Positions 1 through 64,000 of a stretch of DNA of 64,000 nt are shown piece by piece; the stretch's first letter is position 1, and each line of letters opens with the position of its first letter. Both the position numbers and the translations under genes were made by a program. The DNA comes from Candidatus Nomurabacteria bacterium (GTDB lineage Bacteria; Patescibacteriota; Saccharimonadia; Saccharimonadales; CAIOMD01): NCBI GenBank assembly GCA_020631975.1, contig JACKGO010000008.1, forward strand, positions 8,446-72,445, given 5' to 3'. The notes under the pieces are model-generated. The model had not been told where the DNA came from, ran no database searches, and was given only the letters and a program-made list of their open reading frames with translations.

Positions 1-29
1 ACGTGTCTTGCGCTACGCGAGTGGTCAAA

Positions 30-296
30 CTATTTTCGTAAGCCTAGTTTTTTAACTAATTTTAGATATGCATCAGGGTTAGTGTCAGCAAGGTATTTAA
101 GTAATCGTTTGCGCTTGCCAACCAATTGCAAGAGTCCGCGACGAGCCATATAATCGTGCTTATTGACCTTTAAGTGCTCCGTTATTTCGCTTATGCGAGC
201 TGTCATAATACTAACTTGCACCTCTGGTGAGCCTGTGTCAGTTTTGTTCTTCTGGTGCGCCTTAATAATATCGGTTTTCTTATCTGTAGCAATCAA
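30..296 (-). CDS. rpsO: 30S ribosomal protein S15
   Basis: 88-aa ORF with the full-length S15 pattern (GSPEVQVSIMTARISEITEHLKVNKHDYMARRGLLQLVGKRKRLLKYL). Confidence 0.95.
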   Translation of the reverse strand: MIATDKKTDIIKAHQKNKTDTGSPEVQVSIMTARISEITEHLKVNKHDYMARRGLLQLVGKRKRLLKYLADTNPDAYLKLVKKLGLRK

Positions 297-370
297 GTAG
301 TGTTCCTCTTTCGTCTAGATTAAATAGTTAGTATTGATGGCGTTAGTTGTATTCTAACAGATATACTATT

Positions 371-1081
371 TTATTTCAAGTCTATTTGTAGGTAGCTTTG
401 TATCGTTTCTGTATTCAATTCGCCTAAGGGTACCGCCTCTTCTAGCATGTAGGAACCAATTTTTGTTCGCCGTAAATCACTCATGTATGCACCGGTGCCT
501 AATTTGTTGCCAATATCTTCTACCAGACTGCGTATGTACGTACCACTACCAACATGTGTCGTAAAGGTGACGAACGGGTATGTATACGAATTAAGTTCAC
601 TACTATGCACCATAACTGGGCGTGGTTGCATCGTAAACTCTTTGCCTTGGCGTGCCAAATCGTATGCTCGGCGGCCATTCAGTTTTAAGGCACTAAACAC
701 TGGTGGAGTTTGCATCATACTACCAGTAAAAAACGTAATTACATCATGCACTTCTTGTTGTGTTGGCACATACGCGTTCCCTGCAGAAATCTCACCTTCT
801 TTATCGCCAGTAGATGAAGTTTGGCCAAGTTTCATTGTCACAAAATATGTTTTATCTTGTTTCATAAGCAGAGGCACTTTTTTAGTATATGAGCCCACTG
901 CAAGAATCAGTAATCCTGTCGCCGCTGGGTCTAGCGTACCAGTGTGACCTACCTTAATTTTTTTGATTCCTGTTTTAGCGCGTACAATACCGCGAACTTT
1001 CGCAACAACCCCAAAACTGGATATTCCTGCTGGCTTATCAATTAACAATAACCCTTCTATCATCTGTTTATTGTACCCCAA
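371..1081 (-). CDS. truB: tRNA pseudouridine(55) synthase TruB
   Basis: 236-aa ORF with the TruB catalytic motif HTGTLDPAATGLL. It sits in the classical truB-rpsO neighbourhood. Confidence 0.9.
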   Translation of the reverse strand: MGYNKQMIEGLLLIDKPAGISSFGVVAKVRGIVRAKTGIKKIKVGHTGTLDPAATGLLILAVGSYTKKVPLLMKQDKTYFVTMKLGQTSSTGDKEGEISAGNAYVPTQQEVHDVITFFTGSMMQTPPVFSALKLNGRRAYDLARQGKEFTMQPRPVMVHSSELNSYTYPFVTFTTHVGSGTYIRSLVEDIGNKLGTGAYMSDLRRTKIGSYMLEEAVPLGELNTETIQSYLQIDLK

Positions 1082-1111
1082 GTCTGCCGTGGGAGTATGT
1101 ACATTAAAATG

Positions 1112-3094
1112 TTAGCGTGGTTGTGGTGGTTCGTTGCTTGGTTCGTATACTTCAGCACCAGGTATTGGGAACTGTGGTGGCATTATGGGTGGTGGCACAC
1201 TTGGTGGTGGGTCTGTTGGCTCTTGCTCTGGAGCGGGCTGTGATTGCCCACCATCACTTGGCGGCACTTCTGAATCTAGCGGTACAAACTGAGCACCTAT
1301 GTTTTGTTGAGGTGGTTCATACTCAGAAGGGCCAGCTTGGCTTATAGCCTCCATAACAGCTTGGCGAGCGTCTTCTTCAGACGCACCAGCTACTTCATTT
1401 ACCTGGTTTTCAAAGTTTTCTACATTAGCTTCAATTTCTGATAACGTATTGTCTTGGCTTACATTTGGACCAAGTGGAATATTTGGCTTGGTACCAGTTT
1501 CGCCATCGTCGCTCAAGCGCGTGTCTTCTGTTGTAGGCACCTCGGTAGCTCTCGGTGATTCAGCATCGTGTTGAGTAGATAGTAGTGGCGAATCATCGTA
1601 GTTTTCTGCCACAGGACCTGCCTGTGGAATGCTCGCGAGCGGATCGTCTGCCATTTCTGCTGCATTTGTATCGTTGGTAGCGTTCAGTGGTTTATCAATG
1701 GTTGGTTTATCTTTTAAAAATTTTGAATATGAACCTTCTTTTGCGGGTTCTATACTTGGTAATTCTTCGTCTGTTTGCATAACAAATTCATCTTGCTGAT
1801 TCGCGTCCGTCGGGGCATTTTCTAAATAAGCAGCTTGTTGACCAGTTATTGGGGGGTAGTCTACTTGTTCTACGGGGCTAGGCAATGAAATTTCTGTATC
1901 GTCTGAAGTGTCTGTACTTGGCTGAATCTCTTGGCCCGGAATCGGTGGCTGACTATCTGTGGTTGTTTCTGGTGTTTGTGGTTCTACAGCATCGGTGTTT
2001 TCGGTGGTCGGAGCATCAGGAGAAAGTACTTCATCAACCGTAACACTATCTGGTGCGTCACTTTCTGGCAATGGTTCTATCCGTTTTTCGTGGGTGCTCG
2101 TAGCATGCTTGTTTTGTTGCACTTGTTCTACAACTTCACGCAATTGTTCTGCATTAGAAAATTCACCTTCATCATCTATGTGCACCCGATCATCCTCTAC
2201 TTCTTCTATTGGAACGGTAGGCTCTTCTTGCGTGGGCTCTTCATCATGGTGTAGTGTAATCACACCTTCTTCTTGCTGGGATTCATCGTCATCATCCGAA
2301 GGTTCCGTCAGCTGATCTTCTGGAACTTCTTCTGGCTCTTCTGGTTCTGGTGGAGTTAACTCAGCTGCAATAAGTTGCTGGTTAGCGCCCGCAGCCATTA
2401 ATTGGGCACTCATGGTCATTACTTTAGGTGTCGTTTTTTCATTTTTAAACCTATCTGTCATAGCAACGATACCTGTCAGAAACGCGGTGGCTATTTGATT
2501 GTCTATGGTTCCAGATTTTAGAGATTCACTAATACTCATTAACATTTCGCACAGACTACTCGCATTTGGGTCCTGCCAATTTATACTCCCGACATCGCTC
2601 GTTGCTTCGCCTGCCATGACACTTACAACGGTCGCATCATGTAGTATTCTGCCGTGCGCCATAATTGCTTGGTCTATGTGTTCCCTGTTGTCTACACCAA
2701 GTGCTAAAACGACGTCAACATTGAAATCACCTTGGCTAAAAATTAAATCTTCTTCTGTGAGTTTGGTTTTATATGGTGTGATGAATATTCGCACCACTTC
2801 ATCTTCTACTTTATATCGTAGTTTATCTGCCTTTGCTTTATCTAACGATACGATGAAATCACGCAATGAATCGGTTGTTTGCTCTATTGTGTCTTCTGGT
2901 CTAAGAAACTCTAATGTAGATGGTATTTCGCCACTAAATACTGCCGTGGCTCGTTTATCGAGTTTATTCAATAGTAACGTCAAGCCAATAGCAGCCGAAA
3001 GTTGGTCAATAGAAGGATCAGTACTTACCGTAATAAGTACATTTTGCGCTTCTTTTATACGTTCTACCGCTTGTGCTTTAGCGTTTTGGTCCAT
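1112..3094 (-). CDS. DHH/NrnA-like N-terminal domain protein with a long acidic, Pro-rich disordered tail
   Basis: 660-aa ORF. The first ~250 aa resemble the DHH phosphoesterase fold, but no D-H-H tripeptide is present in that domain. The remaining ~400 aa are E/D/P/T/Q-rich low complexity ending in PPSVPPPIMPPQFPIPG. Confidence 0.5.
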   Translation of the reverse strand: MDQNAKAQAVERIKEAQNVLITVSTDPSIDQLSAAIGLTLLLNKLDKRATAVFSGEIPSTLEFLRPEDTIEQTTDSLRDFIVSLDKAKADKLRYKVEDEVVRIFITPYKTKLTEEDLIFSQGDFNVDVVLALGVDNREHIDQAIMAHGRILHDATVVSVMAGEATSDVGSINWQDPNASSLCEMLMSISESLKSGTIDNQIATAFLTGIVAMTDRFKNEKTTPKVMTMSAQLMAAGANQQLIAAELTPPEPEEPEEVPEDQLTEPSDDDDESQQEEGVITLHHDEEPTQEEPTVPIEEVEDDRVHIDDEGEFSNAEQLREVVEQVQQNKHATSTHEKRIEPLPESDAPDSVTVDEVLSPDAPTTENTDAVEPQTPETTTDSQPPIPGQEIQPSTDTSDDTEISLPSPVEQVDYPPITGQQAAYLENAPTDANQQDEFVMQTDEELPSIEPAKEGSYSKFLKDKPTIDKPLNATNDTNAAEMADDPLASIPQAGPVAENYDDSPLLSTQHDAESPRATEVPTTEDTRLSDDGETGTKPNIPLGPNVSQDNTLSEIEANVENFENQVNEVAGASEEDARQAVMEAISQAGPSEYEPPQQNIGAQFVPLDSEVPPSDGGQSQPAPEQEPTDPPPSVPPPIMPPQFPIPGAEVYEPSNEPPQPR

Positions 3095-3241
3095 TGTTTT
3101 TGGTTTTTAATTAGAGTTTACAATGCCAGCGTATCACGCCGATTATGCTTATGCAAGCAAATTATTGCAAATTTACCAATTTTACAGTATACTTTGCTGT
3201 TGAAGTTTATAACGATAAAGCAATAGTAAAGAAGGAGCTTC

Positions 3242-3667
3242 ATGCCAATTATTAAATCCGCTAAAAAGCGCGTGCGCGTTAGCCAAAAAGCAACAGTACG
3301 AAATGCCAAAACAAGAAGAACAATGAGAGAAACCGTTAAGTCGTTTCATAAAGCAATTGCTGGTGGTAAGTCTAAAGAAATTACAGATGCCCACACACAA
3401 GCAGTTAGCGCTATAGATACTGCTGCAAAAAAGAATGTTATACACAAGAATAAAGCTGCCCGCAAAAAAAGCCAGCTCAGTGCTGCTGCTAAAAAAGCTG
3501 GGGTTAAGCCTGCTGCTGCTAAAAAGCCAGCCGCTAAAACCACTGTTGCCAAAAAACCAGCTAAAACTCCAGTAAAACCTGCTCGTAAAGCTGCTGCAAA
3601 AAAGCCAGCCGCTAAAAAACCGGCTGTTACAAAACCGAAAACATCCAAAAAAAACTCTTCTAAATAG
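3242..3667 (+). CDS. rpsT: 30S ribosomal protein S20 with a Lys/Ala/Pro-rich C-terminal extension
   Basis: The N-terminal ~86 aa match S20 (MPIIKSAKKRVRVSQKATVRNAKTRRTMRE...). The C-terminal ~55 aa are AKKPAAK-type repeats. Confidence 0.9.
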   Translation: MPIIKSAKKRVRVSQKATVRNAKTRRTMRETVKSFHKAIAGGKSKEITDAHTQAVSAIDTAAKKNVIHKNKAARKKSQLSAAAKKAGVKPAAAKKPAAKTTVAKKPAKTPVKPARKAAAKKPAAKKPAVTKPKTSKKNSSK

Positions 3668-3686
3668 TATTCTGTTGTATGCTTTT

Positions 3687-4640
3687 TTAGCTAACCGCTG
3701 ATTGCGTAGGATTAATAATAGACGCGAGTTCTATGAATAAAGCATGGATGGCAGAGTCTGCTTTAGCCTTGCCAGTCTTTATGGTTGTGTCTGTTGCAAT
3801 GACAGCGTCTAGTAGAGCTACCATTTGTTTCTTAGAAATTTTTTTAGCAATAGTCATGTTCTTCCTTATAACAAACGGGTTAAGTTTGGTTTTTTTGGCG
3901 ATATCATCTGCGGGCAGCTGACGTGATACAACAGTAATAGCTAAACTATGCAGCTGCCATATAATCATACCCAAAATGGCTTGCGGTTCCATGCCTTGAG
4001 CCCGCTGCTCATAATACATTCGTGATGCGCCACCAACATTCCCCTGCATAATAGCATCTAGCATCGCAAACACACTGCTACTTGGTGTAACGTGTGTCAT
4101 TTCTCGTATAAGATCGGTACTGATTGTAGTGTCTACTAAAATAAGCTTGACGAGCTCATTATGAATAAGCTGCTGGTTATGGCCGACTCTATCAAGCAGT
4201 AGCTGTGCATCTCGCGGGGCGATTGTACCGCCAAGCTTCGCAGCCTCTTGTACCACCCAGCCTTGTAATTGTGGTCCTTCTATAGATTCAAAATGTTTTA
4301 CTTCGTTTACCTGCTTCTTAAGTGTTTTCGCAAATACACTACGAGCATCTAAGTGTGATTCTATAAACAAAACATCAGTGGTATCGGCAATCCTGTTAAG
4401 TAGGGTTTCTATAGCGAGGGCGAGCTCCTTATTGCTACTTACGTATCGTAAAACCACTAAGCGCTTAGGCGATAAAAACGGCACGGTAGTAACAGCATCT
4501 ATAGCATCCGCGGGTTCTGCCATTTCTGTGTCTATAACATCTACCGCCATGTCGCCATTAACAGCAATAAAAGAACCGAGCAACGCCTTTACGGCTGCAT
4601 CTCTTTCTTGGGTGTTTTCTCCGTAATATAAATATGTCAT
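3687..4640 (-). CDS. holA: DNA polymerase III subunit delta
   Basis: 317-aa ORF. The N-terminus YLYYGENTQERDAAVKAL and the overall length fit the HolA family. The stop abuts the start of mutM. Confidence 0.65.
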   Translation of the reverse strand: MTYLYYGENTQERDAAVKALLGSFIAVNGDMAVDVIDTEMAEPADAIDAVTTVPFLSPKRLVVLRYVSSNKELALAIETLLNRIADTTDVLFIESHLDARSVFAKTLKKQVNEVKHFESIEGPQLQGWVVQEAAKLGGTIAPRDAQLLLDRVGHNQQLIHNELVKLILVDTTISTDLIREMTHVTPSSSVFAMLDAIMQGNVGGASRMYYEQRAQGMEPQAILGMIIWQLHSLAITVVSRQLPADDIAKKTKLNPFVIRKNMTIAKKISKKQMVALLDAVIATDTTIKTGKAKADSAIHALFIELASIINPTQSAVS

Positions 4641-4641
4641 G

Positions 4642-5523
4642 CTACGCTACTTTATACAGTTTTTGGCACTTTTTGCATATGTGCGTGCCCCTGCCTGCTA
4701 CTTTTATCTTTTCTATTATACTGCCACAACCGTTTGGGCAGATGTTTCCTTCTTGTCTAAATACTTTTGCAAAACTCATGTAACTACCCTTTTTGCCTTC
4801 TGCATTCACATAGTTTTTATCAGTTGATCCACCTTTATTAATACTTAGTTGCAAAACATGCACTACCGAATCGTGCAATAGATTGATACGCCGCTTAGGG
4901 ATTGCTCCGACGATGCTTTTTGGGTGAATACCAGCCATAAACAACGATTCATCGGCATAGATATTGCCAATGCCAGCTACGACAGTCTGGTCTAGAAGCG
5001 CTGCTTTGATGTTCGTGTTTTTACGGCGCAGTAATTGGTCCTGAAATACCTGCAGAGTAAAGCTAGGTTCTAGTGGTTCTGGGCCAACTTTTTTCATAAA
5101 ATCAATATTTGGTATTTCTAGCGTAGGGATAAGCCTCATCCAGCCAAATTTACGTTGATCGTTAAAAAATAGTTGGGAATTATCTGCAAAAGTTATGGTG
5201 ACTCGCGTAGATTTATCTGGTAAATCTCCTACTAAGCTATCATTCGGGTGACCTGCACCAAATGTTTGTTCACCGCGGTATACCAACTGCCCCGTCATTT
5301 TTAAATGAATAACTAAGCTATAGTCTGTGGATACATCTATCATGAGCACCTTGGCTCTGCGCCGGACGTTTTGAATGCGTGCGTTTAGTATAAAGGCCGC
5401 TGTTTGCTGCGGATCATTAGGAAAACTTTTTGGCCAATCGAACGAAACATTAACAATGGTTTTACCAATGATTAACTTTTTCAAACCTATTCTCACTGTT
5501 TCTACTTCTGGTAACTCTGGCAT
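4642..5523 (-). CDS. mutM: formamidopyrimidine-DNA glycosylase
   Basis: N-terminal MPELPEVETV catalytic motif, and a C-terminal zinc finger (CPNGCG...CKKCQ). Confidence 0.9.
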   Translation of the reverse strand: MPELPEVETVRIGLKKLIIGKTIVNVSFDWPKSFPNDPQQTAAFILNARIQNVRRRAKVLMIDVSTDYSLVIHLKMTGQLVYRGEQTFGAGHPNDSLVGDLPDKSTRVTITFADNSQLFFNDQRKFGWMRLIPTLEIPNIDFMKKVGPEPLEPSFTLQVFQDQLLRRKNTNIKAALLDQTVVAGIGNIYADESLFMAGIHPKSIVGAIPKRRINLLHDSVVHVLQLSINKGGSTDKNYVNAEGKKGSYMSFAKVFRQEGNICPNGCGSIIEKIKVAGRGTHICKKCQKLYKVA

Positions 5524-5609
5524 GCTTTTAGTCTACAGCAGACTACTGGCAGATTACAGCTTAAGAACTACTGTTTACGTACGTCTCGCAACTCGTTACT
5601 ATTAAGTAG

Positions 5610-5846
5610 ATGGACAGTATTAAAGATTTACTTGCTAAAAAAGACGTAGACGAACCAACAGAAGTAACTGCTCTAAAGCACTATTGCAAGCAGCAGTTTA
5701 ATTTCACTGCTAAGATTTCTCTTAGAAATGATATTTTATGGCTCAGTGTACCTAACGGCATACTAGCCACCGAACTACGTATGCGCCAAACAGATATCAT
5801 TACCCGTTGTGGTATTACCAAAAAATTTCGTATTAAAATTGGTTAG
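5610..5846 (+). CDS. small DUF721/DciA-like protein (tentative)
   Basis: 78-aa ORF. The pattern ILWLSVPNGILATELRMRQTDIITRCG resembles the DUF721 core. Assignment is by eye only. Confidence 0.35.
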   Translation: MDSIKDLLAKKDVDEPTEVTALKHYCKQQFNFTAKISLRNDILWLSVPNGILATELRMRQTDIITRCGITKKFRIKIG

Positions 5847-7000
5847 TCGTTACGTTTAAATAAATCTATCTCTACATCTGTCATACTCATGGTATCGGTA
5901 GGTCGTAAATGAGCTCGCATTGCAAGCGCATTTTTCATATTTACTTCTAACCTACCTGAGCGCCTATCATCAACATCCATAGCGATATTTCTCATAATTC
6001 TAGCCACAATATCAGCTTGGTGCAGGGTCATATTATGGCCCGCGCCAGGAATTATGACTGTCCCTGCAAAAGGTATAGGCTGTATATCTTGTGTAACAAT
6101 GTCTGTTGGGAACATTTTATCTTTTTCGCCCAATATCAAAGTTGTGGGTATGCCGTAGTCGGCCATAATATCCCATAATGATTTTTCTAAACGGCTCGTT
6201 GCCGCGTAGCCACCTTCGTAAATGGTAAGGGCTGGGTTTTCTGCTATAAAGAGTACCGTATTAACTGCCATTCGGGCGAGTTCACGTACGTTATGAAACA
6301 CCTCTGCTCTTTCGCCAACAACTGTGGCCGCAACTCGCGGAATTATCCCACCAACAGAATCGTTTATCATCACACCACCAGGACCTGCAAGCGAGAGCGA
6401 CTTAACGTGCTGTGGTGCTGCTTTTGTTGCCATCGTAACGTCAATTCCACCTAAGGAATGTCCAAGTAAATGCAAGTCAAAGTTTTCTTCACGCAGTCTA
6501 TCCGTTACTGCCAGTAAATTGTCGCGGCGAGATTTACCTGCAGACACAGCAGCACTAAACAGCGTTTTTCTATCATCTTCATCGGCAACTTGATCTGCGA
6601 GCATATCAATCAATACACCTTCGGCACGCTCTAGGTCTTTTTCTTCCCAAATGGCATTAGAAAGTTCTTGCCAGTTCGCCCGAAGATTGCGGCTAGCTAC
6701 AAGCAGTGACCATAAATCACGCAGGGCTCCACGGCGGGGATGATTAAAACATGCTGCATGTAAACCAACCCGGCCAATAGACCTGGCTTGTTTGTCTAAC
6801 CGGGTTTCGGTCCAGCCAGATTCGCACAAAACAAGCTCTCTTTCAAGCGGATTATTTGCAGGGGTTTCTGGGTGATACAAAAGAACCGAAATGTCTTGCT
6901 TGCGGAATGATGAGGTTTTTATGGTAATTTCTTCGTGGCGAATGGGGTATGAACTATGTGAGCTAGGTTGCTCCAGAAGCCACGGGTCTTCTCTGTTCAT
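5843..7000 (-). CDS. alpha/beta hydrolase
   Basis: 385-aa ORF with the nucleophile elbow GHSLGG, and a late GAGH motif compatible with the catalytic His. Confidence 0.65.
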   Translation of the reverse strand: MNREDPWLLEQPSSHSSYPIRHEEITIKTSSFRKQDISVLLYHPETPANNPLERELVLCESGWTETRLDKQARSIGRVGLHAACFNHPRRGALRDLWSLLVASRNLRANWQELSNAIWEEKDLERAEGVLIDMLADQVADEDDRKTLFSAAVSAGKSRRDNLLAVTDRLREENFDLHLLGHSLGGIDVTMATKAAPQHVKSLSLAGPGGVMINDSVGGIIPRVAATVVGERAEVFHNVRELARMAVNTVLFIAENPALTIYEGGYAATSRLEKSLWDIMADYGIPTTLILGEKDKMFPTDIVTQDIQPIPFAGTVIIPGAGHNMTLHQADIVARIMRNIAMDVDDRRSGRLEVNMKNALAMRAHLRPTDTMSMTDVEIDLFKRND

Positions 7001-7037
7001 AATTATCTAGTGGTATATTATACCATGTTTAGCAAAC

Positions 7038-7616
7038 TTATTGTATTAAATATATACGAAGAGTTTGTTTTAAATTGTCTAATGTTGTAAAACAAATAGC
7101 CTGCATACCAGCAGCGCGTGCACCTTCGCAATTAGATTCTGAATCGTCTATCATAATACATTCGCTGACATCTACGCCAAGCTTGTGCGCCATAAGCTCA
7201 AATATTGCCCGTTCTGGTTTGGCTAATTGTGCATCATAGCTGGTAACTACCTCGTCAAAATGATGAACAATTGGTTCAATAAATTTTGTATACGCGTCTT
7301 GCCCTACGTTACTAAGGAGCCCAACTTTATAATCTTTTTTTAATGATTCCACAAGAGCCAAAACAGCATAAGAATTACGAAATCTCTGTTCAGATGTGTA
7401 GTATTTTTTTATAAATTTTTCGTATGGCAACCCAATAATACGTGCGTACGTTTGCAAAAATTCTTGGTCACCGACAAAGCCGTTATCAAATGCTTTGTGT
7501 AAATCATGCAGTTGTGCGTTTTGCGCTTCTGTATATGTATAGTCTTCACCAACGAGCTGGTAGGTAGACTGCCCTACAACGCCAAAGAAATCAAAAATTA
7601 TTGCTCGGTATATCAT
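7038..7616 (-). CDS. HAD-superfamily hydrolase
   Basis: 192-aa ORF with motif I IIFDFFGVV near the N-terminus, motif II LLSN and motif IV IDDS. Confidence 0.65.
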   Translation of the reverse strand: MIYRAIIFDFFGVVGQSTYQLVGEDYTYTEAQNAQLHDLHKAFDNGFVGDQEFLQTYARIIGLPYEKFIKKYYTSEQRFRNSYAVLALVESLKKDYKVGLLSNVGQDAYTKFIEPIVHHFDEVVTSYDAQLAKPERAIFELMAHKLGVDVSECIMIDDSESNCEGARAAGMQAICFTTLDNLKQTLRIYLIQ

Positions 7617-7673
7617 TGCACTATTGTAGCACTACCCTGTGGCGTTACGTGCGCTGCATATAAGGCACAACAG

Positions 7674-8108
7674 CTACACACCTGTGCTGCCATAGCCCCC
7701 TTGGCCACGACCGGTAGTATCAAGATTATCTACAGTTTTCCAGTGTATACGTTCGGTTTGCGCCAGCACAATTTGGGCAATTCTATCACCATTTTTAATA
7801 GTAAACGAATCTTTAGAGTAATTAATCAGTATCACCCCTAGTTCACCACGGTAATCTGAATCAATTGTCCCTATACCATTTACGAGACCTATGCCATGCT
7901 TGGCAGCTAACCCGCTTCTGGCGCGCACCTGAATTTCGTACCCACGTGGAATTGCCATAGCAAAACCACACGGAATAGTAGCACGGTCTAAATGCCCCAA
8001 AACTACTGGCTCATCAATGGCTGCACACACATCCATACCTGCACTATCGTCTGTCTGGTATTGTGGTAAAACCGCATCTGCACGGAGCTTTTTGAATAAT
8101 ACGTTCAT
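7674..8108 (-). CDS. dut: dUTP diphosphatase
   Basis: 144-aa ORF with dUTPase motifs AGMDV, RSGLA, GTIDSDYRGE and GGYGSTG. Confidence 0.9.
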   Translation of the reverse strand: MNVLFKKLRADAVLPQYQTDDSAGMDVCAAIDEPVVLGHLDRATIPCGFAMAIPRGYEIQVRARSGLAAKHGIGLVNGIGTIDSDYRGELGVILINYSKDSFTIKNGDRIAQIVLAQTERIHWKTVDNLDTTGRGQGGYGSTGV

Positions 8109-8251
8109 CGGTTACTATTGTGCCACACTTGCGCGAAATTGTAATGCGCAATAAAGATAAATTAATTATTTTGTAAGCGTCATTTCATATATATTAATAA
8201 TACGCTTAGCGCAAATGAATGCTACAAACTACGCTATAAAATTAAACGATT

Positions 8252-8839
8252 TTAAAGGTTAATACCCTTGGTGAGCGTTGCGTAATCTGGAATTTGATTT
8301 TTAAACAGCGTCTTTACATTGCCAGCATTACCAGCAAAGGTACCTGCTCTTCTGTTACATGATGCGCTCCAGCTATTTAATACTGGGTCTGTAAGATCGT
8401 TGCCTGCAATATAGGAATAGCGAATACCCAAAGGACAATAGCTTGTACGATCTACGTTATCTGTATTATCTCTAGTGCTGAAGAATCCCACATTCTTTAG
8501 CGCACTGTAGTATGCATCATACGACGCTTGGTTGTTTATATAGCTCTCTGAACGCATTGGACCTACATTGTAGCCGTTATATATGTCTATTCGGCGACTT
8601 GTAGCATTTACTGTAATAACAATTGAATAATGCTGCTCTGGGCCGGTAATTTCACCATCTTGAACGTAGCGTACATTCTGCAGCTGTTCTTGCTGGGCAG
8701 TTGCTTCTGGTGTCGTTGGTTGGGCAGGTTCATTTGATGGCTTGCTTGGGCGGAAAAGCCAAATAATTAACCAAATAAACAAAAACAGCACCAACAGTAT
8801 GAGCACGATGCGGATAATTCTAATAACTCTTGGATCCAT
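8252..8839 (-). CDS. membrane-anchored hypothetical protein
   Basis: 195-aa ORF with an N-terminal TM helix (IVLILLVLFLFIWLIIWLF) followed by an extracytoplasmic domain. No family recognised. Confidence 0.5.
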   Translation of the reverse strand: MDPRVIRIIRIVLILLVLFLFIWLIIWLFRPSKPSNEPAQPTTPEATAQQEQLQNVRYVQDGEITGPEQHYSIVITVNATSRRIDIYNGYNVGPMRSESYINNQASYDAYYSALKNVGFFSTRDNTDNVDRTSYCPLGIRYSYIAGNDLTDPVLNSWSASCNRRAGTFAGNAGNVKTLFKNQIPDYATLTKGINL

Positions 8840-8900
8840 ATTTATATTATATAACTTTTATAAGTATATTTCAACTTCGGCGCGTGTTTTAACTCTTACG

Positions 8901-9452
8901 CTATTGATAGTTAGCATCGACTAGTTCAAAATTCCGCGTTACAACCGCACCAAGCACTGCGTACGTTGTGTCTGCTGTAACGCGTGACGACGCACTTTCT
9001 ACGACAGCTGCCGTGTTTGGCATGTCACGATAAAAAGCCTGCAGTTCTGATTGTAACGTATATACTAATGCTTCTGTGCTATCTGGGCTTTGTAAATGCT
9101 CCAGCATAACTGGGCTAATGTCTGTTGTAGGCTTCTGCACCAACGCAGCTATCGCCTCATACACAGCAGTACCTACACTCGCAGCCCATGCATGTTGCGA
9201 ATCATATAGTTGCTCTATAGTAATTTTTACGATTGGATGCCCTACTCTATACACAGCATTGACCGATTCGGCTGTTTCATGAAAAACGTTTAATACATGT
9301 GGATTGCTTAACATAACCTCGAGCATCTGAGCATTATCGTCTGATAAATCTTGCCGAGGAAAGTCCAACTGTGGCGTTATGCCACCAATAAATGTATTCA
9401 TGGCACTAGTGTACAACGTTGATACTATTGTGCAACCATAAGGGGTTATCAT
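8901..9452 (-). CDS. hypothetical protein
   Basis: 183-aa ORF filling the gap between neighbouring genes. No family recognised. Confidence 0.4.
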   Translation of the reverse strand: MITPYGCTIVSTLYTSAMNTFIGGITPQLDFPRQDLSDDNAQMLEVMLSNPHVLNVFHETAESVNAVYRVGHPIVKITIEQLYDSQHAWAASVGTAVYEAIAALVQKPTTDISPVMLEHLQSPDSTEALVYTLQSELQAFYRDMPNTAAVVESASSRVTADTTYAVLGAVVTRNFELVDANYQ

Positions 9453-9462
9453 CGTGCTATAG

Positions 9463-9840
9463 TTGATGTATATGACTTCGCAAAAACAACGTTGGCCAAA
9501 ATATATTTACCGTGTCGGCGAAGAACCAGACGCCCGCGTGTCACTGGCAAACGAGCGTACTGCACTAGCAGGGCTACGCACCGCATTGGCGCTGGTAGCA
9601 ACTGGCTTAGGAGCGGCCGCCTTAAAAAATAGTGTTTCTGTGCCGGTGGCTTTTAGTGTAGCGGCAATCATTTTATCTATTGGGGGTGCAGTATTGGCGA
9701 TTGTCTCTGTATTCAGATGGGCAAATGTAGAAATAGCCATACGAACAAAAACACCGCTACCGGCACCCAAAGGATTGTTTACCTTAGCAGTGGTTATTTT
9801 GATAGTTGGCATAATTAGTATTTTAGCGATAATAACATAG
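9463..9840 (+). CDS. DUF202 (YidH-like) membrane protein
   Basis: DUF202 signature NERTALAGLRTALA followed by TM helices. Confidence 0.6.
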   Translation: MMYMTSQKQRWPKYIYRVGEEPDARVSLANERTALAGLRTALALVATGLGAAALKNSVSVPVAFSVAAIILSIGGAVLAIVSVFRWANVEIAIRTKTPLPAPKGLFTLAVVILIVGIISILAIIT

Positions 9841-9846
9841 CGTTAT

Positions 9847-10137
9847 GTGGTATCTATGAAGAAAGAACCATCTAATGCTTCTGGTAGAACCCTTTTTGCA
9901 TGGCGACGCACAGCACTTGCGTTAGTAGCAATAGCGGCTCTTGCTATGAAACTTGCTGGCATTACCCAGCAACCTATTGGCATCATTACGGCAACAATAG
10001 CACTCTTTTCTGCACTTGTTGTTGCGCACCTAAGCTCACCCAAACAAACCCCTCTGCATAGTTCATATGCACGCTTATGGTTGAGCGCCACATCAGTAGT
10101 GCTCGTAGCAATCAGTGCTTTGGTTTGTTTTTGGTAA
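9847..10137 (+). CDS. DUF202 (YidH-like) membrane protein, second copy
   Basis: Signature RTLFAWRRTALAL plus TM helices. Tandem with the previous DUF202 gene. Confidence 0.55.
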   Translation: MVSMKKEPSNASGRTLFAWRRTALALVAIAALAMKLAGITQQPIGIITATIALFSALVVAHLSSPKQTPLHSSYARLWLSATSVVLVAISALVCFW

Positions 10138-10642
10138 AAGGCTTTTTGTGGCTGCGTAAGTACGTACTACACTTTTCTATTAATTTGTCTTCCCTTTTTG
10201 GATTGTGTGATAATTTTTCTAACGCGTCAGTCGTGTCACACCACTCTTTAAAATCATGTTCAGCATCCATTGGGTCCGCCTCCGAAACATACTCCGCAGC
10301 ATAATAATGAATGATTTTTTCATAATGATGCCCATCAAGATCGTACGATGCACACACGCCACCTAAATATGTCTTTAATGCTACCTTTACCCCCGCCTCT
10401 TCTGTTATCTCTCGCAAAGCACACGCTTCAATAGGCTCATCAATATGTAGCGTACCCTTAGGGAGATGATAGGTCACCTCTGCATTCGCAGAAGTTCTTC
10501 CTAATAACAAAAATTGCACACCAGTATTGATGCGTTTATACACAACACCACCGGCGCCAATACCATAGTTATTCCGTGCTGTATATTGTGTTGTGTGGCT
10601 AGAAAGATGTGTCATATATTCTGTATCTTTATTATAGTTCAC
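10112..10642 (-). CDS. NUDIX hydrolase
   Basis: Nudix box GTLHIDEPIEACALREITEEAGV. The start overlaps the polA stop by 11 nt. Confidence 0.8.
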   Translation of the reverse strand: MNYNKDTEYMTHLSSHTTQYTARNNYGIGAGGVVYKRINTGVQFLLLGRTSANAEVTYHLPKGTLHIDEPIEACALREITEEAGVKVALKTYLGGVCASYDLDGHHYEKIIHYYAAEYVSEADPMDAEHDFKEWCDTTDALEKLSHNPKREDKLIEKCSTYLRSHKKPFTKNKPKH

Positions 10643-13238
10643 CCCAGTGCTTACCGGTCTTAACGTCCACTTTCAGGTTGATACCAAGCTGAGGATGAAT
10701 TGTTTCCATTGTTGATTTCATAATGTCTGCAGCTATACCAATATCGTTATCAAGAACTTCTACTAAAATACTGTCATGTATTTGCAGAAGCTGTTTGGCG
10801 GTTTTAGGCAAAGCGTTTTCTAGTTTAATCATGGCGAGTTTCATAATATCTGCTTCTGTACCTTGAATTGGCATATTCACCGCTTGGCGCTCGGCGCTCA
10901 TCCGAACAATAAAGTTGCTCGATGTTACATCTGGTGTTGGCCGGCGGCGGCCAAACAACGTCTCTACATATCCGTCTTCTTTTGCCTTTTTCTTAAGGCT
11001 TTCAATATAGCTTACGAGTGGCTGCCGAGCAGCAAAATATTTATCTATAAAATCTTTGGCATCATTCATAGTCATGCCCGTTGCCACACTTAGTCCGTGT
11101 GGGCTCATACCGTACAAAACACCAAAGTTAATCGTTTTTGCATTACTCCGCATTTCTGCTGTTACATCATCTAATGCAACACCGTACACTTCTGCGGCAG
11201 TTCTGGTATGTATATCTGCACCGCTATTAAACGCTTCTATCATGTCTGTGTCGCCGGCTAAAACAGCAGCCAAACGGAGTTCAAACTGGCTGTAATCTGC
11301 ACTAATAAAACTATGCCCTTGTTTCGCTACAAAAGCATGACGAATTTTTTTACCTATTTCGCTCCGTACCGGAATATTTTGTAAATTAGGGTCAGAGCTC
11401 GAAAGCCTACCAGTTTGTGCAATCGTCAAATGAAACGTAGTATGGATACGACCATCATCTGCAACTTGTAGCGGTAATGTATCTACGTATGTACTCTTTA
11501 GCTTAGTGTATTCACGGTATTTGCTAATCACAGGCACTATAGGGTGGTAACCGACGAGCTTTGCCAGCTCACTTGCAGCTGTACTATAGCCAGTTTTGCC
11601 CTTTTTTATACCTTGCGCGGGTAAACCAAGTGTTTCAAATAGTACTTCTGCAAGCTGTTGCGGGCTACTAATATTAAACTCTTGACCGGCAAACCCATAT
11701 ATCGTCTGTTCTAGATCACTAATGATATCTTCAAACTCCCGCTGCATAACACGAAGGTATGGTATGTCTAGCTGAATCCCTTCGCATTCCATAGAAGCTA
11801 AAATTGGTATCATCGGCCATTCCATAGTTTGTACCACTCTATGCAGTGCGCCTATGCTACTAAGTTGTTCGTTTTGGCGCACCGTAAGTTCAAGTATTGC
11901 ACCAACAATATCAGCAGCATATACTCCTATATCTTCTGGTGGAATATCTTGCAAATTCGGTATATCTATACCAAGCTCCCGTTGTGATATCGCATGCAAA
12001 TCAAATGGCGATTGCAAAGAATTCAAAACAAATGCTGCCACTTTCACGTCGTGCTCTACGGACGTATGTACACCATTTTGAAGCAAATGACTTACCACAC
12101 GCTTGGTGTCGTAACCACTCACAACGCACCCCTCTAATTGTTTTTTTACTACTCCATTTAGTTGCTTGTGTGGTTCGTCTAGTATGGTAATGTGCGTGTC
12201 GTTAGCAATCACGAGTGCTTGGCAGTTGGTATTATGAATATCGGTGAAAAACCCTACAATACACAGTTGTTTTTGCCATACAAAGTCGGCGAGTTTCACG
12301 TATGGTAGGGCCCGAATTTCAAAGTTGGCATCTGCATTATCAGACACAACATCAGCGAGTTCTGGCATTTGGCGAATCAACGATCTAAATTCTAGCTTTT
12401 CTAGCACGCCTTTTAAGCGCGGGGCATCAAACTTGCTTACGTCTGTGGCATGCAAGTCTAACTCAATTGGTGCGTCGATATACAAGCGTGCAAGCTCTTT
12501 GCTCATGTATGCGCTGTCTTTGCCTGCCACAAGTTTATCGTGCACACTCCCGTTAATAAGATCGATATTTTCGTATACACCATCTAACGTTTCATATTTC
12601 TGGAGCAAACTCGTTGCCGTCTTTTCGCCCACGCCAGGAACGCCTGGAATATTATCAGAAGAGTCACCCTGTAGTGCTTTAAGGTCAAGGAACTGGCTTG
12701 TTTTGAGACCATATTTTGCCGTAAAGCTTTCTGGGTGAAATTCTTCTATGTTACTTAAGCCTTTTTTGAGTGCATATACTTTCACTAGCTCGTCAACACA
12801 CTGCAAGGCGTCTAGATCGCTCGTTACAAGTACCGTTTCTATACCCTGCGCAGTTGCTTTTTTTGCGAGCCCTGCCATTATATCGTCAGCTTCATAATCA
12901 TCTAGTTCATAAAGTGGCCAGCCAAGTGCTTCTAGTAGCTCATGTAGGATTGGTATTTGCACGTAAAAATCAGCTGGGGCCGGTTTACGCCCAGCTTTGT
13001 ACTTTGGATATATGTCTAATCTTTTGCGAATATTCGTTTTGGGTTTATCCCATGCAACAACCACATAATCGGGCTGTAAACGCTTCATAACTTCTAAACT
13101 TAGCGTCGCAAATCCAAAAACACCACCCGTTGGCACACCATCTTTTGTGCTCAAATTTGGCATGGCATAATAGCCTCTGTAAAAAACAGATTTACCATCA
13201 ATAATGACTAATCGTTTGCGGGGTTTGCCATCTGCCAT
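10632..13238 (-). CDS. polA: DNA polymerase I
   Basis: 868-aa ORF with a 5'-nuclease domain (GYYAMP, SSDNIPGVPGVGEKTA). Pol A motifs are DYSQFELRLAA, RSNAKTINFGVLYG and QIHDSILVE. Confidence 0.95.
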   Translation of the reverse strand: MADGKPRKRLVIIDGKSVFYRGYYAMPNLSTKDGVPTGGVFGFATLSLEVMKRLQPDYVVVAWDKPKTNIRKRLDIYPKYKAGRKPAPADFYVQIPILHELLEALGWPLYELDDYEADDIMAGLAKKATAQGIETVLVTSDLDALQCVDELVKVYALKKGLSNIEEFHPESFTAKYGLKTSQFLDLKALQGDSSDNIPGVPGVGEKTATSLLQKYETLDGVYENIDLINGSVHDKLVAGKDSAYMSKELARLYIDAPIELDLHATDVSKFDAPRLKGVLEKLEFRSLIRQMPELADVVSDNADANFEIRALPYVKLADFVWQKQLCIVGFFTDIHNTNCQALVIANDTHITILDEPHKQLNGVVKKQLEGCVVSGYDTKRVVSHLLQNGVHTSVEHDVKVAAFVLNSLQSPFDLHAISQRELGIDIPNLQDIPPEDIGVYAADIVGAILELTVRQNEQLSSIGALHRVVQTMEWPMIPILASMECEGIQLDIPYLRVMQREFEDIISDLEQTIYGFAGQEFNISSPQQLAEVLFETLGLPAQGIKKGKTGYSTAASELAKLVGYHPIVPVISKYREYTKLKSTYVDTLPLQVADDGRIHTTFHLTIAQTGRLSSSDPNLQNIPVRSEIGKKIRHAFVAKQGHSFISADYSQFELRLAAVLAGDTDMIEAFNSGADIHTRTAAEVYGVALDDVTAEMRSNAKTINFGVLYGMSPHGLSVATGMTMNDAKDFIDKYFAARQPLVSYIESLKKKAKEDGYVETLFGRRRPTPDVTSSNFIVRMSAERQAVNMPIQGTEADIMKLAMIKLENALPKTAKQLLQIHDSILVEVLDNDIGIAADIMKSTMETIHPQLGINLKVDVKTGKHWGEL

Positions 13239-13306
13239 AACACCTATCTTCCTTGGTATACCATAAAGTATACGCGCTCCGACAGATTATGAACAGCGGT
13301 CGTAAT

Positions 13307-14596
13307 CTATTGCGTAGCTTGGGTTGTGGCAAGTGTTTGGGCTTGGTTCGCTTGCGTTTGTTGGGCAGATTGTGGGGGTACTGCCGTAATTGCCTGTTGT
13401 CTTGGCACTAATGAAGGATCAATTTTTTGGTACTCTACCGGGTTAATCACAAGTGCAACGACTTGGGGTTGCTGGTTCATTAATGCACGATACACATTTG
13501 CAGCTACCTCATCTATATTTGCTACTATATACCCGCTTTTACCAGCCTGTACACTTTGTGTGCCATCTGCGTTGGTAACAATCTGCTCTGCTACGGGTTC
13601 TGTACTGTATTTTTTTGTAGCTTCAAATACATACTCGCGTACTTTTGTTTGTGAAAACTGTATCTGCACTTCATTGCTGCCGGGTATTTGCTTAATCTCG
13701 AGCCATGAAAGCTTTTGGTCATCGGTTGGCCGAATAACTGTATTGTATGCTTTTATACCAATGTTCGTAGCAATCAATTTACGGGCTGTGTCTATATCGT
13801 CTTGTAAATCTGCTTGGGTAATAGATGGCTTATCTGTCACTGCACTAAGACTCACCGTTGGGTCGTCTAGGGTTGGTAATTGTTTTTGTAATTGTTCTGT
13901 CACATATGCAGAGCTTGTTCTAAAACCAGTGGTTTCTGGAACTATCACCAAATCTTTTTTGGCCTTCACGATTTCTGCATTTTCAGCATCTGTCTGCATG
14001 TTTGCCACATGTAACCGCAAATAACCATCTACGTAGCGTTCGTTCACCTGCACCGGTACCGTCACAGTACGTTTTGTTAAGTAACTAAACGGGTTAAACC
14101 CTGTAATTGCATCTTCGCTTGCTTTTTGGGTATCAAACTGAGCCCCAAATTGTTTTACCGGTACGTCGCGTACTAGACCGCCTTCTGTTAGTGTTACACG
14201 GATCTCTTCTGCTCGTTTATCTAGAGCCGCTTTAATTTCTGGTTGCGTGAGCCCACCAATAGAAATATCACCAACGTAGGTATACGGCAATGCCTTGCCC
14301 GCGTAACGCTCATTCAACACATAGCCAATGACCCCAAGTAGTAACAATAGCAATAAAATACCAATACCAAAAAAAGCCACTCCTTTAAGAGCTCTTCTTT
14401 TTATCTGTGAGCGTTTATATGTTTTTGCTCCTACCTTAAAATCCGGGGCGCTCTTTGGCTGTACAGAGCCAAATGGCCGCGGGGGCGAAACCAGCGGCAT
14501 ATCAGCAACTACCGACGCATGGGTGTTTACAGCTGCGGGGGCTGCAAAATTGCGTTGGTATGCAGATAGCCGTGGACGTATGTGCGATTTGTCCAC
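13307..14596 (-). CDS. membrane-anchored protein with a YoaR/VanW-N-like putative peptidoglycan-binding segment
   Basis: 429-aa ORF with one TM helix (FFGIGILLLLLLLGVIGYVL). It is followed by GDISIGGLTQPEIKAALDKRAEEI, typical of PG_binding_4-like regions. The tail is Q/A/T-rich. Confidence 0.45.
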   Translation of the reverse strand: MDKSHIRPRLSAYQRNFAAPAAVNTHASVVADMPLVSPPRPFGSVQPKSAPDFKVGAKTYKRSQIKRRALKGVAFFGIGILLLLLLLGVIGYVLNERYAGKALPYTYVGDISIGGLTQPEIKAALDKRAEEIRVTLTEGGLVRDVPVKQFGAQFDTQKASEDAITGFNPFSYLTKRTVTVPVQVNERYVDGYLRLHVANMQTDAENAEIVKAKKDLVIVPETTGFRTSSAYVTEQLQKQLPTLDDPTVSLSAVTDKPSITQADLQDDIDTARKLIATNIGIKAYNTVIRPTDDQKLSWLEIKQIPGSNEVQIQFSQTKVREYVFEATKKYSTEPVAEQIVTNADGTQSVQAGKSGYIVANIDEVAANVYRALMNQQPQVVALVINPVEYQKIDPSLVPRQQAITAVPPQSAQQTQANQAQTLATTQATQ

Positions 14597-14704
14597 GAAT
14601 TACCTCTTTTTTTACATTTTGTCTTGGTGTTCTTTTGTGCGAGCGTTTTGTTTTTTACGCTATATACCCTTCTAGCATAACCATTATTTGCATTCACGTC
14701 AAAT

Positions 14705-14727
14705 AAAAAACGCCCCGTGTGAGACGC
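14705..14727 (-). terminator. Rho-independent terminator after the 296-aa ORF
   Basis: The minus strand reads CGUCUC-ACAC-GGGGCG (6 bp including G:U pairs) followed by UUUUUU. Confidence 0.5.
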
Positions 14728-14784
14728 TTTTTAATTGTGCATATATATTTTTCGTATATTCAACAGAATTTTCTGGTATGTATA

Positions 14785-15675
14785 CTACTGCGTTTGCCGT
14801 TTTAGCTCTTGCAAGTTACGGCCTATGATGCCAACTGCTGTTAAAGGATTTTGGGCTTCTGCAGGTGGCTCATCGTTTTCTGCAACCGGGAATGTATCGC
14901 TTACTACAAAAACCTTATTTTTATCTTCATCCATCGCTCTTCTTATCTGACCTGCATTTTGTATCCAATTACCTGCATTACAGGCAACAAGCACAGATTC
15001 TGCACCTTTTGTGATCTTTGCCACTTCGGCAGAAATTTCATTACCGCTGGTAGTCTCTGGAGTAGACAAATCCACTGTTACGTTTGTTGATGATTCTATC
15101 AAAGGCTTAATGACGCGCTCCATGTAGCTCGCTTCTGTGTCGCCTTCAAGAACATCGCTACCTTCAGCTGTGCGCATTTCACGCATTCCGGCAACTAGAT
15201 TAACTTCTAAAATCTCAGTACCATTTTGTAGTGTTTCTATAAGTACTTTTGCCCTACGCATCATCCAATTACGAACACCCCCAGTAATAACTGCGGTTTC
15301 AAATAAGTGAGGTACTAATCGGTCTGGATTTTCATAATTGCGAAAAGATGGTTCTAAAAGACCCGACTGTTTCACCCATTCAATCGCAAATCTTTTGCCA
15401 TCCACACCTGGTAGTATTTCTTCCATGGCAGGAATATTGTCTTGCAGTGTTTTTGCTGGACCTACAATCGAAATAAGCTCACCAAGCGATGCAACATCCC
15501 ATCCATTTTCGGGCTTTTCTACACCAAATACTTTAGCAAGCTCATCAACTATTGGACCATCGATACCTGCAATCTGCTCGATACGGTGTCTGTTAATATC
15601 AAATGAGTTAAATGGTATTAATTTAGTCGGATCTGTTTCGTGAAATGGTGCCTGCTCATGGTTATTTTGTGTCAT
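14785..15675 (-). CDS. hypothetical protein (296 aa; possible distant paralog of 17784..18674)
   Basis: SD AAGAAAGGAAT lies upstream and the gene has its own promoter-leader module at 15676..15763. It has the same length as 17784..18674 and shares a loose GGV...R / LVxGxR pattern with it. Confidence 0.55.
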   Translation of the reverse strand: MTQNNHEQAPFHETDPTKLIPFNSFDINRHRIEQIAGIDGPIVDELAKVFGVEKPENGWDVASLGELISIVGPAKTLQDNIPAMEEILPGVDGKRFAIEWVKQSGLLEPSFRNYENPDRLVPHLFETAVITGGVRNWMMRRAKVLIETLQNGTEILEVNLVAGMREMRTAEGSDVLEGDTEASYMERVIKPLIESSTNVTVDLSTPETTSGNEISAEVAKITKGAESVLVACNAGNWIQNAGQIRRAMDEDKNKVFVVSDTFPVAENDEPPAEAQNPLTAVGIIGRNLQELKRQTQ

Positions 15676-15740
15676 CGTTATATTCCTTTCTTAACTTATG
15701 ATTTAGTTTTTTATTTTGTTACAGTTAATTATTAATATAT

Positions 15741-15763
15741 CACACTTATGCTTATTTGTCAAT
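15741..15763 (-). promoter_or_regulatory. sigma-70-type promoter of 14785..15675
   Basis: Minus strand: TTGACA - 17 nt (AATAAGCATAAGTGTGA) - TATATT. It lies inside the 3' end of the upstream ORF and is followed by the AATTAAC...AAAAAAC leader seen at other orphan genes. Confidence 0.5.
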
Positions 15764-16450
15764 TTCATTGATTAATCCACTTGCGTAGTCAATTGCCCAC
15801 TGTGCAGCATCACGCACATTTGGGTCCTGCATATTATACCTATAGCCCCTAGGAACTCCATTGATACGGTGGGGTAATAGCCACGTACTGCTACCTTCTG
15901 GGTATACCATCAGTCTTTTAGGACTACTATACTTACCCAGCACAGCTACTATACCTAAACTTTTTAGCACAATATCACTATGCCCATGCCCTAGCTCGGG
16001 CATGCTCGACATCGTTTCTTGCATAGCTGTCATAATACTACCTCTTGCTAAGCGCCTGTGTTGCTCTACAACACTATTTCGTCGTGCGTACGTTAAGGCA
16101 CTGGCACCTTGCGTGGGGTCATCCGATGGTTCGTGCTCTTCTAGCGCAGACAAAAATGTAGATACTGCTGGGTCATTCTGATTATGTCTTAGCTCATCAT
16201 TTGTCATTAAAAAGAAAGATCTCGGCTGTATACGTAACCCATGGGTCAGCATCGCAAAATATTGATCATGAACTGTAACTTCATATGGTTCTATAGCTGT
16301 TTCTTGCACATAAGGCCTATCGGGGCTTACCCGCGTAGCAAGCTCATAGACAGCTTCGTATAGTTCGTTGCCAAGTCTATCTGAACCTATGCCAATATCG
16401 TGGCCATTAAATATGATCCCGTTAGGGTCTCTTTCTCTTCTTTTAGCCAT
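15752..16450 (-). CDS. hypothetical protein
   Basis: 232-aa ORF. Its start overlaps the stop of the 83-aa ORF by 8 nt, suggesting translational coupling. Confidence 0.5.
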   Translation of the reverse strand: MAKRRERDPNGIIFNGHDIGIGSDRLGNELYEAVYELATRVSPDRPYVQETAIEPYEVTVHDQYFAMLTHGLRIQPRSFFLMTNDELRHNQNDPAVSTFLSALEEHEPSDDPTQGASALTYARRNSVVEQHRRLARGSIMTAMQETMSSMPELGHGHSDIVLKSLGIVAVLGKYSSPKRLMVYPEGSSTWLLPHRINGVPRGYRYNMQDPNVRDAAQWAIDYASGLINEIDK

Positions 16451-16694
16451 CTATTCCACTTTCGTTTTCTGTAGCAATATTTCCGAGATCTTTAAGTACG
16501 GTCATGACGGTATATCTTTCAATATCGCCAGCACCTTCAAAAGGTGCGTCGTCTAAGCCTTCTTCCGCATTTAATTGTTGCGCTCGCGTGAGTGCGTCAT
16601 CCCTTGAACCATAAGTTTCAACTAAGCGTGTTTCGGGTACGCCAGAGTTTGTTAGTTCGTAGTAAACGCCAAATTGTTCGTTGCGTTTGTTCAT
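16443..16694 (-). CDS. small acidic hypothetical protein
   Basis: 83-aa ORF whose start lies 2 nt after the stop of the upstream 44-aa ORF. Confidence 0.45.
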   Translation of the reverse strand: MNKRNEQFGVYYELTNSGVPETRLVETYGSRDDALTRAQQLNAEEGLDDAPFEGAGDIERYTVMTVLKDLGNIATENESGIDG

Positions 16695-16696
16695 AA

Positions 16697-16831
16697 TTAT
16701 TCTCCTAATAATACTTTTAGTAATTCGTTTTCGGTTTTTAGGTTTTCATTTTCTACACGCAGGGCCTCTACTATTTCATAGAGTGTTTCACTACTGGTGA
16801 TTGCAGCGTCTGCAATTGTTGCGCCTTTCAT
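16697..16831 (-). CDS. 44-aa coiled-coil-like small protein (not in the ORF track)
   Basis: ATG at 16831 is preceded by AGGAG 7 nt upstream. Translation: MKGATIADAAITSSETLYEIVEALRVENENLKTENELLKVLLGE. It is the first cistron downstream of a consensus promoter. Confidence 0.4.
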   Translation of the reverse strand: MKGATIADAAITSSETLYEIVEALRVENENLKTENELLKVLLGE

Positions 16832-16874
16832 ACAAAAACTCCTTTATAAACCGATTAGTAATATAGTATTACGC

Positions 16875-16903
16875 ATTATATACAATTTTTGTACTTATGT
16901 CAA
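16875..16903 (-). promoter_or_regulatory. consensus sigma-70 promoter of the 44aa-83aa-232aa operon
   Basis: Minus strand: TTGACA - 17 nt - TATAAT, both hexamers perfect. Confidence 0.6.
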
Positions 16904-16920
16904 TAGTATTTTCACTATTG
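16901..16920. promoter_or_regulatory. inverted repeat CAATAGT-N6-ACTATTG between divergent promoters
   Basis: A perfect 7-bp-arm palindrome that overlaps the -35 of the minus-strand promoter. It is a candidate operator for the adjacent TrmB-like regulator. Confidence 0.35.
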
Positions 16921-16963
16921 TTTTAATTTATTTATCTGTTTTTTTATAATTGTGAATTATTAT

Positions 16964-16992
16964 TTCACATTTTAGGTTTTTTGTGCTATACT
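16964..16992 (+). promoter_or_regulatory. promoter of the TrmB-like regulator (leaderless configuration)
   Basis: TTCACA - 17 nt - TGcTATACT (extended -10). The ATG at 16999 starts 6 nt after the -10 hexamer. Confidence 0.5.
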
Positions 16993-16998
16993 ACTTGC

Positions 16999-17787
16999 AT
17001 GATAAATTTAAGCGCTGCAGGTCTTAACCCAACAGAGGCACACGTATACCAAGTATTGCTCTCTAAAAAAGAGTGGAAGCCAGCCGACCTTGCCAAAAAC
17101 GTCGGCGAATCACGCACAAATATGTACAAAATACTAGATAAATTAACAGCTCTAGAGCTAGCTATTAAGTTTGATAAAAGCAATAAAATCCATTACAGAG
17201 CCACCAACCCCACGCGCTTGGTACAGCTTGCGCAAGAACATCGCGCGCAGTTAGAGCAATCACAAAAAGAACTAGAAACCAGCACCCAATCACTACTTAA
17301 TGAGTTTATTAAAACGCACGAACAGCCCGGTGTACGTTTCTTTATGGGTAAAGATGATATAGAACGTGTTTACCAAGACCAAGTAAACGATCAAAAACCT
17401 ATCTATTTTATGCTTTCACCTAAAGCGATTGATTTTTATGGATATGCGCAGATGCATAAACTCCGTATGCTTGCGGTTAAAGCCAAAATACCTCGCTTTG
17501 CAATAACTCCAGAAAATACACGTGTGCCTAGTAATTATGAAGAAACAGATAAAGCATACTTATTAACTAGAACGTGGTTAGAAGCAAATGACTACACCGC
17601 TTCGTTTGAATGGGGGGTGTATGGGGATAAAGTCTACTTTGTTACATTTGGAGAAGACGCATTGGCAATGATAATAGAAAGTAAAGCTATGGCAGAAGGA
17701 TTTAAACAAATTTTTAGCATTATTGATTCTAGACAGCGCAGCAAACCAAGTTATGCACGCCTACCAAAAACCTATAAATATGCTTAA
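16999..17787 (+). CDS. TrmB-family-like HTH transcriptional regulator (paralog 1)
   Basis: The N-terminal winged-HTH pattern LNPTEAHVYQVLLSKKEWKPADLAKNVGESRTNMYKILDKLTALELAI matches the TrmB HTH family. The C-terminal YGDKVYFVTFGEDALAMIIES is shared with 34926..35714. The ATG at 16999 is preferred over the TTG at 16981 used in the ORF track. Confidence 0.6.
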   Translation: MINLSAAGLNPTEAHVYQVLLSKKEWKPADLAKNVGESRTNMYKILDKLTALELAIKFDKSNKIHYRATNPTRLVQLAQEHRAQLEQSQKELETSTQSLLNEFIKTHEQPGVRFFMGKDDIERVYQDQVNDQKPIYFMLSPKAIDFYGYAQMHKLRMLAVKAKIPRFAITPENTRVPSNYEETDKAYLLTRTWLEANDYTASFEWGVYGDKVYFVTFGEDALAMIIESKAMAEGFKQIFSIIDSRQRSKPSYARLPKTYKYA

Positions 17788-18674
17788 TTTAATTCTTGTA
17801 AAACGCTTTCACTAAATATAATTCGTCCTAATTCACCATAGGCACGCCTTACGAGCAAGTTGGGAGTAGCTGCAGGTCCACAGCTTTCTACATCAAATGA
17901 ACGACCGGAATGTCTTATTACAGATAGAACATCTTGTGTAGTCCTGTGTATATATGGATTACCTGATACAAATAACACTCTTGCGCCATCTTCTATATTA
18001 TCCTGCGTTAACCAATCTAGCGTTGTAGAAGCCGTCGTGTGTCTTGGTGCGCCTTGAGGGCGCGATACAGCATTAGCATTAATGACATTAAACACCTCTT
18101 TATCACTACGTAATACTCGTTTACTCACTAAATTGTGACTCTTTGGCAAGAGCCCGAGGCGCAAATGTACCTGAGAAAGTATTAAGTTGCCAAAATGCGC
18201 CACAGCCGCCTCTCGCAAGCTGTCTGACTCTGTAAGCATACTTTCACCGTTGCTTGTTTCGCCCTCTTGAATAGGTCTTGTGCCACCAAGCAGTACTATA
18301 CTTTGTTCACTAAATAGCTCAATCTTGTTAGACTCTATCTGCTCATACACAAATTTTAACCTATCTAGATTACTGGAATGCACACCACCTAGTACCAATA
18401 CTCGATCATATGTACCACCGGTTGGATATACGGCTTGCGTCATACCCATATTTTCAAATATATGCAAAGCTTGTATCTGGTCTTCTGCAGAAAGGTGTAA
18501 TAGTGTTTCAGGATGAAAATGATCACCACGTACGAGTGGCTGCGTTGCGGACACTAAATCATCACCTGGCTCAATTAGTATGCCGGCAATGTCCAGTAAA
18601 CGAGATATTTCTTCAGAGTACTGCTGAGTGAACGCTGAACTGTTTATATCGTGAGCTTCGGGGCTCGGTTTCAT
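17784..18674 (-). CDS. hypothetical protein (296 aa; loose DUF218/YdcF-like pattern)
   Basis: VLVLGGV...R, IVLLGGTRP and VLFVSGNPYIHRTTQDV are reminiscent of the DUF218 fold. The promoter places the ATG 6 nt after the -10 hexamer. Confidence 0.5.
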   Translation of the reverse strand: MKPSPEAHDINSSAFTQQYSEEISRLLDIAGILIEPGDDLVSATQPLVRGDHFHPETLLHLSAEDQIQALHIFENMGMTQAVYPTGGTYDRVLVLGGVHSSNLDRLKFVYEQIESNKIELFSEQSIVLLGGTRPIQEGETSNGESMLTESDSLREAAVAHFGNLILSQVHLRLGLLPKSHNLVSKRVLRSDKEVFNVINANAVSRPQGAPRHTTASTTLDWLTQDNIEDGARVLFVSGNPYIHRTTQDVLSVIRHSGRSFDVESCGPAATPNLLVRRAYGELGRIIFSESVLQELN

Positions 18675-18680
18675 ATATAA

Positions 18681-18709
18681 AATATAGCAGATTTTTGCTT
18701 TTTTGTCAA
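18681..18709 (-). promoter_or_regulatory. promoter of 17784..18674 (leaderless configuration)
   Basis: Minus strand: TTGACA - AAAAAGCAAAAATCTGC - TATATT - 6 nt - ATG. Confidence 0.55.
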
Positions 18710-18726
18710 TGTTTGGTCTTTTGTAG

Positions 18727-19410
18727 TTATTTGACTATTCTGGGCTGATCTACAAATGTGTAAACTAGCAAAAACAGATTAATAAAGGCAAAGTTAAACA
18801 AAAAATCTTCTATTGGTATATCGCCAATTTTAAAGCCAATAATAGCATCTGGGCCATAAGTAATAATAGGCAACATTGTAAGAAGTGAATTAAATACTAA
18901 AAAGAGCCCAAGGAGCACAACCTGAAACGTCCAAAATCGCCACGTATAGGCAATACGTGAAACCGCTGCCACTAAAACAGCAATAATAGCTGCAATTGCA
19001 ACCGAGCGTGTATAGCCATTACCCCAGTAATTCACCAGTAACCATACCGAATACCCTGCCGTGATACCAAAAGCCAATAGTGGAAAGAAGCCAGCCGTAG
19101 CGCGGTCGGTAACATATTTTTTGACCACTCCCCAAACATAAATCATCGCGAATGGCACAGTAATAAAGAATAAATATTCTTCTAGTGGTACACCAAACAG
19201 GTACGGCCCTGTAATGTAGGCCACGTTAAAGCCCCAGTGACCCGCTTGCGCTGCCCATATGTCCCACAGCATAAACGGTACGCTCACTAATAAAAATCCA
19301 GCTAACAAGCCACGTACGTGACGGTGTGGCTTTACATCTGTCGTAAAGCTCAGTACCAAAACTGGCAAAAAAACCAGTAGATTAAATAAGTAATATGTAA
19401 ATTCACGCAT
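18727..19410 (-). CDS. lycopene cyclase domain protein (fused CrtYc/Yd type)
   Basis: 227-aa polytopic membrane protein with two copies of the PxE(E/D) motif (VPLEEYLFF and IPIEDFLFN). It overlaps crtB by 8 nt. Confidence 0.75.
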   Translation of the reverse strand: MREFTYYLFNLLVFLPVLVLSFTTDVKPHRHVRGLLAGFLLVSVPFMLWDIWAAQAGHWGFNVAYITGPYLFGVPLEEYLFFITVPFAMIYVWGVVKKYVTDRATAGFFPLLAFGITAGYSVWLLVNYWGNGYTRSVAIAAIIAVLVAAVSRIAYTWRFWTFQVVLLGLFLVFNSLLTMLPIITYGPDAIIGFKIGDIPIEDFLFNFAFINLFLLVYTFVDQPRIVK

Positions 19411-20245
19411 GGATAGACCTCACTAACGCCCGTACCACCACACGGCTTTTACTTGGTTTTATCTTTTTATCAAACACTATAAAAGGATTTTTTGCAATAG
19501 CTACCGCTGTCCAGTTGTACATATCAACTGCTGTACGCAGTGCGATTCGCTGCGATCGCGGTATGTATTTCATGCCTTTATCTGCCTGTTTTTGCCATTT
19601 TGTATAGTACGCAAGTTGGGCTTCTATAAATTCACGAAACGCTGCTGGGTGCCGATACACATCTTCTTTAGAAACACTCGGAAGCCCGTATTTCTTGAGT
19701 TCGCTCGCTGGGAAATATGCCCTCCCCAGCTGATTATCCTCTGCGATATCGCGTATAAAATTGATATATTGCATAGCCCTGCCTTGCATACGAGCCGCTT
19801 CGTAGCCCCGCTCTGGTACACCGATTATTTTTGCCATCATGAGCCCAATAACTTCTGCAGAGCCGTACATGTAAGCAATGATGTCGTCTAATGTTTTGTA
19901 TCTTTTTTTTCCTAAATCTTGTTCCATGGCGTCTAAAAATGCACTCACCCACTCTTTAGAAAAATCATACTTTTTGTATACGTCATACATATTAGTTACA
20001 GCCAAGCGAATATCTGAATTCATTTTTTTAGACGGTTGCTTATTTATATTCACCAATGCGGTCCACGCTTTTTTTAATTGAATAAAAGATTTTTTATTCT
20101 GTGGCTTGGCATCTACAAAGTTATCGGCAATACGTACAAAACTATAAAGTTTAAATACGTCTTCTTTTGTCTGCTCTGGAAAGAATACGCTACTCCAGTA
20201 ATATGTTGTGCTACCTTGTTTAAATATCTCTTTTTCTCTTGTCAC
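19403..20245 (-). CDS. crtB: phytoene synthase
   Basis: 280-aa ORF with squalene/phytoene synthase Asp-rich motifs (RIADNFVD and IRDIAED). It overlaps crtI by 4 nt. Confidence 0.85.
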   Translation of the reverse strand: MTREKEIFKQGSTTYYWSSVFFPEQTKEDVFKLYSFVRIADNFVDAKPQNKKSFIQLKKAWTALVNINKQPSKKMNSDIRLAVTNMYDVYKKYDFSKEWVSAFLDAMEQDLGKKRYKTLDDIIAYMYGSAEVIGLMMAKIIGVPERGYEAARMQGRAMQYINFIRDIAEDNQLGRAYFPASELKKYGLPSVSKEDVYRHPAAFREFIEAQLAYYTKWQKQADKGMKYIPRSQRIALRTAVDMYNWTAVAIAKNPFIVFDKKIKPSKSRVVVRALVRSIHA

Positions 20246-21714
20246 TGGCGAACCCTTTCGCCCACCACTCTTGCAATAATTTTACCAGATAACACTACCA
20301 TTGGCACGCCCGTACCTGGGTTTGTGTATTGCCCTACATAATATAAATTCTTTAATTTTTTACTTTGCATACGGGGCCTAAACATCGCACTTTGGCCTAG
20401 TGTATGCGCTAAACCAAAGGCATTGCCCTTATACGCGTTAAATGTTTCTGCAAAAAAGTCCATCAGAACAACTTTTTTAACCACAATATGTTTGCTAATG
20501 TTTGTTTTTGTACGAGCTTCTAGGCGAGCGATTAAACTTTCTACTAGTTCATTTATTTGATCTTTTGTTGGGTGCAAGCCATTCGCAAGCGGTGCGAGCA
20601 TAATAATATTTTCTTTCCCTTTTGGTGCTACCGTAGGATCTGTCTTACTTGGGTTAGAAACATAAAAAAGCGGGCGGAGCGACCATTCTTTTTTTGAAAA
20701 TACTTGGTCAAAATGACCATGCCAGTCTGCATCAAAAAACATTGTATGATGCAACAAACCAGGCACTACTTTGTCTACCCCCAAGTACACCAACATAGCA
20801 GACGGTGATAGTGTTTTTTTGGCCCAGTACTTTTCTGGATACGATTGGTAGTTTCTTGGCACCAGCTTTGTTTCTACGTGATGATAATCGGCGTTCGCTA
20901 TAACAGCATCAAATTGGTGCTTAACACCAGCAACTTCAACATGCGATACGGAATGCTGTGTCGTATGAATTCTGGTAACTTCTGCGTTATACACAAATGT
21001 TGCGCCCTGTTGTTTAGCAATCGTCTCAAAACCTTTTACCACAGCCCCAAAACCACCCATTGGGTACCATATACCAAGGCTCAAATCGACGTGACTTAAT
21101 AAACTATAGACTCCCGGAATATTCTGTGGGCTGCCACCCATAAACACTGTCATGAATTCGAGAATTTTTTGAATATCTTGGTTGCGTGACGTTTTTTTAA
21201 TACGGCTATGGTACGAAAAAAACAATTCCGGATTCGCAAGCATAGACAGTGCTTTACTATCAATTGCGTCTATTGGTGAGATATAGTCTTTTTCTAGTAG
21301 GTGTTCACGAATGTGTCGGTATTCTTTGCCTGTTTTTTTAAGCAGTTGCTTTACTTGCTTGGCTGCACCTGGTTCAAGATCGTCAAATACCGCCAAGCCA
21401 CCTTCATCTACCGGACTAACATCGTGCGACGTTGTATTGTTATACACCCGATACGACGGAAGGAGTTTTTTTAGTTGGTAGTATTTTTCTGATGAAGTAT
21501 TAAAATCTGTAAAAAAATCTTCAAATACATCTGGCATCATGTACCAACTTGGCCCCATGTCAAACGTAAAGCCTTTGTGTTTATATACAATTGCCCGGCC
21601 ACCTGGCTGACTGTTTTTTTCGAACACTGTAACATCATAGCCATCGCGCGCTAAATATGCGGCAGCGCTTATGCCGCCAAAACCAGCACCAATTATTGCT
21701 ATTTTTTTCTTCAT
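20242..21714 (-). CDS. crtI: phytoene desaturase
   Basis: 490-aa ORF with the N-terminal FAD fold KKIAIIGAGFGGISAA and the C-terminal CrtI motif GQYTNPGTGVPMVVLSG. Confidence 0.85.
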   Translation of the reverse strand: MKKKIAIIGAGFGGISAAAYLARDGYDVTVFEKNSQPGGRAIVYKHKGFTFDMGPSWYMMPDVFEDFFTDFNTSSEKYYQLKKLLPSYRVYNNTTSHDVSPVDEGGLAVFDDLEPGAAKQVKQLLKKTGKEYRHIREHLLEKDYISPIDAIDSKALSMLANPELFFSYHSRIKKTSRNQDIQKILEFMTVFMGGSPQNIPGVYSLLSHVDLSLGIWYPMGGFGAVVKGFETIAKQQGATFVYNAEVTRIHTTQHSVSHVEVAGVKHQFDAVIANADYHHVETKLVPRNYQSYPEKYWAKKTLSPSAMLVYLGVDKVVPGLLHHTMFFDADWHGHFDQVFSKKEWSLRPLFYVSNPSKTDPTVAPKGKENIIMLAPLANGLHPTKDQINELVESLIARLEARTKTNISKHIVVKKVVLMDFFAETFNAYKGNAFGLAHTLGQSAMFRPRMQSKKLKNLYYVGQYTNPGTGVPMVVLSGKIIARVVGERVRQ

Positions 21715-21751
21715 ACTCTATTTAGTATACCTTTTAATGTCATCAATTGTG

Positions 21752-22864
21752 CTACGTGTTACGCACGAGAATGTATTGAGCAAGATCTATAAGAAATTGC
21801 TTTGCTTGTGGCACCCACGTTGTTTCGCTACTAATAGCGGCTATTGCTTTTTTGCTAGACTGTTCTGCTTGTTCTTTGGTGTAATCTAGCGCACCTGTTT
21901 TTGTAATAATGCTTTGGCATTTTTCAAAATCGTGCATGGTAAGTTGTTGGCTGCCAAGACATGCTTCTAGAAAATAACTGTCTGAAGCATTAGCTTTTTC
22001 TAGGGCTGCGAGTACCATTAATGTACGTTTACCTTCTTTTATGTCGTCTAGCGGACTTTTGCCTGTCATATCAGATGAGCCAAAAGTACCAATAATATCA
22101 TCAACAAGCTGAAACGCCCGCCCCGCATGCAAACCATAGTCTGCCAGCTTTGCCATGTCTGCTTTGCGAGCTCCGGCCAAAATACCCCCAAGCTGCAAAG
22201 GATTTATAAATGTATAGTACGCCGTTTTCCATTCTAAAATATGGTTTACTTCTTCTGAAGATGCAGCTCCATTAGACTCTACAAAAATGTCCATTGTTTG
22301 GCCATGAGCGGTAACAATAAAACATTTATTAACATTCTGTAGGGCCTTAATACGAATATCTGCTGAGGTTGGCAACGTAGCTATAAGGTTAGCAGCGTAA
22401 TGCTGAGCAATCAAAAAACTGTTTATAGCCATTGCTTCACCAAAGTGCAAAGAATCACCTTTTAAGTGCTTTTTAACATGAAAATCACGCATTTGAATAT
22501 GTGCTGTTTTGCCACCACGGCGAGATTCTGATCTATCCTGAATATCATCCGCGATTAAAATATAGGTGTTGAGCATTTCTAGAGCGCACGCTGCTTGGGT
22601 AATCATTGGTTGATTATCGCCTTCAAACAAAGCATATGCCGCCATTGCCAGTGAGCCACGAATACGCTTACCACCCTTCAGTAGTACAGCCGCGTACGCT
22701 GCGACCACTTCTTTTGGTACTTCACCAAACTGTTCGTTTGTATCTGCAAGCAGATGCTCACTTATGCGCTGCAGCTCTGTATCAATAGTATGTTTATGGG
22801 TGCTTAGTTGTTGCTTAAAAAGTGTAAAATCTGTGGTCTCAATTGTATCTGTTGGCTTTGGCAT
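21752..22864 (-). CDS. crtE: polyprenyl (geranylgeranyl) diphosphate synthase
   Basis: The first Asp-rich motif is LIADDIQDRSESRRG and the second is FQLVDDIIG. It is upstream of crtI-crtB-cyclase on the same strand. Confidence 0.8.
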   Translation of the reverse strand: MPKPTDTIETTDFTLFKQQLSTHKHTIDTELQRISEHLLADTNEQFGEVPKEVVAAYAAVLLKGGKRIRGSLAMAAYALFEGDNQPMITQAACALEMLNTYILIADDIQDRSESRRGGKTAHIQMRDFHVKKHLKGDSLHFGEAMAINSFLIAQHYAANLIATLPTSADIRIKALQNVNKCFIVTAHGQTMDIFVESNGAASSEEVNHILEWKTAYYTFINPLQLGGILAGARKADMAKLADYGLHAGRAFQLVDDIIGTFGSSDMTGKSPLDDIKEGKRTLMVLAALEKANASDSYFLEACLGSQQLTMHDFEKCQSIITKTGALDYTKEQAEQSSKKAIAAISSETTWVPQAKQFLIDLAQYILVRNT

Positions 22865-22885
22865 GATACTACCTGCTTGTCTTTC

Positions 22886-23446
22886 CTAGGCCAGCTGCAA
22901 CTCCCTTTCTGCAGCTGCAAAAAAGTCTTCTAATGACGCGTTGTTTTGTAAATGTATATCGGCTATCTGGCCAATTTGTGTAATATTAAAATCGGCATCA
23001 CTCAGGCCACTTGCAAGTTCTTTTTGTTCACGCTGCTTAAAAGCTTCTAACGTTATGCGCGCTTCGCCGTCACGATGGCGTGATTGCATACGGATAAAAC
23101 GCAATTCTAGAGGGGCATCTACAAATACTATCGTGCCCCCTTTTTCTTTTATGGCTTTGGCTTCAGCCAAACTGCGTATTCCAGTAATGACGGCACCTGC
23201 ATAGGTACGAATACTATTTTGGTACCTGTCTAGTGCCCTATCTACTAGCACTCCGCCACCGTAAGAGTGACGTAATTCGTTGCCTACATCATATAGCACG
23301 GGGCGTTCTACCGAACCGCGCTGTGACTGAGCGATTTCTCGCACAATATCACCCGTACTTATATGCATTAGACCAAATTTTTCTTGCAGGTGATCGGCAA
23401 GTGTGTCTTTACCACTAGACAGCGTTCCAGATAATCCTATAATCAT
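22886..23446 (-). CDS. P-loop nucleoside/nucleotide kinase family protein
   Basis: 186-aa ORF with the Walker A-like GLSGTLSSGKDT at the N-terminus. The size fits adenylate/dNMP/dephospho-CoA kinase-like folds. The subfamily is not resolvable by eye. Confidence 0.5.
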   Translation of the reverse strand: MIIGLSGTLSSGKDTLADHLQEKFGLMHISTGDIVREIAQSQRGSVERPVLYDVGNELRHSYGGGVLVDRALDRYQNSIRTYAGAVITGIRSLAEAKAIKEKGGTIVFVDAPLELRFIRMQSRHRDGEARITLEAFKQREQKELASGLSDADFNITQIGQIADIHLQNNASLEDFFAAAERELQLA

Positions 23447-23457
23447 ATGCTTTTATA

Positions 23458-24570
23458 TTACCGTATATAGTCGAGTAATCGCTTACTTTCTTTATGTTTA
23501 CGAAGTTTTGCCAACGCTTTGGCTTCTATTTGGCGAATACGTTCACGGGTAACACTAAATTCGTGACCTACTTCTTCTAGTGTATGGTTTTTGCCATCGT
23601 CAAGCCCAAATCGCATACGGATAATTTTTTGTTCACGCTCACTTAGGCCGCTTAGAAGTTCTTGCACGTGCTCTTTTAATAGCTGATTCGTAGCTGATTC
23701 TTCTGGCGTTACTGTGTCTTCGTCTTCTACGAAGTCACCAAGTACAGAATCTTCTTCATCATCACGTACCGATTGATCAAGTGAGTGAATATCTTGTTTA
23801 ATCTTCATGATATGCTCAACTTTTTCAACTTCCATTTCCATTTCTTTGGCAATTTCTTCGTTGGTTGGTTCGCGGTTAAGTTCTTGCGTCAAACGGCGCT
23901 GAGTACGAAGTAACTTATTAATCGTTTCTACCATGTGTACAGGAATACGAATCGTTCGTGCTTGGTCAGCAATCGCTCGGGTAATTGCTTGGCGAATCCA
24001 CCACGTTGCATACGTACTAAATTTAAAGCCTTTGTCTGGGTCAAACTTTTCTACCGCACGCAACAACCCCGTATTACCTTCTTGAATTAAGTCTAATAAA
24101 TCTAACCCACGGCCAACATATCGCTTGGCTATAGAAACAACAAGGCGCATATTGGCCTCTGCCATTTTGTCTTTAGCGCGTTTATCGCCCGCCACCACTT
24201 TATGGGCCAAAGCAAGCTCTTCTTCAGACGAAAGTAGCGGTATTTTACCTATTTCACGTAAATACAAGCGCACCGAATCATCAGAAACATCGTCAAGCAA
24301 CGCTGCTTGGGTAGTCATAATTTCTTCTTCGTCTTCTGCCTCCCACTCGTCTTCTACCTTGGCGATTACTTCTAGTGGTGGATCTTCATGCCCATTTACT
24401 TCAATACCAGCGTCTACCAATTCAGAGCTAATGGTGTCGTATAGCTCAATATTATCGGCTGCTTCTGGAATCATGGCCAATATTTCTTTATATTCTATTT
24501 TGCCGCTTATACGCGCTTTTTCTAATAATTTACTTTTTTTGTCAGTCAAATCTGCAGGTTTATCTACCAC
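23458..24570 (-). CDS. rpoD: RNA polymerase sigma factor RpoD
   Basis: Region 2 is [37 protein letters not shown]. Region 4 is [24 protein letters not shown]. Confidence 0.92.
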
Positions 24571-24571
24571 T

Positions 24572-26329
24572 CTATGATTGCCCTTTCTTTAATAGTTGAT
24601 TGAATTGTTCTAGCAATGTGTTTACTTTTTCTTCGTCGCCAGCCTCTTCTGCCTGCTTAATCTGCGCAGACAAAAGTTGTCTTTGGCTCACAAAATATTT
24701 TGATTTTAGTTTTTCAATTAAATCTTGCAGCTCTCGCAATCTTTCGTTGGCATCAAAGCCAACTGCGTAGAGTTCTTCTGCTTTCAGTAGTAGTATTTTG
24801 ACATAGTCTTCGACATCTTTCAAATCATCAGGTATAGAATCTGTAATTGTAACGTGAGGATTTTGGCTCACATACTCAAATACGCGTTGGCGCTCTGGGG
24901 TGCTAAACACAAAATAGGTAGTATCTGCCGTTTCTAAAAACCGCCGCGTTATTGGGAACATAACTAGTAGTGATAGCAGTTGATCTTGGTATGCTTCTTG
25001 GTCGTGGCCGAGCGTAGGCGCATCGTTTTTGCGCTTTTTTAGGCTGGCTTTTTCGCCAGATGCCATAACCGCTAACTTGGTTTTTATGGCAGATTCACTC
25101 ACACCTGCAATTTCTGCTAATACTTTAATGTAGTGATCTTTCTCTACAGAATCGTGCAAACTATTCACAATATGCGCCAAGGCATCACTAAACTTTCGTT
25201 TGCCACTAGCGCTGGTAATATCAAACTGCTCTTTGTACCTATCAATCAGCCAATCTACTGCGTAAACAGGCGAATGAATCGCTTCTTCCCATAGCGCAAC
25301 ATTTTTTTGAATGAGCTCGTCAGGATCTTTACCTTCTGGGAGCGAAACAATAGAAAGTTGTACACCTGCAGCCTGAGCAACATCTATGGCACGTTCGGCT
25401 GCAGCAACACCTGCTGCGTCTTGGTCAAAGCAAAGCCGAATATCCGTCGTCAACCGCTGTAAGGCTTTAATCTGAAAACCCGTCATTGCAGTACCGGCCG
25501 TCGCGACAACGTTTTTATAGCCTGCTTGGTGCGTGCTAATCACATCCATATTGCCTTCTACAATCACCACAAAACCACTCGTTCTGATAGCTTCTTTGGC
25601 TGCGTGTAAGCCAAAGACGTGGCGACTTTTGTCATATAAAATTGTCTGTGGAGTATTAATGTATTTAGGACCACTGTCTTCTTTATGTAAAATACGTGCT
25701 GTAAAACCAAGTGGGTTCCCTTGGGCATCATATAGCGGAATAACAATTCTACCCCGAAACATATCATTCACTTTGCCGTAGCGATCATTCGCAAGCCCAG
25801 CAAGTTTCATGTCATGAACAGACACACCTTTTTTGGTCAATGCATCCACAAGTGCTGTACCAGTGTTTGGTGCGTAGCCAATGCCAAAGTCGGCGATAGT
25901 TTGGCGGCGTAACGCCCGTGTGTCGGTTACGTAGGAGAGTGCCGATGGGCTATGCAAGAGCGATTGTTGGTAATACCGTACCGCCATAGTCAAAGCAGCT
26001 TGGGCAGCATCTTTTTTCTTACGCATACCACCACCATCGCCTTTATCGTACAAACTCAGGTCTACACCAGCGCGCCGAGCCAATATTTCTAGCGAACCCC
26101 TAAAGTCTACACCTTCCATTTCCATAATAAAGCTAAACATATCACCACCCCTGCCAGAGCTAAAATCATGCCAAATTTGTTTTTCTGGGCTAACGATAAA
26201 ACTGGGTGTACGCTCAGATGTAAACGGACTCAGACCTTTAAAATTGCGCCCAGAACGTTTTAGCTCAACATATTCAGCAACCACATCTTCTATACTTAAA
26301 CGTTGCTTAACCTCTTCTACAGCATCCAT
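24572..26329 (-). CDS. dnaG: DNA primase
   Basis: 585-aa ORF with a zinc-binding N-terminal region and a TOPRIM domain ([10 protein letters not shown] and CFDQDAAG). It forms the dnaG-rpoD pair. Confidence 0.9.
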
Positions 26330-26458
26330 GCTATAAGGGTATAGCGTTTATTGCCTAGCGTAAAGACCGTGTCGCGCCTTACTCGTAGCCCACTGTGCGC
26401 TATACTATTTATGCTTTTATTCCACATTACCAAAAGTTTCATCTATAATCATATAGTA

Positions 26459-27034
26459 ATGGACCAAAACAACTACGAATTTATCATGAACCAAACATCG
26501 CAAAAAAAACCATTGTTTGGTGGTAGTAAAAAACAACGCATCATTATTATTGTGGCCGGAGCAGCACTAGCGTTATTGCTTGGCATATTACTGGTCACGG
26601 TGATATCTGCCAGTAGTAAAAATACGCAAGAAGTACTAGCGCCGGTTGGTGGTGCCCAAGCTGATATTATCGCAATTACAGAAATAGGCGCCAAAGAGGC
26701 GCGAGACACAGCCACTATTAATAAAACTGCTTCTGTTAGCTTAACCGTATCATCACAAAATGCCGCTATCATGGGGCAACTCGGCAAAAATGCCAAAAAA
26801 ATAATCGCCCCATACCAAAATAGTGGCTATGAAGCAGTGCTAGATGATGCCAAAAATTCTGGTTCGTTTGACAAAACCTACCAAACCATTCTTACTGAAC
26901 GGCTAGATTTATACCGCCAAACCCTTGTAACTGCCTATAGTCAAACAAAATCTGCCAAGCTTAAAAAAGAGCTCGAATCGTACTATGCCCAAATTGGTGT
27001 TATCTTGGGCGAACCCACCACCCCAAAGCAGTAA
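26459..27034 (+). CDS. membrane-anchored hypothetical protein
   Basis: The internal ATG at 26459 (MDQNNYEF...) is preferred over the track start. One TM helix (IIIIVAGAALALLLGILLV). Confidence 0.5.
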   Translation: MDQNNYEFIMNQTSQKKPLFGGSKKQRIIIIVAGAALALLLGILLVTVISASSKNTQEVLAPVGGAQADIIAITEIGAKEARDTATINKTASVSLTVSSQNAAIMGQLGKNAKKIIAPYQNSGYEAVLDDAKNSGSFDKTYQTILTERLDLYRQTLVTAYSQTKSAKLKKELESYYAQIGVILGEPTTPKQ

Positions 27035-27067
27035 AGCAGTGAAAAGTATATAAGTTAGTAAGTGAGT

Positions 27068-27105
27068 AGAGTGCTGCTGTATCTTAATACTTAGCAGCTT
27101 ACTCT
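27068..27105. terminator. long hairpin between convergent genes
   Basis: AGAGUGCUGCU...AGCAGCUUACUCU, about 11 bp with one bulge. There is no clear U-tract, so terminator function is uncertain. Confidence 0.35.
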
Positions 27106-27114
27106 CTTCTATAC

Positions 27115-27453
27115 TTACCCACTTACTACTAAATTGTAGCTATGGCGAATAAGGTCTTGCACTTCTTCCCATGTAAGCTGACCAGTTAAAATAATCGTGT
27201 TCCAGTGCTTTTTGTTTAAGTGGTAGCCCGGCAATACCGTTTCATACTTTTCGCGGAGTACAACCGCAAGTTGTGGGTCGCATTTTAAGCTCAATCGTAA
27301 GGGTGTGGTGTCTTCTGCAATCAGCGCAAACATCTTTTGCCGCGCTGCTTCGTCGGCACCAACTTTATATACCGCTACACCTTTGCCAAATGGGTAATCG
27401 AGCACTGCACCAGGCATGCTCAAAATGTATTGTTCGACAGTTTTGTGTTCCAT
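27115..27453 (-). CDS. MmcQ/YjbR family protein
   Basis: 112-aa ORF with the YjbR pattern (YPFGKGVAVYKVG, LSLKCDP and PGYHLNKKHWNT). Confidence 0.7.
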   Translation of the reverse strand: MEHKTVEQYILSMPGAVLDYPFGKGVAVYKVGADEAARQKMFALIAEDTTPLRLSLKCDPQLAVVLREKYETVLPGYHLNKKHWNTIILTGQLTWEEVQDLIRHSYNLVVSG

Positions 27454-27540
27454 CTTTACACTAGTTTACCGCAAATATTCATCTGTTTACAGATACTTGT
27501 AAATAACCTCCTATATACTATTCAGTTTCACGTGTGATAC

Positions 27541-29061
27541 TTAATGACGTGTTCTTCTTGTGGTATAACGTGACCGTGGGAAGAAATTCCTTTGGCCTCT
27601 TGGGCCACTGTTGCCACCATTATTGGATTGGGCTGGTTGTTTACGCCTAAAACCTCGTCCGCCATGTTGAGTAGTTTCCTTACCTTTGCTTCGCTGTCTT
27701 TTAGGTATAATGCTAGCTGTTGGGTCTTTTGGTGGTAAGTTCGCATCTTCTAGCGGCCTATCTGTAACACCAGACTCTATATTTGTTGTTATGATTGGTG
27801 TGATTTTACCCCGATATTTTTGTACACCATATAGGCCAGTAGCAATACCGCTACGTGACACGCCTCTCTGTCGTCTTGTGCCCATGAATCTAGTAGTACC
27901 ACCCATGCGAATTCTGCCTGTTTTTGACGATTTGCCAGCCATTTGTGCCATAAGTTTAGTACTGCCAATGCCCGTCGCTGTAACATCTTCAAATGATTCT
28001 CCATTAGACACTTTTACTCCGTTTGTACCATGCTTTGGATTTGGGTATTGCGATGATTTCCTTCTTCTAAAAGGAATAATTATTGGTACTATCACAATTG
28101 AGCTAGGTTGGTCTTCTTCTTCATTTACGACACCCGTTTCTGGTTCACTCACTACATTATTCTTTGCTGTTATAATTGCCTTTACATATCTATCTCGCTT
28201 CAAGCCTGCCAGTGTTTCTCTTGCATCCTTGGGCAGCTCTTGTGGGTTTCTGTTATAAAGCGAGACTAAATCAACTGTACGTATACCCATCGTATCAGCA
28301 AGTTGTTCTATATCTTTGTTAAGCTGTTTATCTTGCGTTTCTATACCCTTGGGTTTTTGCATAACATCAATCACTTGTTCATATTCTTCAGCACTCAGTT
28401 GTTGCCTCAATAGAGCAGTGACAAGTTTTTCTACTGCTTTGGCACGAGTTAGGGCAAGTGCTTCGTTTTTAGCACTGTCTATTCCTAGACCGGGATTTTC
28501 ACCACCATACATATATGCATAGTCATCTTCGTCTGATGCGCTACCGATAAAACGAATGTCAGTTATTTCACTATCATTCTGTATAAGATCAGTTATTGTG
28601 TCTGCAATTTTTTGCACTTGTGCCATGGCTACTGGTTTTTCTGCCATTGCATCTTTGTCAAAAAGACGAGCCCACTCCATAAGCGCTACCCTTAGCTGTT
28701 CCTTGACTATTTCTTGGCTTGATTCTGGCGTACCTGACTTAGTGTCTTTAGCATCATCTGGTTGCTCTGCAATCTCTACACCGGGCAACCTCAGTGTCGC
28801 ATCTCCGGGTAAGATATCAGGCAAACCTATACCAATACTCGCTTCATGGCTTCTTGTTTGCATCGTTGCAACAGTAGTAAAACCAGTGTGTTCTGGTGCA
28901 CTATTGTTCTGTTGTGTAGCACCCATACTGGCAAGTACAGATAAAGCCACGGAGCCAAACCAGCGACCTATGCGCCATCGTCTTTGATTATTATCTTGTT
29001 CTGTAGTAGATACCTGTTCTATTGTGTGTGATAAGGGAGTTCCTTCTCCATATGTTGACAT
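27541..29061 (-). CDS. two-TM protein with an OmpA/MotB-like segment and an Arg/Gly-rich basic tail
   Basis: 506-aa ORF. TM1 is WFGSVALSVLASMGA. IRFIGSASDED...NEALALTRAKAVEKLV resembles the OmpA C-terminal-like peptidoglycan-binding motif. TM2 is SSIVIVPIIIPF. The last ~150 aa are R/G/K-rich. Confidence 0.5.
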   Translation of the reverse strand: MSTYGEGTPLSHTIEQVSTTEQDNNQRRWRIGRWFGSVALSVLASMGATQQNNSAPEHTGFTTVATMQTRSHEASIGIGLPDILPGDATLRLPGVEIAEQPDDAKDTKSGTPESSQEIVKEQLRVALMEWARLFDKDAMAEKPVAMAQVQKIADTITDLIQNDSEITDIRFIGSASDEDDYAYMYGGENPGLGIDSAKNEALALTRAKAVEKLVTALLRQQLSAEEYEQVIDVMQKPKGIETQDKQLNKDIEQLADTMGIRTVDLVSLYNRNPQELPKDARETLAGLKRDRYVKAIITAKNNVVSEPETGVVNEEEDQPSSIVIVPIIIPFRRRKSSQYPNPKHGTNGVKVSNGESFEDVTATGIGSTKLMAQMAGKSSKTGRIRMGGTTRFMGTRRQRGVSRSGIATGLYGVQKYRGKITPIITTNIESGVTDRPLEDANLPPKDPTASIIPKRQRSKGKETTQHGGRGFRRKQPAQSNNGGNSGPRGQRNFFPRSRYTTRRTRH

Positions 29062-29139
29062 TATTTTATTTCCTTTTTGATATGTTTTTGTTTGTAATTG
29101 TATGATTATACATTAGCACAGTTTTGCTTATTTGTCAAT
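29062..29139 (-). promoter_or_regulatory. promoter-leader module of 27541..29061
   Basis: Minus strand: TTGACA - AATAAGCAAAACTGTGC - TAATGT. This is followed by the leader ...CAATTACAAACAAAAACAT... and SD AAAGGAAA. Confidence 0.55.
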
Positions 29140-29179
29140 TATAAGTTTAAGGTTTTGGCTGACGCACGTTACAAATAAC

Positions 29180-29395
29180 GAGCGCCGTACCCAAAAACTT
29201 AAATGGCTTACTGCTTGAAAGGCCATCCACTATTCTTTGACATTAGTTGTCAATTGGAGCCGAATGAGAGGCTTACATCAAATGAGGGGTTCCTAGTAGA
29301 CAGCCTGTTATCAAGCAACCAAGCCAAGTTTTTAACGAGCTTACTCTATAAATAAGCCCTGCCGTGAGCCAAATAGTCTTTAGCTCACGTATAGG
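29180..29395. repeat. Repeat A, copy 1 (~215 bp)
   Basis: Near-identical to 32516..32719 apart from about 9 substitutions and a 13-14-nt indel. It contains the palindrome TTGACA-N5-TGTCAA at 29237..29253. Confidence 0.85.
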
Positions 29396-29488
29396 GGTCG
29401 TCTATTTATGTACTAATTTTTCTACAGCGCGACATACCATTAAACCTATTCTCATTATCAATAGTTTGATATATACATAGTCGCAAGT

Positions 29489-30364
29489 TTAGCGCTTTAC
29501 ATCATTAAGTATTAGCTCGCCCATACCAAAATCTAGCGTTGCGGAATGATGAGGAGTCGGCTCAGCCTCATTTGCATGAAAATGTGCGTAATGTTCTGAT
29601 ACGTATCGTCTTGTGCGGTCACCATTGGCAATCAATTGATATAGTCTGTCGCCTTCTGGCAAGCTGCGAACAAGCTCTTCTCCGTGTGAGTGTGTACGCA
29701 TTGCTTTATGAATAGCGCCTAGGCCTTCCATTGGGTCCGGTAAGCGTTCAGTGGTCCATAATAAATCTCCATAATATGGATCCTCCCAAGCCATCGCTAT
29801 GCCCCCTAGAGAAATATAAAGTTTATATTCATCAGATATTTGTGTTTCTTTCCAATCTTCAAACGCTCCAGGCTCAAGTAGGTCACCCCTTAAAGCCGAA
29901 CCGATGCCATTTACTTCTTGTTCAACAATAGTATGCCCAGGTGCTTGGTTTACAATATGGTAATTGTCACCTCGCCCAGCGGCACCCCAAGGTACAAGTA
30001 GCGTAGGTTGCGTACCGTGGTATTCGGAAATATCCATAGGCAGATCGCGTGTATGTGGGTAGCGGGATAGCCAATTGTGTAACAAAGCATCCAAGATAAA
30101 TGATTGATTAATTGCCACACTATATTCACGCGAGAAACTAATTCGCCTATGAAGAGGCAACAAGCTCTCTCCGGCGAGTAACACGTCTAAATCTCTAGGG
30201 GGCACACCATCTGCTTGGCGAACAGACGATCCATGAACTAATAATGTATAGTCTTCAAGATCCCGTTGTATTGATGCTTTTTCTGATGCAACACCATTAC
30301 CGCGCCCTTGTGTATGTATACTATTTTGTATTGATTCTAATGTACTATTTCTTAATATTTTCAT
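29489..30364 (-). CDS. Pol-beta-superfamily nucleotidyltransferase domain protein
   Basis: 291-aa ORF. HGSSVRQADGVPPRDLDVLL fits the G[SG]-x(9-13)-DhD NTase signature, and a further acidic strand LPMDISEY lies downstream. The C-terminal ~150 aa are unassigned. Confidence 0.55.
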   Translation of the reverse strand: MKILRNSTLESIQNSIHTQGRGNGVASEKASIQRDLEDYTLLVHGSSVRQADGVPPRDLDVLLAGESLLPLHRRISFSREYSVAINQSFILDALLHNWLSRYPHTRDLPMDISEYHGTQPTLLVPWGAAGRGDNYHIVNQAPGHTIVEQEVNGIGSALRGDLLEPGAFEDWKETQISDEYKLYISLGGIAMAWEDPYYGDLLWTTERLPDPMEGLGAIHKAMRTHSHGEELVRSLPEGDRLYQLIANGDRTRRYVSEHYAHFHANEAEPTPHHSATLDFGMGELILNDVKR

Positions 30365-30370
30365 TAAATT

Positions 30371-30418
30371 CCTTTCGCCGTTTTCGGCTCGTCAGTGCGG
30401 ATACACATCCGCAGAGGG
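30371..30418 (-). ncRNA. type III hammerhead ribozyme motif, copy 1 (HHR-1)
   Basis: Minus strand: CCCUC/UGCGGAU-GUGU-AUCCGCA-CUGACGA-GCCG-AAAA-CGGC-GAAA-GG. The core is complete (CUGANGA, GAA, A15.1:U16.1, C17). Stems I and II are closed and stem III is open. The predicted cut is between 30414 and 30413. Confidence 0.6.
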
Positions 30419-30505
30419 TTGGGGTGGGCGCTTACGAGGGCGCCACACCCCTTTGTGATTGCCCAAAGTGGGCTTTGATGCGCTTATCACAAAAGCGCTG
30501 GCGGT

Positions 30506-30883
30506 TTACCACTGATACGATCTGGGGTAAACTTTGCTTTCGGGTGCAGGGCACACCCACACATCGGATCGGTAGGGCTCCATGAGCACTACCGCTTGTC
30601 CGTTGGTGCACGACGCTCCGCCCTCTAGCACTGCCGGGGGCTGTTCGCCACTGTAGCAGTAGGACGGGCTACCTGGCACGGGCAGCCCTCCGGCACAACG
30701 TTCTCTGGCCTGCTCTTCGATGAGGGCCGAGTTCAGCGGGATAAAAATAGCCCCACTGATGATAGCTGTGATGGCTAGTACCGTCATAGCCACCTTATCC
30801 CTCGCTACTAACGCCATGATTGCCATGGCCAGCAGCACGGCGGTCAATGTAAGTACTGCATATGCAGCATCGTACAGGGACAT
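30506..30883 (-). CDS. small membrane protein with a Cys-rich C-terminal domain
   Basis: 125-aa ORF with a strong SD (GGGAGGAGGGGG) before the ATG. It has two predicted TM helices, then a domain with five Cys. It is visibly more G+C-rich than its neighbours. Confidence 0.55.
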   Translation of the reverse strand: MSLYDAAYAVLTLTAVLLAMAIMALVARDKVAMTVLAITAIISGAIFIPLNSALIEEQARERCAGGLPVPGSPSYCYSGEQPPAVLEGGASCTNGQAVVLMEPYRSDVWVCPAPESKVYPRSYQW

Positions 30884-31016
30884 TGTAGCCCCCTCCTCCC
30901 AAACAAATCTGTGCTCACATTTTGCAAGCAGGCTTCAGACTGGTTGGGTTGCCAACTGCTAAATTGTCTTAACAATCAACAATCCAACCAGTCTTTAAAA
31001 TAATTAATACTTGTTA

Positions 31017-31940
31017 TTAATGTTTCAGCCCACTATCAAATAATGCTGGTGTAGCTATAACTGATCTGTTATTATACAAATCCTCCAGATCAATTAAGTA
31101 GGTGTTGTCTTCAGGATGATTGACAGACCATAACATTCCTGCAACTTGTCCTGGTTCAGCTACAAATTTGATCATCATTTCACCATTGTTCAAAAAATAT
31201 AAAGTCTCTGTTACCTCTAGCCCATTAGTCCCAATGTATCTCGTAACATTGCGCCACTTTTCATGTGGTTCTTTTATAAACACTCCATAAGAAACTAGTG
31301 TAGACAGTAGCTCTTGAGTTTTTACCGGCTCGCCCGCCGCCCAACCAGGATATCCATTATTCCCAACCCATACAACTTCACCTTTTTCTGTTTTTTTACC
31401 CATTATGCCAATTTCAAAACCTTCATTAACCGCATTTTGCTTATCACCTACTCTTCGTTCATAGAGTTCCATGGTTTCTTCCATTGATACAATTGGTTCA
31501 ATGATTGGATATTCTTCTGTCTGGTAACGCTTTAAGCCTCGTTTAGTAAGCTCTTCATCGGGCAAATTATGCATAATAGCAACTTCTGAAATACCATGAT
31601 TTCGTTCATTGATTTTTTGCATTAAACTTGGTGTAACTTCATGCAATCCACCATCAATATCACGTATAATTCCATCGCATAAGATTGTTGCGAAACCACA
31701 TAAATTACAACCTCCAACATAAGGATCAAATGTTTTACTATAATCTACATGATCACCACCCAACTCAGTATGTGGTGGATCGAGTAGTAGTCTTACTGCA
31801 TATATACCCGGATGCGTCTTATACAAATCAGCAGGTAAATTATGATGCTGAAAATCGTCTGTTAAAATTCCCTCGCCTAAGATTGGTAAATCAGGAGAAC
31901 TGGAACGTATAGAATCTTCAATTGCTTCTTGTTTATTCAT
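31017..31940 (-). CDS. hypothetical protein
   Basis: 307-aa ORF directly downstream of HHR-2. No family recognised. Confidence 0.5.
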   Translation of the reverse strand: MNKQEAIEDSIRSSSPDLPILGEGILTDDFQHHNLPADLYKTHPGIYAVRLLLDPPHTELGGDHVDYSKTFDPYVGGCNLCGFATILCDGIIRDIDGGLHEVTPSLMQKINERNHGISEVAIMHNLPDEELTKRGLKRYQTEEYPIIEPIVSMEETMELYERRVGDKQNAVNEGFEIGIMGKKTEKGEVVWVGNNGYPGWAAGEPVKTQELLSTLVSYGVFIKEPHEKWRNVTRYIGTNGLEVTETLYFLNNGEMMIKFVAEPGQVAGMLWSVNHPEDNTYLIDLEDLYNNRSVIATPALFDSGLKH

Positions 31941-31980
31941 TACTTATGATATCCTTTCAGGCTACTAGCCTAATATATTT

Positions 31981-32028
31981 CCTTTCGCCGTTTTCGGCTC
32001 ATCAGTGCAGACACACATCTGCAGAGGG
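31981..32028 (-). ncRNA. type III hammerhead ribozyme motif, copy 2 (HHR-2)
   Basis: Minus strand: CCCUC/UGCAGAU-GUGU-GUCUGCA-CUGAUGA-GCCG-AAAA-CGGC-GAAA-GG. The architecture is the same as HHR-1, with a compensatory G:C to A:U change in stem I. The predicted cut is between 32024 and 32023. Confidence 0.6.
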
Positions 32029-32515
32029 TTGGGGTGGGCTTATTGAGTTACGTCCTACCCCGCTCTATGCCTGCCCATGAGTTGGGCTTGAACGCGCATG
32101 CATAGAAAGCGCGTTTACTATATGACCCTAAGCGAGGGGGTTCCGTTTTATTTACAAGGAAACGGTTTCCTGAACCTCGCCGTCCTAGCACGGCTTCGGT
32201 GTACTCGTTGAGTACACGATCTCCTGCCGCTTAAACGGCAGCGGCTTACGCACAACGTCAGTTGGCTTCGCCAATGGACTCACCTCCTTCCGAGGTGTTG
32301 TCCGAATAAGCGCCAACTCGCTTCTTCGGAAGTATTTTAGCCGCCAGTTGGGGCGGAAGCAGTTTTAGTAACCCAGTGATGCCCATACTGGGGATTCGTC
32401 TAGAGCAGGTGCTCTTCGACGATCCGGACAATCTCGTCGGTGTCGACCACTGACGAGATGCCTGCGGCGATCCGCCGATAGTGGGGCTGCCGCCCCACCC
32501 TGGATCAACCTCGCC
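32029..32515 (-). ncRNA. G+C-rich chain of short perfect hairpins (candidate structured RNA; strand uncertain)
   Basis: No convincing ORF. At least 12 local hairpins of 4-8 bp were read directly, for example GUGGGGC/GCCCCAC, AUCUCGUC/GACGAGAU, CCCAGU/ACUGGG, CUGCCG/CGGCAG and GUGUACU/AGUACAC. The 3' ~90 nt are homologous to the three-hairpin module upstream of HHR-1. Confidence 0.35.
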
Positions 32516-32719
32516 GAGCGCCGTACCCAAAAACTTAAATAACTTACTGCTTGAAAGGACATCCACTATTCTTTGACACAAGTTGTCAATTGGAGCCGAA
32601 TGAGAGGCTTGCATCTTAGTAGACAGCCTCTTATCAAGCAACCAAGCCAAGTTTTTAACAAGCTTACTCTATAAATAAGCCCTGCCGTGAGCCAAATAGT
32701 CTTTAGCTCACGTATAGGA
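32516..32719. repeat. Repeat A, copy 2 (~204 bp)
   Basis: See copy 1. The palindrome TTGACA-N5-TGTCAA is at 32573..32589. The copy starts 13 nt after the stop of 32732..33436. Confidence 0.85.
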
Positions 32720-32731
32720 ATTATCTATCTT

Positions 32732-33436
32732 TTAAACTGTTATATCTATAAGATTTTGTGCTTCTATTTTTTGTGCCAAACTCGTGTGTAAAGTTTCAAA
32801 ACCAGCATGTGCTTCTTGGGTATGCACTCGAAAATCGGACAGCTTAGGATCTGCATCATCTTGATATTCTAAGCAATTAGAGTATCCAGCCTCATTCCAA
32901 GTTACTAATTTTCCTATTACAGAAGGAACCCCTTGACTATCTGAAAATAAACCAAATGCATAGTTGTATGGTAAATAATCACCGGTACCAATTGGACGTA
33001 CATCGTTGCTACTGGTGACATGTCTACTATGCGACATTCTTAGCGTTGCTGCACGCGGATTATTATTCCATGTAGAGCCGGGTGTATTTAGGTAGGAATC
33101 GGTAATTAAATCGTAATCTCTATTGTAGAACCCACGACTACCATCACCCCACTGATCACCATATTCCGAACCAAAACTACTTAAAGTTGTCATTTCCCAA
33201 CTCATATCAACACTTACCGGCGTTCTAAATAGTAGTGCTGACAAGCCTGCCCGGACACGTCGGTGTAAGCCAGGTTCATCTGGGTTATCAATGGCGTTTA
33301 AGTCAACTACAGGCATACTGAACCTATCTTCTAGTGTACCCGTATCTGCACGAACTACCTTGTACAGTGCTGTATTGTCTGCGTCAATTAAAAATTCTTG
33401 TATCTCATTTTTCATTATATTACTCCTTATCGACAT
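32732..33436 (-). CDS. hypothetical protein
   Basis: 234-aa ORF lying 20 nt downstream of the preceding ORF. No family recognised. Confidence 0.5.
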   Translation of the reverse strand: MSIRSNIMKNEIQEFLIDADNTALYKVVRADTGTLEDRFSMPVVDLNAIDNPDEPGLHRRVRAGLSALLFRTPVSVDMSWEMTTLSSFGSEYGDQWGDGSRGFYNRDYDLITDSYLNTPGSTWNNNPRAATLRMSHSRHVTSSNDVRPIGTGDYLPYNYAFGLFSDSQGVPSVIGKLVTWNEAGYSNCLEYQDDADPKLSDFRVHTQEAHAGFETLHTSLAQKIEAQNLIDITV

Positions 33437-33456
33437 ATGTTGTCATAGCTTTATTG

Positions 33457-34317
33457 CTATGAATTGTCATTTGTTATACTGTTTAAAAAATCTCTTTCCC
33501 ATGCAGGTATGTCTTCGTCAGGAGAAGATTGTTGTTGTTCTTCTTCTGATATAGTTTGTAAATACTTACCATAGCGCTGCAGGTTGTCTGATTCTAAAAG
33601 CAATGCATCCCACGCCTCTTTAAGTGAAACACCATCTATACTCCTAATGACTTTAAGCTTAGAGCCATCTGGATTATTGTACATAGTTGCCCACTGCTGC
33701 GGTGTGCCTAGCAATAAGTCATTGGTATTAAAGCCATTATTAAGCGCATTCCAAATGCCTTTTGTAGCAACGTTTCCTATCCACTGTGCCGGTATTAGTT
33801 CTTTTGGTACACCAAAGGTTTCAACACCGTCAATATCAAATGATTCTGGTACAACTTTTACTCGGGCAGATTGACCAGCACCTAGCTGATATCTTGCTGT
33901 ATTGCCAGCGGCTTCTATGGCTGCTGTCCAAGCTGCTCCGTCTCCAGCGTACTTTCTACCCTTACCCAAGGTGCTAAAAATAGGTAATCTGAGTGTTGAT
34001 GTTGCAGATTTTTGACTTTCCCAGCCAGTCAGCTGTTTGCTACCTCCAATACCAATGCGATCGGTGAGTGTAGTAGCGACAACCATTGCGTTATTGCTAT
34101 CTTCTGCAGTAATATCACCAGAATACGCTGCAATAGCGCCCAAGACTTGTTCTGTACGCCATGCATGTCTTTCTCTTGATAAACCACCAGCTATTCTTTC
34201 GGCAGCATCCCCAACAATTTCTAAAGATGCTAGCTGTTCTAGTGTCTCTTTTCTTGTATATCCCCAAAAAGGTGATTTTGGGCATGCGTCTGGTAAAATG
34301 ATATCTTGTTCAATCAT
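33457..34317 (-). CDS. hypothetical protein
   Basis: 286-aa ORF with SD GCAGGAGAAG upstream of the ATG. It is the first cistron of the operon. Confidence 0.5.
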   Translation of the reverse strand: MIEQDIILPDACPKSPFWGYTRKETLEQLASLEIVGDAAERIAGGLSRERHAWRTEQVLGAIAAYSGDITAEDSNNAMVVATTLTDRIGIGGSKQLTGWESQKSATSTLRLPIFSTLGKGRKYAGDGAAWTAAIEAAGNTARYQLGAGQSARVKVVPESFDIDGVETFGVPKELIPAQWIGNVATKGIWNALNNGFNTNDLLLGTPQQWATMYNNPDGSKLKVIRSIDGVSLKEAWDALLLESDNLQRYGKYLQTISEEEQQQSSPDEDIPAWERDFLNSITNDNS

Positions 34318-34800
34318 TTACTTCTCCTGCATTTAATTATGATATGGGCATGTATTACCCGCTTGATGCCGCACTTAAGAATACCCTTTATATAATGATA
34401 GGGTTCTTATTGCCCACCCTGCTATTTGTATGACTTTAAAGGGGGTTGGGCGGCACCAGGCGGGCTCGTTGAACTGCGAGATAGGTGTAACCTACCATAT
34501 CAACGAGTACGCGCCAGAGGCACTTGAGCTATATGAGCACTCTTATATGAATAGATGGTAAAGCATATAGAATTAACAAGTATATTCGCGTACGTTTCTC
34601 GGGCGTACCACAGAACGGGCATGAGTTTCGCATCAAAAGCGAATCATTCCTACAGGACCATGTAAATACACATGTTAGCTCCACAACCGCGAGCATTTAA
34701 GCCGCGTACCCACATAATGCGGGAGGGCTCATTTGCCTTGGTAGCTTGCATCTAGTTTATAAGGTGCGATCGATGGATAAGCCTCTCATTCATTCGATCT
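34318..34800 (-). other. ~480-nt untranslated leader, partly G+C-rich (candidate cis-regulatory or structured RNA)
   Basis: Lies between the promoter at 34801..34836 and the ATG at 34317. It has no ORF and contains several local hairpins. Confidence 0.3.
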
Positions 34801-34836
34801 TGCATACAGTATGTCACGTTTTTGCTTTTTTGTCAA
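34801..34836 (-). promoter_or_regulatory. promoter of the 286aa...NTase operon
   Basis: Minus strand: TTGACA - AAAAAGCAAAAACGTGA - CATACT. It has the same -35 and spacer family as the other orphan-gene promoters. Confidence 0.45.
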
Positions 34837-34876
34837 TACTTAGCATGTTATTGATAATATTTACAGTGGTAGCATT

Positions 34877-34918
34877 TGTCATTTTTAAATTGACATTTAT
34901 AACTATATATGCTAGAAT
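34877..34918 (+). promoter_or_regulatory. promoter of TrmB-like paralog 2 with an overlapping inverted repeat
   Basis: TTGACA (34890-34895) - 17 nt - TGcTAGAAT, with the ATG 7 nt after the -10. The inverted repeat TGTCA-N9-TGACA (34877-34895) overlaps the -35. Confidence 0.5.
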
Positions 34919-34925
34919 CTAGGTT

Positions 34926-35714
34926 ATGGACATAGAAATAATAAAAAAAGCTGGGCTAACCGATAGCCAAGCTAAAGCCTATATAGCCCTCATAGAGCAC
35001 GCCGGTTTGTCTGCCGCAGAACTAGCCGAACATATCAACGAATCACGCACCAACACGTATGCAATTATAGATAAGCTTTTTAAGTATGGCCTAATTAGAA
35101 AAAAGGATGACGTTAAATACGGTGCAAAGTACACTGCTAACCACCCCGCAGCACTAGAAGAGCTGGCAGAACGTAGGCGCAAAGTATACGTGCAAAATGA
35201 AAAAATCATCGAAAATAACATGAACAATCTAATAGATTATTTCTATAAATTTTCTGAAGAACCCGGCGCCCGCATTTTACAAGGTATAGAAGGTATCAAA
35301 ACTATATACAACGATACCTTAAAAACCAAAGAGAATATATATCTTTTCCGCACAAGAGCCGATGTAAAAATATTAGGTGAAGATTATTATATTGAATACA
35401 GAAAAAAACGGGTTGATGCAGGTATAAAAACGTATTCTATAACACCGTTTAGCCCTGAAGGTAAAGCACATGTTAAAGAAGGTTTTGATACACAAAATCT
35501 ATACTATAGAACGTTCATACCTGATGATATATACACCGCACCAGTTGAGATAGACATATATGGTGATAAGGTGGCCTTTATTGCCTTTGGAGAAACTCAA
35601 ATGGCTACACTTATAGAAAGCCCCGCGATTGCTATGGCAATGAGGCATATACACGCAATCATAACTGAGTCATTTAGAGAAAAGTCAGAGGCCATGGTAT
35701 CTTCACTATCGTGA
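34926..35714 (+). CDS. TrmB-family-like HTH transcriptional regulator (paralog 2)
   Basis: The HTH is LTDSQAKAYIALIEHAGLSAAELAEHINESRTNTYAIIDKLFKYGLI. The C-terminal VEIDIYGDKVAFIAFGETQMATLIES is shared with paralog 1 and with the fragment at 40457..40618. Confidence 0.6.
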   Translation: MDIEIIKKAGLTDSQAKAYIALIEHAGLSAAELAEHINESRTNTYAIIDKLFKYGLIRKKDDVKYGAKYTANHPAALEELAERRRKVYVQNEKIIENNMNNLIDYFYKFSEEPGARILQGIEGIKTIYNDTLKTKENIYLFRTRADVKILGEDYYIEYRKKRVDAGIKTYSITPFSPEGKAHVKEGFDTQNLYYRTFIPDDIYTAPVEIDIYGDKVAFIAFGETQMATLIESPAIAMAMRHIHAIITESFREKSEAMVSSLS

Positions 35715-35769
35715 TTATAGTACTCCATTACCTTGACGTTCGTTAATAATCATAACTATAATACGCAGT

Positions 35770-36246
35770 ATGACAATTATTCCAGAAGCGTCAAAACCTA
35801 ACGTAGAACTACCTGAAACCCAACGATCTGAAATTTTATATACAGCTATGTTCTTAACTGCCGAGGCTCAGCAAGAGCTACTCGCTAAGTACCCACCAAA
35901 GTATGATACAGTCCATGCAACGCATTCTACCAATGCTTTCAGGGATGCAATACCCCACGGCCCAATTATTGCTGGCATTGAATATACGTTAAAAGTTATT
36001 GGGGTTGTAGACAATGGCCAAGTTCAGGTTGTACTTGTAGAAAATCCTTTCTCACAAAAAGCTGCTCCACATATAACGATATCTTGTGCAATAGATCCTG
36101 ACACGAATAAGCCATATCCACCAAGTATTGCCAATACGGTAATCGAACAAGCAATAGAAGATGGTAGTGTAATCCCAATTACCGGTGTAGAGCTTAATAG
36201 CGTTTCTGGCTACTTTACTAAGTCACATACAGTGGTCACGCATTAG
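35770..36246 (+). CDS. stand-alone 2H (HxT/HxT) phosphoesterase-like protein
   Basis: 158-aa ORF with two H-x-T motifs (VHATHST and PHITISC) at the spacing expected for the 2H fold. It aligns along its length with the C-terminal domain of the 832-aa protein. Confidence 0.55.
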   Translation: MTIIPEASKPNVELPETQRSEILYTAMFLTAEAQQELLAKYPPKYDTVHATHSTNAFRDAIPHGPIIAGIEYTLKVIGVVDNGQVQVVLVENPFSQKAAPHITISCAIDPDTNKPYPPSIANTVIEQAIEDGSVIPITGVELNSVSGYFTKSHTVVTH

Positions 36247-36272
36247 ATTTAAGCTACTTGTATTAAAATAGG

Positions 36273-38603
36273 CTATGTATTTATAACCTTTAGGGATGTT
36301 TTGCCGACACGTTTGTTCCTCAAAATAGTTAAGTGGTGCGCAGCCATTTCTATAAATTCTCCAAATAAATGCGGGTCACTGCATATCGGAGAAAACGTCT
36401 CACGCACATGGTAATCTTTATGCATAATACCTTCGCCATGCCTTTGGCGACTATGCTGCACGCCAACAGTAATCAATGCGGCCAAAAGGGTATTGGGGTC
36501 GTTTTCTGGGTTTGTAGCATCTTCACTAAATGTACCGAGATCTAATGCTACATGCCCAGATATCTTTTCTAGATCTAATCTCATAGATACTTTTACATTG
36601 CGGGGCTTGCCAGCTTTCGTTACACTAAGGTGTTTACCAAATATTGCCTGCTGGTCAGCTGGCGTTAAAGCCAAACTCCACCGTAATCGCGCCTCTGCTT
36701 CGTCTGTTTCGTGTGGGCGTAAAGTCATACCTACCGAATCATTTATTCTAGAAAATGATCTTAAGCCACTATCTCTATCAGATACTGGTAAGTGATCATC
36801 TACTAGTGCTGACTCTGCCATCGCATAATTACGAGTCTGATGCTCGATGAGCTTAAGACCCTGGATTACTTGTTCAATTGAATTAATTGTTAGCCTAGCA
36901 GATTCAGTGCCATCACGATGATAAAATACTGCATCTTGAGATTTACCAGCTAGGATATCTGCGGCAGGGCTTAATATTTGCGAAACTCTCATTTCTATAC
37001 CACGCTTAATACCAATAAAATATTCTTTATACACACAGTCATCTTGTGCAAACCATGCTCTTTTTTCCCAATTTAACATATTAGCACGTATGTCATTAAT
37101 GAGGCTGAATATCTCTTGTGAGGCTTCCCCTTTTCTATCTACTTCCGCTAAATCAATTATTGCCTCACCAAGATGATCACCATATTCTAACGCTAAAAAA
37201 GCCTCAAGTACTTTAATTCTTTCGTTTTCATTAGTTTTGTTTAAAGCCTTGCTTAGACGTGCAAAATTACCCAGACTTGTCTGTTCCGAAAAATATTGTG
37301 CAAAAATTAGTTGCGACCTCATCGATAATTTGTTTAATTTTATGCCAATTCTAGATTCTAGGGCTATTCGCACTTGTGGTAAGAAGTACACTTCGCAAAA
37401 TCGTTTAAATTCATCTTCGTTATGTAAGTTTGGGACAAACATATCTTCGCCGAACTCTCCCAGTGCAATAAAAGGCGACGTAATTCCTTGGTATTGAAAT
37501 GCATATACTCTGCCCCCTGGACCAATAATTGCGCTAATGCCGTCGCTAGACACAGGTATAATGTCAACAATGTCACGCTTGCTTTCATCGTCAACATTAT
37601 CCTGGTCTCTGAAGCTACCATTCGCACTGGCAGAATAATAGTTATACCTAGTGTCGCCATGTTGAATTTTGCCTAACATCTCGCGACTAGAAGACATAGC
37701 TTCGTCTGTAACTATATCAACTAGGGGATTACCTGTACGTTCAGCACTGCCTTTGGTGTGGCTATATATTCTTTCCCATATAGCGTCGCAGGTGCCGCCA
37801 TATCCCCAATGCGGAGCACCCTCAATAAATAGAGCAACTTCTTTTAGGGTTACTATATTTCCAACGAGACTAACGATGTCTGTATCGCTTAGTAATTCGT
37901 CCAACAAACTACTATTTAATCGAGATGCTAACGCATATATCATACCTTGGAGTGTAGTTCTATCACCTAATTTCAAAGCAACCGGAGAGCTTAATATAAA
38001 ATTTAAATTACTCCATTGTTCGCGCCCTGAATCATTTGAGGCTTGGAATATCAGACCTTCGAGTACACTACCATATATTGAACTAAGCGCTTCGTCTGCG
38101 CTTTTAATTGAATCAATATTGCGTAAAAATTGGCCATTATTTTTATCAAAGTATAGATTATTTAGTGCTTCAATATAGTCTCTCAGCAGTACGCTAGAAG
38201 TTTCAGGATCTCTATATTGCTGAAAGTTGGGATTATTCTTAATTGAGTATTCGAGGCTTTGATTTAGTTGTCCTTTAGGTAAACTATTTATGTGTACTAA
38301 AATATCATTAGTTTCATGTGAATTTAACGATTTAACTCGCCGCATCATCCACGAACGAGACCCCTTTTCTCCGTCAATGTTTTGACCATATTGATTTTGC
38401 CAATAGTCAAGAAATGTATCATTTTCTTCTTTGTTTACTAAACAATCAAATAGGTCGTTGAGTTCAATTTGTCTCTCTAGTAAATCCTGTATTGACGTAG
38501 CAAGAGGGTCATTTAATCCCTCAAGATAACTATGTACTTCTTGCGTAAAACGACTATGCTTGAAGTCACTTTTAGATTCAGGGTTTATTACTGTTGTCGG
38601 CAT
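36273..38603 (-). CDS. large orphan protein A (776 aa)
   Basis: Its C-terminal third is clearly homologous to the central part of 40602..43100. Examples: AFLALEYGDHLGEAI vs AFLATEYGESLGDSI; RPHETDEAEARLRW vs RPTETPQAEARIRW; LLAALITVGVQH vs LLAALITAGVQH; DYHVRETF vs DYHVRDTF. Confidence 0.6.
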   Translation of the reverse strand: MPTTVINPESKSDFKHSRFTQEVHSYLEGLNDPLATSIQDLLERQIELNDLFDCLVNKEENDTFLDYWQNQYGQNIDGEKGSRSWMMRRVKSLNSHETNDILVHINSLPKGQLNQSLEYSIKNNPNFQQYRDPETSSVLLRDYIEALNNLYFDKNNGQFLRNIDSIKSADEALSSIYGSVLEGLIFQASNDSGREQWSNLNFILSSPVALKLGDRTTLQGMIYALASRLNSSLLDELLSDTDIVSLVGNIVTLKEVALFIEGAPHWGYGGTCDAIWERIYSHTKGSAERTGNPLVDIVTDEAMSSSREMLGKIQHGDTRYNYYSASANGSFRDQDNVDDESKRDIVDIIPVSSDGISAIIGPGGRVYAFQYQGITSPFIALGEFGEDMFVPNLHNEDEFKRFCEVYFLPQVRIALESRIGIKLNKLSMRSQLIFAQYFSEQTSLGNFARLSKALNKTNENERIKVLEAFLALEYGDHLGEAIIDLAEVDRKGEASQEIFSLINDIRANMLNWEKRAWFAQDDCVYKEYFIGIKRGIEMRVSQILSPAADILAGKSQDAVFYHRDGTESARLTINSIEQVIQGLKLIEHQTRNYAMAESALVDDHLPVSDRDSGLRSFSRINDSVGMTLRPHETDEAEARLRWSLALTPADQQAIFGKHLSVTKAGKPRNVKVSMRLDLEKISGHVALDLGTFSEDATNPENDPNTLLAALITVGVQHSRQRHGEGIMHKDYHVRETFSPICSDPHLFGEFIEMAAHHLTILRNKRVGKTSLKVINT

Positions 38604-38668
38604 TGTATATGTTTTTGTTTTAGTTAATTACATATATATTATTAGCACAGTTTTGCTTTTTTGTCAAT
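38604..38668 (-). promoter_or_regulatory. promoter-leader module of large protein A
   Basis: Minus strand: TTGACA - AAAAAGCAAAACTGTGC - TAATAA, then the leader GTAATTAACTAAAACAAAAACATATACA before the ATG. No SD is visible. Confidence 0.55.
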
Positions 38669-38748
38669 GTAGTTGTTTGTTTTTTTATGGTAAAAGCTAA
38701 CAGGGTTTGATCTGTTGAGTGATGAATTAGGCTTAGGTTACTAAGCAA

Positions 38749-39279
38749 TTACAGGCTCAAGTAATATTGGAGTTCGGCGATGGATTCTTTGATGTCATCT
38801 AGTGCGCGGTGGGTTTCTTTTTTATTGAACACTTTGCCATATTTGCCTTGAATAACAATTTTAAAGCTACTTACATCTAGCATACGGTAGTGCAAACGCG
38901 CTTCTATATCTGGCCACCATTGGCGGATAAAGCGCCTGTCTTGATGAATGCTATTGCCTGCCAGCACTACTGGTTCATTGCCAAAATTGCGGAGCACAAA
39001 CTCTAGAAAATCTGCTACAACGCGCTGTTCGTTTGGGGCGACGTTTACCCTGTCTAGCAAGCCACTAGCGGTGTGTGTGCTGCGTGACCATTCGTTCATG
39101 CGTGCTAAGACTTCTGGTGGTTGATACACCACTGATTCGTACCTATCTAGTTCTGTAAAATTAAAATCTGTTACTATGGCAGCAATTTCTAGAATACGGT
39201 CTGTTGCGGGTATTAGACCTGTCATTTCAAGATCTAACCAAAGTAGTTTTTGTGGTATGTCGTTTTTTGTAGCGTTCAC
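38749..39279 (-). CDS. orn: oligoribonuclease
   Basis: 176-aa DEDDh exonuclease with motifs LLWLDLEMTGL, GNSIHQDRRF and HRALDDIKESI. GTG start. Confidence 0.85.
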   Translation of the reverse strand: MNATKNDIPQKLLWLDLEMTGLIPATDRILEIAAIVTDFNFTELDRYESVVYQPPEVLARMNEWSRSTHTASGLLDRVNVAPNEQRVVADFLEFVLRNFGNEPVVLAGNSIHQDRRFIRQWWPDIEARLHYRMLDVSSFKIVIQGKYGKVFNKKETHRALDDIKESIAELQYYLSL

Positions 39280-39302
39280 TGCTATCTATTATTGCACATA
39301 TA

Positions 39303-39374
39303 GGAAAATCCCGCGGGGCTTGTGGCCACACGCGGGACGATTTAGGTGGTTTGAATCGGCCCACCTAGAAAGCC
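39303..39374 (-). terminator. Repeat C copy 1: double-hairpin 3' module and terminator of the small-membrane-protein cassette
   Basis: The minus strand has UAGGUGG...CCACCUA, then UCCCGCG...CGCGGGA followed by UUUUCC. It is about 90% identical to 46236..46308. Confidence 0.6.
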
Positions 39375-39500
39375 GTTTGTGCGGTCTCGCCCGTGCCTTC
39401 TGGTTATGCCGTCTTTCCTGACAGCAGCTCCTTCTCGGTTGTGCCTTTTATTGACGGGCACACCTATGCTTACGGATCCCCGCTCTAGAGGTTTTTAAAC

Positions 39501-39764
39501 CTAACCCCTTTGCTGGCATTTTTTGGTACTGTGCCAATTTTCCAGCATCGCCATTGCAGCCAGAACCGCGCCTGTAAACAGGCTAACAGCCCACGCTGTT
39601 GGGTATGCTTCGTACCCCAACAGGCTGCCCAGCAGCGCCATCCCACCGAGCGTGGTGAGCATGCCGCCGACGATGGTTTCACCTTCTATGATGATGAAAC
39701 CGATCGCCATGGCGCAGAGCGCCATTAGAGGCCCCGCTGCTGCCAAAAGCAACGTTTCGTTCAT
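39501..39764 (-). CDS. small polytopic membrane protein (cassette 1)
   Basis: The ATG at 39764 lies 5 nt after AGGAGG. The 87-aa product has about three TM helices and the gene is G+C-rich. Confidence 0.5.
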   Translation of the reverse strand: MNETLLLAAAGPLMALCAMAIGFIIIEGETIVGGMLTTLGGMALLGSLLGYEAYPTAWAVSLFTGAVLAAMAMLENWHSTKKCQQRG

Positions 39765-39834
39765 TTTCACCTCCTTTACAAGGCTCGTGGACGGTATTCT
39801 GCACCATGCAGCATCCAGGAAATGAACGTATTAT

Positions 39835-39863
39835 ATTATAGCACTTTAATAGGTTTTTGTAAA
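39835..39863 (-). promoter_or_regulatory. promoter of cassette 1
   Basis: Minus strand: TTTACA - 17 nt - (TGc)TATAAT. The AAAGTGCTATAATATA block is shared with the cassette 2 promoter. Confidence 0.55.
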
Positions 39864-39890
39864 GGGTTTTCCCTGTATGCTTTTATATCT

Positions 39891-40271
39891 CTAGGTAGAA
39901 ATGTCTTTTTCGTTAAAATGTAGTACGCACGAATTAATACAAAAACGTATATTGGTGGGCGTTTGTGGAGCATCGTTAAATACATGGCCTAAATGGCCAC
40001 CGCAATTGGCACATTCTACCGCTACACGATGCATACCGTTTGAAGTATCTTCTACTAAACGCACAGCTTTTTTATTGGCGACATCATAAAAACTTGGCCA
40101 ACCACTGCCAGAATCAAATTTATGTTCACTTGCAAATAGTACCGAGCCACAGCCTGCGCATACGTATTCGCCATACTCTTCGTTATATTAGTAATCACCG
40201 CTAAATGGCGGTTCTGTGCCCTTGTCTATCAGCACGTCTCTTTGCAGTTTTGTAAGTTTTGTAGGCTTCAT
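39891..40271 (-). pseudogene. msrB: methionine-R-sulfoxide reductase MsrB interrupted by an in-frame TAA
   Basis: The translation is MKPTKLTKLQRDVLIDKGTEPPFSGDY*YNEEYGEYVCAGCGSVLFASEHKFDSGSGWPSFYD...CANCGGHLGHVFNDAP...RFCINS. This is a typical full-length MsrB except for the stop at codon 28 (40188-40190). Confidence 0.7.
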
Positions 40272-40294
40272 GCCCTTTTAGTATACGGCGCGGG

Positions 40295-40468
40295 CTACAA
40301 ACTGTTCAAGAAATCTTGGGCGCGGTACGAAATAATACGTTTGCGGTCTTCGTTTAGACGTTTGTAGGTTTTTACCGTTGAGGCAGTACGAGAGTTTTGG
40401 CTCAGTACATCTTGATTATTTGCAACAAAACGCCACAAAAGGCCATCCCACGTATCGCACCAGTCGAA
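40295..40468 (-). pseudogene. 3' fragment of a second cryptochrome/photolyase-related gene
   Basis: DWCDTWDGLLWRFVANNQDVLSQNSRTASTVKTYKRLNEDRKRIISYRAQDFLNSL aligns with the last ~57 aa of 43182..44684. Everything upstream is missing. Confidence 0.6.
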
Positions 40469-40618
40469 ATCGATGTTTATGGGAACCGCGTAGCTTTCAT
40501 CGCTTTCGGTGAAACCCAAATGGCTACTATAATTGATAGCACGCCAATTGCCGAAGCAGTGAGACAAATACTCACTGTTCTTCGTGATCATTACAAGCCA
40601 ACTATTTCGGCTGGGTAA
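40457..40618 (+). pseudogene. 3' fragment of a third TrmB-like regulator
   Basis: APVEIDVYGNRVAFIAFGETQMATIIDSTPIAEAVRQIL aligns with the C-terminus of 34926..35714. The HTH and start are missing. Confidence 0.6.
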
Positions 40619-43100
40619 TTACCTTACCAGCTTTCGCATCGAAATATCCAATTGTGCCCACCAGCTCTATGGGCTTATCAAACCAAACTATTGAACCATT
40701 TATTTCAGCCTGTTTGATTGCATATTTGCTGTACATGGGAGGAATTTTTTTGCCATTCGCATCGTTTCCTGTAGCTATGGTAATATGTGGTTGCGTTACA
40801 TCTGAGCCAAAACCTGCTTGGTCAATAATGAGCACTTGAGCTTTACCGTCGTTTATATAGCCCACTACTCTTACCTTTTGCTGTTTTCCAATATCTAGAC
40901 CTTTTAGCCCCCCATCTTTTGGTCTGAACTTTAAGGTAATGTGGGGATTGTCGGGAATATGTTCATACGGTTCACTAAAAATTACTCCAGCTACAGACCT
41001 AAGTACTGCATCATCGAAAAAGACTCCAGTATACACAACGTTAGGCAATGATTCTTTGGTAGTTTCTGCCGTTAAGCCAGTTGCTTCTACAGACATACGT
41101 CCAAGTTCTATTTTAGCTTTGTCAACATAACGTTCTTGCATAGCTCTGACAAAGCCTGCAAATGTATCTGGATTGCTTAAAGATAAATCAAATGTGTCCC
41201 TAACGTGATAGTCTAAATGGGCAATATCTTTGCCCTGCCGCAGGGCATCATGCTGCACACCAGCAGTAATAAGTGCTGCAAGTAATACATCGGGATATTC
41301 CCTTGAGCCACTGCCGTACTGCATGCTAGACCCGAGATCAAGGGATAACCTACCCGAAATTTTTTCAAAATCTAGTCGTAAAGAAGCCTTGGCGTTTCTG
41401 GGTTGACCGTTCGAATTAACATCTAAATACCTCCCAAATATTTCCATCTGCTCTTGTGGCGTGATATTAACAGCCCAACGTATCCGCGCTTCGGCTTGCG
41501 GAGTTTCAGTTGGTCGCATCATTATGCGTGCAGTAGAACCATCAGAACTTGCACTAGACGACATGTAATCTTCTTCGACAAATGACTTGCGATCAGAAAT
41601 AGGTTCTGCTTCAGCGGCAGATAATTTTTGTATCAGCAAGTTCAATATCTTTAGCCCTTGCACCACTTGCTCTACCGAATCGATGTCAAAACGTTCAGCC
41701 GGAGTGTCATCACGGTGAAAATATTGCGCCAGTTGCGTTATACCGTCCATCAGATCCGGAGTAGGGCTCAATATCTGTGATATACGTGACTCTATAGCTT
41801 GCTTGATACCTGCAAAATATTCATTATACTCACAATCTGGCTGGGCAAACCAAGCATTCGATTCCCATACTCGCGCGTTTTCTCTAATCGACGATATTAG
41901 ACGAAAAATCTCATTACCACGCTCTGAACTCTCACTCCTCTCGGCTATCTGCAGGATTGAATCACCAAGACTCTCGCCGTACTCAGTAGCCAAAAATGCT
42001 TCTGCAAAGATCAGACGATCTTCACTGGATAATGTCTGCAAGACAGTCTCGACCCGCTTGAATCTTTGATTGTCCGACTCTATCATAAAGTCAAATAATC
42101 GCTGTTGCGTCGTAAGAGTAATTCGCAGCACATCAAGCCCAAGCCTATCACCAATCGCACCTAATGTATATCGATCATACAGTAATGGGTATTCGGTTTC
42201 GTCGTAAGCGCTAACCTCTTCTAATATTTCCTCTTCATGAATCTCGCTCTGATCTGTGGGCAATCCTGGCTTTATGCGCACAAACCTTTCGACATTGCCA
42301 CCCGCAGAGTAAGCAGCAATCGCATCCGGGGCGATTCGAACATACTGTTTGTACGAATCAAAGCCGTCAGGTAGTAAGACGTCACAGAAACGATCCTCGT
42401 AGCCAGATTGCCGTTTTAATAAATCAGCGCTTTTTTGGGTAAGATCACTATGACCCGTATCGTTACTTCGCATCTCAAATTCAAGTTCACAATTATCGGA
42501 TTCGATTTGTGCTGTCATTGCAAGTAAAGGAATATCAATTCGCTGGTACCTCTCTAATATCTGCTTCATTTGGGGCCAGAATTCTTGCTGATAAACCCCG
42601 ATCACCCCTACCGAACGGATTCGCAACAAATGTACGCCTAACGGCGCATCGGCGGACAACTCAGGGACAACTCGCTTGCCAGCCAAGATTGGCAATAAGA
42701 CATCGTTTGCTACATCGGATGTACGCATAGCTGCATGACCCATTAAATCTATCAGCTCCCATGGTGCGTATGGTGGTAGCGGTAGTAGACAAGCCTGCAA
42801 AAGAGCGTCTGCGTTTAGTCGTGTTGCAGCTCTTCTGTCAGAATCTTTTTCAACATCGCCCAATGCATCAATCTGATCATGCATCAGACGGAAAGCAGAT
42901 TGCACACGTCTATCTTGTGGTAAACTGTTGAGATATTCCGATACATGAGCGCACACGGTATAAAAATAATCATCTATTAGTCGCTGATCCCCTGCGTAAA
43001 ATGCCTGTTTCAATACCTCAATTGAATCATCAGTAACGCAAACAAGTTCTTTCGCGATTTCATTAGCCTTTTTCCTTGGAGATTCAACTATGTCAGTCAT
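40602..43100 (-). CDS. large orphan protein B (832 aa) with a C-terminal 2H phosphoesterase domain
   Basis: The central region is homologous to protein A. The last ~150 aa carry PHITLKF and PHITIATG and align with the stand-alone 35770..36246 protein. Confidence 0.6.
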   Translation of the reverse strand: MTDIVESPRKKANEIAKELVCVTDDSIEVLKQAFYAGDQRLIDDYFYTVCAHVSEYLNSLPQDRRVQSAFRLMHDQIDALGDVEKDSDRRAATRLNADALLQACLLPLPPYAPWELIDLMGHAAMRTSDVANDVLLPILAGKRVVPELSADAPLGVHLLRIRSVGVIGVYQQEFWPQMKQILERYQRIDIPLLAMTAQIESDNCELEFEMRSNDTGHSDLTQKSADLLKRQSGYEDRFCDVLLPDGFDSYKQYVRIAPDAIAAYSAGGNVERFVRIKPGLPTDQSEIHEEEILEEVSAYDETEYPLLYDRYTLGAIGDRLGLDVLRITLTTQQRLFDFMIESDNQRFKRVETVLQTLSSEDRLIFAEAFLATEYGESLGDSILQIAERSESSERGNEIFRLISSIRENARVWESNAWFAQPDCEYNEYFAGIKQAIESRISQILSPTPDLMDGITQLAQYFHRDDTPAERFDIDSVEQVVQGLKILNLLIQKLSAAEAEPISDRKSFVEEDYMSSSASSDGSTARIMMRPTETPQAEARIRWAVNITPQEQMEIFGRYLDVNSNGQPRNAKASLRLDFEKISGRLSLDLGSSMQYGSGSREYPDVLLAALITAGVQHDALRQGKDIAHLDYHVRDTFDLSLSNPDTFAGFVRAMQERYVDKAKIELGRMSVEATGLTAETTKESLPNVVYTGVFFDDAVLRSVAGVIFSEPYEHIPDNPHITLKFRPKDGGLKGLDIGKQQKVRVVGYINDGKAQVLIIDQAGFGSDVTQPHITIATGNDANGKKIPPMYSKYAIKQAEINGSIVWFDKPIELVGTIGYFDAKAGKVITQPK

Positions 43101-43159
43101 ATTTTTGTTTTTAGTTAATTACATACATATTATTAGCACAGTTTTGTGCTTTTGTCAAT
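43101..43159 (-). promoter_or_regulatory. promoter-leader module of large protein B
   Basis: Minus strand: TTGACA - AAAGCACAAAACTGTGC - TAATAA, then the leader GTAATTAACTAAAAACAAAAAT before the ATG. Confidence 0.55.
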
Positions 43160-43181
43160 GTACTTGTGCTATATATCTAGG

Positions 43182-44684
43182 TTATATACTGTTTAAGAAA
43201 TCTTGAGCGCGATAGTGAATTATACGGCGGCGATCTTCGTTTAAGCGGTGCAAATTTTTAACCATCATGCTGGTGCGCGGGTTCTTAGCTAACATATCTT
43301 GATGCCTTTCTACAAAACCCCAAAACAAGCCGTCCCAAACATCACACCAATCTTCTTTAGGGTAGTGGCTCATACTTAAAATATAATTGCTACCAGATAT
43401 ATAAGGTTTAGTAACCATGCTACCAAGATCACTAAATTGACTCATACCGTACACGTTAGGTACCATGACCCAGTCGTAGGCATCTATAAACAGGCTAAAA
43501 AACCACTTGTACACTTCATCTGGGTGAATTTCGCAAAGCAACATAATATTACCCATTACCATTAGGCGTTCAATATGGTGCCCATAGGCGTGGTTTTGTA
43601 CCTTGGTTATAACATCGTCTACCGGTGGTAAACCCGTGGTACCATCCCACCACTGCGTGCTTAGCTGTCGGTTTTGCCCCAGGCCGTTAGTTTTACGCAT
43701 TTTGCTACCTTGCACAGCATATATACCGCGAATATATTCACGCCAACCTATAATTTGCCGTATAAATCCTTCTAGACTGGGTAGATCAACCGGAGATTTT
43801 TCATGTTGCGCCAGCACGGCATCAACAACTTCCCCAGGGGTCAGTAAGCCGCAGTTAAGTGGCGCCGAAATCCCACTGTGATAGAGCAACATTGCTTGGC
43901 CATCAATTGCGTCTTCGTACGGACCAAATAATTCTAGGCGGTGCTGCAGAAAATCATCAAGCCACTGCTCTGCTTCTGCATGACTAGTTGGCCATATAAA
44001 GTTTGTAACGTCACCTGGGTTATCTGGAAATCGTTTTTCTACCCACAAAGCCGCTTCTTTTACGTATTCGTTATCGCCAAAGCTGACAAAGCCCGGCACT
44101 TGGATATCTTGGGGCAATTTTTTACGGTTATCGGTATCATAACTCCACTTTCCCCCTACCGGCTTGTATTTTTTATCTATCAGGATGTTAAAACGTTCGC
44201 GTTGCCACTGATAAAATGGGGCAAAAGAATGATTTGACTTATTAGTAAAGAAATCTTCTACTTCGCCCCTTCTGAGCATGAACATTGGCGTAGGCAAAAC
44301 CCGCAGTTCAAACGGTGACACTATGTTTGTAGATAGCGCATCTTGGAGACGCTTTTCTAAGCGGCTATCGCTAGGGTCAAACATATAGACAAGGCTAGCC
44401 CCAGCTTTTTGGGCGTGTGAAAGTACTTCGCCTGAACTTACGACATCGGCAAGTTCTATGTATTCTACGTCTATTTCGTGTGCCCACAATTGCTCTTCTG
44501 TGTACCTGCGCATGCTTGCACGGTGCAATACTAACTTTTGCTTATGAAACGCCACAGGGTATTCTTGGTCTGTACCAAAAAACAGTGGATCTTCTATAAC
44601 ATATATGATATCTACTTTTGGTAAATGCTCAGTGGCAAATAGTTGATGTGGATACAATAACAAAGCTGATTCTATTTTTTTCAT
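43182..44684 (-). CDS. cryptochrome/photolyase-family protein (photolyase-related, COG3046-like)
   Basis: 500-aa ORF whose N-terminal LLYPHQLF...YVIEDPLFF and C-terminal GWREYIRG, HIERLMVMGN and ISGSNYI patterns are typical of the family. Confidence 0.7.
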   Translation of the reverse strand: MKKIESALLLYPHQLFATEHLPKVDIIYVIEDPLFFGTDQEYPVAFHKQKLVLHRASMRRYTEEQLWAHEIDVEYIELADVVSSGEVLSHAQKAGASLVYMFDPSDSRLEKRLQDALSTNIVSPFELRVLPTPMFMLRRGEVEDFFTNKSNHSFAPFYQWQRERFNILIDKKYKPVGGKWSYDTDNRKKLPQDIQVPGFVSFGDNEYVKEAALWVEKRFPDNPGDVTNFIWPTSHAEAEQWLDDFLQHRLELFGPYEDAIDGQAMLLYHSGISAPLNCGLLTPGEVVDAVLAQHEKSPVDLPSLEGFIRQIIGWREYIRGIYAVQGSKMRKTNGLGQNRQLSTQWWDGTTGLPPVDDVITKVQNHAYGHHIERLMVMGNIMLLCEIHPDEVYKWFFSLFIDAYDWVMVPNVYGMSQFSDLGSMVTKPYISGSNYILSMSHYPKEDWCDVWDGLFWGFVERHQDMLAKNPRTSMMVKNLHRLNEDRRRIIHYRAQDFLNSI

Positions 44685-44756
44685 ACGCTCATTCTTTTTA
44701 TGCTTTTATATACACAGTATAGTAGTTTTGCCGCTACTAACAAATTAAATCACTGT

Positions 44757-46094
44757 TTATGTAGCCTTAGATATTGCTAGCTCGGCCAACTGAAGCTGCC
44801 AATTAATTTCGGGGGGAACGTGATCACTCTCTTTAAGGTAGTCTGCATACCGGCGAATAGCCGCCACGCGCTCTTGATTGATATCATATTGTAGCTTTGC
44901 TTCATGAACATTGACGTCCATTATTTCAGACATCAATGCACCACGAACGTACATACCATTTTCTACTTGTTCTAGGTACACCGCTCTTGGATCGGCATCT
45001 ACTTCGTCTTCAATTTCACCTGCAATTGGCATAGGGTGTAAGACTTTTGCTTCATCTTTCATAGTAGCCATAAGTTCAGGCGTTAGCACATATATATTGT
45101 CATTAAACCCATTGCCATTCTTTAGTACTTTTACTTCTGGCAATGTGCCATTTATTGCATACAGCAAAAACCGTGCCATGTCTCGCTCTGATTCACTAGA
45201 TGAATGCTTGATAGTTCCAAATAACCGCTCCAGTGCAGCATCAAAATCTGTACCCAATGCTTCTTTCTGCAGCGCACTACCATGATTGATGATTTTATTA
45301 ACTTTTTTTACTACTTGTTTTTCTACCGGCAAATGAGTGTCACTTTCTAGCCGCTCACGCTGCAAACGCACCATATACAAAGCATCTGTTTCTGGTAAAA
45401 CCGCTTCTAGGCCAACGTGAAGCACAACTTCTATACCCTTGGAAGTTACTAAATCAATGTACTGTTGGGGCATTTGATATTCTGGAGGCGCAACTAAATT
45501 AACCCGGCGTGGCTTATACAGGGCCAAGAGCTGCATGAGTGAATGCGTGGTACGGCCATGTAATAAGTCACCTGCAATTGTAATTACCTTGTCATCTATG
45601 CCACCAAGTTCGCGTTCTAAAGTATAGCCATCAAGCAGGGCTTGTGTAGGATGCTCACCAACGCCATCGCCTGCGTTCATGACAGGCTTGTCTAGCGCCA
45701 GTGCCGCCAATGCGGCTGCGCCAACTTGACCATGACGCAGCACCACCATTTCTGAAAAAGCCTCTAGGGTTTGAACAGTGTGTTTTAATGATTCTCCTTT
45801 AACGACAGAAGAAAAACTTACATTATTTATAGTGTCTACGCCACCACCCAACCTACGCCATGCAGCGGCATGTGATGATGATGTCCTAGTTGAAGGCTCG
45901 TAATACACGTTAGCAAGTTGGTATTGATTGTTAAGTAATGAGATAGGCAATTTTTCTTCACGTATTACGCGCAACACATCAGCTGCAGAATATACTATTT
46001 CTAGGTCGCTTCTGCTAACTTGTTGAATAGATATAAAATCTTTACCAGCAAAATCTCCGTTAATTGGTTCGCCTTTATACATTGTTTCTGCCAC
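44757..46094 (-). CDS. pyrB: aspartate carbamoyltransferase-like protein with an internal insertion and a C-terminal extension
   Basis: Motifs EPSTRTS, HPTQALLD, LHGRTTHS and LHPMP are present. At 445 aa it is much longer than a canonical catalytic chain. GTG start 7 nt after AAAGGA. Confidence 0.65.
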   Translation of the reverse strand: MAETMYKGEPINGDFAGKDFISIQQVSRSDLEIVYSAADVLRVIREEKLPISLLNNQYQLANVYYEPSTRTSSSHAAAWRRLGGGVDTINNVSFSSVVKGESLKHTVQTLEAFSEMVVLRHGQVGAAALAALALDKPVMNAGDGVGEHPTQALLDGYTLERELGGIDDKVITIAGDLLHGRTTHSLMQLLALYKPRRVNLVAPPEYQMPQQYIDLVTSKGIEVVLHVGLEAVLPETDALYMVRLQRERLESDTHLPVEKQVVKKVNKIINHGSALQKEALGTDFDAALERLFGTIKHSSSESERDMARFLLYAINGTLPEVKVLKNGNGFNDNIYVLTPELMATMKDEAKVLHPMPIAGEIEDEVDADPRAVYLEQVENGMYVRGALMSEIMDVNVHEAKLQYDINQERVAAIRRYADYLKESDHVPPEINWQLQLAELAISKAT

Positions 46095-46121
46095 TACTTA
46101 ATCCTTTCTTGTTATACATAT

Positions 46122-46144
46122 AAAAAAAAGCCGCCATTGGCGAC
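46122..46144 (-). terminator. Rho-independent terminator or attenuator in the pyrB-like leader
   Basis: Minus strand: GUCGCC-AAU-GGCGGC followed by U8. It lies about 30 nt upstream of the GTG start. Confidence 0.55.
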
Positions 46145-46235
46145 TCTATATTTGCGTAAATTTAGTTTTGCAAAACATTTTCATACTACACTATAGGTAA
46201 TCATATAGTTTAGGTACGTGTCAATTCAGAGCCAA

Positions 46236-46308
46236 GAGAAAGTCCCGCGGGGTTTGTAGCCACACGCGGGACGATTTAGGTGGTTTGAATCGGCCCACCT
46301 AGAAAGCC
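46236..46308 (-). terminator. Repeat C copy 2: 3' module and terminator of cassette 2
   Basis: The same double hairpin as 39303..39374. It begins about 10 nt after the stop of 46320..46583. Confidence 0.6.
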
Positions 46309-46319
46309 TTTTTGCAACG

Positions 46320-46583
46320 CTACTCACGCCACGCATCGAAAATGGTGCTCACCCAGAACAATATGCCCGGGATCAAGGCAAGAGCAAGGCTCCCACTCAC
46401 CAACAGGGGGTACGTTCCTGCTGTCGCAAGAACGGACACCACACACGTTGTCATGCCCAAACAGAACATGACTAGGCTCACCAGCAGCGGGAACTTGTCG
46501 TCCCCCATGCTGTAGATACCAAGATAGCACGAAGTCAGCCCCAAGATAGGACCAACTATTGCTACGATTGCTGCATAGTCCAT
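46320..46583 (-). CDS. small polytopic membrane protein (cassette 2)
   Basis: The ATG at 46583 lies 5 nt after GAGAGGUGG. The 87-aa product has about three TM helices. Confidence 0.5.
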   Translation of the reverse strand: MDYAAIVAIVGPILGLTSCYLGIYSMGDDKFPLLVSLVMFCLGMTTCVVSVLATAGTYPLLVSGSLALALIPGILFWVSTIFDAWRE

Positions 46584-46651
46584 TTTTACCACCTCTCGTC
46601 GTGGTAGTAGTGGTTGTTCCGGACTATCCGGCCACTATAATAGACATATAT

Positions 46652-46680
46652 ATTATAGCACTTTATTATTGTTTTGTAAA
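46652..46680 (-). promoter_or_regulatory. promoter of cassette 2
   Basis: Minus strand: TTTACA - 17 nt - (TGc)TATAAT, immediately after the argS stop. Confidence 0.55.
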
Positions 46681-46682
46681 TA

Positions 46683-48362
46683 CTACATTTTATTGGGGGC
46701 GGTTATGCCTAGGATTTCAAGGCCAGTTTTTAGCGTGTTGGCATATTGCTGAACTAATGTTCGCCTAATTGCTTGGCGCGGATCGCCAACCACTTTGCTG
46801 TTTTCGTAAAAACGGTTAAACACTTGGGCAAGTTCGTATAAATAGCTACATATATGGTGCGGCATGAGATCGTTGGCTGCTTTGTTGATAGTCTCTGCGT
46901 AATCTGATAGTTTAACCGCTAGGGCACGCTCATGAGTGTCTAAAGTGTCAACGACTACTTTTGAATCGCTGCTGGTTGGTATTTTGGCCAATATACTCCG
47001 CGCTCTTGCATGAGCGTATTGCAAATACGGCCCACTGTTGCCATTAAGACTAATAGACTCTTCTGGATCGTAGGATATATCACCGCCTATTCGCTGTTTT
47101 AAAAATGCATATTTAATTGCGCCAATTGCTACAGCTTCGTCATCTTTGCCAGAACTTTCTTTATTTGCTTGCGTGGCAGAATTTATAATATCTGCGGCCA
47201 TAAGCACATTACCCGTGCGACTACTCATTTTACGCCCGCCACTGAGTTTTATCATGCCATGCGTAAGGTGCGTTGTACGTTGTTCTACTTCTGGGTAAAA
47301 GTGCGCGATAGCGCTAAACAACACTTTCATATATTCTGTAATGTCGTTGGCTGTAATGACAAGGCTTTTATCAAACTGATATTTTTGCCACTTATAGACT
47401 GCTAAACCTAGCTCTTTTGCTTCGTACGTTGGCAGGCCTTTAGAGGTAATAAATACCCGTGTATGAAGGCCAGATTTTTTTTCGCTGTAAATAATTGCAC
47501 CATCTGATGTTTCGAACACATTTTTTGCAAGGCCTTCTTCTACAATTTGTTTACCAAGTGGTGTCACGGTACTTTCTGGTATAAATTCATCAAACGCATG
47601 AACCTGCAATTCTTTGTACATTTTCTTAAAGCCATCATAGCTCCAATTTCTGGTTATCCAGTATATTTGTGCAAAATCAGATTCATGATCGTTTTGTTCG
47701 TGGATTGCATACACTTTTTGGTTGATTTCAGCAATTGCTTGCTTGTGTTGTTCGCTCGATTCATATGCCGTATTACCAGCAACGTAACATTGGCTTACCC
47801 ACGAAGGGCGATCGGATTCTGGAATATCTTGTAGCTTATTGGGGAACTCACCACCAAGCGTATCAATAATACCCCACATTGCCTTGGCAGCATGCAACCC
47901 CACGTCACCACCATAATTAAGCCGATACACGCGCCCACCTACGGCTTCTAGTATGTTAGCTACCGCGTTACCCACGAGCGTAGTATACAAGTGCCCAGCA
48001 TGAAGTGCCTTAAAAGCGTTTGGGTCTGAATATTCGGCTATAACTACCTTATCTGCCAGTACCTTGTCTGGTACTGGATTAATATTTTTAAATATAAAGT
48101 CGTCACTTAAAAAAGCATTAATAAAACCAGGCCCTGCCACAGACAAACTCGTCAGCCACGGATAGTTTTTAGAAGTAATATCAGCAACCAGCGCATCGGC
48201 TATGTGCCTTGGTGGCTGTTTAAGTTGTTTGGCAAGTTGCATCGCTGTATTGGTTGCGTAATCGCCAAATTGGGTATCAGGTCTCGTAAGATCTACGTTT
48301 GTAATATCTATACCATATAAATGTTTAACACTAGTTTGGATGGCTTGTGTAAGCTGCTTCAT
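46683..48362 (-). CDS. argS: arginine--tRNA ligase
   Basis: 559-aa ORF with the HIGH-type motif HAGHLYTT, the class I fold, the C-terminal anticodon-binding DALR region and the typical terminal Met. Confidence 0.93.
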   Translation of the reverse strand: MKQLTQAIQTSVKHLYGIDITNVDLTRPDTQFGDYATNTAMQLAKQLKQPPRHIADALVADITSKNYPWLTSLSVAGPGFINAFLSDDFIFKNINPVPDKVLADKVVIAEYSDPNAFKALHAGHLYTTLVGNAVANILEAVGGRVYRLNYGGDVGLHAAKAMWGIIDTLGGEFPNKLQDIPESDRPSWVSQCYVAGNTAYESSEQHKQAIAEINQKVYAIHEQNDHESDFAQIYWITRNWSYDGFKKMYKELQVHAFDEFIPESTVTPLGKQIVEEGLAKNVFETSDGAIIYSEKKSGLHTRVFITSKGLPTYEAKELGLAVYKWQKYQFDKSLVITANDITEYMKVLFSAIAHFYPEVEQRTTHLTHGMIKLSGGRKMSSRTGNVLMAADIINSATQANKESSGKDDEAVAIGAIKYAFLKQRIGGDISYDPEESISLNGNSGPYLQYAHARARSILAKIPTSSDSKVVVDTLDTHERALAVKLSDYAETINKAANDLMPHHICSYLYELAQVFNRFYENSKVVGDPRQAIRRTLVQQYANTLKTGLEILGITAPNKM

Positions 48363-48383
48363 AACGATTGGTATTGTAACAGA

Positions 48384-49079
48384 TTACTTACTTTCTTGCT
48401 GAAGGGTGCTTGCCAGCTGGTAGAAGCGCCACACTATTAAATACAAAAATCCATAAAAGCTAAAAAATAGTAACGTTGTGCTAAAAGTAAGCAAATGATC
48501 ACTGGGGTTAACAATCCTGTCTGAAACATCAAATAGCAGACCAAACGGGTTAATAAACACGTCCCAGCTGTTCCATCGTAAATAACGACCTAAATATATT
48601 GCAAATCCACTCATTAGCAGCACGGCTACCGGAAGCCAATGCCCGTTGTTTTTAAATCTTTTTACAGCACTAACATGCACCAGTAACAGCGCAACCATCC
48701 CTAAAATTATCCCATTTATGGCGTAGCTAATAAGCAACACGATATCAAAAATACGCTGCGGGTCATCAAAATAGCCTTTTAAGTGTACGAAATCAGTGGT
48801 CAAGTAAAATGCGTTTGGTAAAAATAGTAACCAAAAAATAAAGTAAATAATATTTCTTTTTGACCACGTAAGACCACTTTGTAAAGTCTTACGGTATAGC
48901 AGCCACGCAAAGATTAAAGGTACCCATGCAAGAAGTAGGTTCCACAGTAAAAACAATAAACTTGTAGAGTGGGTAATACTAACCCGTATAAAACTTAAAT
49001 TCGCACAAAATAAGCTAAAGAGCACTAAAGCCATAAAGACACCACCATACGTGCTACGAAATATATGTGGTTGCTTCAT
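48384..49079 (-). CDS. polytopic membrane protein (DUF1361-like)
   Basis: 231-aa ORF with 5-6 TM helices. The WNLLLAWVPLIFAW pattern resembles DUF1361. Confidence 0.45.
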   Translation of the reverse strand: MKQPHIFRSTYGGVFMALVLFSLFCANLSFIRVSITHSTSLLFLLWNLLLAWVPLIFAWLLYRKTLQSGLTWSKRNIIYFIFWLLFLPNAFYLTTDFVHLKGYFDDPQRIFDIVLLISYAINGIILGMVALLLVHVSAVKRFKNNGHWLPVAVLLMSGFAIYLGRYLRWNSWDVFINPFGLLFDVSDRIVNPSDHLLTFSTTLLFFSFYGFLYLIVWRFYQLASTLQQESK

Positions 49080-49107
49080 TACAGTAATTATAAAATATTT
49101 ATAAATA

Positions 49108-49779
49108 TTAGTCGAACTTATGGAAGTATGTTGGACTATCTACTAAATGTTCGATCTTAAACTGATACTCCGTTAATACACTTTGAAGTTGCTGGTGATT
49201 TTTACCAAGTGCATTCAGTACGATGTACGGTTCTAGCACGTCAAACCCGCAAAACGCCAATGTACCATGCTGGATAGGATGGAGAATCTGCGGTATGGTC
49301 GCCTTGTGTTTACCGTCTATACGATAATAATCGTTTGGTCCGCCTGCGGTCACGCATAGCATTGCACGTTTACCCCTTAGAAGCCCGTTTTCGTAAATTT
49401 TACCACCGTCCCACGCAACACCCATAGCCAGCACACGGTCAAACCAGCCTTTTAATACTGCCGGTACACTAAACCACCACAAAGGAGTGTGAAAAATAAC
49501 TAAATCTGCTTGAGCAAGCTTTTCTATTTCTGCCACGATGTCTGGCGCAAACGACATACCTTCTAGCTGGGCATGTTTTTGTTCCAGCATATAGTTAAAG
49601 TGTTGGCCACTGGTTGTTGTGAAATCATATTTTTCTGCTTTGGCTGCAAAGCCGCTGCCATATAAATCAGATTCCAGAACTGTGTGTCCTTGGTGCGACA
49701 GCACGCTAATAGTAACGTTTTTAAGCGCAGACGTAAGTGACGTAGCCTCGTGGTGCGCATAGACAGATAATATGGTCAT
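49108..49779 (-). CDS. NAD(P)H dehydrogenase (quinone), flavodoxin-like fold
   Basis: 223-aa ORF. The patterns FHTPLWWFSVPAVLKGWFDRVL and WDGGKIYENGLLRGK are typical of the NQO/MdaB-like Flavodoxin_2 family. Confidence 0.75.
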   Translation of the reverse strand: MTILSVYAHHEATSLTSALKNVTISVLSHQGHTVLESDLYGSGFAAKAEKYDFTTTSGQHFNYMLEQKHAQLEGMSFAPDIVAEIEKLAQADLVIFHTPLWWFSVPAVLKGWFDRVLAMGVAWDGGKIYENGLLRGKRAMLCVTAGGPNDYYRIDGKHKATIPQILHPIQHGTLAFCGFDVLEPYIVLNALGKNHQQLQSVLTEYQFKIEHLVDSPTYFHKFD

Positions 49780-49831
49780 GCTTTTATGATAGCACCTTCA
49801 AACAAACTGATTAATGAATAGCTTCTGTACA

Positions 49832-49919
49832 TGGCGGAGGGAGAGGGATTCGAACCCTCGAGGGCTTGCGCCCAACACGCTTTCCAAGCGTGCGCCATAG
49901 GCCACTAGGCGACCCCTCC
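49832..49919 (-). tRNA. tRNA-Ser (anticodon GGA)
   Basis: Minus strand: GGAGGGG-UC-GCC...GGC-G-CACGC-UUGGAAA-GCGUG-long variable arm-GAGGG-UUCGAAU-CCCUC-UCCCUCC-G-CCA. It forms a full cloverleaf with an encoded CCA. Confidence 0.85.
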
Positions 49920-50047
49920 ATGATTGTTAAGTGTACTGGGTTTGAATCCCTGGGATTTCGACCCACCTTCGGCGGGCCCGCAATTTCACTATTGAAAACA
50001 AGTTTTCATCGGAAAATTGCCTTGCAAAATGCCACTGGCATTTCTCA

Positions 50048-50112
50048 CCTCGAGGGCTTGCGCTGTAGCACGCTTTCCAAGCGTGCGCCATAGGCCACTA
50101 GGCGACCCCTCC
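50048..50112 (-). pseudogene. truncated second copy of tRNA-Ser(GGA), 5' two-thirds only
   Basis: Identical acceptor 5' strand, D arm and anticodon arm, with a variant variable arm. Similarity ends at GAGG. There is no T arm or 3' acceptor strand. Confidence 0.6.
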
Positions 50113-50201
50113 GAGCGCTAAAAAACGTACTATAGTAAATTATACTCTATTCTTCTCTTGAATAAAGTTGTTTTATAGAGGTAAAATGAGCAGTACGGTT
50201 T

Positions 50202-50960
50202 ATGGCAATTATTGATTTAAAACAAGTAAGCAAAGTGTACGGGTTTGGCGACGCCACAACCATTGCTGTTGATGCCACCGATTTAAAGATAGAAAAAGGT
50301 GATTTCGTAGCCATTATGGGGCCAAGTGGCTCTGGCAAAAGTAGCCTCCTGCACATTATTGGGCTACTAGACCGGCCATCTACAGGGCAATACAAGCTCG
50401 ATAACCGTAATGTTTCGCGCTTTAGAAGTGGCAAGCGCGCCAAAACCCGGCGCGATAAAATTGGGTTTGTGTTCCAAAATTTTAACCTATTATCTAACAT
50501 GACAGCCCTAGAAAACGTTTCACTCCCCCTTGCCTACAAAGGCAAAAGTACCCTACGAAGACTAAACCAGTCTTCTGTCATGCTTGCCAAAGTAGGTTTA
50601 CAATCTAGAGAGTATTATTACCCACATCAATTAAGCGGTGGGCAAGTTCAACGTGTTGCTATTGCGCGTGCTCTCATAAATAACCCTGCCATCATCATAG
50701 CCGATGAACCAACAGGTAATCTTGATAGTGCAAGCAGTAAAGTCATTATGGAACTGCTAAAAGACATTCATAAAGGCGGTAATACCATATTAATGGTGAC
50801 CCATAACCCAGAAATAACGGTGTACGCCAACCGTGTGTTATACATGCTAGACGGTAAAATAGTGATTGATCAGCCGCTTAAAAAGGGCGAAAAAGCCAAC
50901 CTAGAAAACTTACAAAAAGTTCAACAAAAAGAAGATAATCACAAAAAGAAGGGTGCGTAA
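50202..50960 (+). CDS. ABC transporter ATP-binding protein (MacB/LolD type)
   Basis: Walker A GPSGSGKSS, signature LSGGQVQRVAIARAL and Walker B IIIADEPTGNLD. Confidence 0.9.
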   Translation: MAIIDLKQVSKVYGFGDATTIAVDATDLKIEKGDFVAIMGPSGSGKSSLLHIIGLLDRPSTGQYKLDNRNVSRFRSGKRAKTRRDKIGFVFQNFNLLSNMTALENVSLPLAYKGKSTLRRLNQSSVMLAKVGLQSREYYYPHQLSGGQVQRVAIARALINNPAIIIADEPTGNLDSASSKVIMELLKDIHKGGNTILMVTHNPEITVYANRVLYMLDGKIVIDQPLKKGEKANLENLQKVQQKEDNHKKKGA

Positions 50961-50962
50961 CA

Positions 50963-52198
50963 ATGTTTAACGCCCATCTTAAAATGGCCTTCGCTAGCCT
51001 ACGCTCAGCCAAAATTCGCAGCTTTTTAACGATGTTTGGAGTAGTAATAGGTGTGAGTAGCGTGTTAATTGCTGTGAGTGTTGGGCAAGGCGTTAAACAA
51101 CAGGTACTCAGCCAAATTACACAACTTGGTAACGACGTTGTGACGGTAATACCAGGAAAATCGTTTTCTACAGATAGCAAAGGCAATATTACTGGGTTTA
51201 ATGCATCGGCTATTCAAGGGGTGAGCACTTTACGAAACGAAGATATAGAAGCGATTAAAAAAATAGATGGCATAACATCGGTAAGTCCTGGAGTGTATAT
51301 TTCTGGAGTAGCAACCACACCAGAACGGGCTGACTACTCTGGTGCAACAATTATCGCTACCACACCAGATATAAAAGATGTGCTTGCAAGTAAACTAGAG
51401 TACGGTGAATTCTTTACAGAAAACGATGCCCAAAAAAAAGTTGTGGTGCTTGGCAGCAATGTCGCCAATGACATTTTTAACCAACGTGACCCAATAGGAA
51501 GATTAGTAACCATACGTGGTGAAGATTTTGTAGTACGTGGTGTCCTAGCACTTGCGCCAGAAAGCCCAATAAATGTAGGGTTTAATTTTAATGACACCAT
51601 TTACATGCCTATGAAAACAGGCGAAAAGTTGGTTGGCGCATCAGGCACTCCACAAATTAACCAAATTACAATTAAGCTAGCAAACGAAAAAAATGCCACA
51701 GAAATTAGCAATGCTATTAAAGAAACATTGCTTAAACAGCATAAAGGTCAGGAAGATTTTACCGTAATACAGCAAGAAGACTTTTTGCAAGCGACGGGCC
51801 AAGTATTTGGTCTGTTGACTGCGTTTGTTGCTGCCGTAGCTGGTATATCTTTGTTTGTGGGTGGTGTTGGTATTATGAACATTATGCTAGTTAGTGTAAG
51901 TGAAAGAACCCGCGAAATAGGCATCAGAAAAGCTGTTGGCGCTACCAACAGACAGGTCGTTGGACAGTTCTTGGTAGAAGCAGTTGTGTTGTCTGTTATT
52001 GGAGGTATTATTGGAATTGCTGCTTCGTTTGTTGCAGCGTATTTTATACGATTATACACCCCTATAGAACCGGCTATATCACTGCCTATTATCGCCCTCG
52101 CATTTGGGGTTTCTGTGATGGTTGGTGTGGTGTTTGGTATTGCCCCAGCCATTAAAGCTGCCACAAAAGACCCAATCCAAGCCCTCCGCCAGCTATAA
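50963..52198 (+). CDS. ABC transporter permease (MacB/FtsX family)
   Basis: 411-aa ORF with an N-terminal TM helix, a periplasmic MacB_PCD-like domain and a C-terminal FtsX module (SVSERTREIGIRKAVGAT). Confidence 0.85.
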   Translation: MFNAHLKMAFASLRSAKIRSFLTMFGVVIGVSSVLIAVSVGQGVKQQVLSQITQLGNDVVTVIPGKSFSTDSKGNITGFNASAIQGVSTLRNEDIEAIKKIDGITSVSPGVYISGVATTPERADYSGATIIATTPDIKDVLASKLEYGEFFTENDAQKKVVVLGSNVANDIFNQRDPIGRLVTIRGEDFVVRGVLALAPESPINVGFNFNDTIYMPMKTGEKLVGASGTPQINQITIKLANEKNATEISNAIKETLLKQHKGQEDFTVIQQEDFLQATGQVFGLLTAFVAAVAGISLFVGGVGIMNIMLVSVSERTREIGIRKAVGATNRQVVGQFLVEAVVLSVIGGIIGIAASFVAAYFIRLYTPIEPAISLPIIALAFGVSVMVGVVFGIAPAIKAATKDPIQALRQL

Positions 52199-52265
52199 TT
52201 ACAAGTTCTGCACTTAAAATAAGCCGTGTAATAACAATGATACTTGATGGATCAACACTGATGCC

Positions 52266-53297
52266 TTAGGCGAGTTCTTTTTTGAACTTTTCTATAAGAT
52301 CTACAGGTGTAGGGTTTAAGCCATTTAGCAAGCCAGTATACAGTGATACAAAATCGCCAAGCGCTACCGCCCATAATAGCTGCTGCAGATGTGTTTCGCC
52401 TACTACATCGATGACAATGGGCGCTGGGCGTTTACCGCTTATGAGTTTCGCAGACAATGCAAACCGCTTTTGCACCCTTGGGTGATCTAGGTTGCTCCGT
52501 AAATCTATAACGGTATATGGTTTGTCTATCGGATGGCTGCTCCAGCCTAAAAATTCGTTATGATTAAATTCTGGATAGGCGTTGCACCATGCTACATTTT
52601 TGGCGTTTTCGTTAAAGCTAATTTTCCATTTGTACGCAGCCGGAAACAATTCTGTGCTGCTGTATATTACGGGCGATGTTCCAATGGCATCTAAAGCTAT
52701 TTGTTTAGCATAGTTGTCCTGTGTTGGTACGTCTGGTCTCCACGACAAGACATGTTGTTTAAGCCACTCGGCGTTGCCTTGCAGTTCCTGTACTGCCGTA
52801 TGTGGCACGATGCCACCGCTTGCCAAAAGGGTAACGAGTGCGTTTAAACCATACAACGCTGCAAACCTGGGCTGACTTACTTGCGGAAGTTGCAAAAAAA
52901 GATAGTTTTTTTCTTGGGCAATATGCGCTAATGTACCACCACTTGCTATAACAGCTATCTTAGCTCCTTTTTCTTCGGCTTGGGCGAGTGCAGACAGGGT
53001 TTCTTCTGTGTTGCCAGAATAGCTAGAGGCCACGACAAGCGTGTTTGCACCTACGTATGCTGGCAGCGTGTAATTACGGCATATTTCAAACGGAATAGGA
53101 TACCCCGGCCACGTAGAACTTAAAAATGCACCAAGGGCCGACCCGCCCATACCAGCAAATACAATATTTGTTACTGCCGAATAATCTACCGGTTGCGATA
53201 CTTCAAAAGTATGAGCTATCTGCTGCCATTGTTTTTCTGCAATACCAAGAGCGTCTTGTGCATCCCTTTGGTGAATCATCTTTAAATCGTCTAACAT
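52266..53297 (-). CDS. bifunctional phosphoglucose/phosphomannose isomerase (SIS family)
   Basis: 343-aa ORF with SIS motifs (FAGMGGSALG and SSYSGNTEET). The length and C-terminal pattern fit the PGI/PMI family. Confidence 0.75.
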   Translation of the reverse strand: MLDDLKMIHQRDAQDALGIAEKQWQQIAHTFEVSQPVDYSAVTNIVFAGMGGSALGAFLSSTWPGYPIPFEICRNYTLPAYVGANTLVVASSYSGNTEETLSALAQAEEKGAKIAVIASGGTLAHIAQEKNYLFLQLPQVSQPRFAALYGLNALVTLLASGGIVPHTAVQELQGNAEWLKQHVLSWRPDVPTQDNYAKQIALDAIGTSPVIYSSTELFPAAYKWKISFNENAKNVAWCNAYPEFNHNEFLGWSSHPIDKPYTVIDLRSNLDHPRVQKRFALSAKLISGKRPAPIVIDVVGETHLQQLLWAVALGDFVSLYTGLLNGLNPTPVDLIEKFKKELA

Positions 53298-53483
53298 ATA
53301 TTTACCCTCTTTCTTGTTAGTAATTATACCCTATAACAGCAGCCCCACCAGCTTACGCATGCACCATGTTTAACTGTTTCGGCCCACAAAGTAACAGGCT
53401 GTTTATGCAAATTTATTTACACGTATGCTCTTAATTAGCTATACTGTTATGTAAGCATAACGACAATAAATAAGGGGGTGGTA

Positions 53484-53984
53484 ATGTTTGGGAGCGATAA
53501 TAACCAACAACAGGGTGTGCCAACAGGGGCGCCAATAACAAACGACGATATTATGAAAAACGGCAGCCTAGAACAGCCAGATACGGTTGCGGGCGCCAAC
53601 AATGCTAGTGACAGTGCCGTGCCATCTACGGCTGCGAGTATTTTTCCACCGCAAGTGAGTGCAGACCCATTTGGCACTGCACAGCCAGCGGCTGCATCAG
53701 ATGATGTTGCAAGCGCGTCTACGACTCAGCCAACAGAACCTGGCGATAGTAAACTACTAGACATTAAACAACAAGCGCTTCACCATCTTTCACCACTCGT
53801 AGAACACCTAGACCAGTCTGCCGAAGAAAAGTTTAAGACTACGATGATGATGATACAGGCAGCCGATGATAAATCACTAGTTCCCGCCGCCTTCGAGGCA
53901 GCAAAAGCCATAGAAGATGACAAAGCACGTGCTCAAGCCTTGCTAGATATCATCAATGAAATTAACTACTTTACCCAACAGTAA
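53484..53984 (+). CDS. hypothetical acidic protein
   Basis: The ATG at 53484 lies 5 nt after AAGGGGG. No family recognised. Confidence 0.45.
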   Translation: MFGSDNNQQQGVPTGAPITNDDIMKNGSLEQPDTVAGANNASDSAVPSTAASIFPPQVSADPFGTAQPAAASDDVASASTTQPTEPGDSKLLDIKQQALHHLSPLVEHLDQSAEEKFKTTMMMIQAADDKSLVPAAFEAAKAIEDDKARAQALLDIINEINYFTQQ

Positions 53985-54057
53985 AGTACTAAACGCCCCC
54001 AACCAAAATACTCCCTACATTGTAGGTAGTATTTTTATAGCCCCGCGCGATACTTGT

Positions 54058-54444
54058 TTATGAAAACATCTGGCTTAACATTGTGTGCTTTACTGGCTCT
54101 GTTCGGTGCGCAACTGCTTCTGTATCGGTGCGCACGTTTTGGATCTGCCCATGCATAGTGCCCATTCGCGCTTCTAAGCCACTTAACCGACGGTTAATTT
54201 GGTCAAGCTGGTTCATTATTTGTTGCATACTTGCTTGCTGCTGCCGAAACGGCTGGCCGAGCTTATCCATAAACCGATCGCGCGATGCGTCTAACGCGCG
54301 ATGCATGTCAGCTTGGCAAAACATCTTCTGAGACATCGCTCCAACCGCGTTATTGATATCGTTTTTTGTTGCTACTTGCCCCAAAATGCTGTCGCGCAGC
54401 TGCTGAATGGCATGCTGTAGCTCTTGTTTACTTAGTGGTTGCAT
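54058..54444 (-). CDS. hypothetical Q-rich coiled-coil protein
   Basis: The ATG at 54444 lies 5 nt after AAGGGGG and is preferred over the track start at 54462. Confidence 0.45.
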   Translation of the reverse strand: MQPLSKQELQHAIQQLRDSILGQVATKNDINNAVGAMSQKMFCQADMHRALDASRDRFMDKLGQPFRQQQASMQQIMNQLDQINRRLSGLEARMGTMHGQIQNVRTDTEAVAHRTEPVKHTMLSQMFS

Positions 54445-54719
54445 ATCTACCCCCTTATACACGTTAGTACCATTTGGTTTTACGCGTTTGTTTGGATATT
54501 TGGCAACGTACCAAAAAGCTAATAGATACTTATTATTAAGCTACCTCCATACTGTTAGCTTTATGTTCCCAATGTTTGTATCGTTATCCGTTAACCAGGC
54601 TGGCGATTACGGTATTATCGACTGCTATTTATTGTGAGCTTACTGCCACACGTATAAAACAGCTTTCTTACCTACATTATACCACGCAGTAGCAAATGGT
54701 ACGACGCTAATTAGCAGCT

Positions 54720-55289
54720 TTATCGCTTACGCGTAACTAAATACCTATGGTGGGCAAAACCGGCCAATACAACACTAACGGTAAAAATACCAACCAGTGA
54801 TGCTGGCCCAGTGTTGGGTACGGCTTCTGGTGTAGCTGGCCCTGTGTTAGCCAACGCTGAAGAGCTTGCATCGTTCGTTGTTTGGTTGTTCGTAGCGCCA
54901 CTACTTCCTGCACCCGTGGTAGTTCCATTAGCTTGTTCAGGTGATTCGGTATTCGTCGTATCTGTTGTCGTAGTGTCCTGTGAAGTACCATCAGTCTGGG
55001 TGGTATCGGTTGTTGTGCCACTACTTGTGTCTTGGGTAGCTGCATCGTCTTTTGGTGGTTGTTCTTGAGCTTGGTCTGATTGTTGAGTCGTGGTTACGCT
55101 AGTTTCTTGTTGAGTAAATCTACTATACGCCCAACGGCCGGCGCCGAACAGCAATAACGCTATCGCCGCTATGAAAAGTAGCGTAAAGAGTACTGACGCC
55201 AACGCCATAGGTCGCCGTGCGGTATCTGGTGCATTTAAATAATCTCGTTGTTGCCCACCGCTATTGTCTTGACGATTCATCCAGGCCAT
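54720..55289 (-). CDS. Thr-rich surface protein with a sortase-type sorting signal
   Basis: An N-terminal TM/signal anchor, a T/Q/D-rich spacer, and a C-terminal VPNTG followed by the hydrophobic stretch PASLVGIFTVSVVLAGFA and the basic tail HHRYLVTRKR. Confidence 0.55.
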   Translation of the reverse strand: MAWMNRQDNSGGQQRDYLNAPDTARRPMALASVLFTLLFIAAIALLLFGAGRWAYSRFTQQETSVTTTQQSDQAQEQPPKDDAATQDTSSGTTTDTTQTDGTSQDTTTTDTTNTESPEQANGTTTGAGSSGATNNQTTNDASSSALANTGPATPEAVPNTGPASLVGIFTVSVVLAGFAHHRYLVTRKR

Positions 55290-55372
55290 AGCTTCTCCTT
55301 ATTCTTGTAAGGTATTGTACACTAGTTATAGTTGCAATTTCAAATAATTGTTGCATAACTAAATGCTTATGT

Positions 55373-55401
55373 AAAAGACCCCTTGTGATGTACGAGGGGT
55401 C
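55373..55401 (-). terminator. Rho-independent terminator after groEL
   Basis: GACCCCU...AGGGGUC hairpin flanked by an A-run on one side and a U-run on the other, so it could act bidirectionally. Confidence 0.6.
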
Positions 55402-55434
55402 TTTCTTGTGTAGCAACTCTTAGCCGAGCAAGTG

Positions 55435-57075
55435 CTACATCATACCACCCATGGCTCCCATATCTGGAGCAGCAGGTGCGGCTTTTTCTGGTATTTCTAC
55501 TACAAGTGCGCCCATTGTCATGGTGGTACCAGCTATAGATACCGCATTCTGGACTGCTTCTTTAGTAACGCGTGCTGGGTCAATAATACCAGCAGCTTTT
55601 AGATCAACAAGTTTATTTGGTTTGTTGACATCAATGCCCTGCCCAGCCTTGGCTAAGCGTACTTGTGGTAACCACTCATCGGCGTTTAAGCCAGAGTTCG
55701 TAAGTAAAATACGGAATGGTTGTTCAAGCGCGTTCTTTAGTAGCTGCTTGCCAGCAGATTCAGCATCGGTACCAGTAACCTTAACAACAGCTGCAGCATT
55801 TACTAATGTAACGCCTCCACCAGATACAATACCTTCATCTAGCGCTGCTTTAACGGCAGCAACGGCGTCATCTACGCGGTATTTCTTTTCTTCAATCTCG
55901 GTTTCTGTGGCACCACCAACTTTAATAACAGCTACTTTTCCTTTAAGGGCAGCACGGCGCTTATCGAGGTTTTCTTTTTCGTATTCACTAGTAGCAGCGT
56001 CTGCTTGAGCACCAATTTGCTTAATACGGGCATCAACCTCTACTGGGTTACCAGAACCTTCTATGATTGTTGTGTCGTCTTTGGTAACAATGATTTTACG
56101 AGCACTACCAACAAAACTTAGGTCTGCGTTTTCAAAGGTGTGACCTTGTTCTTCTGTAATAACCGTTGCACCAGTAAGAATAGCAATATCTTGTAATATA
56201 TCTTTACGGCGGTCACCAAAAGCTGGCGCCTTAACTGCAACAGTGTTAAATACACCTTTTAGTTTATTCAGTACCAATGTTGCCAACGCTTCTGCTTCTA
56301 CATCCTCTGCAACAAGCACTAAATCTTTTTTACCTGCTTGGGCAAGCTTTTCTAGCATGGGGAGAAATTCTTGTACGCTAGTGATCTTTTTATCAGTTAC
56401 AACAATAGCTGGTTTTTCGTATACAGCTTCCATGCGGTTTGGGTCAGTCACAAAATACGGGCTCACAAAACCACGGTCTATGGTAAAGCCTTCTACAACT
56501 TCACTCTCAAGGCCAAGCCCCTGCCCTTGTTCTACAGTTACGACACCGTCTTTACCAACCTTGGCAATCACGTCTGCAATAAGCGCGCCAATTTCACTAT
56601 CGCCCGCGCTAATGGTAGCTACTTCTGCAACACGTTTTTTATCGTCTTTAATGTCTTCTGCTACGCCAGAAAGTTCTTTAATAACTTCGTGAGCAGCCGA
56701 TTCTAAACCTTTACGTAGTTGCATTGGGTTATGGCCAGCAGCAATGAGCTTGTTGGCTTCGCTTAAGATGTGGTAGGTAAGAACGGTTACAGTAGTGGTA
56801 CCATCACCTGCCATGTCATTCATTTTGTTCGCAGCTTGTTTAATAAGTTCTGCACCAACCTTGTAGCCTAATGTCTCGTCGTCTTCTTCTGGCAAGTCTA
56901 CACCTTTGGCAACAGTAACACCGTCGTGCGTGACACTGGGAGCGCCATAGCTCTTGCTAATAACCACATTCCGGCCTTTAGGGCCCATGGTGGTCTTTAC
57001 TGCGTTATATAATACTTCTGCACCAGCCAGCACTCTGCGGCGAGCATCTTCATCATAAAAAACTCTTTTTGCCAT
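55435..57075 (-). CDS. groL: chaperonin GroEL
   Basis: 546-aa ORF with the full-length Cpn60 pattern and the C-terminal GGM repeat tail (MGAMGGMM). Confidence 0.97.
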   Translation of the reverse strand: MAKRVFYDEDARRRVLAGAEVLYNAVKTTMGPKGRNVVISKSYGAPSVTHDGVTVAKGVDLPEEDDETLGYKVGAELIKQAANKMNDMAGDGTTTVTVLTYHILSEANKLIAAGHNPMQLRKGLESAAHEVIKELSGVAEDIKDDKKRVAEVATISAGDSEIGALIADVIAKVGKDGVVTVEQGQGLGLESEVVEGFTIDRGFVSPYFVTDPNRMEAVYEKPAIVVTDKKITSVQEFLPMLEKLAQAGKKDLVLVAEDVEAEALATLVLNKLKGVFNTVAVKAPAFGDRRKDILQDIAILTGATVITEEQGHTFENADLSFVGSARKIIVTKDDTTIIEGSGNPVEVDARIKQIGAQADAATSEYEKENLDKRRAALKGKVAVIKVGGATETEIEEKKYRVDDAVAAVKAALDEGIVSGGGVTLVNAAAVVKVTGTDAESAGKQLLKNALEQPFRILLTNSGLNADEWLPQVRLAKAGQGIDVNKPNKLVDLKAAGIIDPARVTKEAVQNAVSIAGTTMTMGALVVEIPEKAAPAAPDMGAMGGMM

Positions 57076-57155
57076 TTATAATCTCCTTGGTTTATTTACT
57101 ATTGAATCGTCAGTAAATGAGTTTACGTAAACTACTCACTACCTTTTTATCTTGC

Positions 57156-57422
57156 TTACTTAACGGTGGCTAAAATGTCTTCTTCGTCAATAATTAAATA
57201 CTCAACGCCGTCTACTTTTACATCTGTAGAACTGTAACTTTTGTATATAATACGGTCGCCAGCTTTTATGCCATCTACTTTTTTACCAACAGCAAGTACT
57301 TTTGCAGTTTTAGGCTTTTCTGCTGCTTTTTCTGGCAGGTACAAACCGCTGGCGGTCTTACTTTCTGCTTCTTCTTGCTGAGCAACGACATAGTCAGCAA
57401 GTGGGTGTATTGGTACGCTCAT
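57156..57422 (-). CDS. groS: co-chaperonin GroES
   Basis: The ATG at 57422 lies 6 nt after GGAGG and gives MSVPIHPLADYVVAQQEE..., matching the Cpn10 family. Confidence 0.9.
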   Translation of the reverse strand: MSVPIHPLADYVVAQQEEAESKTASGLYLPEKAAEKPKTAKVLAVGKKVDGIKAGDRIIYKSYSSTDVKVDGVEYLIIDEEDILATVK

Positions 57423-57456
57423 TGTTTCCTCCATAATTATCAGTTATACATATATA

Positions 57457-57483
57457 TTAGCACTCTAATGTCCTAAGTGCTAA
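57457..57483. promoter_or_regulatory. CIRCE operator (HrcA binding site) upstream of groES
   Basis: TTAGCACTC-N9-AAGTGCTAA. There is one mismatch to the consensus TTAGCACTC-N9-GAGTGCTAA. Confidence 0.8.
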
Positions 57484-57522
57484 TATATCGTACCTCAGTT
57501 TGTTTTTAAGCGTCAAGACTTT

Positions 57523-58206
57523 TTAAGTTTGGCGACTAATCTCTGAGCCAGACGCATCTACAGTAACGCGAAAGTGCGGTACAAGATCTAGGTTGCGCAA
57601 GTCTTGCCTTAAACGCGCTACGAGCGCTGCAGCGGTGTCTAGTGGGGCAAAATGTGGAGCATAAATAAAGTCAAACGTTGTTTCTGGAGTATGTGCGTTA
57701 TTGATATCGAGCTGGGCCTTGCGTACACCTTCTGCTGATATTTCATGACAACTTTCTGAATCATCGCCTACATTCCAATACACATAAATTGACTTGTCGG
57801 AAAGGTCAATATCACTAATATCTGTGGTGCGGTCTACGGTAAATTCATCTTGTGTTGGAATGGCAATAATTATTTCTGTTGTACTATTCACCTGGTGACT
57901 CGGCGCTGTATTATGTACGTTTTTAAACCGTAGTAATATGGTTGGGCGGTAATCTTCACCCCGTTGTGCTAAATGTTCGTCTTGATCTGACGTTACTACG
58001 TAGTGGTCAAACGTATAGGTAGCTTTACCGCGCGCGAAAGCAGCTTGCATGTTGGTGTACTGATCTTGATTTTCTTGCAAGGCAATATCTAGGAAAGTAT
58101 AGACAGTTTCAATCAGGCGATTCCGTGCCTCAAACGCTTCGGCAGAGAGTTGTCTTTCTTGTTCGCTATTAAACTGAGTTATCGCTTCATTTGCTCCACT
58201 AGTCAT
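57523..58206 (-). CDS. hypothetical protein
   Basis: 227-aa product if started at the ATG at 58206, which lies 7 nt after the -10 TCTAAT. The track start at 58212 abuts the -10 hexamer. Confidence 0.5.
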   Translation of the reverse strand: MTSGANEAITQFNSEQERQLSAEAFEARNRLIETVYTFLDIALQENQDQYTNMQAAFARGKATYTFDHYVVTSDQDEHLAQRGEDYRPTILLRFKNVHNTAPSHQVNSTTEIIIAIPTQDEFTVDRTTDISDIDLSDKSIYVYWNVGDDSESCHEISAEGVRKAQLDINNAHTPETTFDFIYAPHFAPLDTAAALVARLRQDLRNLDLVPHFRVTVDASGSEISRQT

Positions 58207-58212
58207 AAACAT

Positions 58213-58241
58213 ATTAGAACAAAATATATTTTATTTGTCAA
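58213..58241 (-). promoter_or_regulatory. promoter of 57523..58206 (leaderless configuration)
   Basis: Minus strand: TTGACA - 17 nt - TCTAAT. Confidence 0.5.
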
Positions 58242-58329
58242 TTTATTTAAAATAGTGTATAACAGTACACAGCTTGTGAGCAATCCCGCTCGCAAGTGTA
58301 CCTACAATGATACAAGGAGGTAGATACCT

Positions 58330-58860
58330 TTGAAGGTACTACCAGAAGTCAACGTCCAGCAGGGAGAGTTGTCGTTCAACGTTAGTGAGCTACAACTCAC
58401 CAGCGAAGAGCTCACGAGGCTGCTCAGTCGATTGCAAAAAATTGGTGGGTGGCGTGGCAACCCTACTCTGAAGAATGGAGTGATCCGAGTACAGCCGGCA
58501 AGCACGGTGATCGGACAAGTCGATCGGCTCCGGGAGAAGGTGGAGCGCGTCATCGCTCGATGCTCGCGTGAAGCAGAGCTGTACAAGCTTGACCCACGTA
58601 CGTACATCACGTGGGTCAAGGGCAACCGCTACACTGTTCGGTTGCTGACGGCGTTTGGTCTTGGCGAGGAAGACGTCCGTGAGCTAGCCGCAACGTTGCG
58701 CTCGAACCGCAAGGTGATGGACGTGAAGGTAGTGGACGCGAGGGTGGGACGCGATGGCGAGCTGACCATCACCACTCACGGGCACCAACGTGACGAGAAG
58801 CTGATGAGTGACCTGCAAGGGACAATCATCACTGTGGCTGCGTGCAGGCACGCAGTCTAG
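58330..58860 (+). CDS. hypothetical protein in a G+C-rich islet
   Basis: 176-aa ORF with a TTG start 9 nt after AAGGAGG. Its own promoter is TTGTGA-N19-TACAAT. Long hairpins follow the stop. Confidence 0.5.
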   Translation: MKVLPEVNVQQGELSFNVSELQLTSEELTRLLSRLQKIGGWRGNPTLKNGVIRVQPASTVIGQVDRLREKVERVIARCSREAELYKLDPRTYITWVKGNRYTVRLLTAFGLGEEDVRELAATLRSNRKVMDVKVVDARVGRDGELTITTHGHQRDEKLMSDLQGTIITVAACRHAV

Positions 58861-59077
58861 GGGCAAGGTTTGTGGCAAGAGGGCTGCGAGATGCAATACA
58901 CTCGTGGCCCTCTTGGCCACCCTCTGTAGTATCATATAAGCCCGATAGCAACTGTTAGCCCGCGCATATTAACACGCAGGTGCAAAAACAGAGCCTATCG
59001 GGCTTTTCGCATCTGTAATAAATTGACTTTATTTTAGTAATGTGCTATATTAATACTACTTAATAACAATATTAAAA

Positions 59078-59980
59078 ATGACACAAATACGTACACCAGA
59101 ACTAGTAAATACAAAAGCTGAAACACTCTTTAGACAACAAGTGAGGGGTGGTATACAGGTTGCGAATCAAGCGCACCCGTACTTAGCTACAAGGGGATTT
59201 TATGGTTCTATAGACACTATTACGCAGATGAATATTCCTGACTTAGCGAAAGCTACTGCCGCTCTATTACTAGCAATTCCTAATTTGGCACGTATGGTTG
59301 CGAGTAACGGTGGTGATGTGTCTATTTGCTCAACAATGCACACAGCCATGGGCACGTTAATGGATAGCTCATACCAAACAAGTATCACAAAAAATAATGT
59401 ACTTAGTATGTGTATGGACTTTAATAAACAACAGAATATCTGTACTGGAGAGGCAATCAAAAATCTAGAAGAGCAACTACTAGCAGATCTTGCGGGTGTC
59501 TGGCATGAGCATTCATGGGAGAATTTACTCATAGCTGCCGACATCAATGTAGAACGAGCAAACAGAGGTGAGGATTTGGCTGGTACAGACTTATGGTTAC
59601 AGCTACTTGATGCACAAAAGTGGGTGTCTGTAGATATTAAGGCTCGGCCAGAAACAATATTGCGGCATGCTCATAAAAAAGGCTACGAAATAACTGACGA
59701 TTATACCTTCGATGCGCATGGAGTTACAGCTCAAGATTTTGAACTTTATATTGCTGCCTCAACCGAACATCGCACAGCCTACCTGTCATTCAATAACCCA
59801 CCCGGTAGTGACGGTTTAGCGCCCATTGACTTTAGGGGGAACCACAATGCCATCGTCGCCAGTAGAGACATATTTGCAACCTTGCAATATTACGAAGATA
59901 GCGGCTTAATAAAGCCATATCGACAATTAGAAACAACAGACGGCACACATTACGTACCCTTTGATAGGAGAATAAACTAA
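59078..59980 (+). CDS. hypothetical protein with a possible PD-(D/E)xK nuclease-like motif
   Basis: 300-aa ORF. The arrangement EHSWE...GTDLWLQLLDAQKWVSVDIKAR fits E...D...(D/E)xK spacing. The promoter upstream is TTGACT-17-TGcTATATT. Confidence 0.45.
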   Translation: MTQIRTPELVNTKAETLFRQQVRGGIQVANQAHPYLATRGFYGSIDTITQMNIPDLAKATAALLLAIPNLARMVASNGGDVSICSTMHTAMGTLMDSSYQTSITKNNVLSMCMDFNKQQNICTGEAIKNLEEQLLADLAGVWHEHSWENLLIAADINVERANRGEDLAGTDLWLQLLDAQKWVSVDIKARPETILRHAHKKGYEITDDYTFDAHGVTAQDFELYIAASTEHRTAYLSFNNPPGSDGLAPIDFRGNHNAIVASRDIFATLQYYEDSGLIKPYRQLETTDGTHYVPFDRRIN

Positions 59981-60336
59981 TGCCAGAAGTGTATATTGTT
60001 ACCAAAATAGGAAATGGAAACACTAACTTATTTAAGAGTATACTAGAGAAAATAGGTCAAAATGAAGCTGTACCACTTCTCGTGCGTACCCTTGGAGAGA
60101 CGGGCCTCAAAAACGCGGATTTATTTGTTAATAATATTTTTATAACGCAAGAAAATGACCCGTTTACTGTACCTGACGAACACCCTGGACCGATGCCTAT
60201 AATCTATATAGCCACAGGTGTAGCGGCACTACAAGGCGAAGATCTAAGATCTGCTAGCTTAACTATTCATGGGCAACCATCAGACACTACACCCCAATGC
60301 GAGCTAGAGCTTGCCGATAAAAACAGTTTAAGTTAA
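59980..60336 (+). CDS. hypothetical protein, translationally coupled to the 300-aa ORF
   Basis: The TAATG overlap shares 1 nt between the stop and the start. 118-aa ORF with no family recognised. Confidence 0.45.
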   Translation: MPEVYIVTKIGNGNTNLFKSILEKIGQNEAVPLLVRTLGETGLKNADLFVNNIFITQENDPFTVPDEHPGPMPIIYIATGVAALQGEDLRSASLTIHGQPSDTTPQCELELADKNSLS

Positions 60337-60337
60337 A

Positions 60338-61651
60338 TTACCCTAATAATTCTGTAAGGAGTTCTTTGGCGACGACGCGTTCATCCCACGGTTGTTTTTT
60401 GCCACCCATATTGCGGTAATCTTGGTGCCCTATACCCGCAAGCACCACAGCATCGCCTGCTTTGGCGTCTTTAAGAGCTTGCAAAATAGCAGCTTTACGG
60501 TCTGCAATTTCAAAATACACTGCATCTGACGCTGCGGCTTCTATACCCTGCTTTACGGCACTACGTATAGCGTCTCCATCTTCTGTATATGTTTCATCAT
60601 CAGTTAAATACACAATATCAGCATTTTGCATCGCTACCTTGCCCATATCTGGGCGTTTTGTGGGGTCTCTATCGCCCGTCGCTCCAAATACAACGCGAAG
60701 TTTACCACGCGTAATACCCCGCACTGCTTGAAGCACGTTCTTTAATGCATCAGGCGTATGGGCGTAATCTACCAACACTGCAAAATCTTGGCCAGCGACT
60801 ACAGGTTCTAGGCGACCTGCCACAACCGCTAAATTACCAATACCGGTGGCAATGGCTTTTTTATCTAATCCAATAATTACCCCTACGGTTACAGCCATGG
60901 CAGCATTGTAGACATTGAATTCCCCTACCATTGGCATAGACACATCAGTGCGACCGAGCTTGCTCACAACTGAAAATGAGGTTCCTTCTGGAGTAAGTTG
61001 CATCTCTTTAATTTGGTCTGTGGCATTATGCAGGCCAACACTATGCAAATGTTTTTTGACTTTCCTACCAAAGTATTCAAACCACTCATCGTCGGCATTA
61101 AGCACAACGTCTTTTGGCTGAAATTCGGTAATTAAACGTGCCTTTGCCGCTGCGTAGTTATCCATAGTTTTATGGTAATCGAGATGATCTTGGCTAAGGT
61201 TTGTAACGACTGCTATGTCTACATTTACTCCATAAATTCTATGTTGATCAAGCGCATGACTAGTGACTTCTAACACAACCCAGTCTACCTTGGCATTTTT
61301 AGCCTTTTTGAAAAACTTTTGTACGCTCCATGGGCTGGCAACAGTCATGTGTGTTGTATTATCTTGGTAGTTACCTGCCACCTCTGTAAAAGCCGTAGTG
61401 TAAACCGCTGTTTTTAAGCCACTTTGCTTTAACATGGCGTTTATAAATGCACAGGTTGTTGTTTTGCCATTTGTACCAGTAACGGCGATGACCTTAGCTG
61501 CTTTGGGTGCCTTACCATATAGCGCATATGCTGTTTTTGCCTTGCCGAGCCGATACGTTTCTTCGGCACGAGAAAGCCGTTGTTTTGGTATAATTTTTCT
61601 TGCTAATTTTTTTACACTACTCATATACAACATATAATACCGTAAATACAC
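60338..61651 (-). CDS. murE: Mur ligase family protein (MurE-like)
   Basis: The ATP-binding motif VIAVTGTNGKTTT and the central and C-terminal Mur ligase domains are present. The usual DNPR specificity motif is replaced by DDETYTED. The true start may be an internal Met. Confidence 0.75.
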   Translation of the reverse strand: MYLRYYMLYMSSVKKLARKIIPKQRLSRAEETYRLGKAKTAYALYGKAPKAAKVIAVTGTNGKTTTCAFINAMLKQSGLKTAVYTTAFTEVAGNYQDNTTHMTVASPWSVQKFFKKAKNAKVDWVVLEVTSHALDQHRIYGVNVDIAVVTNLSQDHLDYHKTMDNYAAAKARLITEFQPKDVVLNADDEWFEYFGRKVKKHLHSVGLHNATDQIKEMQLTPEGTSFSVVSKLGRTDVSMPMVGEFNVYNAAMAVTVGVIIGLDKKAIATGIGNLAVVAGRLEPVVAGQDFAVLVDYAHTPDALKNVLQAVRGITRGKLRVVFGATGDRDPTKRPDMGKVAMQNADIVYLTDDETYTEDGDAIRSAVKQGIEAAASDAVYFEIADRKAAILQALKDAKAGDAVVLAGIGHQDYRNMGGKKQPWDERVVAKELLTELLG

Positions 61652-61764
61652 AGTGGATGTTAGGGTTCACATAAAGATTCTAGGTATAAAGATGTCGGGC
61701 TTCTTGCCCTAAAGACCAAGCTAACGCTTTTAGCACACAACCGTTCGCTGTATACTAATAGCCG

Positions 61765-62823
61765 ATGATAATTCTTGGTATAGAAAGTAGCTGTGATGAA
61801 ACTGGTGTTGCTATTGTTCGCGATGGCACCGAACTGCTTGCGCAAAGTTTGGCGAGTTCGGTAGATATTCATGCCAAGTATGGCGGAGTTATTCCTGAAA
61901 TTGCTGCTCGTAGCCACATAGAAGCTATTTTGCCTACTATAGATAATGCCATAGAGCAATTTTCACGTGAAAATAACCTATCCAGTCCCGCAAAGGCTTG
62001 GCAAGCAATAGATGGTATTGCGGTTACCTATGGCGCAGGCCTCTCTGGTAGCTTACTCATTGGTGTTTTAACTGCCCGTACACTTGCCATAACAAAAAAC
62101 AAACCGTTATATGCGATTAATCATGTTGAAGGCCATGTATATGCAAACTTTTTAGTAACACCACAGCCACAGTTCCCTGTGTTGTCTTTAATAGTAAGTG
62201 GTGGGCATAGCCAACTCGTATTATTTAACGATCATTTTACTTACACCCTGCTTGGGCAAACGCAAGACGATGCTATTGGTGAAGCATTTGATAAGGTTGC
62301 TAAAATACTTGGGCTTCCCTACCCTGGTGGGCCAAATATTGCACAATATGCAAAAGATGGTGACCCATTTGCTTATGCCCTACCCAAGGCTAAGATACGG
62401 GGTGCCTACAACTTTAGCTTCTCTGGGCTTAAGACAGCCGTTCTAAGGGCATCACAGGCTGCTGCAGGTGGAGATTACCGCACTCCATCCGTAGAGCTGC
62501 CAGAGCGGCTCTCTGAAGCTCAAAAACATAATATGGCAGCAAGTTTTCAAAGGGTAGCCATAGAAACAGTGGTCGATAAGACGCTTGCTGCGTATACAGA
62601 GTACGCCCCCAAAACAGTCGTTATTGCTGGGGGCGTCGCTGCGAATCAAGAACTACGCACACAGCTACAAAGTCGATTACCAATAGATATTACGTATGCG
62701 CCCCCTGCCCTTTGTACCGATAATGGCGCAATGATTGCCGCGCTTGGCTGCTATAAAGCAATGCTAGGGCAAACACCAGCCGACCCATATAGCCTTGCCA
62801 TAGAACCAAATTTATCTATGTAA
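61765..62823 (+). CDS. tsaD: tRNA N6-adenosine threonylcarbamoyltransferase
   Basis: ILGIESSCDETGVAIV, the metal site HVEGH (NHVEGHVYA) and GGVAANQELR match the Kae1/TsaD family. Confidence 0.9.
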   Translation: MIILGIESSCDETGVAIVRDGTELLAQSLASSVDIHAKYGGVIPEIAARSHIEAILPTIDNAIEQFSRENNLSSPAKAWQAIDGIAVTYGAGLSGSLLIGVLTARTLAITKNKPLYAINHVEGHVYANFLVTPQPQFPVLSLIVSGGHSQLVLFNDHFTYTLLGQTQDDAIGEAFDKVAKILGLPYPGGPNIAQYAKDGDPFAYALPKAKIRGAYNFSFSGLKTAVLRASQAAAGGDYRTPSVELPERLSEAQKHNMAASFQRVAIETVVDKTLAAYTEYAPKTVVIAGGVAANQELRTQLQSRLPIDITYAPPALCTDNGAMIAALGCYKAMLGQTPADPYSLAIEPNLSM

Positions 62824-62953
62824 TGTTAGTACGAATATACGTCTTGCTTGCCCGTGTTCTTTGATTTACCCCTATTATTAAGCTACAATACTAGTTGATT
62901 ATTTCTGTTAATTACATAGGTCATTTCACGTGAAAACCTTAAAAAGGAGCTAG

Positions 62954-64000
62954 ATGAACTTGTCTAAAGCATACGAACCAAGCCAGTATGAATCTACCAT
63001 ATACGAATTATGGGAATCGAGTGGTGCCTTTAAGCCAGAAGGCAAGGGGAAACCATATTCTATTGTGCTGCCCCCACCTAACGCCAATGCTGGCTTGCAT
63101 GTAGGCCACACCTTAATGTTTGCTATTCAAGATACCCTTATAAGGTATCACCGCATGAAAGGGGATCGCGTACTATGGGCACCAGGTGCTGACCACGCTG
63201 GTTTTGAAACTCAAGTGGTGTATGAAAAGCATTTAGCGAAAGAGGGTAAAAGCCGTTTTGACTTTACGCGCGATGAACTATTTAACCAAATATATGATTT
63301 TGTTGGGCAAAACAAAGATGTTTTTGAAACGATATTTCGTACACTCGGGGCGAGCGTAGATTGGAGCCGTTACACCTTTACACTAGATGACAGCGTCGTC
63401 AAAACTGTGTATGCCACGTTTAAAAAAATGTGGGATGATGGGCTAATTTACAGGGGTGAACGTTTAGTAAATTACTGCACACACCACCGTACTGGCTTTG
63501 CTGATATAGAAGTTGAATATCAAGAAAAAGAAAGCCCACTATATTACCTTAAATATGGGCCATTTGAACTCGCTACAACTCGCCCAGAAACAAAGTTTGG
63601 CGATACTGCTGTAGCTGTACATCCAGAAGACGAACGGTATAAAGACCTTGTTGGCAAAGTAATATCTGTAGAAGGCGTGAATGGACCATTTGAAATACGC
63701 GTGGTTGCAGATGCAATGGTGGATCGTACTTTTGGTACTGGGGTCGTTAAGATTACACCAGCACACGACTTTAACGACTGGGAAGTTGCCCAGCGACATA
63801 ACCTAGAAGCGATACGCGTAATTAACCATGATGGCACCATGAACCACCGAGCTGGCAGATTTGAAGGCTTAACCGTCGCCGAAGCTCGCAAAGCGGTCGT
63901 TGATGCACTCAAAGAAAAAGACTTGCTTGTAAAGGTAGATACGCACTATAAAAACCGAGTTGGTACCTGTTACAAGTGTGGCAGTGTTATAGAACCAATG
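62954..64000 (+). CDS. valS: valine--tRNA ligase (5' part; runs off the window)
   Basis: The ATG is preceded by AAGGAG. PPPNANAGLHVGH (HIGH region), TTRPETKFGDTAVAVHPED and GTGVVKITPAHDFND are ValRS hallmarks. The frame is open to the end of the window. Confidence 0.9.
   Translation, partial: MNLSKAYEPSQYESTIYELWESSGAFKPEGKGKPYSIVLPPPNANAGLHVGHTLMFAIQDTLIRYHRMKGDRVLWAPGADHAGFETQVVYEKHLAKEGKSRFDFTRDELFNQIYDFVGQNKDVFETIFRTLGASVDWSRYTFTLDDSVVKTVYATFKKMWDDGLIYRGERLVNYCTHHRTGFADIEVEYQEKESPLYYLKYGPFELATTRPETKFGDTAVAVHPEDERYKDLVGKVISVEGVNGPFEIRVVADAMVDRTFGTGVVKITPAHDFNDWEVAQRHNLEAIRVINHDGTMNHRAGRFEGLTVAEARKAVVDALKEKDLLVKVDTHYKNRVGTCYKCGSVIEPM

Follow-up and report, generated by a model that had tools for sequence, protein, structure and literature searches.

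Hammerhead ribozymes in prokaryotic genomes often occur close together, flank small non-conserved open reading frames (ORFs), and have a link to phages and mobile elements (PMC6155905). Two candidate type III hammerheads, HHR-1 and HHR-2, lie in the stretch of Candidatus Nomurabacteria DNA analyzed here (64,000 nt, hereafter the window). Like the intergenic type III hammerheads described in that work, they form a pair, 1610 nt apart and in one orientation, with intact cores and covarying stems, and they sit just upstream of orphan ORFs (ORF307 and ORF291) and downstream of a small G+C-rich unit in a mobile, strain-variable setting. They differ from the described hammerheads in having a Patescibacteria host, Rfam scores below threshold, an extension of three hairpins (Ha, Hb, and Hc) before the cleavage site, and a stem III of 3 bp. 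We found no literature connecting hammerheads with Patescibacteria. Retrozymes of plants and animals and the transcripts of satellite DNA provide another point of reference, since there, as here, a type III ribozyme bounds G+C-rich, highly structured units (compare the tandem ~345-nt units of locus L021 described below). In contrast to retrozymes, the unit that ends at HHR-2 has no 5′ ribozyme, the units at these loci carry ordinary genes or gene debris, and no sign of circular RNA or reverse transcription was seen. The large RNAs GOLLD, ROOL, OLE, raiA, and HEARO/omega RNA also invite comparison with the segment that precedes HHR-2 (32029-32515), as they share with it a length of ~400-600 nt and high predicted structure, and some of them occur in mobile or phage contexts. 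Unlike these RNAs, the segment is a string of short independent hairpins with neither multi-stem junctions nor long-range helices, part of it is dead coding sequence, it has no conservation beyond one species, and it gives no match to their covariance models at E ≤ 10.

The original prediction for this segment was that a G+C-rich island in an A+T-richer genome signals a structured RNA. The reading that we favor, and hold to be reasonably probable, is that the segment forms the left end of a 3.3-kb island that varies among strains, and that it is pieced together from G+C-rich cassette DNA acquired horizontally. Read on the minus strand, this mosaic would run from a dead fragment of a DHH/DHHA1-family gene, through ~274 nt of decayed cargo or spacer with a relic ribosome-binding site and a 29-codon ORF, into the Ha-Hc hairpins of a hammerhead module. 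The features needed to follow the argument are given below in the order in which minus-strand transcription would meet them.

33436-32732, minus strand: ORF234, first in the local order
32515-32728, minus strand: Repeat A copy 2, the left direct repeat of the island, which abuts the gene remnant and is 90-94% identical to copy 1
32400-32521, minus strand: remnant of a gene of a predicted DHH/DHHA1 family, 122 nt with the last ~40 codons and a TAG stop (32402-32400)
32126-32399, minus strand: hairpin-dense spacer U280, 274 nt with nine perfect 5-8-bp hairpins and no detectable homologue
32280-32289, minus strand: perfect 10-nt Shine-Dalgarno (SD) sequence AAGGAGGUGA, sequestered in the predicted hairpin CACCUC-GGAAG-GAGGUG
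32185-32274, minus strand: 29-codon ORF with a UUG start, (M)AKPTDVVRKPLPFKRQEIVYSTSTPKPC*, beginning 5 nt after the SD sequence
32027-32125, minus strand: upstream part of hammerhead module 2, with predicted hairpins Ha (32115-32091), Hb (32087-32073), and Hc (32061-32031) followed by the 5′ strand of stem III
31979-32026, minus strand: HHR-2, candidate type III hammerhead with predicted cleavage after C32024
31940-31017, minus strand: ORF307, orphan, downstream of HHR-2
30883-30506, minus strand: ORF125, G+C-rich, preceding HHR-1
30365-30505, minus strand: hammerhead module 1 (Ha-Hb-Hc and HHR-1), paralogue of module 2, following ORF125
30364-29489, minus strand: ORF291, orphan, after HHR-1
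29405-29179, minus strand: Repeat A copy 1, the other island boundary, followed by a promoter and then ORF506

The segment is as unusual in composition and local structure as had been claimed. Its G+C content is 0.558 at 32001-32500, compared with 0.366 and 0.386 for the 500-nt bins on either side (flanks of ~37-39%), with 0.51-0.65 in 100-nt bins across 32029-32515, in a window with ~42% G+C overall. At least 12 consecutive perfect hairpins had been read from it. When hairpins are defined as non-overlapping perfect Watson-Crick stems of at least 5 bp with loops of 3-12 nt, the count is 15, compared with 3.45 ± 1.69 in 500 dinucleotide shuffles, none of which reached 15. Its central part, at 32126-32402, holds nine against 1.84 ± 1.15 in the shuffles (0/500). 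No other stretch of the 64 kb is as dense in hairpins, and the two densest of 456 overlapping 280-nt windows fall within the segment, with 10 and 9 hairpins against a mean of 2.43 (sd 1.47). Minimum free energy folding gives z-scores of −6.1 for the minus and −8.1 for the plus strand. Nearly all pairs in the stems are Watson-Crick, and G·U extensions are possible in five cases on the plus strand and two on the minus, so the strand is not readable from the hairpins. A plus-strand hairpin with a cUUCGg loop had been placed at 32311-32322, and its actual position is 32321-32332. Strain polymorphisms fall at four sites in the segment (one in a loop, one where a pair is kept only on the plus strand, and one where a pair is kept only on the minus strand), which gives no verdict on constraint.

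Known RNA families do not account for the segment. The covariance-model search proposed with the original prediction gave tRNA-Ser as the sole match in the whole window at the gathering score (Rfam 15), with none in the segment. At E ≤ 10, the region 32020-32530 returned FMN alone, at 11.2 bits against a gathering score of 66.2 and with an E of 7.1, which is chance level. A search of the segment for tRNA and tmRNA was negative, and inspection of its hairpins revealed neither a CsrB-like common loop motif nor a regular hairpin period. The 125-aa gene upstream of HHR-1 had been suggested as a possible relative, and blastn and tblastx comparisons with the window revealed no such paralogy, as the only matches of the segment were Repeat A and a 61-nt hammerhead block. 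Collections of phages and plasmids and viral contigs contained no match to the segment and gave no sign of a phage or plasmid origin.

The genomic setting is that of a mobile island in a cellular genome. The window encodes PolA, DnaG, ArgRS, and GroEL along with numerous orphan genes, most of them on the minus strand. Exact protein matches to it were found in the metagenome-assembled genome (MAG) GCA_020428475.1 (JAGQMV010000013.1) and also in a large number of contigs that belong to this species and come from bioreactor metagenomes. Two direct repeats of ~215 nt (Repeat A) delimit the 3.3-kb island in this genome of the Saccharibacteria/Patescibacteria type. In two strain contigs (L050 and L051), ORF234 is followed by one Repeat A of the copy-1 type and ORF506, and the island with the segment, both hammerheads, and three ORFs is missing. 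Another contig (L053) combines the island-less state with an rve-type IS element. We also observed in this contig, as a fourth structural variant, that the rve-type integrase/transposase gene (L053:1734-2705) comes after ORF234 and Repeat A, in the place that ORF506 occupies in island-less strains. In a sister strain (L043), both flanks are ~99% identical to the window, and the DNA corresponding to window positions 34306-32047 is swapped for other DNA with a join inside the HHR-2 module. The replacement begins with a 98-aa gene, followed in order by a G+C-rich unit that has both a strong SD sequence and an intact STIV_B116-like gene (Pfam PF08960, E 2.2e-26), a 250-nt spacer, and its own Ha-Hc. 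That spacer was compared with the window spacer as a possible homologue, and the two are not homologous. The segment is thus not present across strains, being missing in two and replaced in a third. The swap in L043 together with the absence in L050 and L051 indicates that the DNA before HHR-2 is an interchangeable G+C-rich cassette.

Folding of the genes in these cassettes bears directly on the structured-RNA argument. The sense strand of the B116-like coding sequence has a fold z-score of −8.8 to −9.7, and a value of −5.6 was obtained for ORF125 together with its flanks. Strong folding combined with high G+C is therefore a general property of the cassettes and not a mark of noncoding RNA (ncRNA). 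As a separate observation, the B116-like mRNA (L043:2853-3191) is predicted to form a near-continuous chain of long hairpins, with a z-score of about −9 in the sense orientation and −6.5 in the antisense, which is unusual for a coding sequence. ORF125 has weak repeat-domain similarity to a 3701-aa protein that resembles a tandem-repeat surface protein. The minus-strand fold of Repeat A, another side observation, comprises a 5′ hairpin and a long imperfect hairpin of ~50 bp with many G·U pairs. The z-scores of its two copies are −7.1 and −4.6 in the sense orientation compared to −3.2 and −2.7 in the antisense, and differences between the copies (C to U opposite G) preserve pairs, with a 13-nt indel at the apex. 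Repeat A could be a processing or terminator element, or it could be MITE-like.

Other elements were recorded elsewhere in the window. The motif ATTGACAAAAAAGCAAAAnTGTGCTAATAAT occurs on the minus strand in intergenic positions at 15707, 18677, 29083, 34804, 38612, and 43103 (repeat families D1 and D2), and it is a promoter of the sigma-70 type in which the spacer is unusually conserved. The 5′ part of tRNA-Ser(GGA) is duplicated exactly over 44 nt (49876-49919 and 50069-50112), with the copy 193 nt from the tRNA gene, start to start, which suggests an att-type duplication and past integration or excision beside the tRNA. A 75-nt G+C-rich element is found at 39304-39378 and 46238-46312, 6.9 kb apart with 95% identity, and contains the hairpins CCCGCG...CGCGGG and TAGGTGG...CCACCTA. 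The plus strand at 58330-58860 constitutes a third G+C-rich island (about 58-60% G+C) with a plausible 176-aa gene and 10 perfect hairpins against 4.0 ± 1.6. It is followed by a long hairpin and CCACCCUCUGUAG, which resembles a hammerhead cleavage context, and the ribozyme core is absent there.

The 5′ end of the segment derives from a protein-coding gene. The lead came from a tblastx match of the segment to an ORF upstream of a hammerhead in locus L003. This ORF belongs to a highly conserved family of at least 926 Patescibacteria “hypothetical proteins” of ~305 aa, whose invariant motifs include N.DPQH, R.DLD, and GWGGSP.I.GSPQG. The family sequence had no match in Pfam, NCBIfam, or the PDB, and its fold is predicted to be that of a DHH/DHHA1 phosphoesterase based on an AlphaFold model (pLDDT 93) for which Foldseek returned the PAP phosphatase 8a8k, TM1595, RecJ2, and NrN. 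The fold relatives of the parent family thus include NrnA-type pApA phosphodiesterase TM1595 as well as PAP phosphatase 8a8k and RecJ2. A family HMM built from 120 members was used for a maximum-sensitivity search of all six frames of the window, and the only matches were at the remnant, where positions 285-305 are found in one frame (E 1.7e-6) and 304-323 in the adjacent one. The N-terminal NIDPQH and RADLD metal-site motifs and a full-length frame were not found in the window by this six-frame search. With one lost G put back at CAG^GC (32462/32461), the remnant reads as the peptide ALGEVDPGWGGSPTIGGSPQGISSVVDTDEIVRIVEEHLL*, which has 60-69% identity to family C-termini (E about 1e-17) and stops at the family stop position. 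Alignment of the remnant to the family by hhalign gave a probability of 99.2% and an E of 1.6e-19. The remnant shares with intact members the C-terminal DHHA1-like glycine-rich motif GWGGSPTIGGSPQG (family motif GWGGSPTIxGSPQG) and the terminal helix, and it differs from them in its 1-nt frameshift and in its length, as the 5′ nine tenths of the gene are absent and ~13% is left. Given that only positions 285-323 are present and that these are split by the frameshift, this is a pseudogene fragment and not a gene. Its start coincides exactly with the Repeat A boundary. No indels were seen at the remnant among the strain contigs, so the sampled population seems to be fixed for the frameshift. The long C-terminal extensions that some family members carry gave no match, and the DHH-family motif was absent from viral contigs.

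A decayed gene had been offered alongside the structured-RNA reading as its alternative, with a match to a frameshifted protein gene named as the observation that would count against an RNA. Just such a match now accounts for the 5′ ~120 nt, or the first quarter, of the segment. It also changes the reading of a 130-aa ORF that had been dismissed as low-complexity read-through, a description that fails for residues 50-70, where a conserved protein motif is encoded. Of the four hairpins in the remnant, three lie on the codons for GWGGSPT, GGSP, and EEHLL, and a full or partial hairpin is found there in at least one of four intact homologues compared. Intact family genes are hairpin-enriched overall, with 10-18 hairpins against 6-7.5 expected. 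Since the same codons form hairpins in intact homologues and the intact genes are enriched, those hairpins of the remnant are by-products of coding.

The middle of the segment, U280, is the part that remains without relatives. A six-frame translation of 32021-32412 searched against 5.8 billion proteins returned nothing at E ≤ 10 among the best 8000 candidates, a weak negative. The DNA of U280 had no match in 25 hammerhead loci, six family loci, phages, plasmids, or viral contigs (hairpin-pattern scan), and no duplication of the remnant, direct or inverted, was found inside the spacer. A single metagenome scan with a pattern composed of the hammerhead and its upstream arm returned this species only. 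There is weak 3-periodicity of G in one minus-strand frame, which is broken by three in-frame stops. The density of hairpins in U280 is 3.2 per 100 nt compared to 1.1-2.0 in the intact cassette and family genes examined, or ~3-fold higher. The 10-nt SD sequence is one of two SD matches of at least 9 nt in the 64 kb, and the other (39776) precedes a real ATG. Because the sole other match fronts a real gene, the U280 sequence is most simply viewed as the relic start of a cargo gene, and the 29-codon ORF behind it could be that relic start or a micro-ORF.

The 3′ end of the segment is where the case for RNA structure is best. Rfam Hammerhead_3 scores the two copies in the window at 32.1 and 31.2 bits, with HHR-2 at 31.2 bits (E 5e-4), and both fall below the RF00008 gathering score of 48.5 bits. 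Both do satisfy the features that define type III, namely a core of CUGAnGA...GAAA, an H17 other than G, and a three-helix fold in which stem III is open. Across 27 copies from 25 loci, mostly in Patescibacteria, covariation is seen in stem I (6-7 bp) and in stem III (3-8 bp), and the H17 position holds C, U, or A but never G. It is on this core and covariation, and not on the score, that the predicted membership of HHR-1 and HHR-2 in type III rests. The upstream sequences of HHR-2 and HHR-1 align with each other over ~105 nt, the three hairpins Ha, Hb, and Hc are predicted in both, and a third version is available from sister strain L043. Compensatory changes across the three versions include a U-A to A-U change in Ha and a GC/GC to UUUU/AAAA change in distal Hc. 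Changes from G-C to G·U in Ha-Hc keep pairing on the hammerhead (minus) strand only. Judged from this comparative evidence, Ha-Hc (32125-32027) is a real minus-strand RNA structure, the predicted role of which is that of accessory hairpins to the hammerhead, not an independent RNA gene. The structured-RNA reading therefore survives for 32125-32027 as part of a ribozyme module and fails for the ~120-nt 5′ part, the frameshifted gene fragment. Its premise, which equates a G+C-rich island in a genome rich in A+T with structured RNA, does not stand when a Pfam-matching B116-like gene folds at a z-score of about −9. The argument from folding fails because of that coding sequence, because intact homologues of the remnant are hairpin-enriched, and because the segment is absent in some strains.

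The wider hammerhead family provided several observations of its own. Outside the window, the variant described here is found chiefly in MAGs of Patescibacteria and Saccharibacteria. Loci L001-L025, mostly from Patescibacteria MAGs, contain type III hammerheads with the identical core CUGAYGAGCCGAAAACGGCGAAA and covarying stems, all below the Rfam gathering threshold. Many of these follow a stop codon and a hairpin and closely precede a ribosome-binding site and start codon, between unrelated genes. The 200 nt upstream of 25 hammerhead copies have a mean z-score of −2.6 in the sense orientation and −1.6 in the antisense, compared to −1.6 downstream. In locus L021 (5800-6900), a promoter-like TTGACA...TAGTAT is followed by three noncoding, G+C-richer units of ~300-345 nt and then the first gene. 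Two identical type III hammerheads (cores starting at 6160 and 6505) separate the units, of which 2 and 3 are diverged repeats. In this bacterial MAG contig, the hammerheads are thus arrayed in tandem in the manner of a satellite.

Returning to the mosaic-cassette reading, we infer the following fate for the RNA. Minus-strand transcription would pass from upstream via Repeat A and the segment, which would together form the leader of ORF307. HHR-2 would then cut after C32024 to free the ORF307 mRNA with a 5′-OH, leaving an upstream cleavage product that would end in Ha-Hc and a 2′,3′-cyclic phosphate. In intact cassettes, Ha-Hc may shield the upstream cistron from 3′ exonucleases, so that this cistron would be decoupled and probably stabilized. 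Because the upstream cargo of the segment is dead, its leader RNA would probably be a discarded by-product. The hairpin density comes partly from remnant codon palindromes and partly from the ribozyme module, and the rest, which these two leave unexplained, could be a legacy of the unusually structured cassette DNA. Some observations sit uneasily with this account. A neutral relic does not obviously predict the ~3-fold hairpin density of U280, mismatch-free stems are unexpected in a decaying sequence, and the protein search described above, weak as a negative, revealed no homologue among its best 8000 candidates that shows U280 was ever coding.

Perfect, strand-symmetric Watson-Crick stems that fold equally well on both strands would be expected if the hairpins were DNA-level palindromes with no RNA role, produced by template-switch (quasi-palindrome) mutation or acting at the island boundary as sites of recombination or secondary structure. 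This idea agrees with the position of the segment, which lies at the margin of an island that is prone to recombination and exists in several structural variants. We still regard it as unlikely, as the hairpins lack a repeated unit or common motif, no recombinase gene is nearby in this variant, a single sequence is all that bears on the mechanism, and Ha-Hc retain G·U pairs specific to one RNA strand. A functional stand-alone structured ncRNA, made of the whole segment or its 3′ ~370 nt with a 3′ end generated by hammerhead self-cleavage (for example, a decoy or scaffold built from cassette debris), would make good use of HHR-2, which would define that end precisely. The extreme hairpin density and fold z-scores that speak for such an RNA are countered by genuine cassette genes that fold equally well or better. 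The sense bias upstream of the 25 hammerhead copies and the noncoding ~300-nt units between the L021 hammerheads lend it further support, but in the segment itself the stems are short, independent, purely Watson-Crick, and without strand asymmetry, unlike those of Repeat A or the B116-like coding sequence. With sister strains that have no segment or a replacement, no homologue found beyond one species in the collections searched, no match in Rfam, and one quarter of the segment assigned to a dead coding fragment, we find a stand-alone ncRNA improbable.

It is also possible to take the start site in U280 at face value, with a 29-aa micro-protein translated under the control of the SD-sequestering hairpin CACCUC/GAGGUG and the rest of U280 serving as 5′ and 3′ untranslated regions. 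The anti-SD-like arm does pair perfectly with a 10-nt SD sequence of a quality otherwise reserved in the 64 kb for a real gene, and the 5-nt distance to the start has been noted. That start is a UUG, no homologue was found, one of the two polymorphisms in U280 alters the last codon (C to R), the region is missing in other strains, and 29 aa is too short for validation by sequence alone, all of which make the proposal rather improbable to us. Opposite the ORF307 leader, an antisense RNA from the plus strand would profit from the slightly better fold of that strand (z −8.1 against −6.1), its C(UUCG)G loop, and a weak terminator-like site at 32124-32152. The flanking genes, both hammerheads, the remnant, the SD sequence, and the wobble pairs of Ha-Hc are all on the minus strand, however, and no convincing plus-strand promoter was found, so we give a plus-strand function hardly any credence. 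A more ambitious proposal is that the hammerhead-terminated G+C-rich cassettes (the segment, the ORF125 unit, the B116-like unit of L043, and the units of L021) belong to an undescribed mobile system of this and related Patescibacteria genomes, with RNA selected for dense structure in coding and noncoding units alike, in which the ribozyme module would act as both processing site and recombination joint and the RNA from 32029-32515 would be retained after release by the ribozyme. We offer this as a speculative and rather doubtful extension.

For scans of genomes, the preferred mosaic-cassette reading amounts to a caution. An island marked by high G+C, an extreme fold z-score, and consecutive perfect hairpins proved to consist mostly of debris from a gene and of ribozyme flanks, and a genuine protein gene in the same system folds even better than the segment. 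The by-products of the analysis extend past this one locus. A large, unannotated Patescibacteria protein family has received a predicted DHH/DHHA1 fold assignment, and a covarying family of candidate type III hammerheads with a conserved three-hairpin extension has emerged across Patescibacteria genomes, along with evidence that G+C-rich cassettes, which vary among strains, have their joints at the ribozyme modules.
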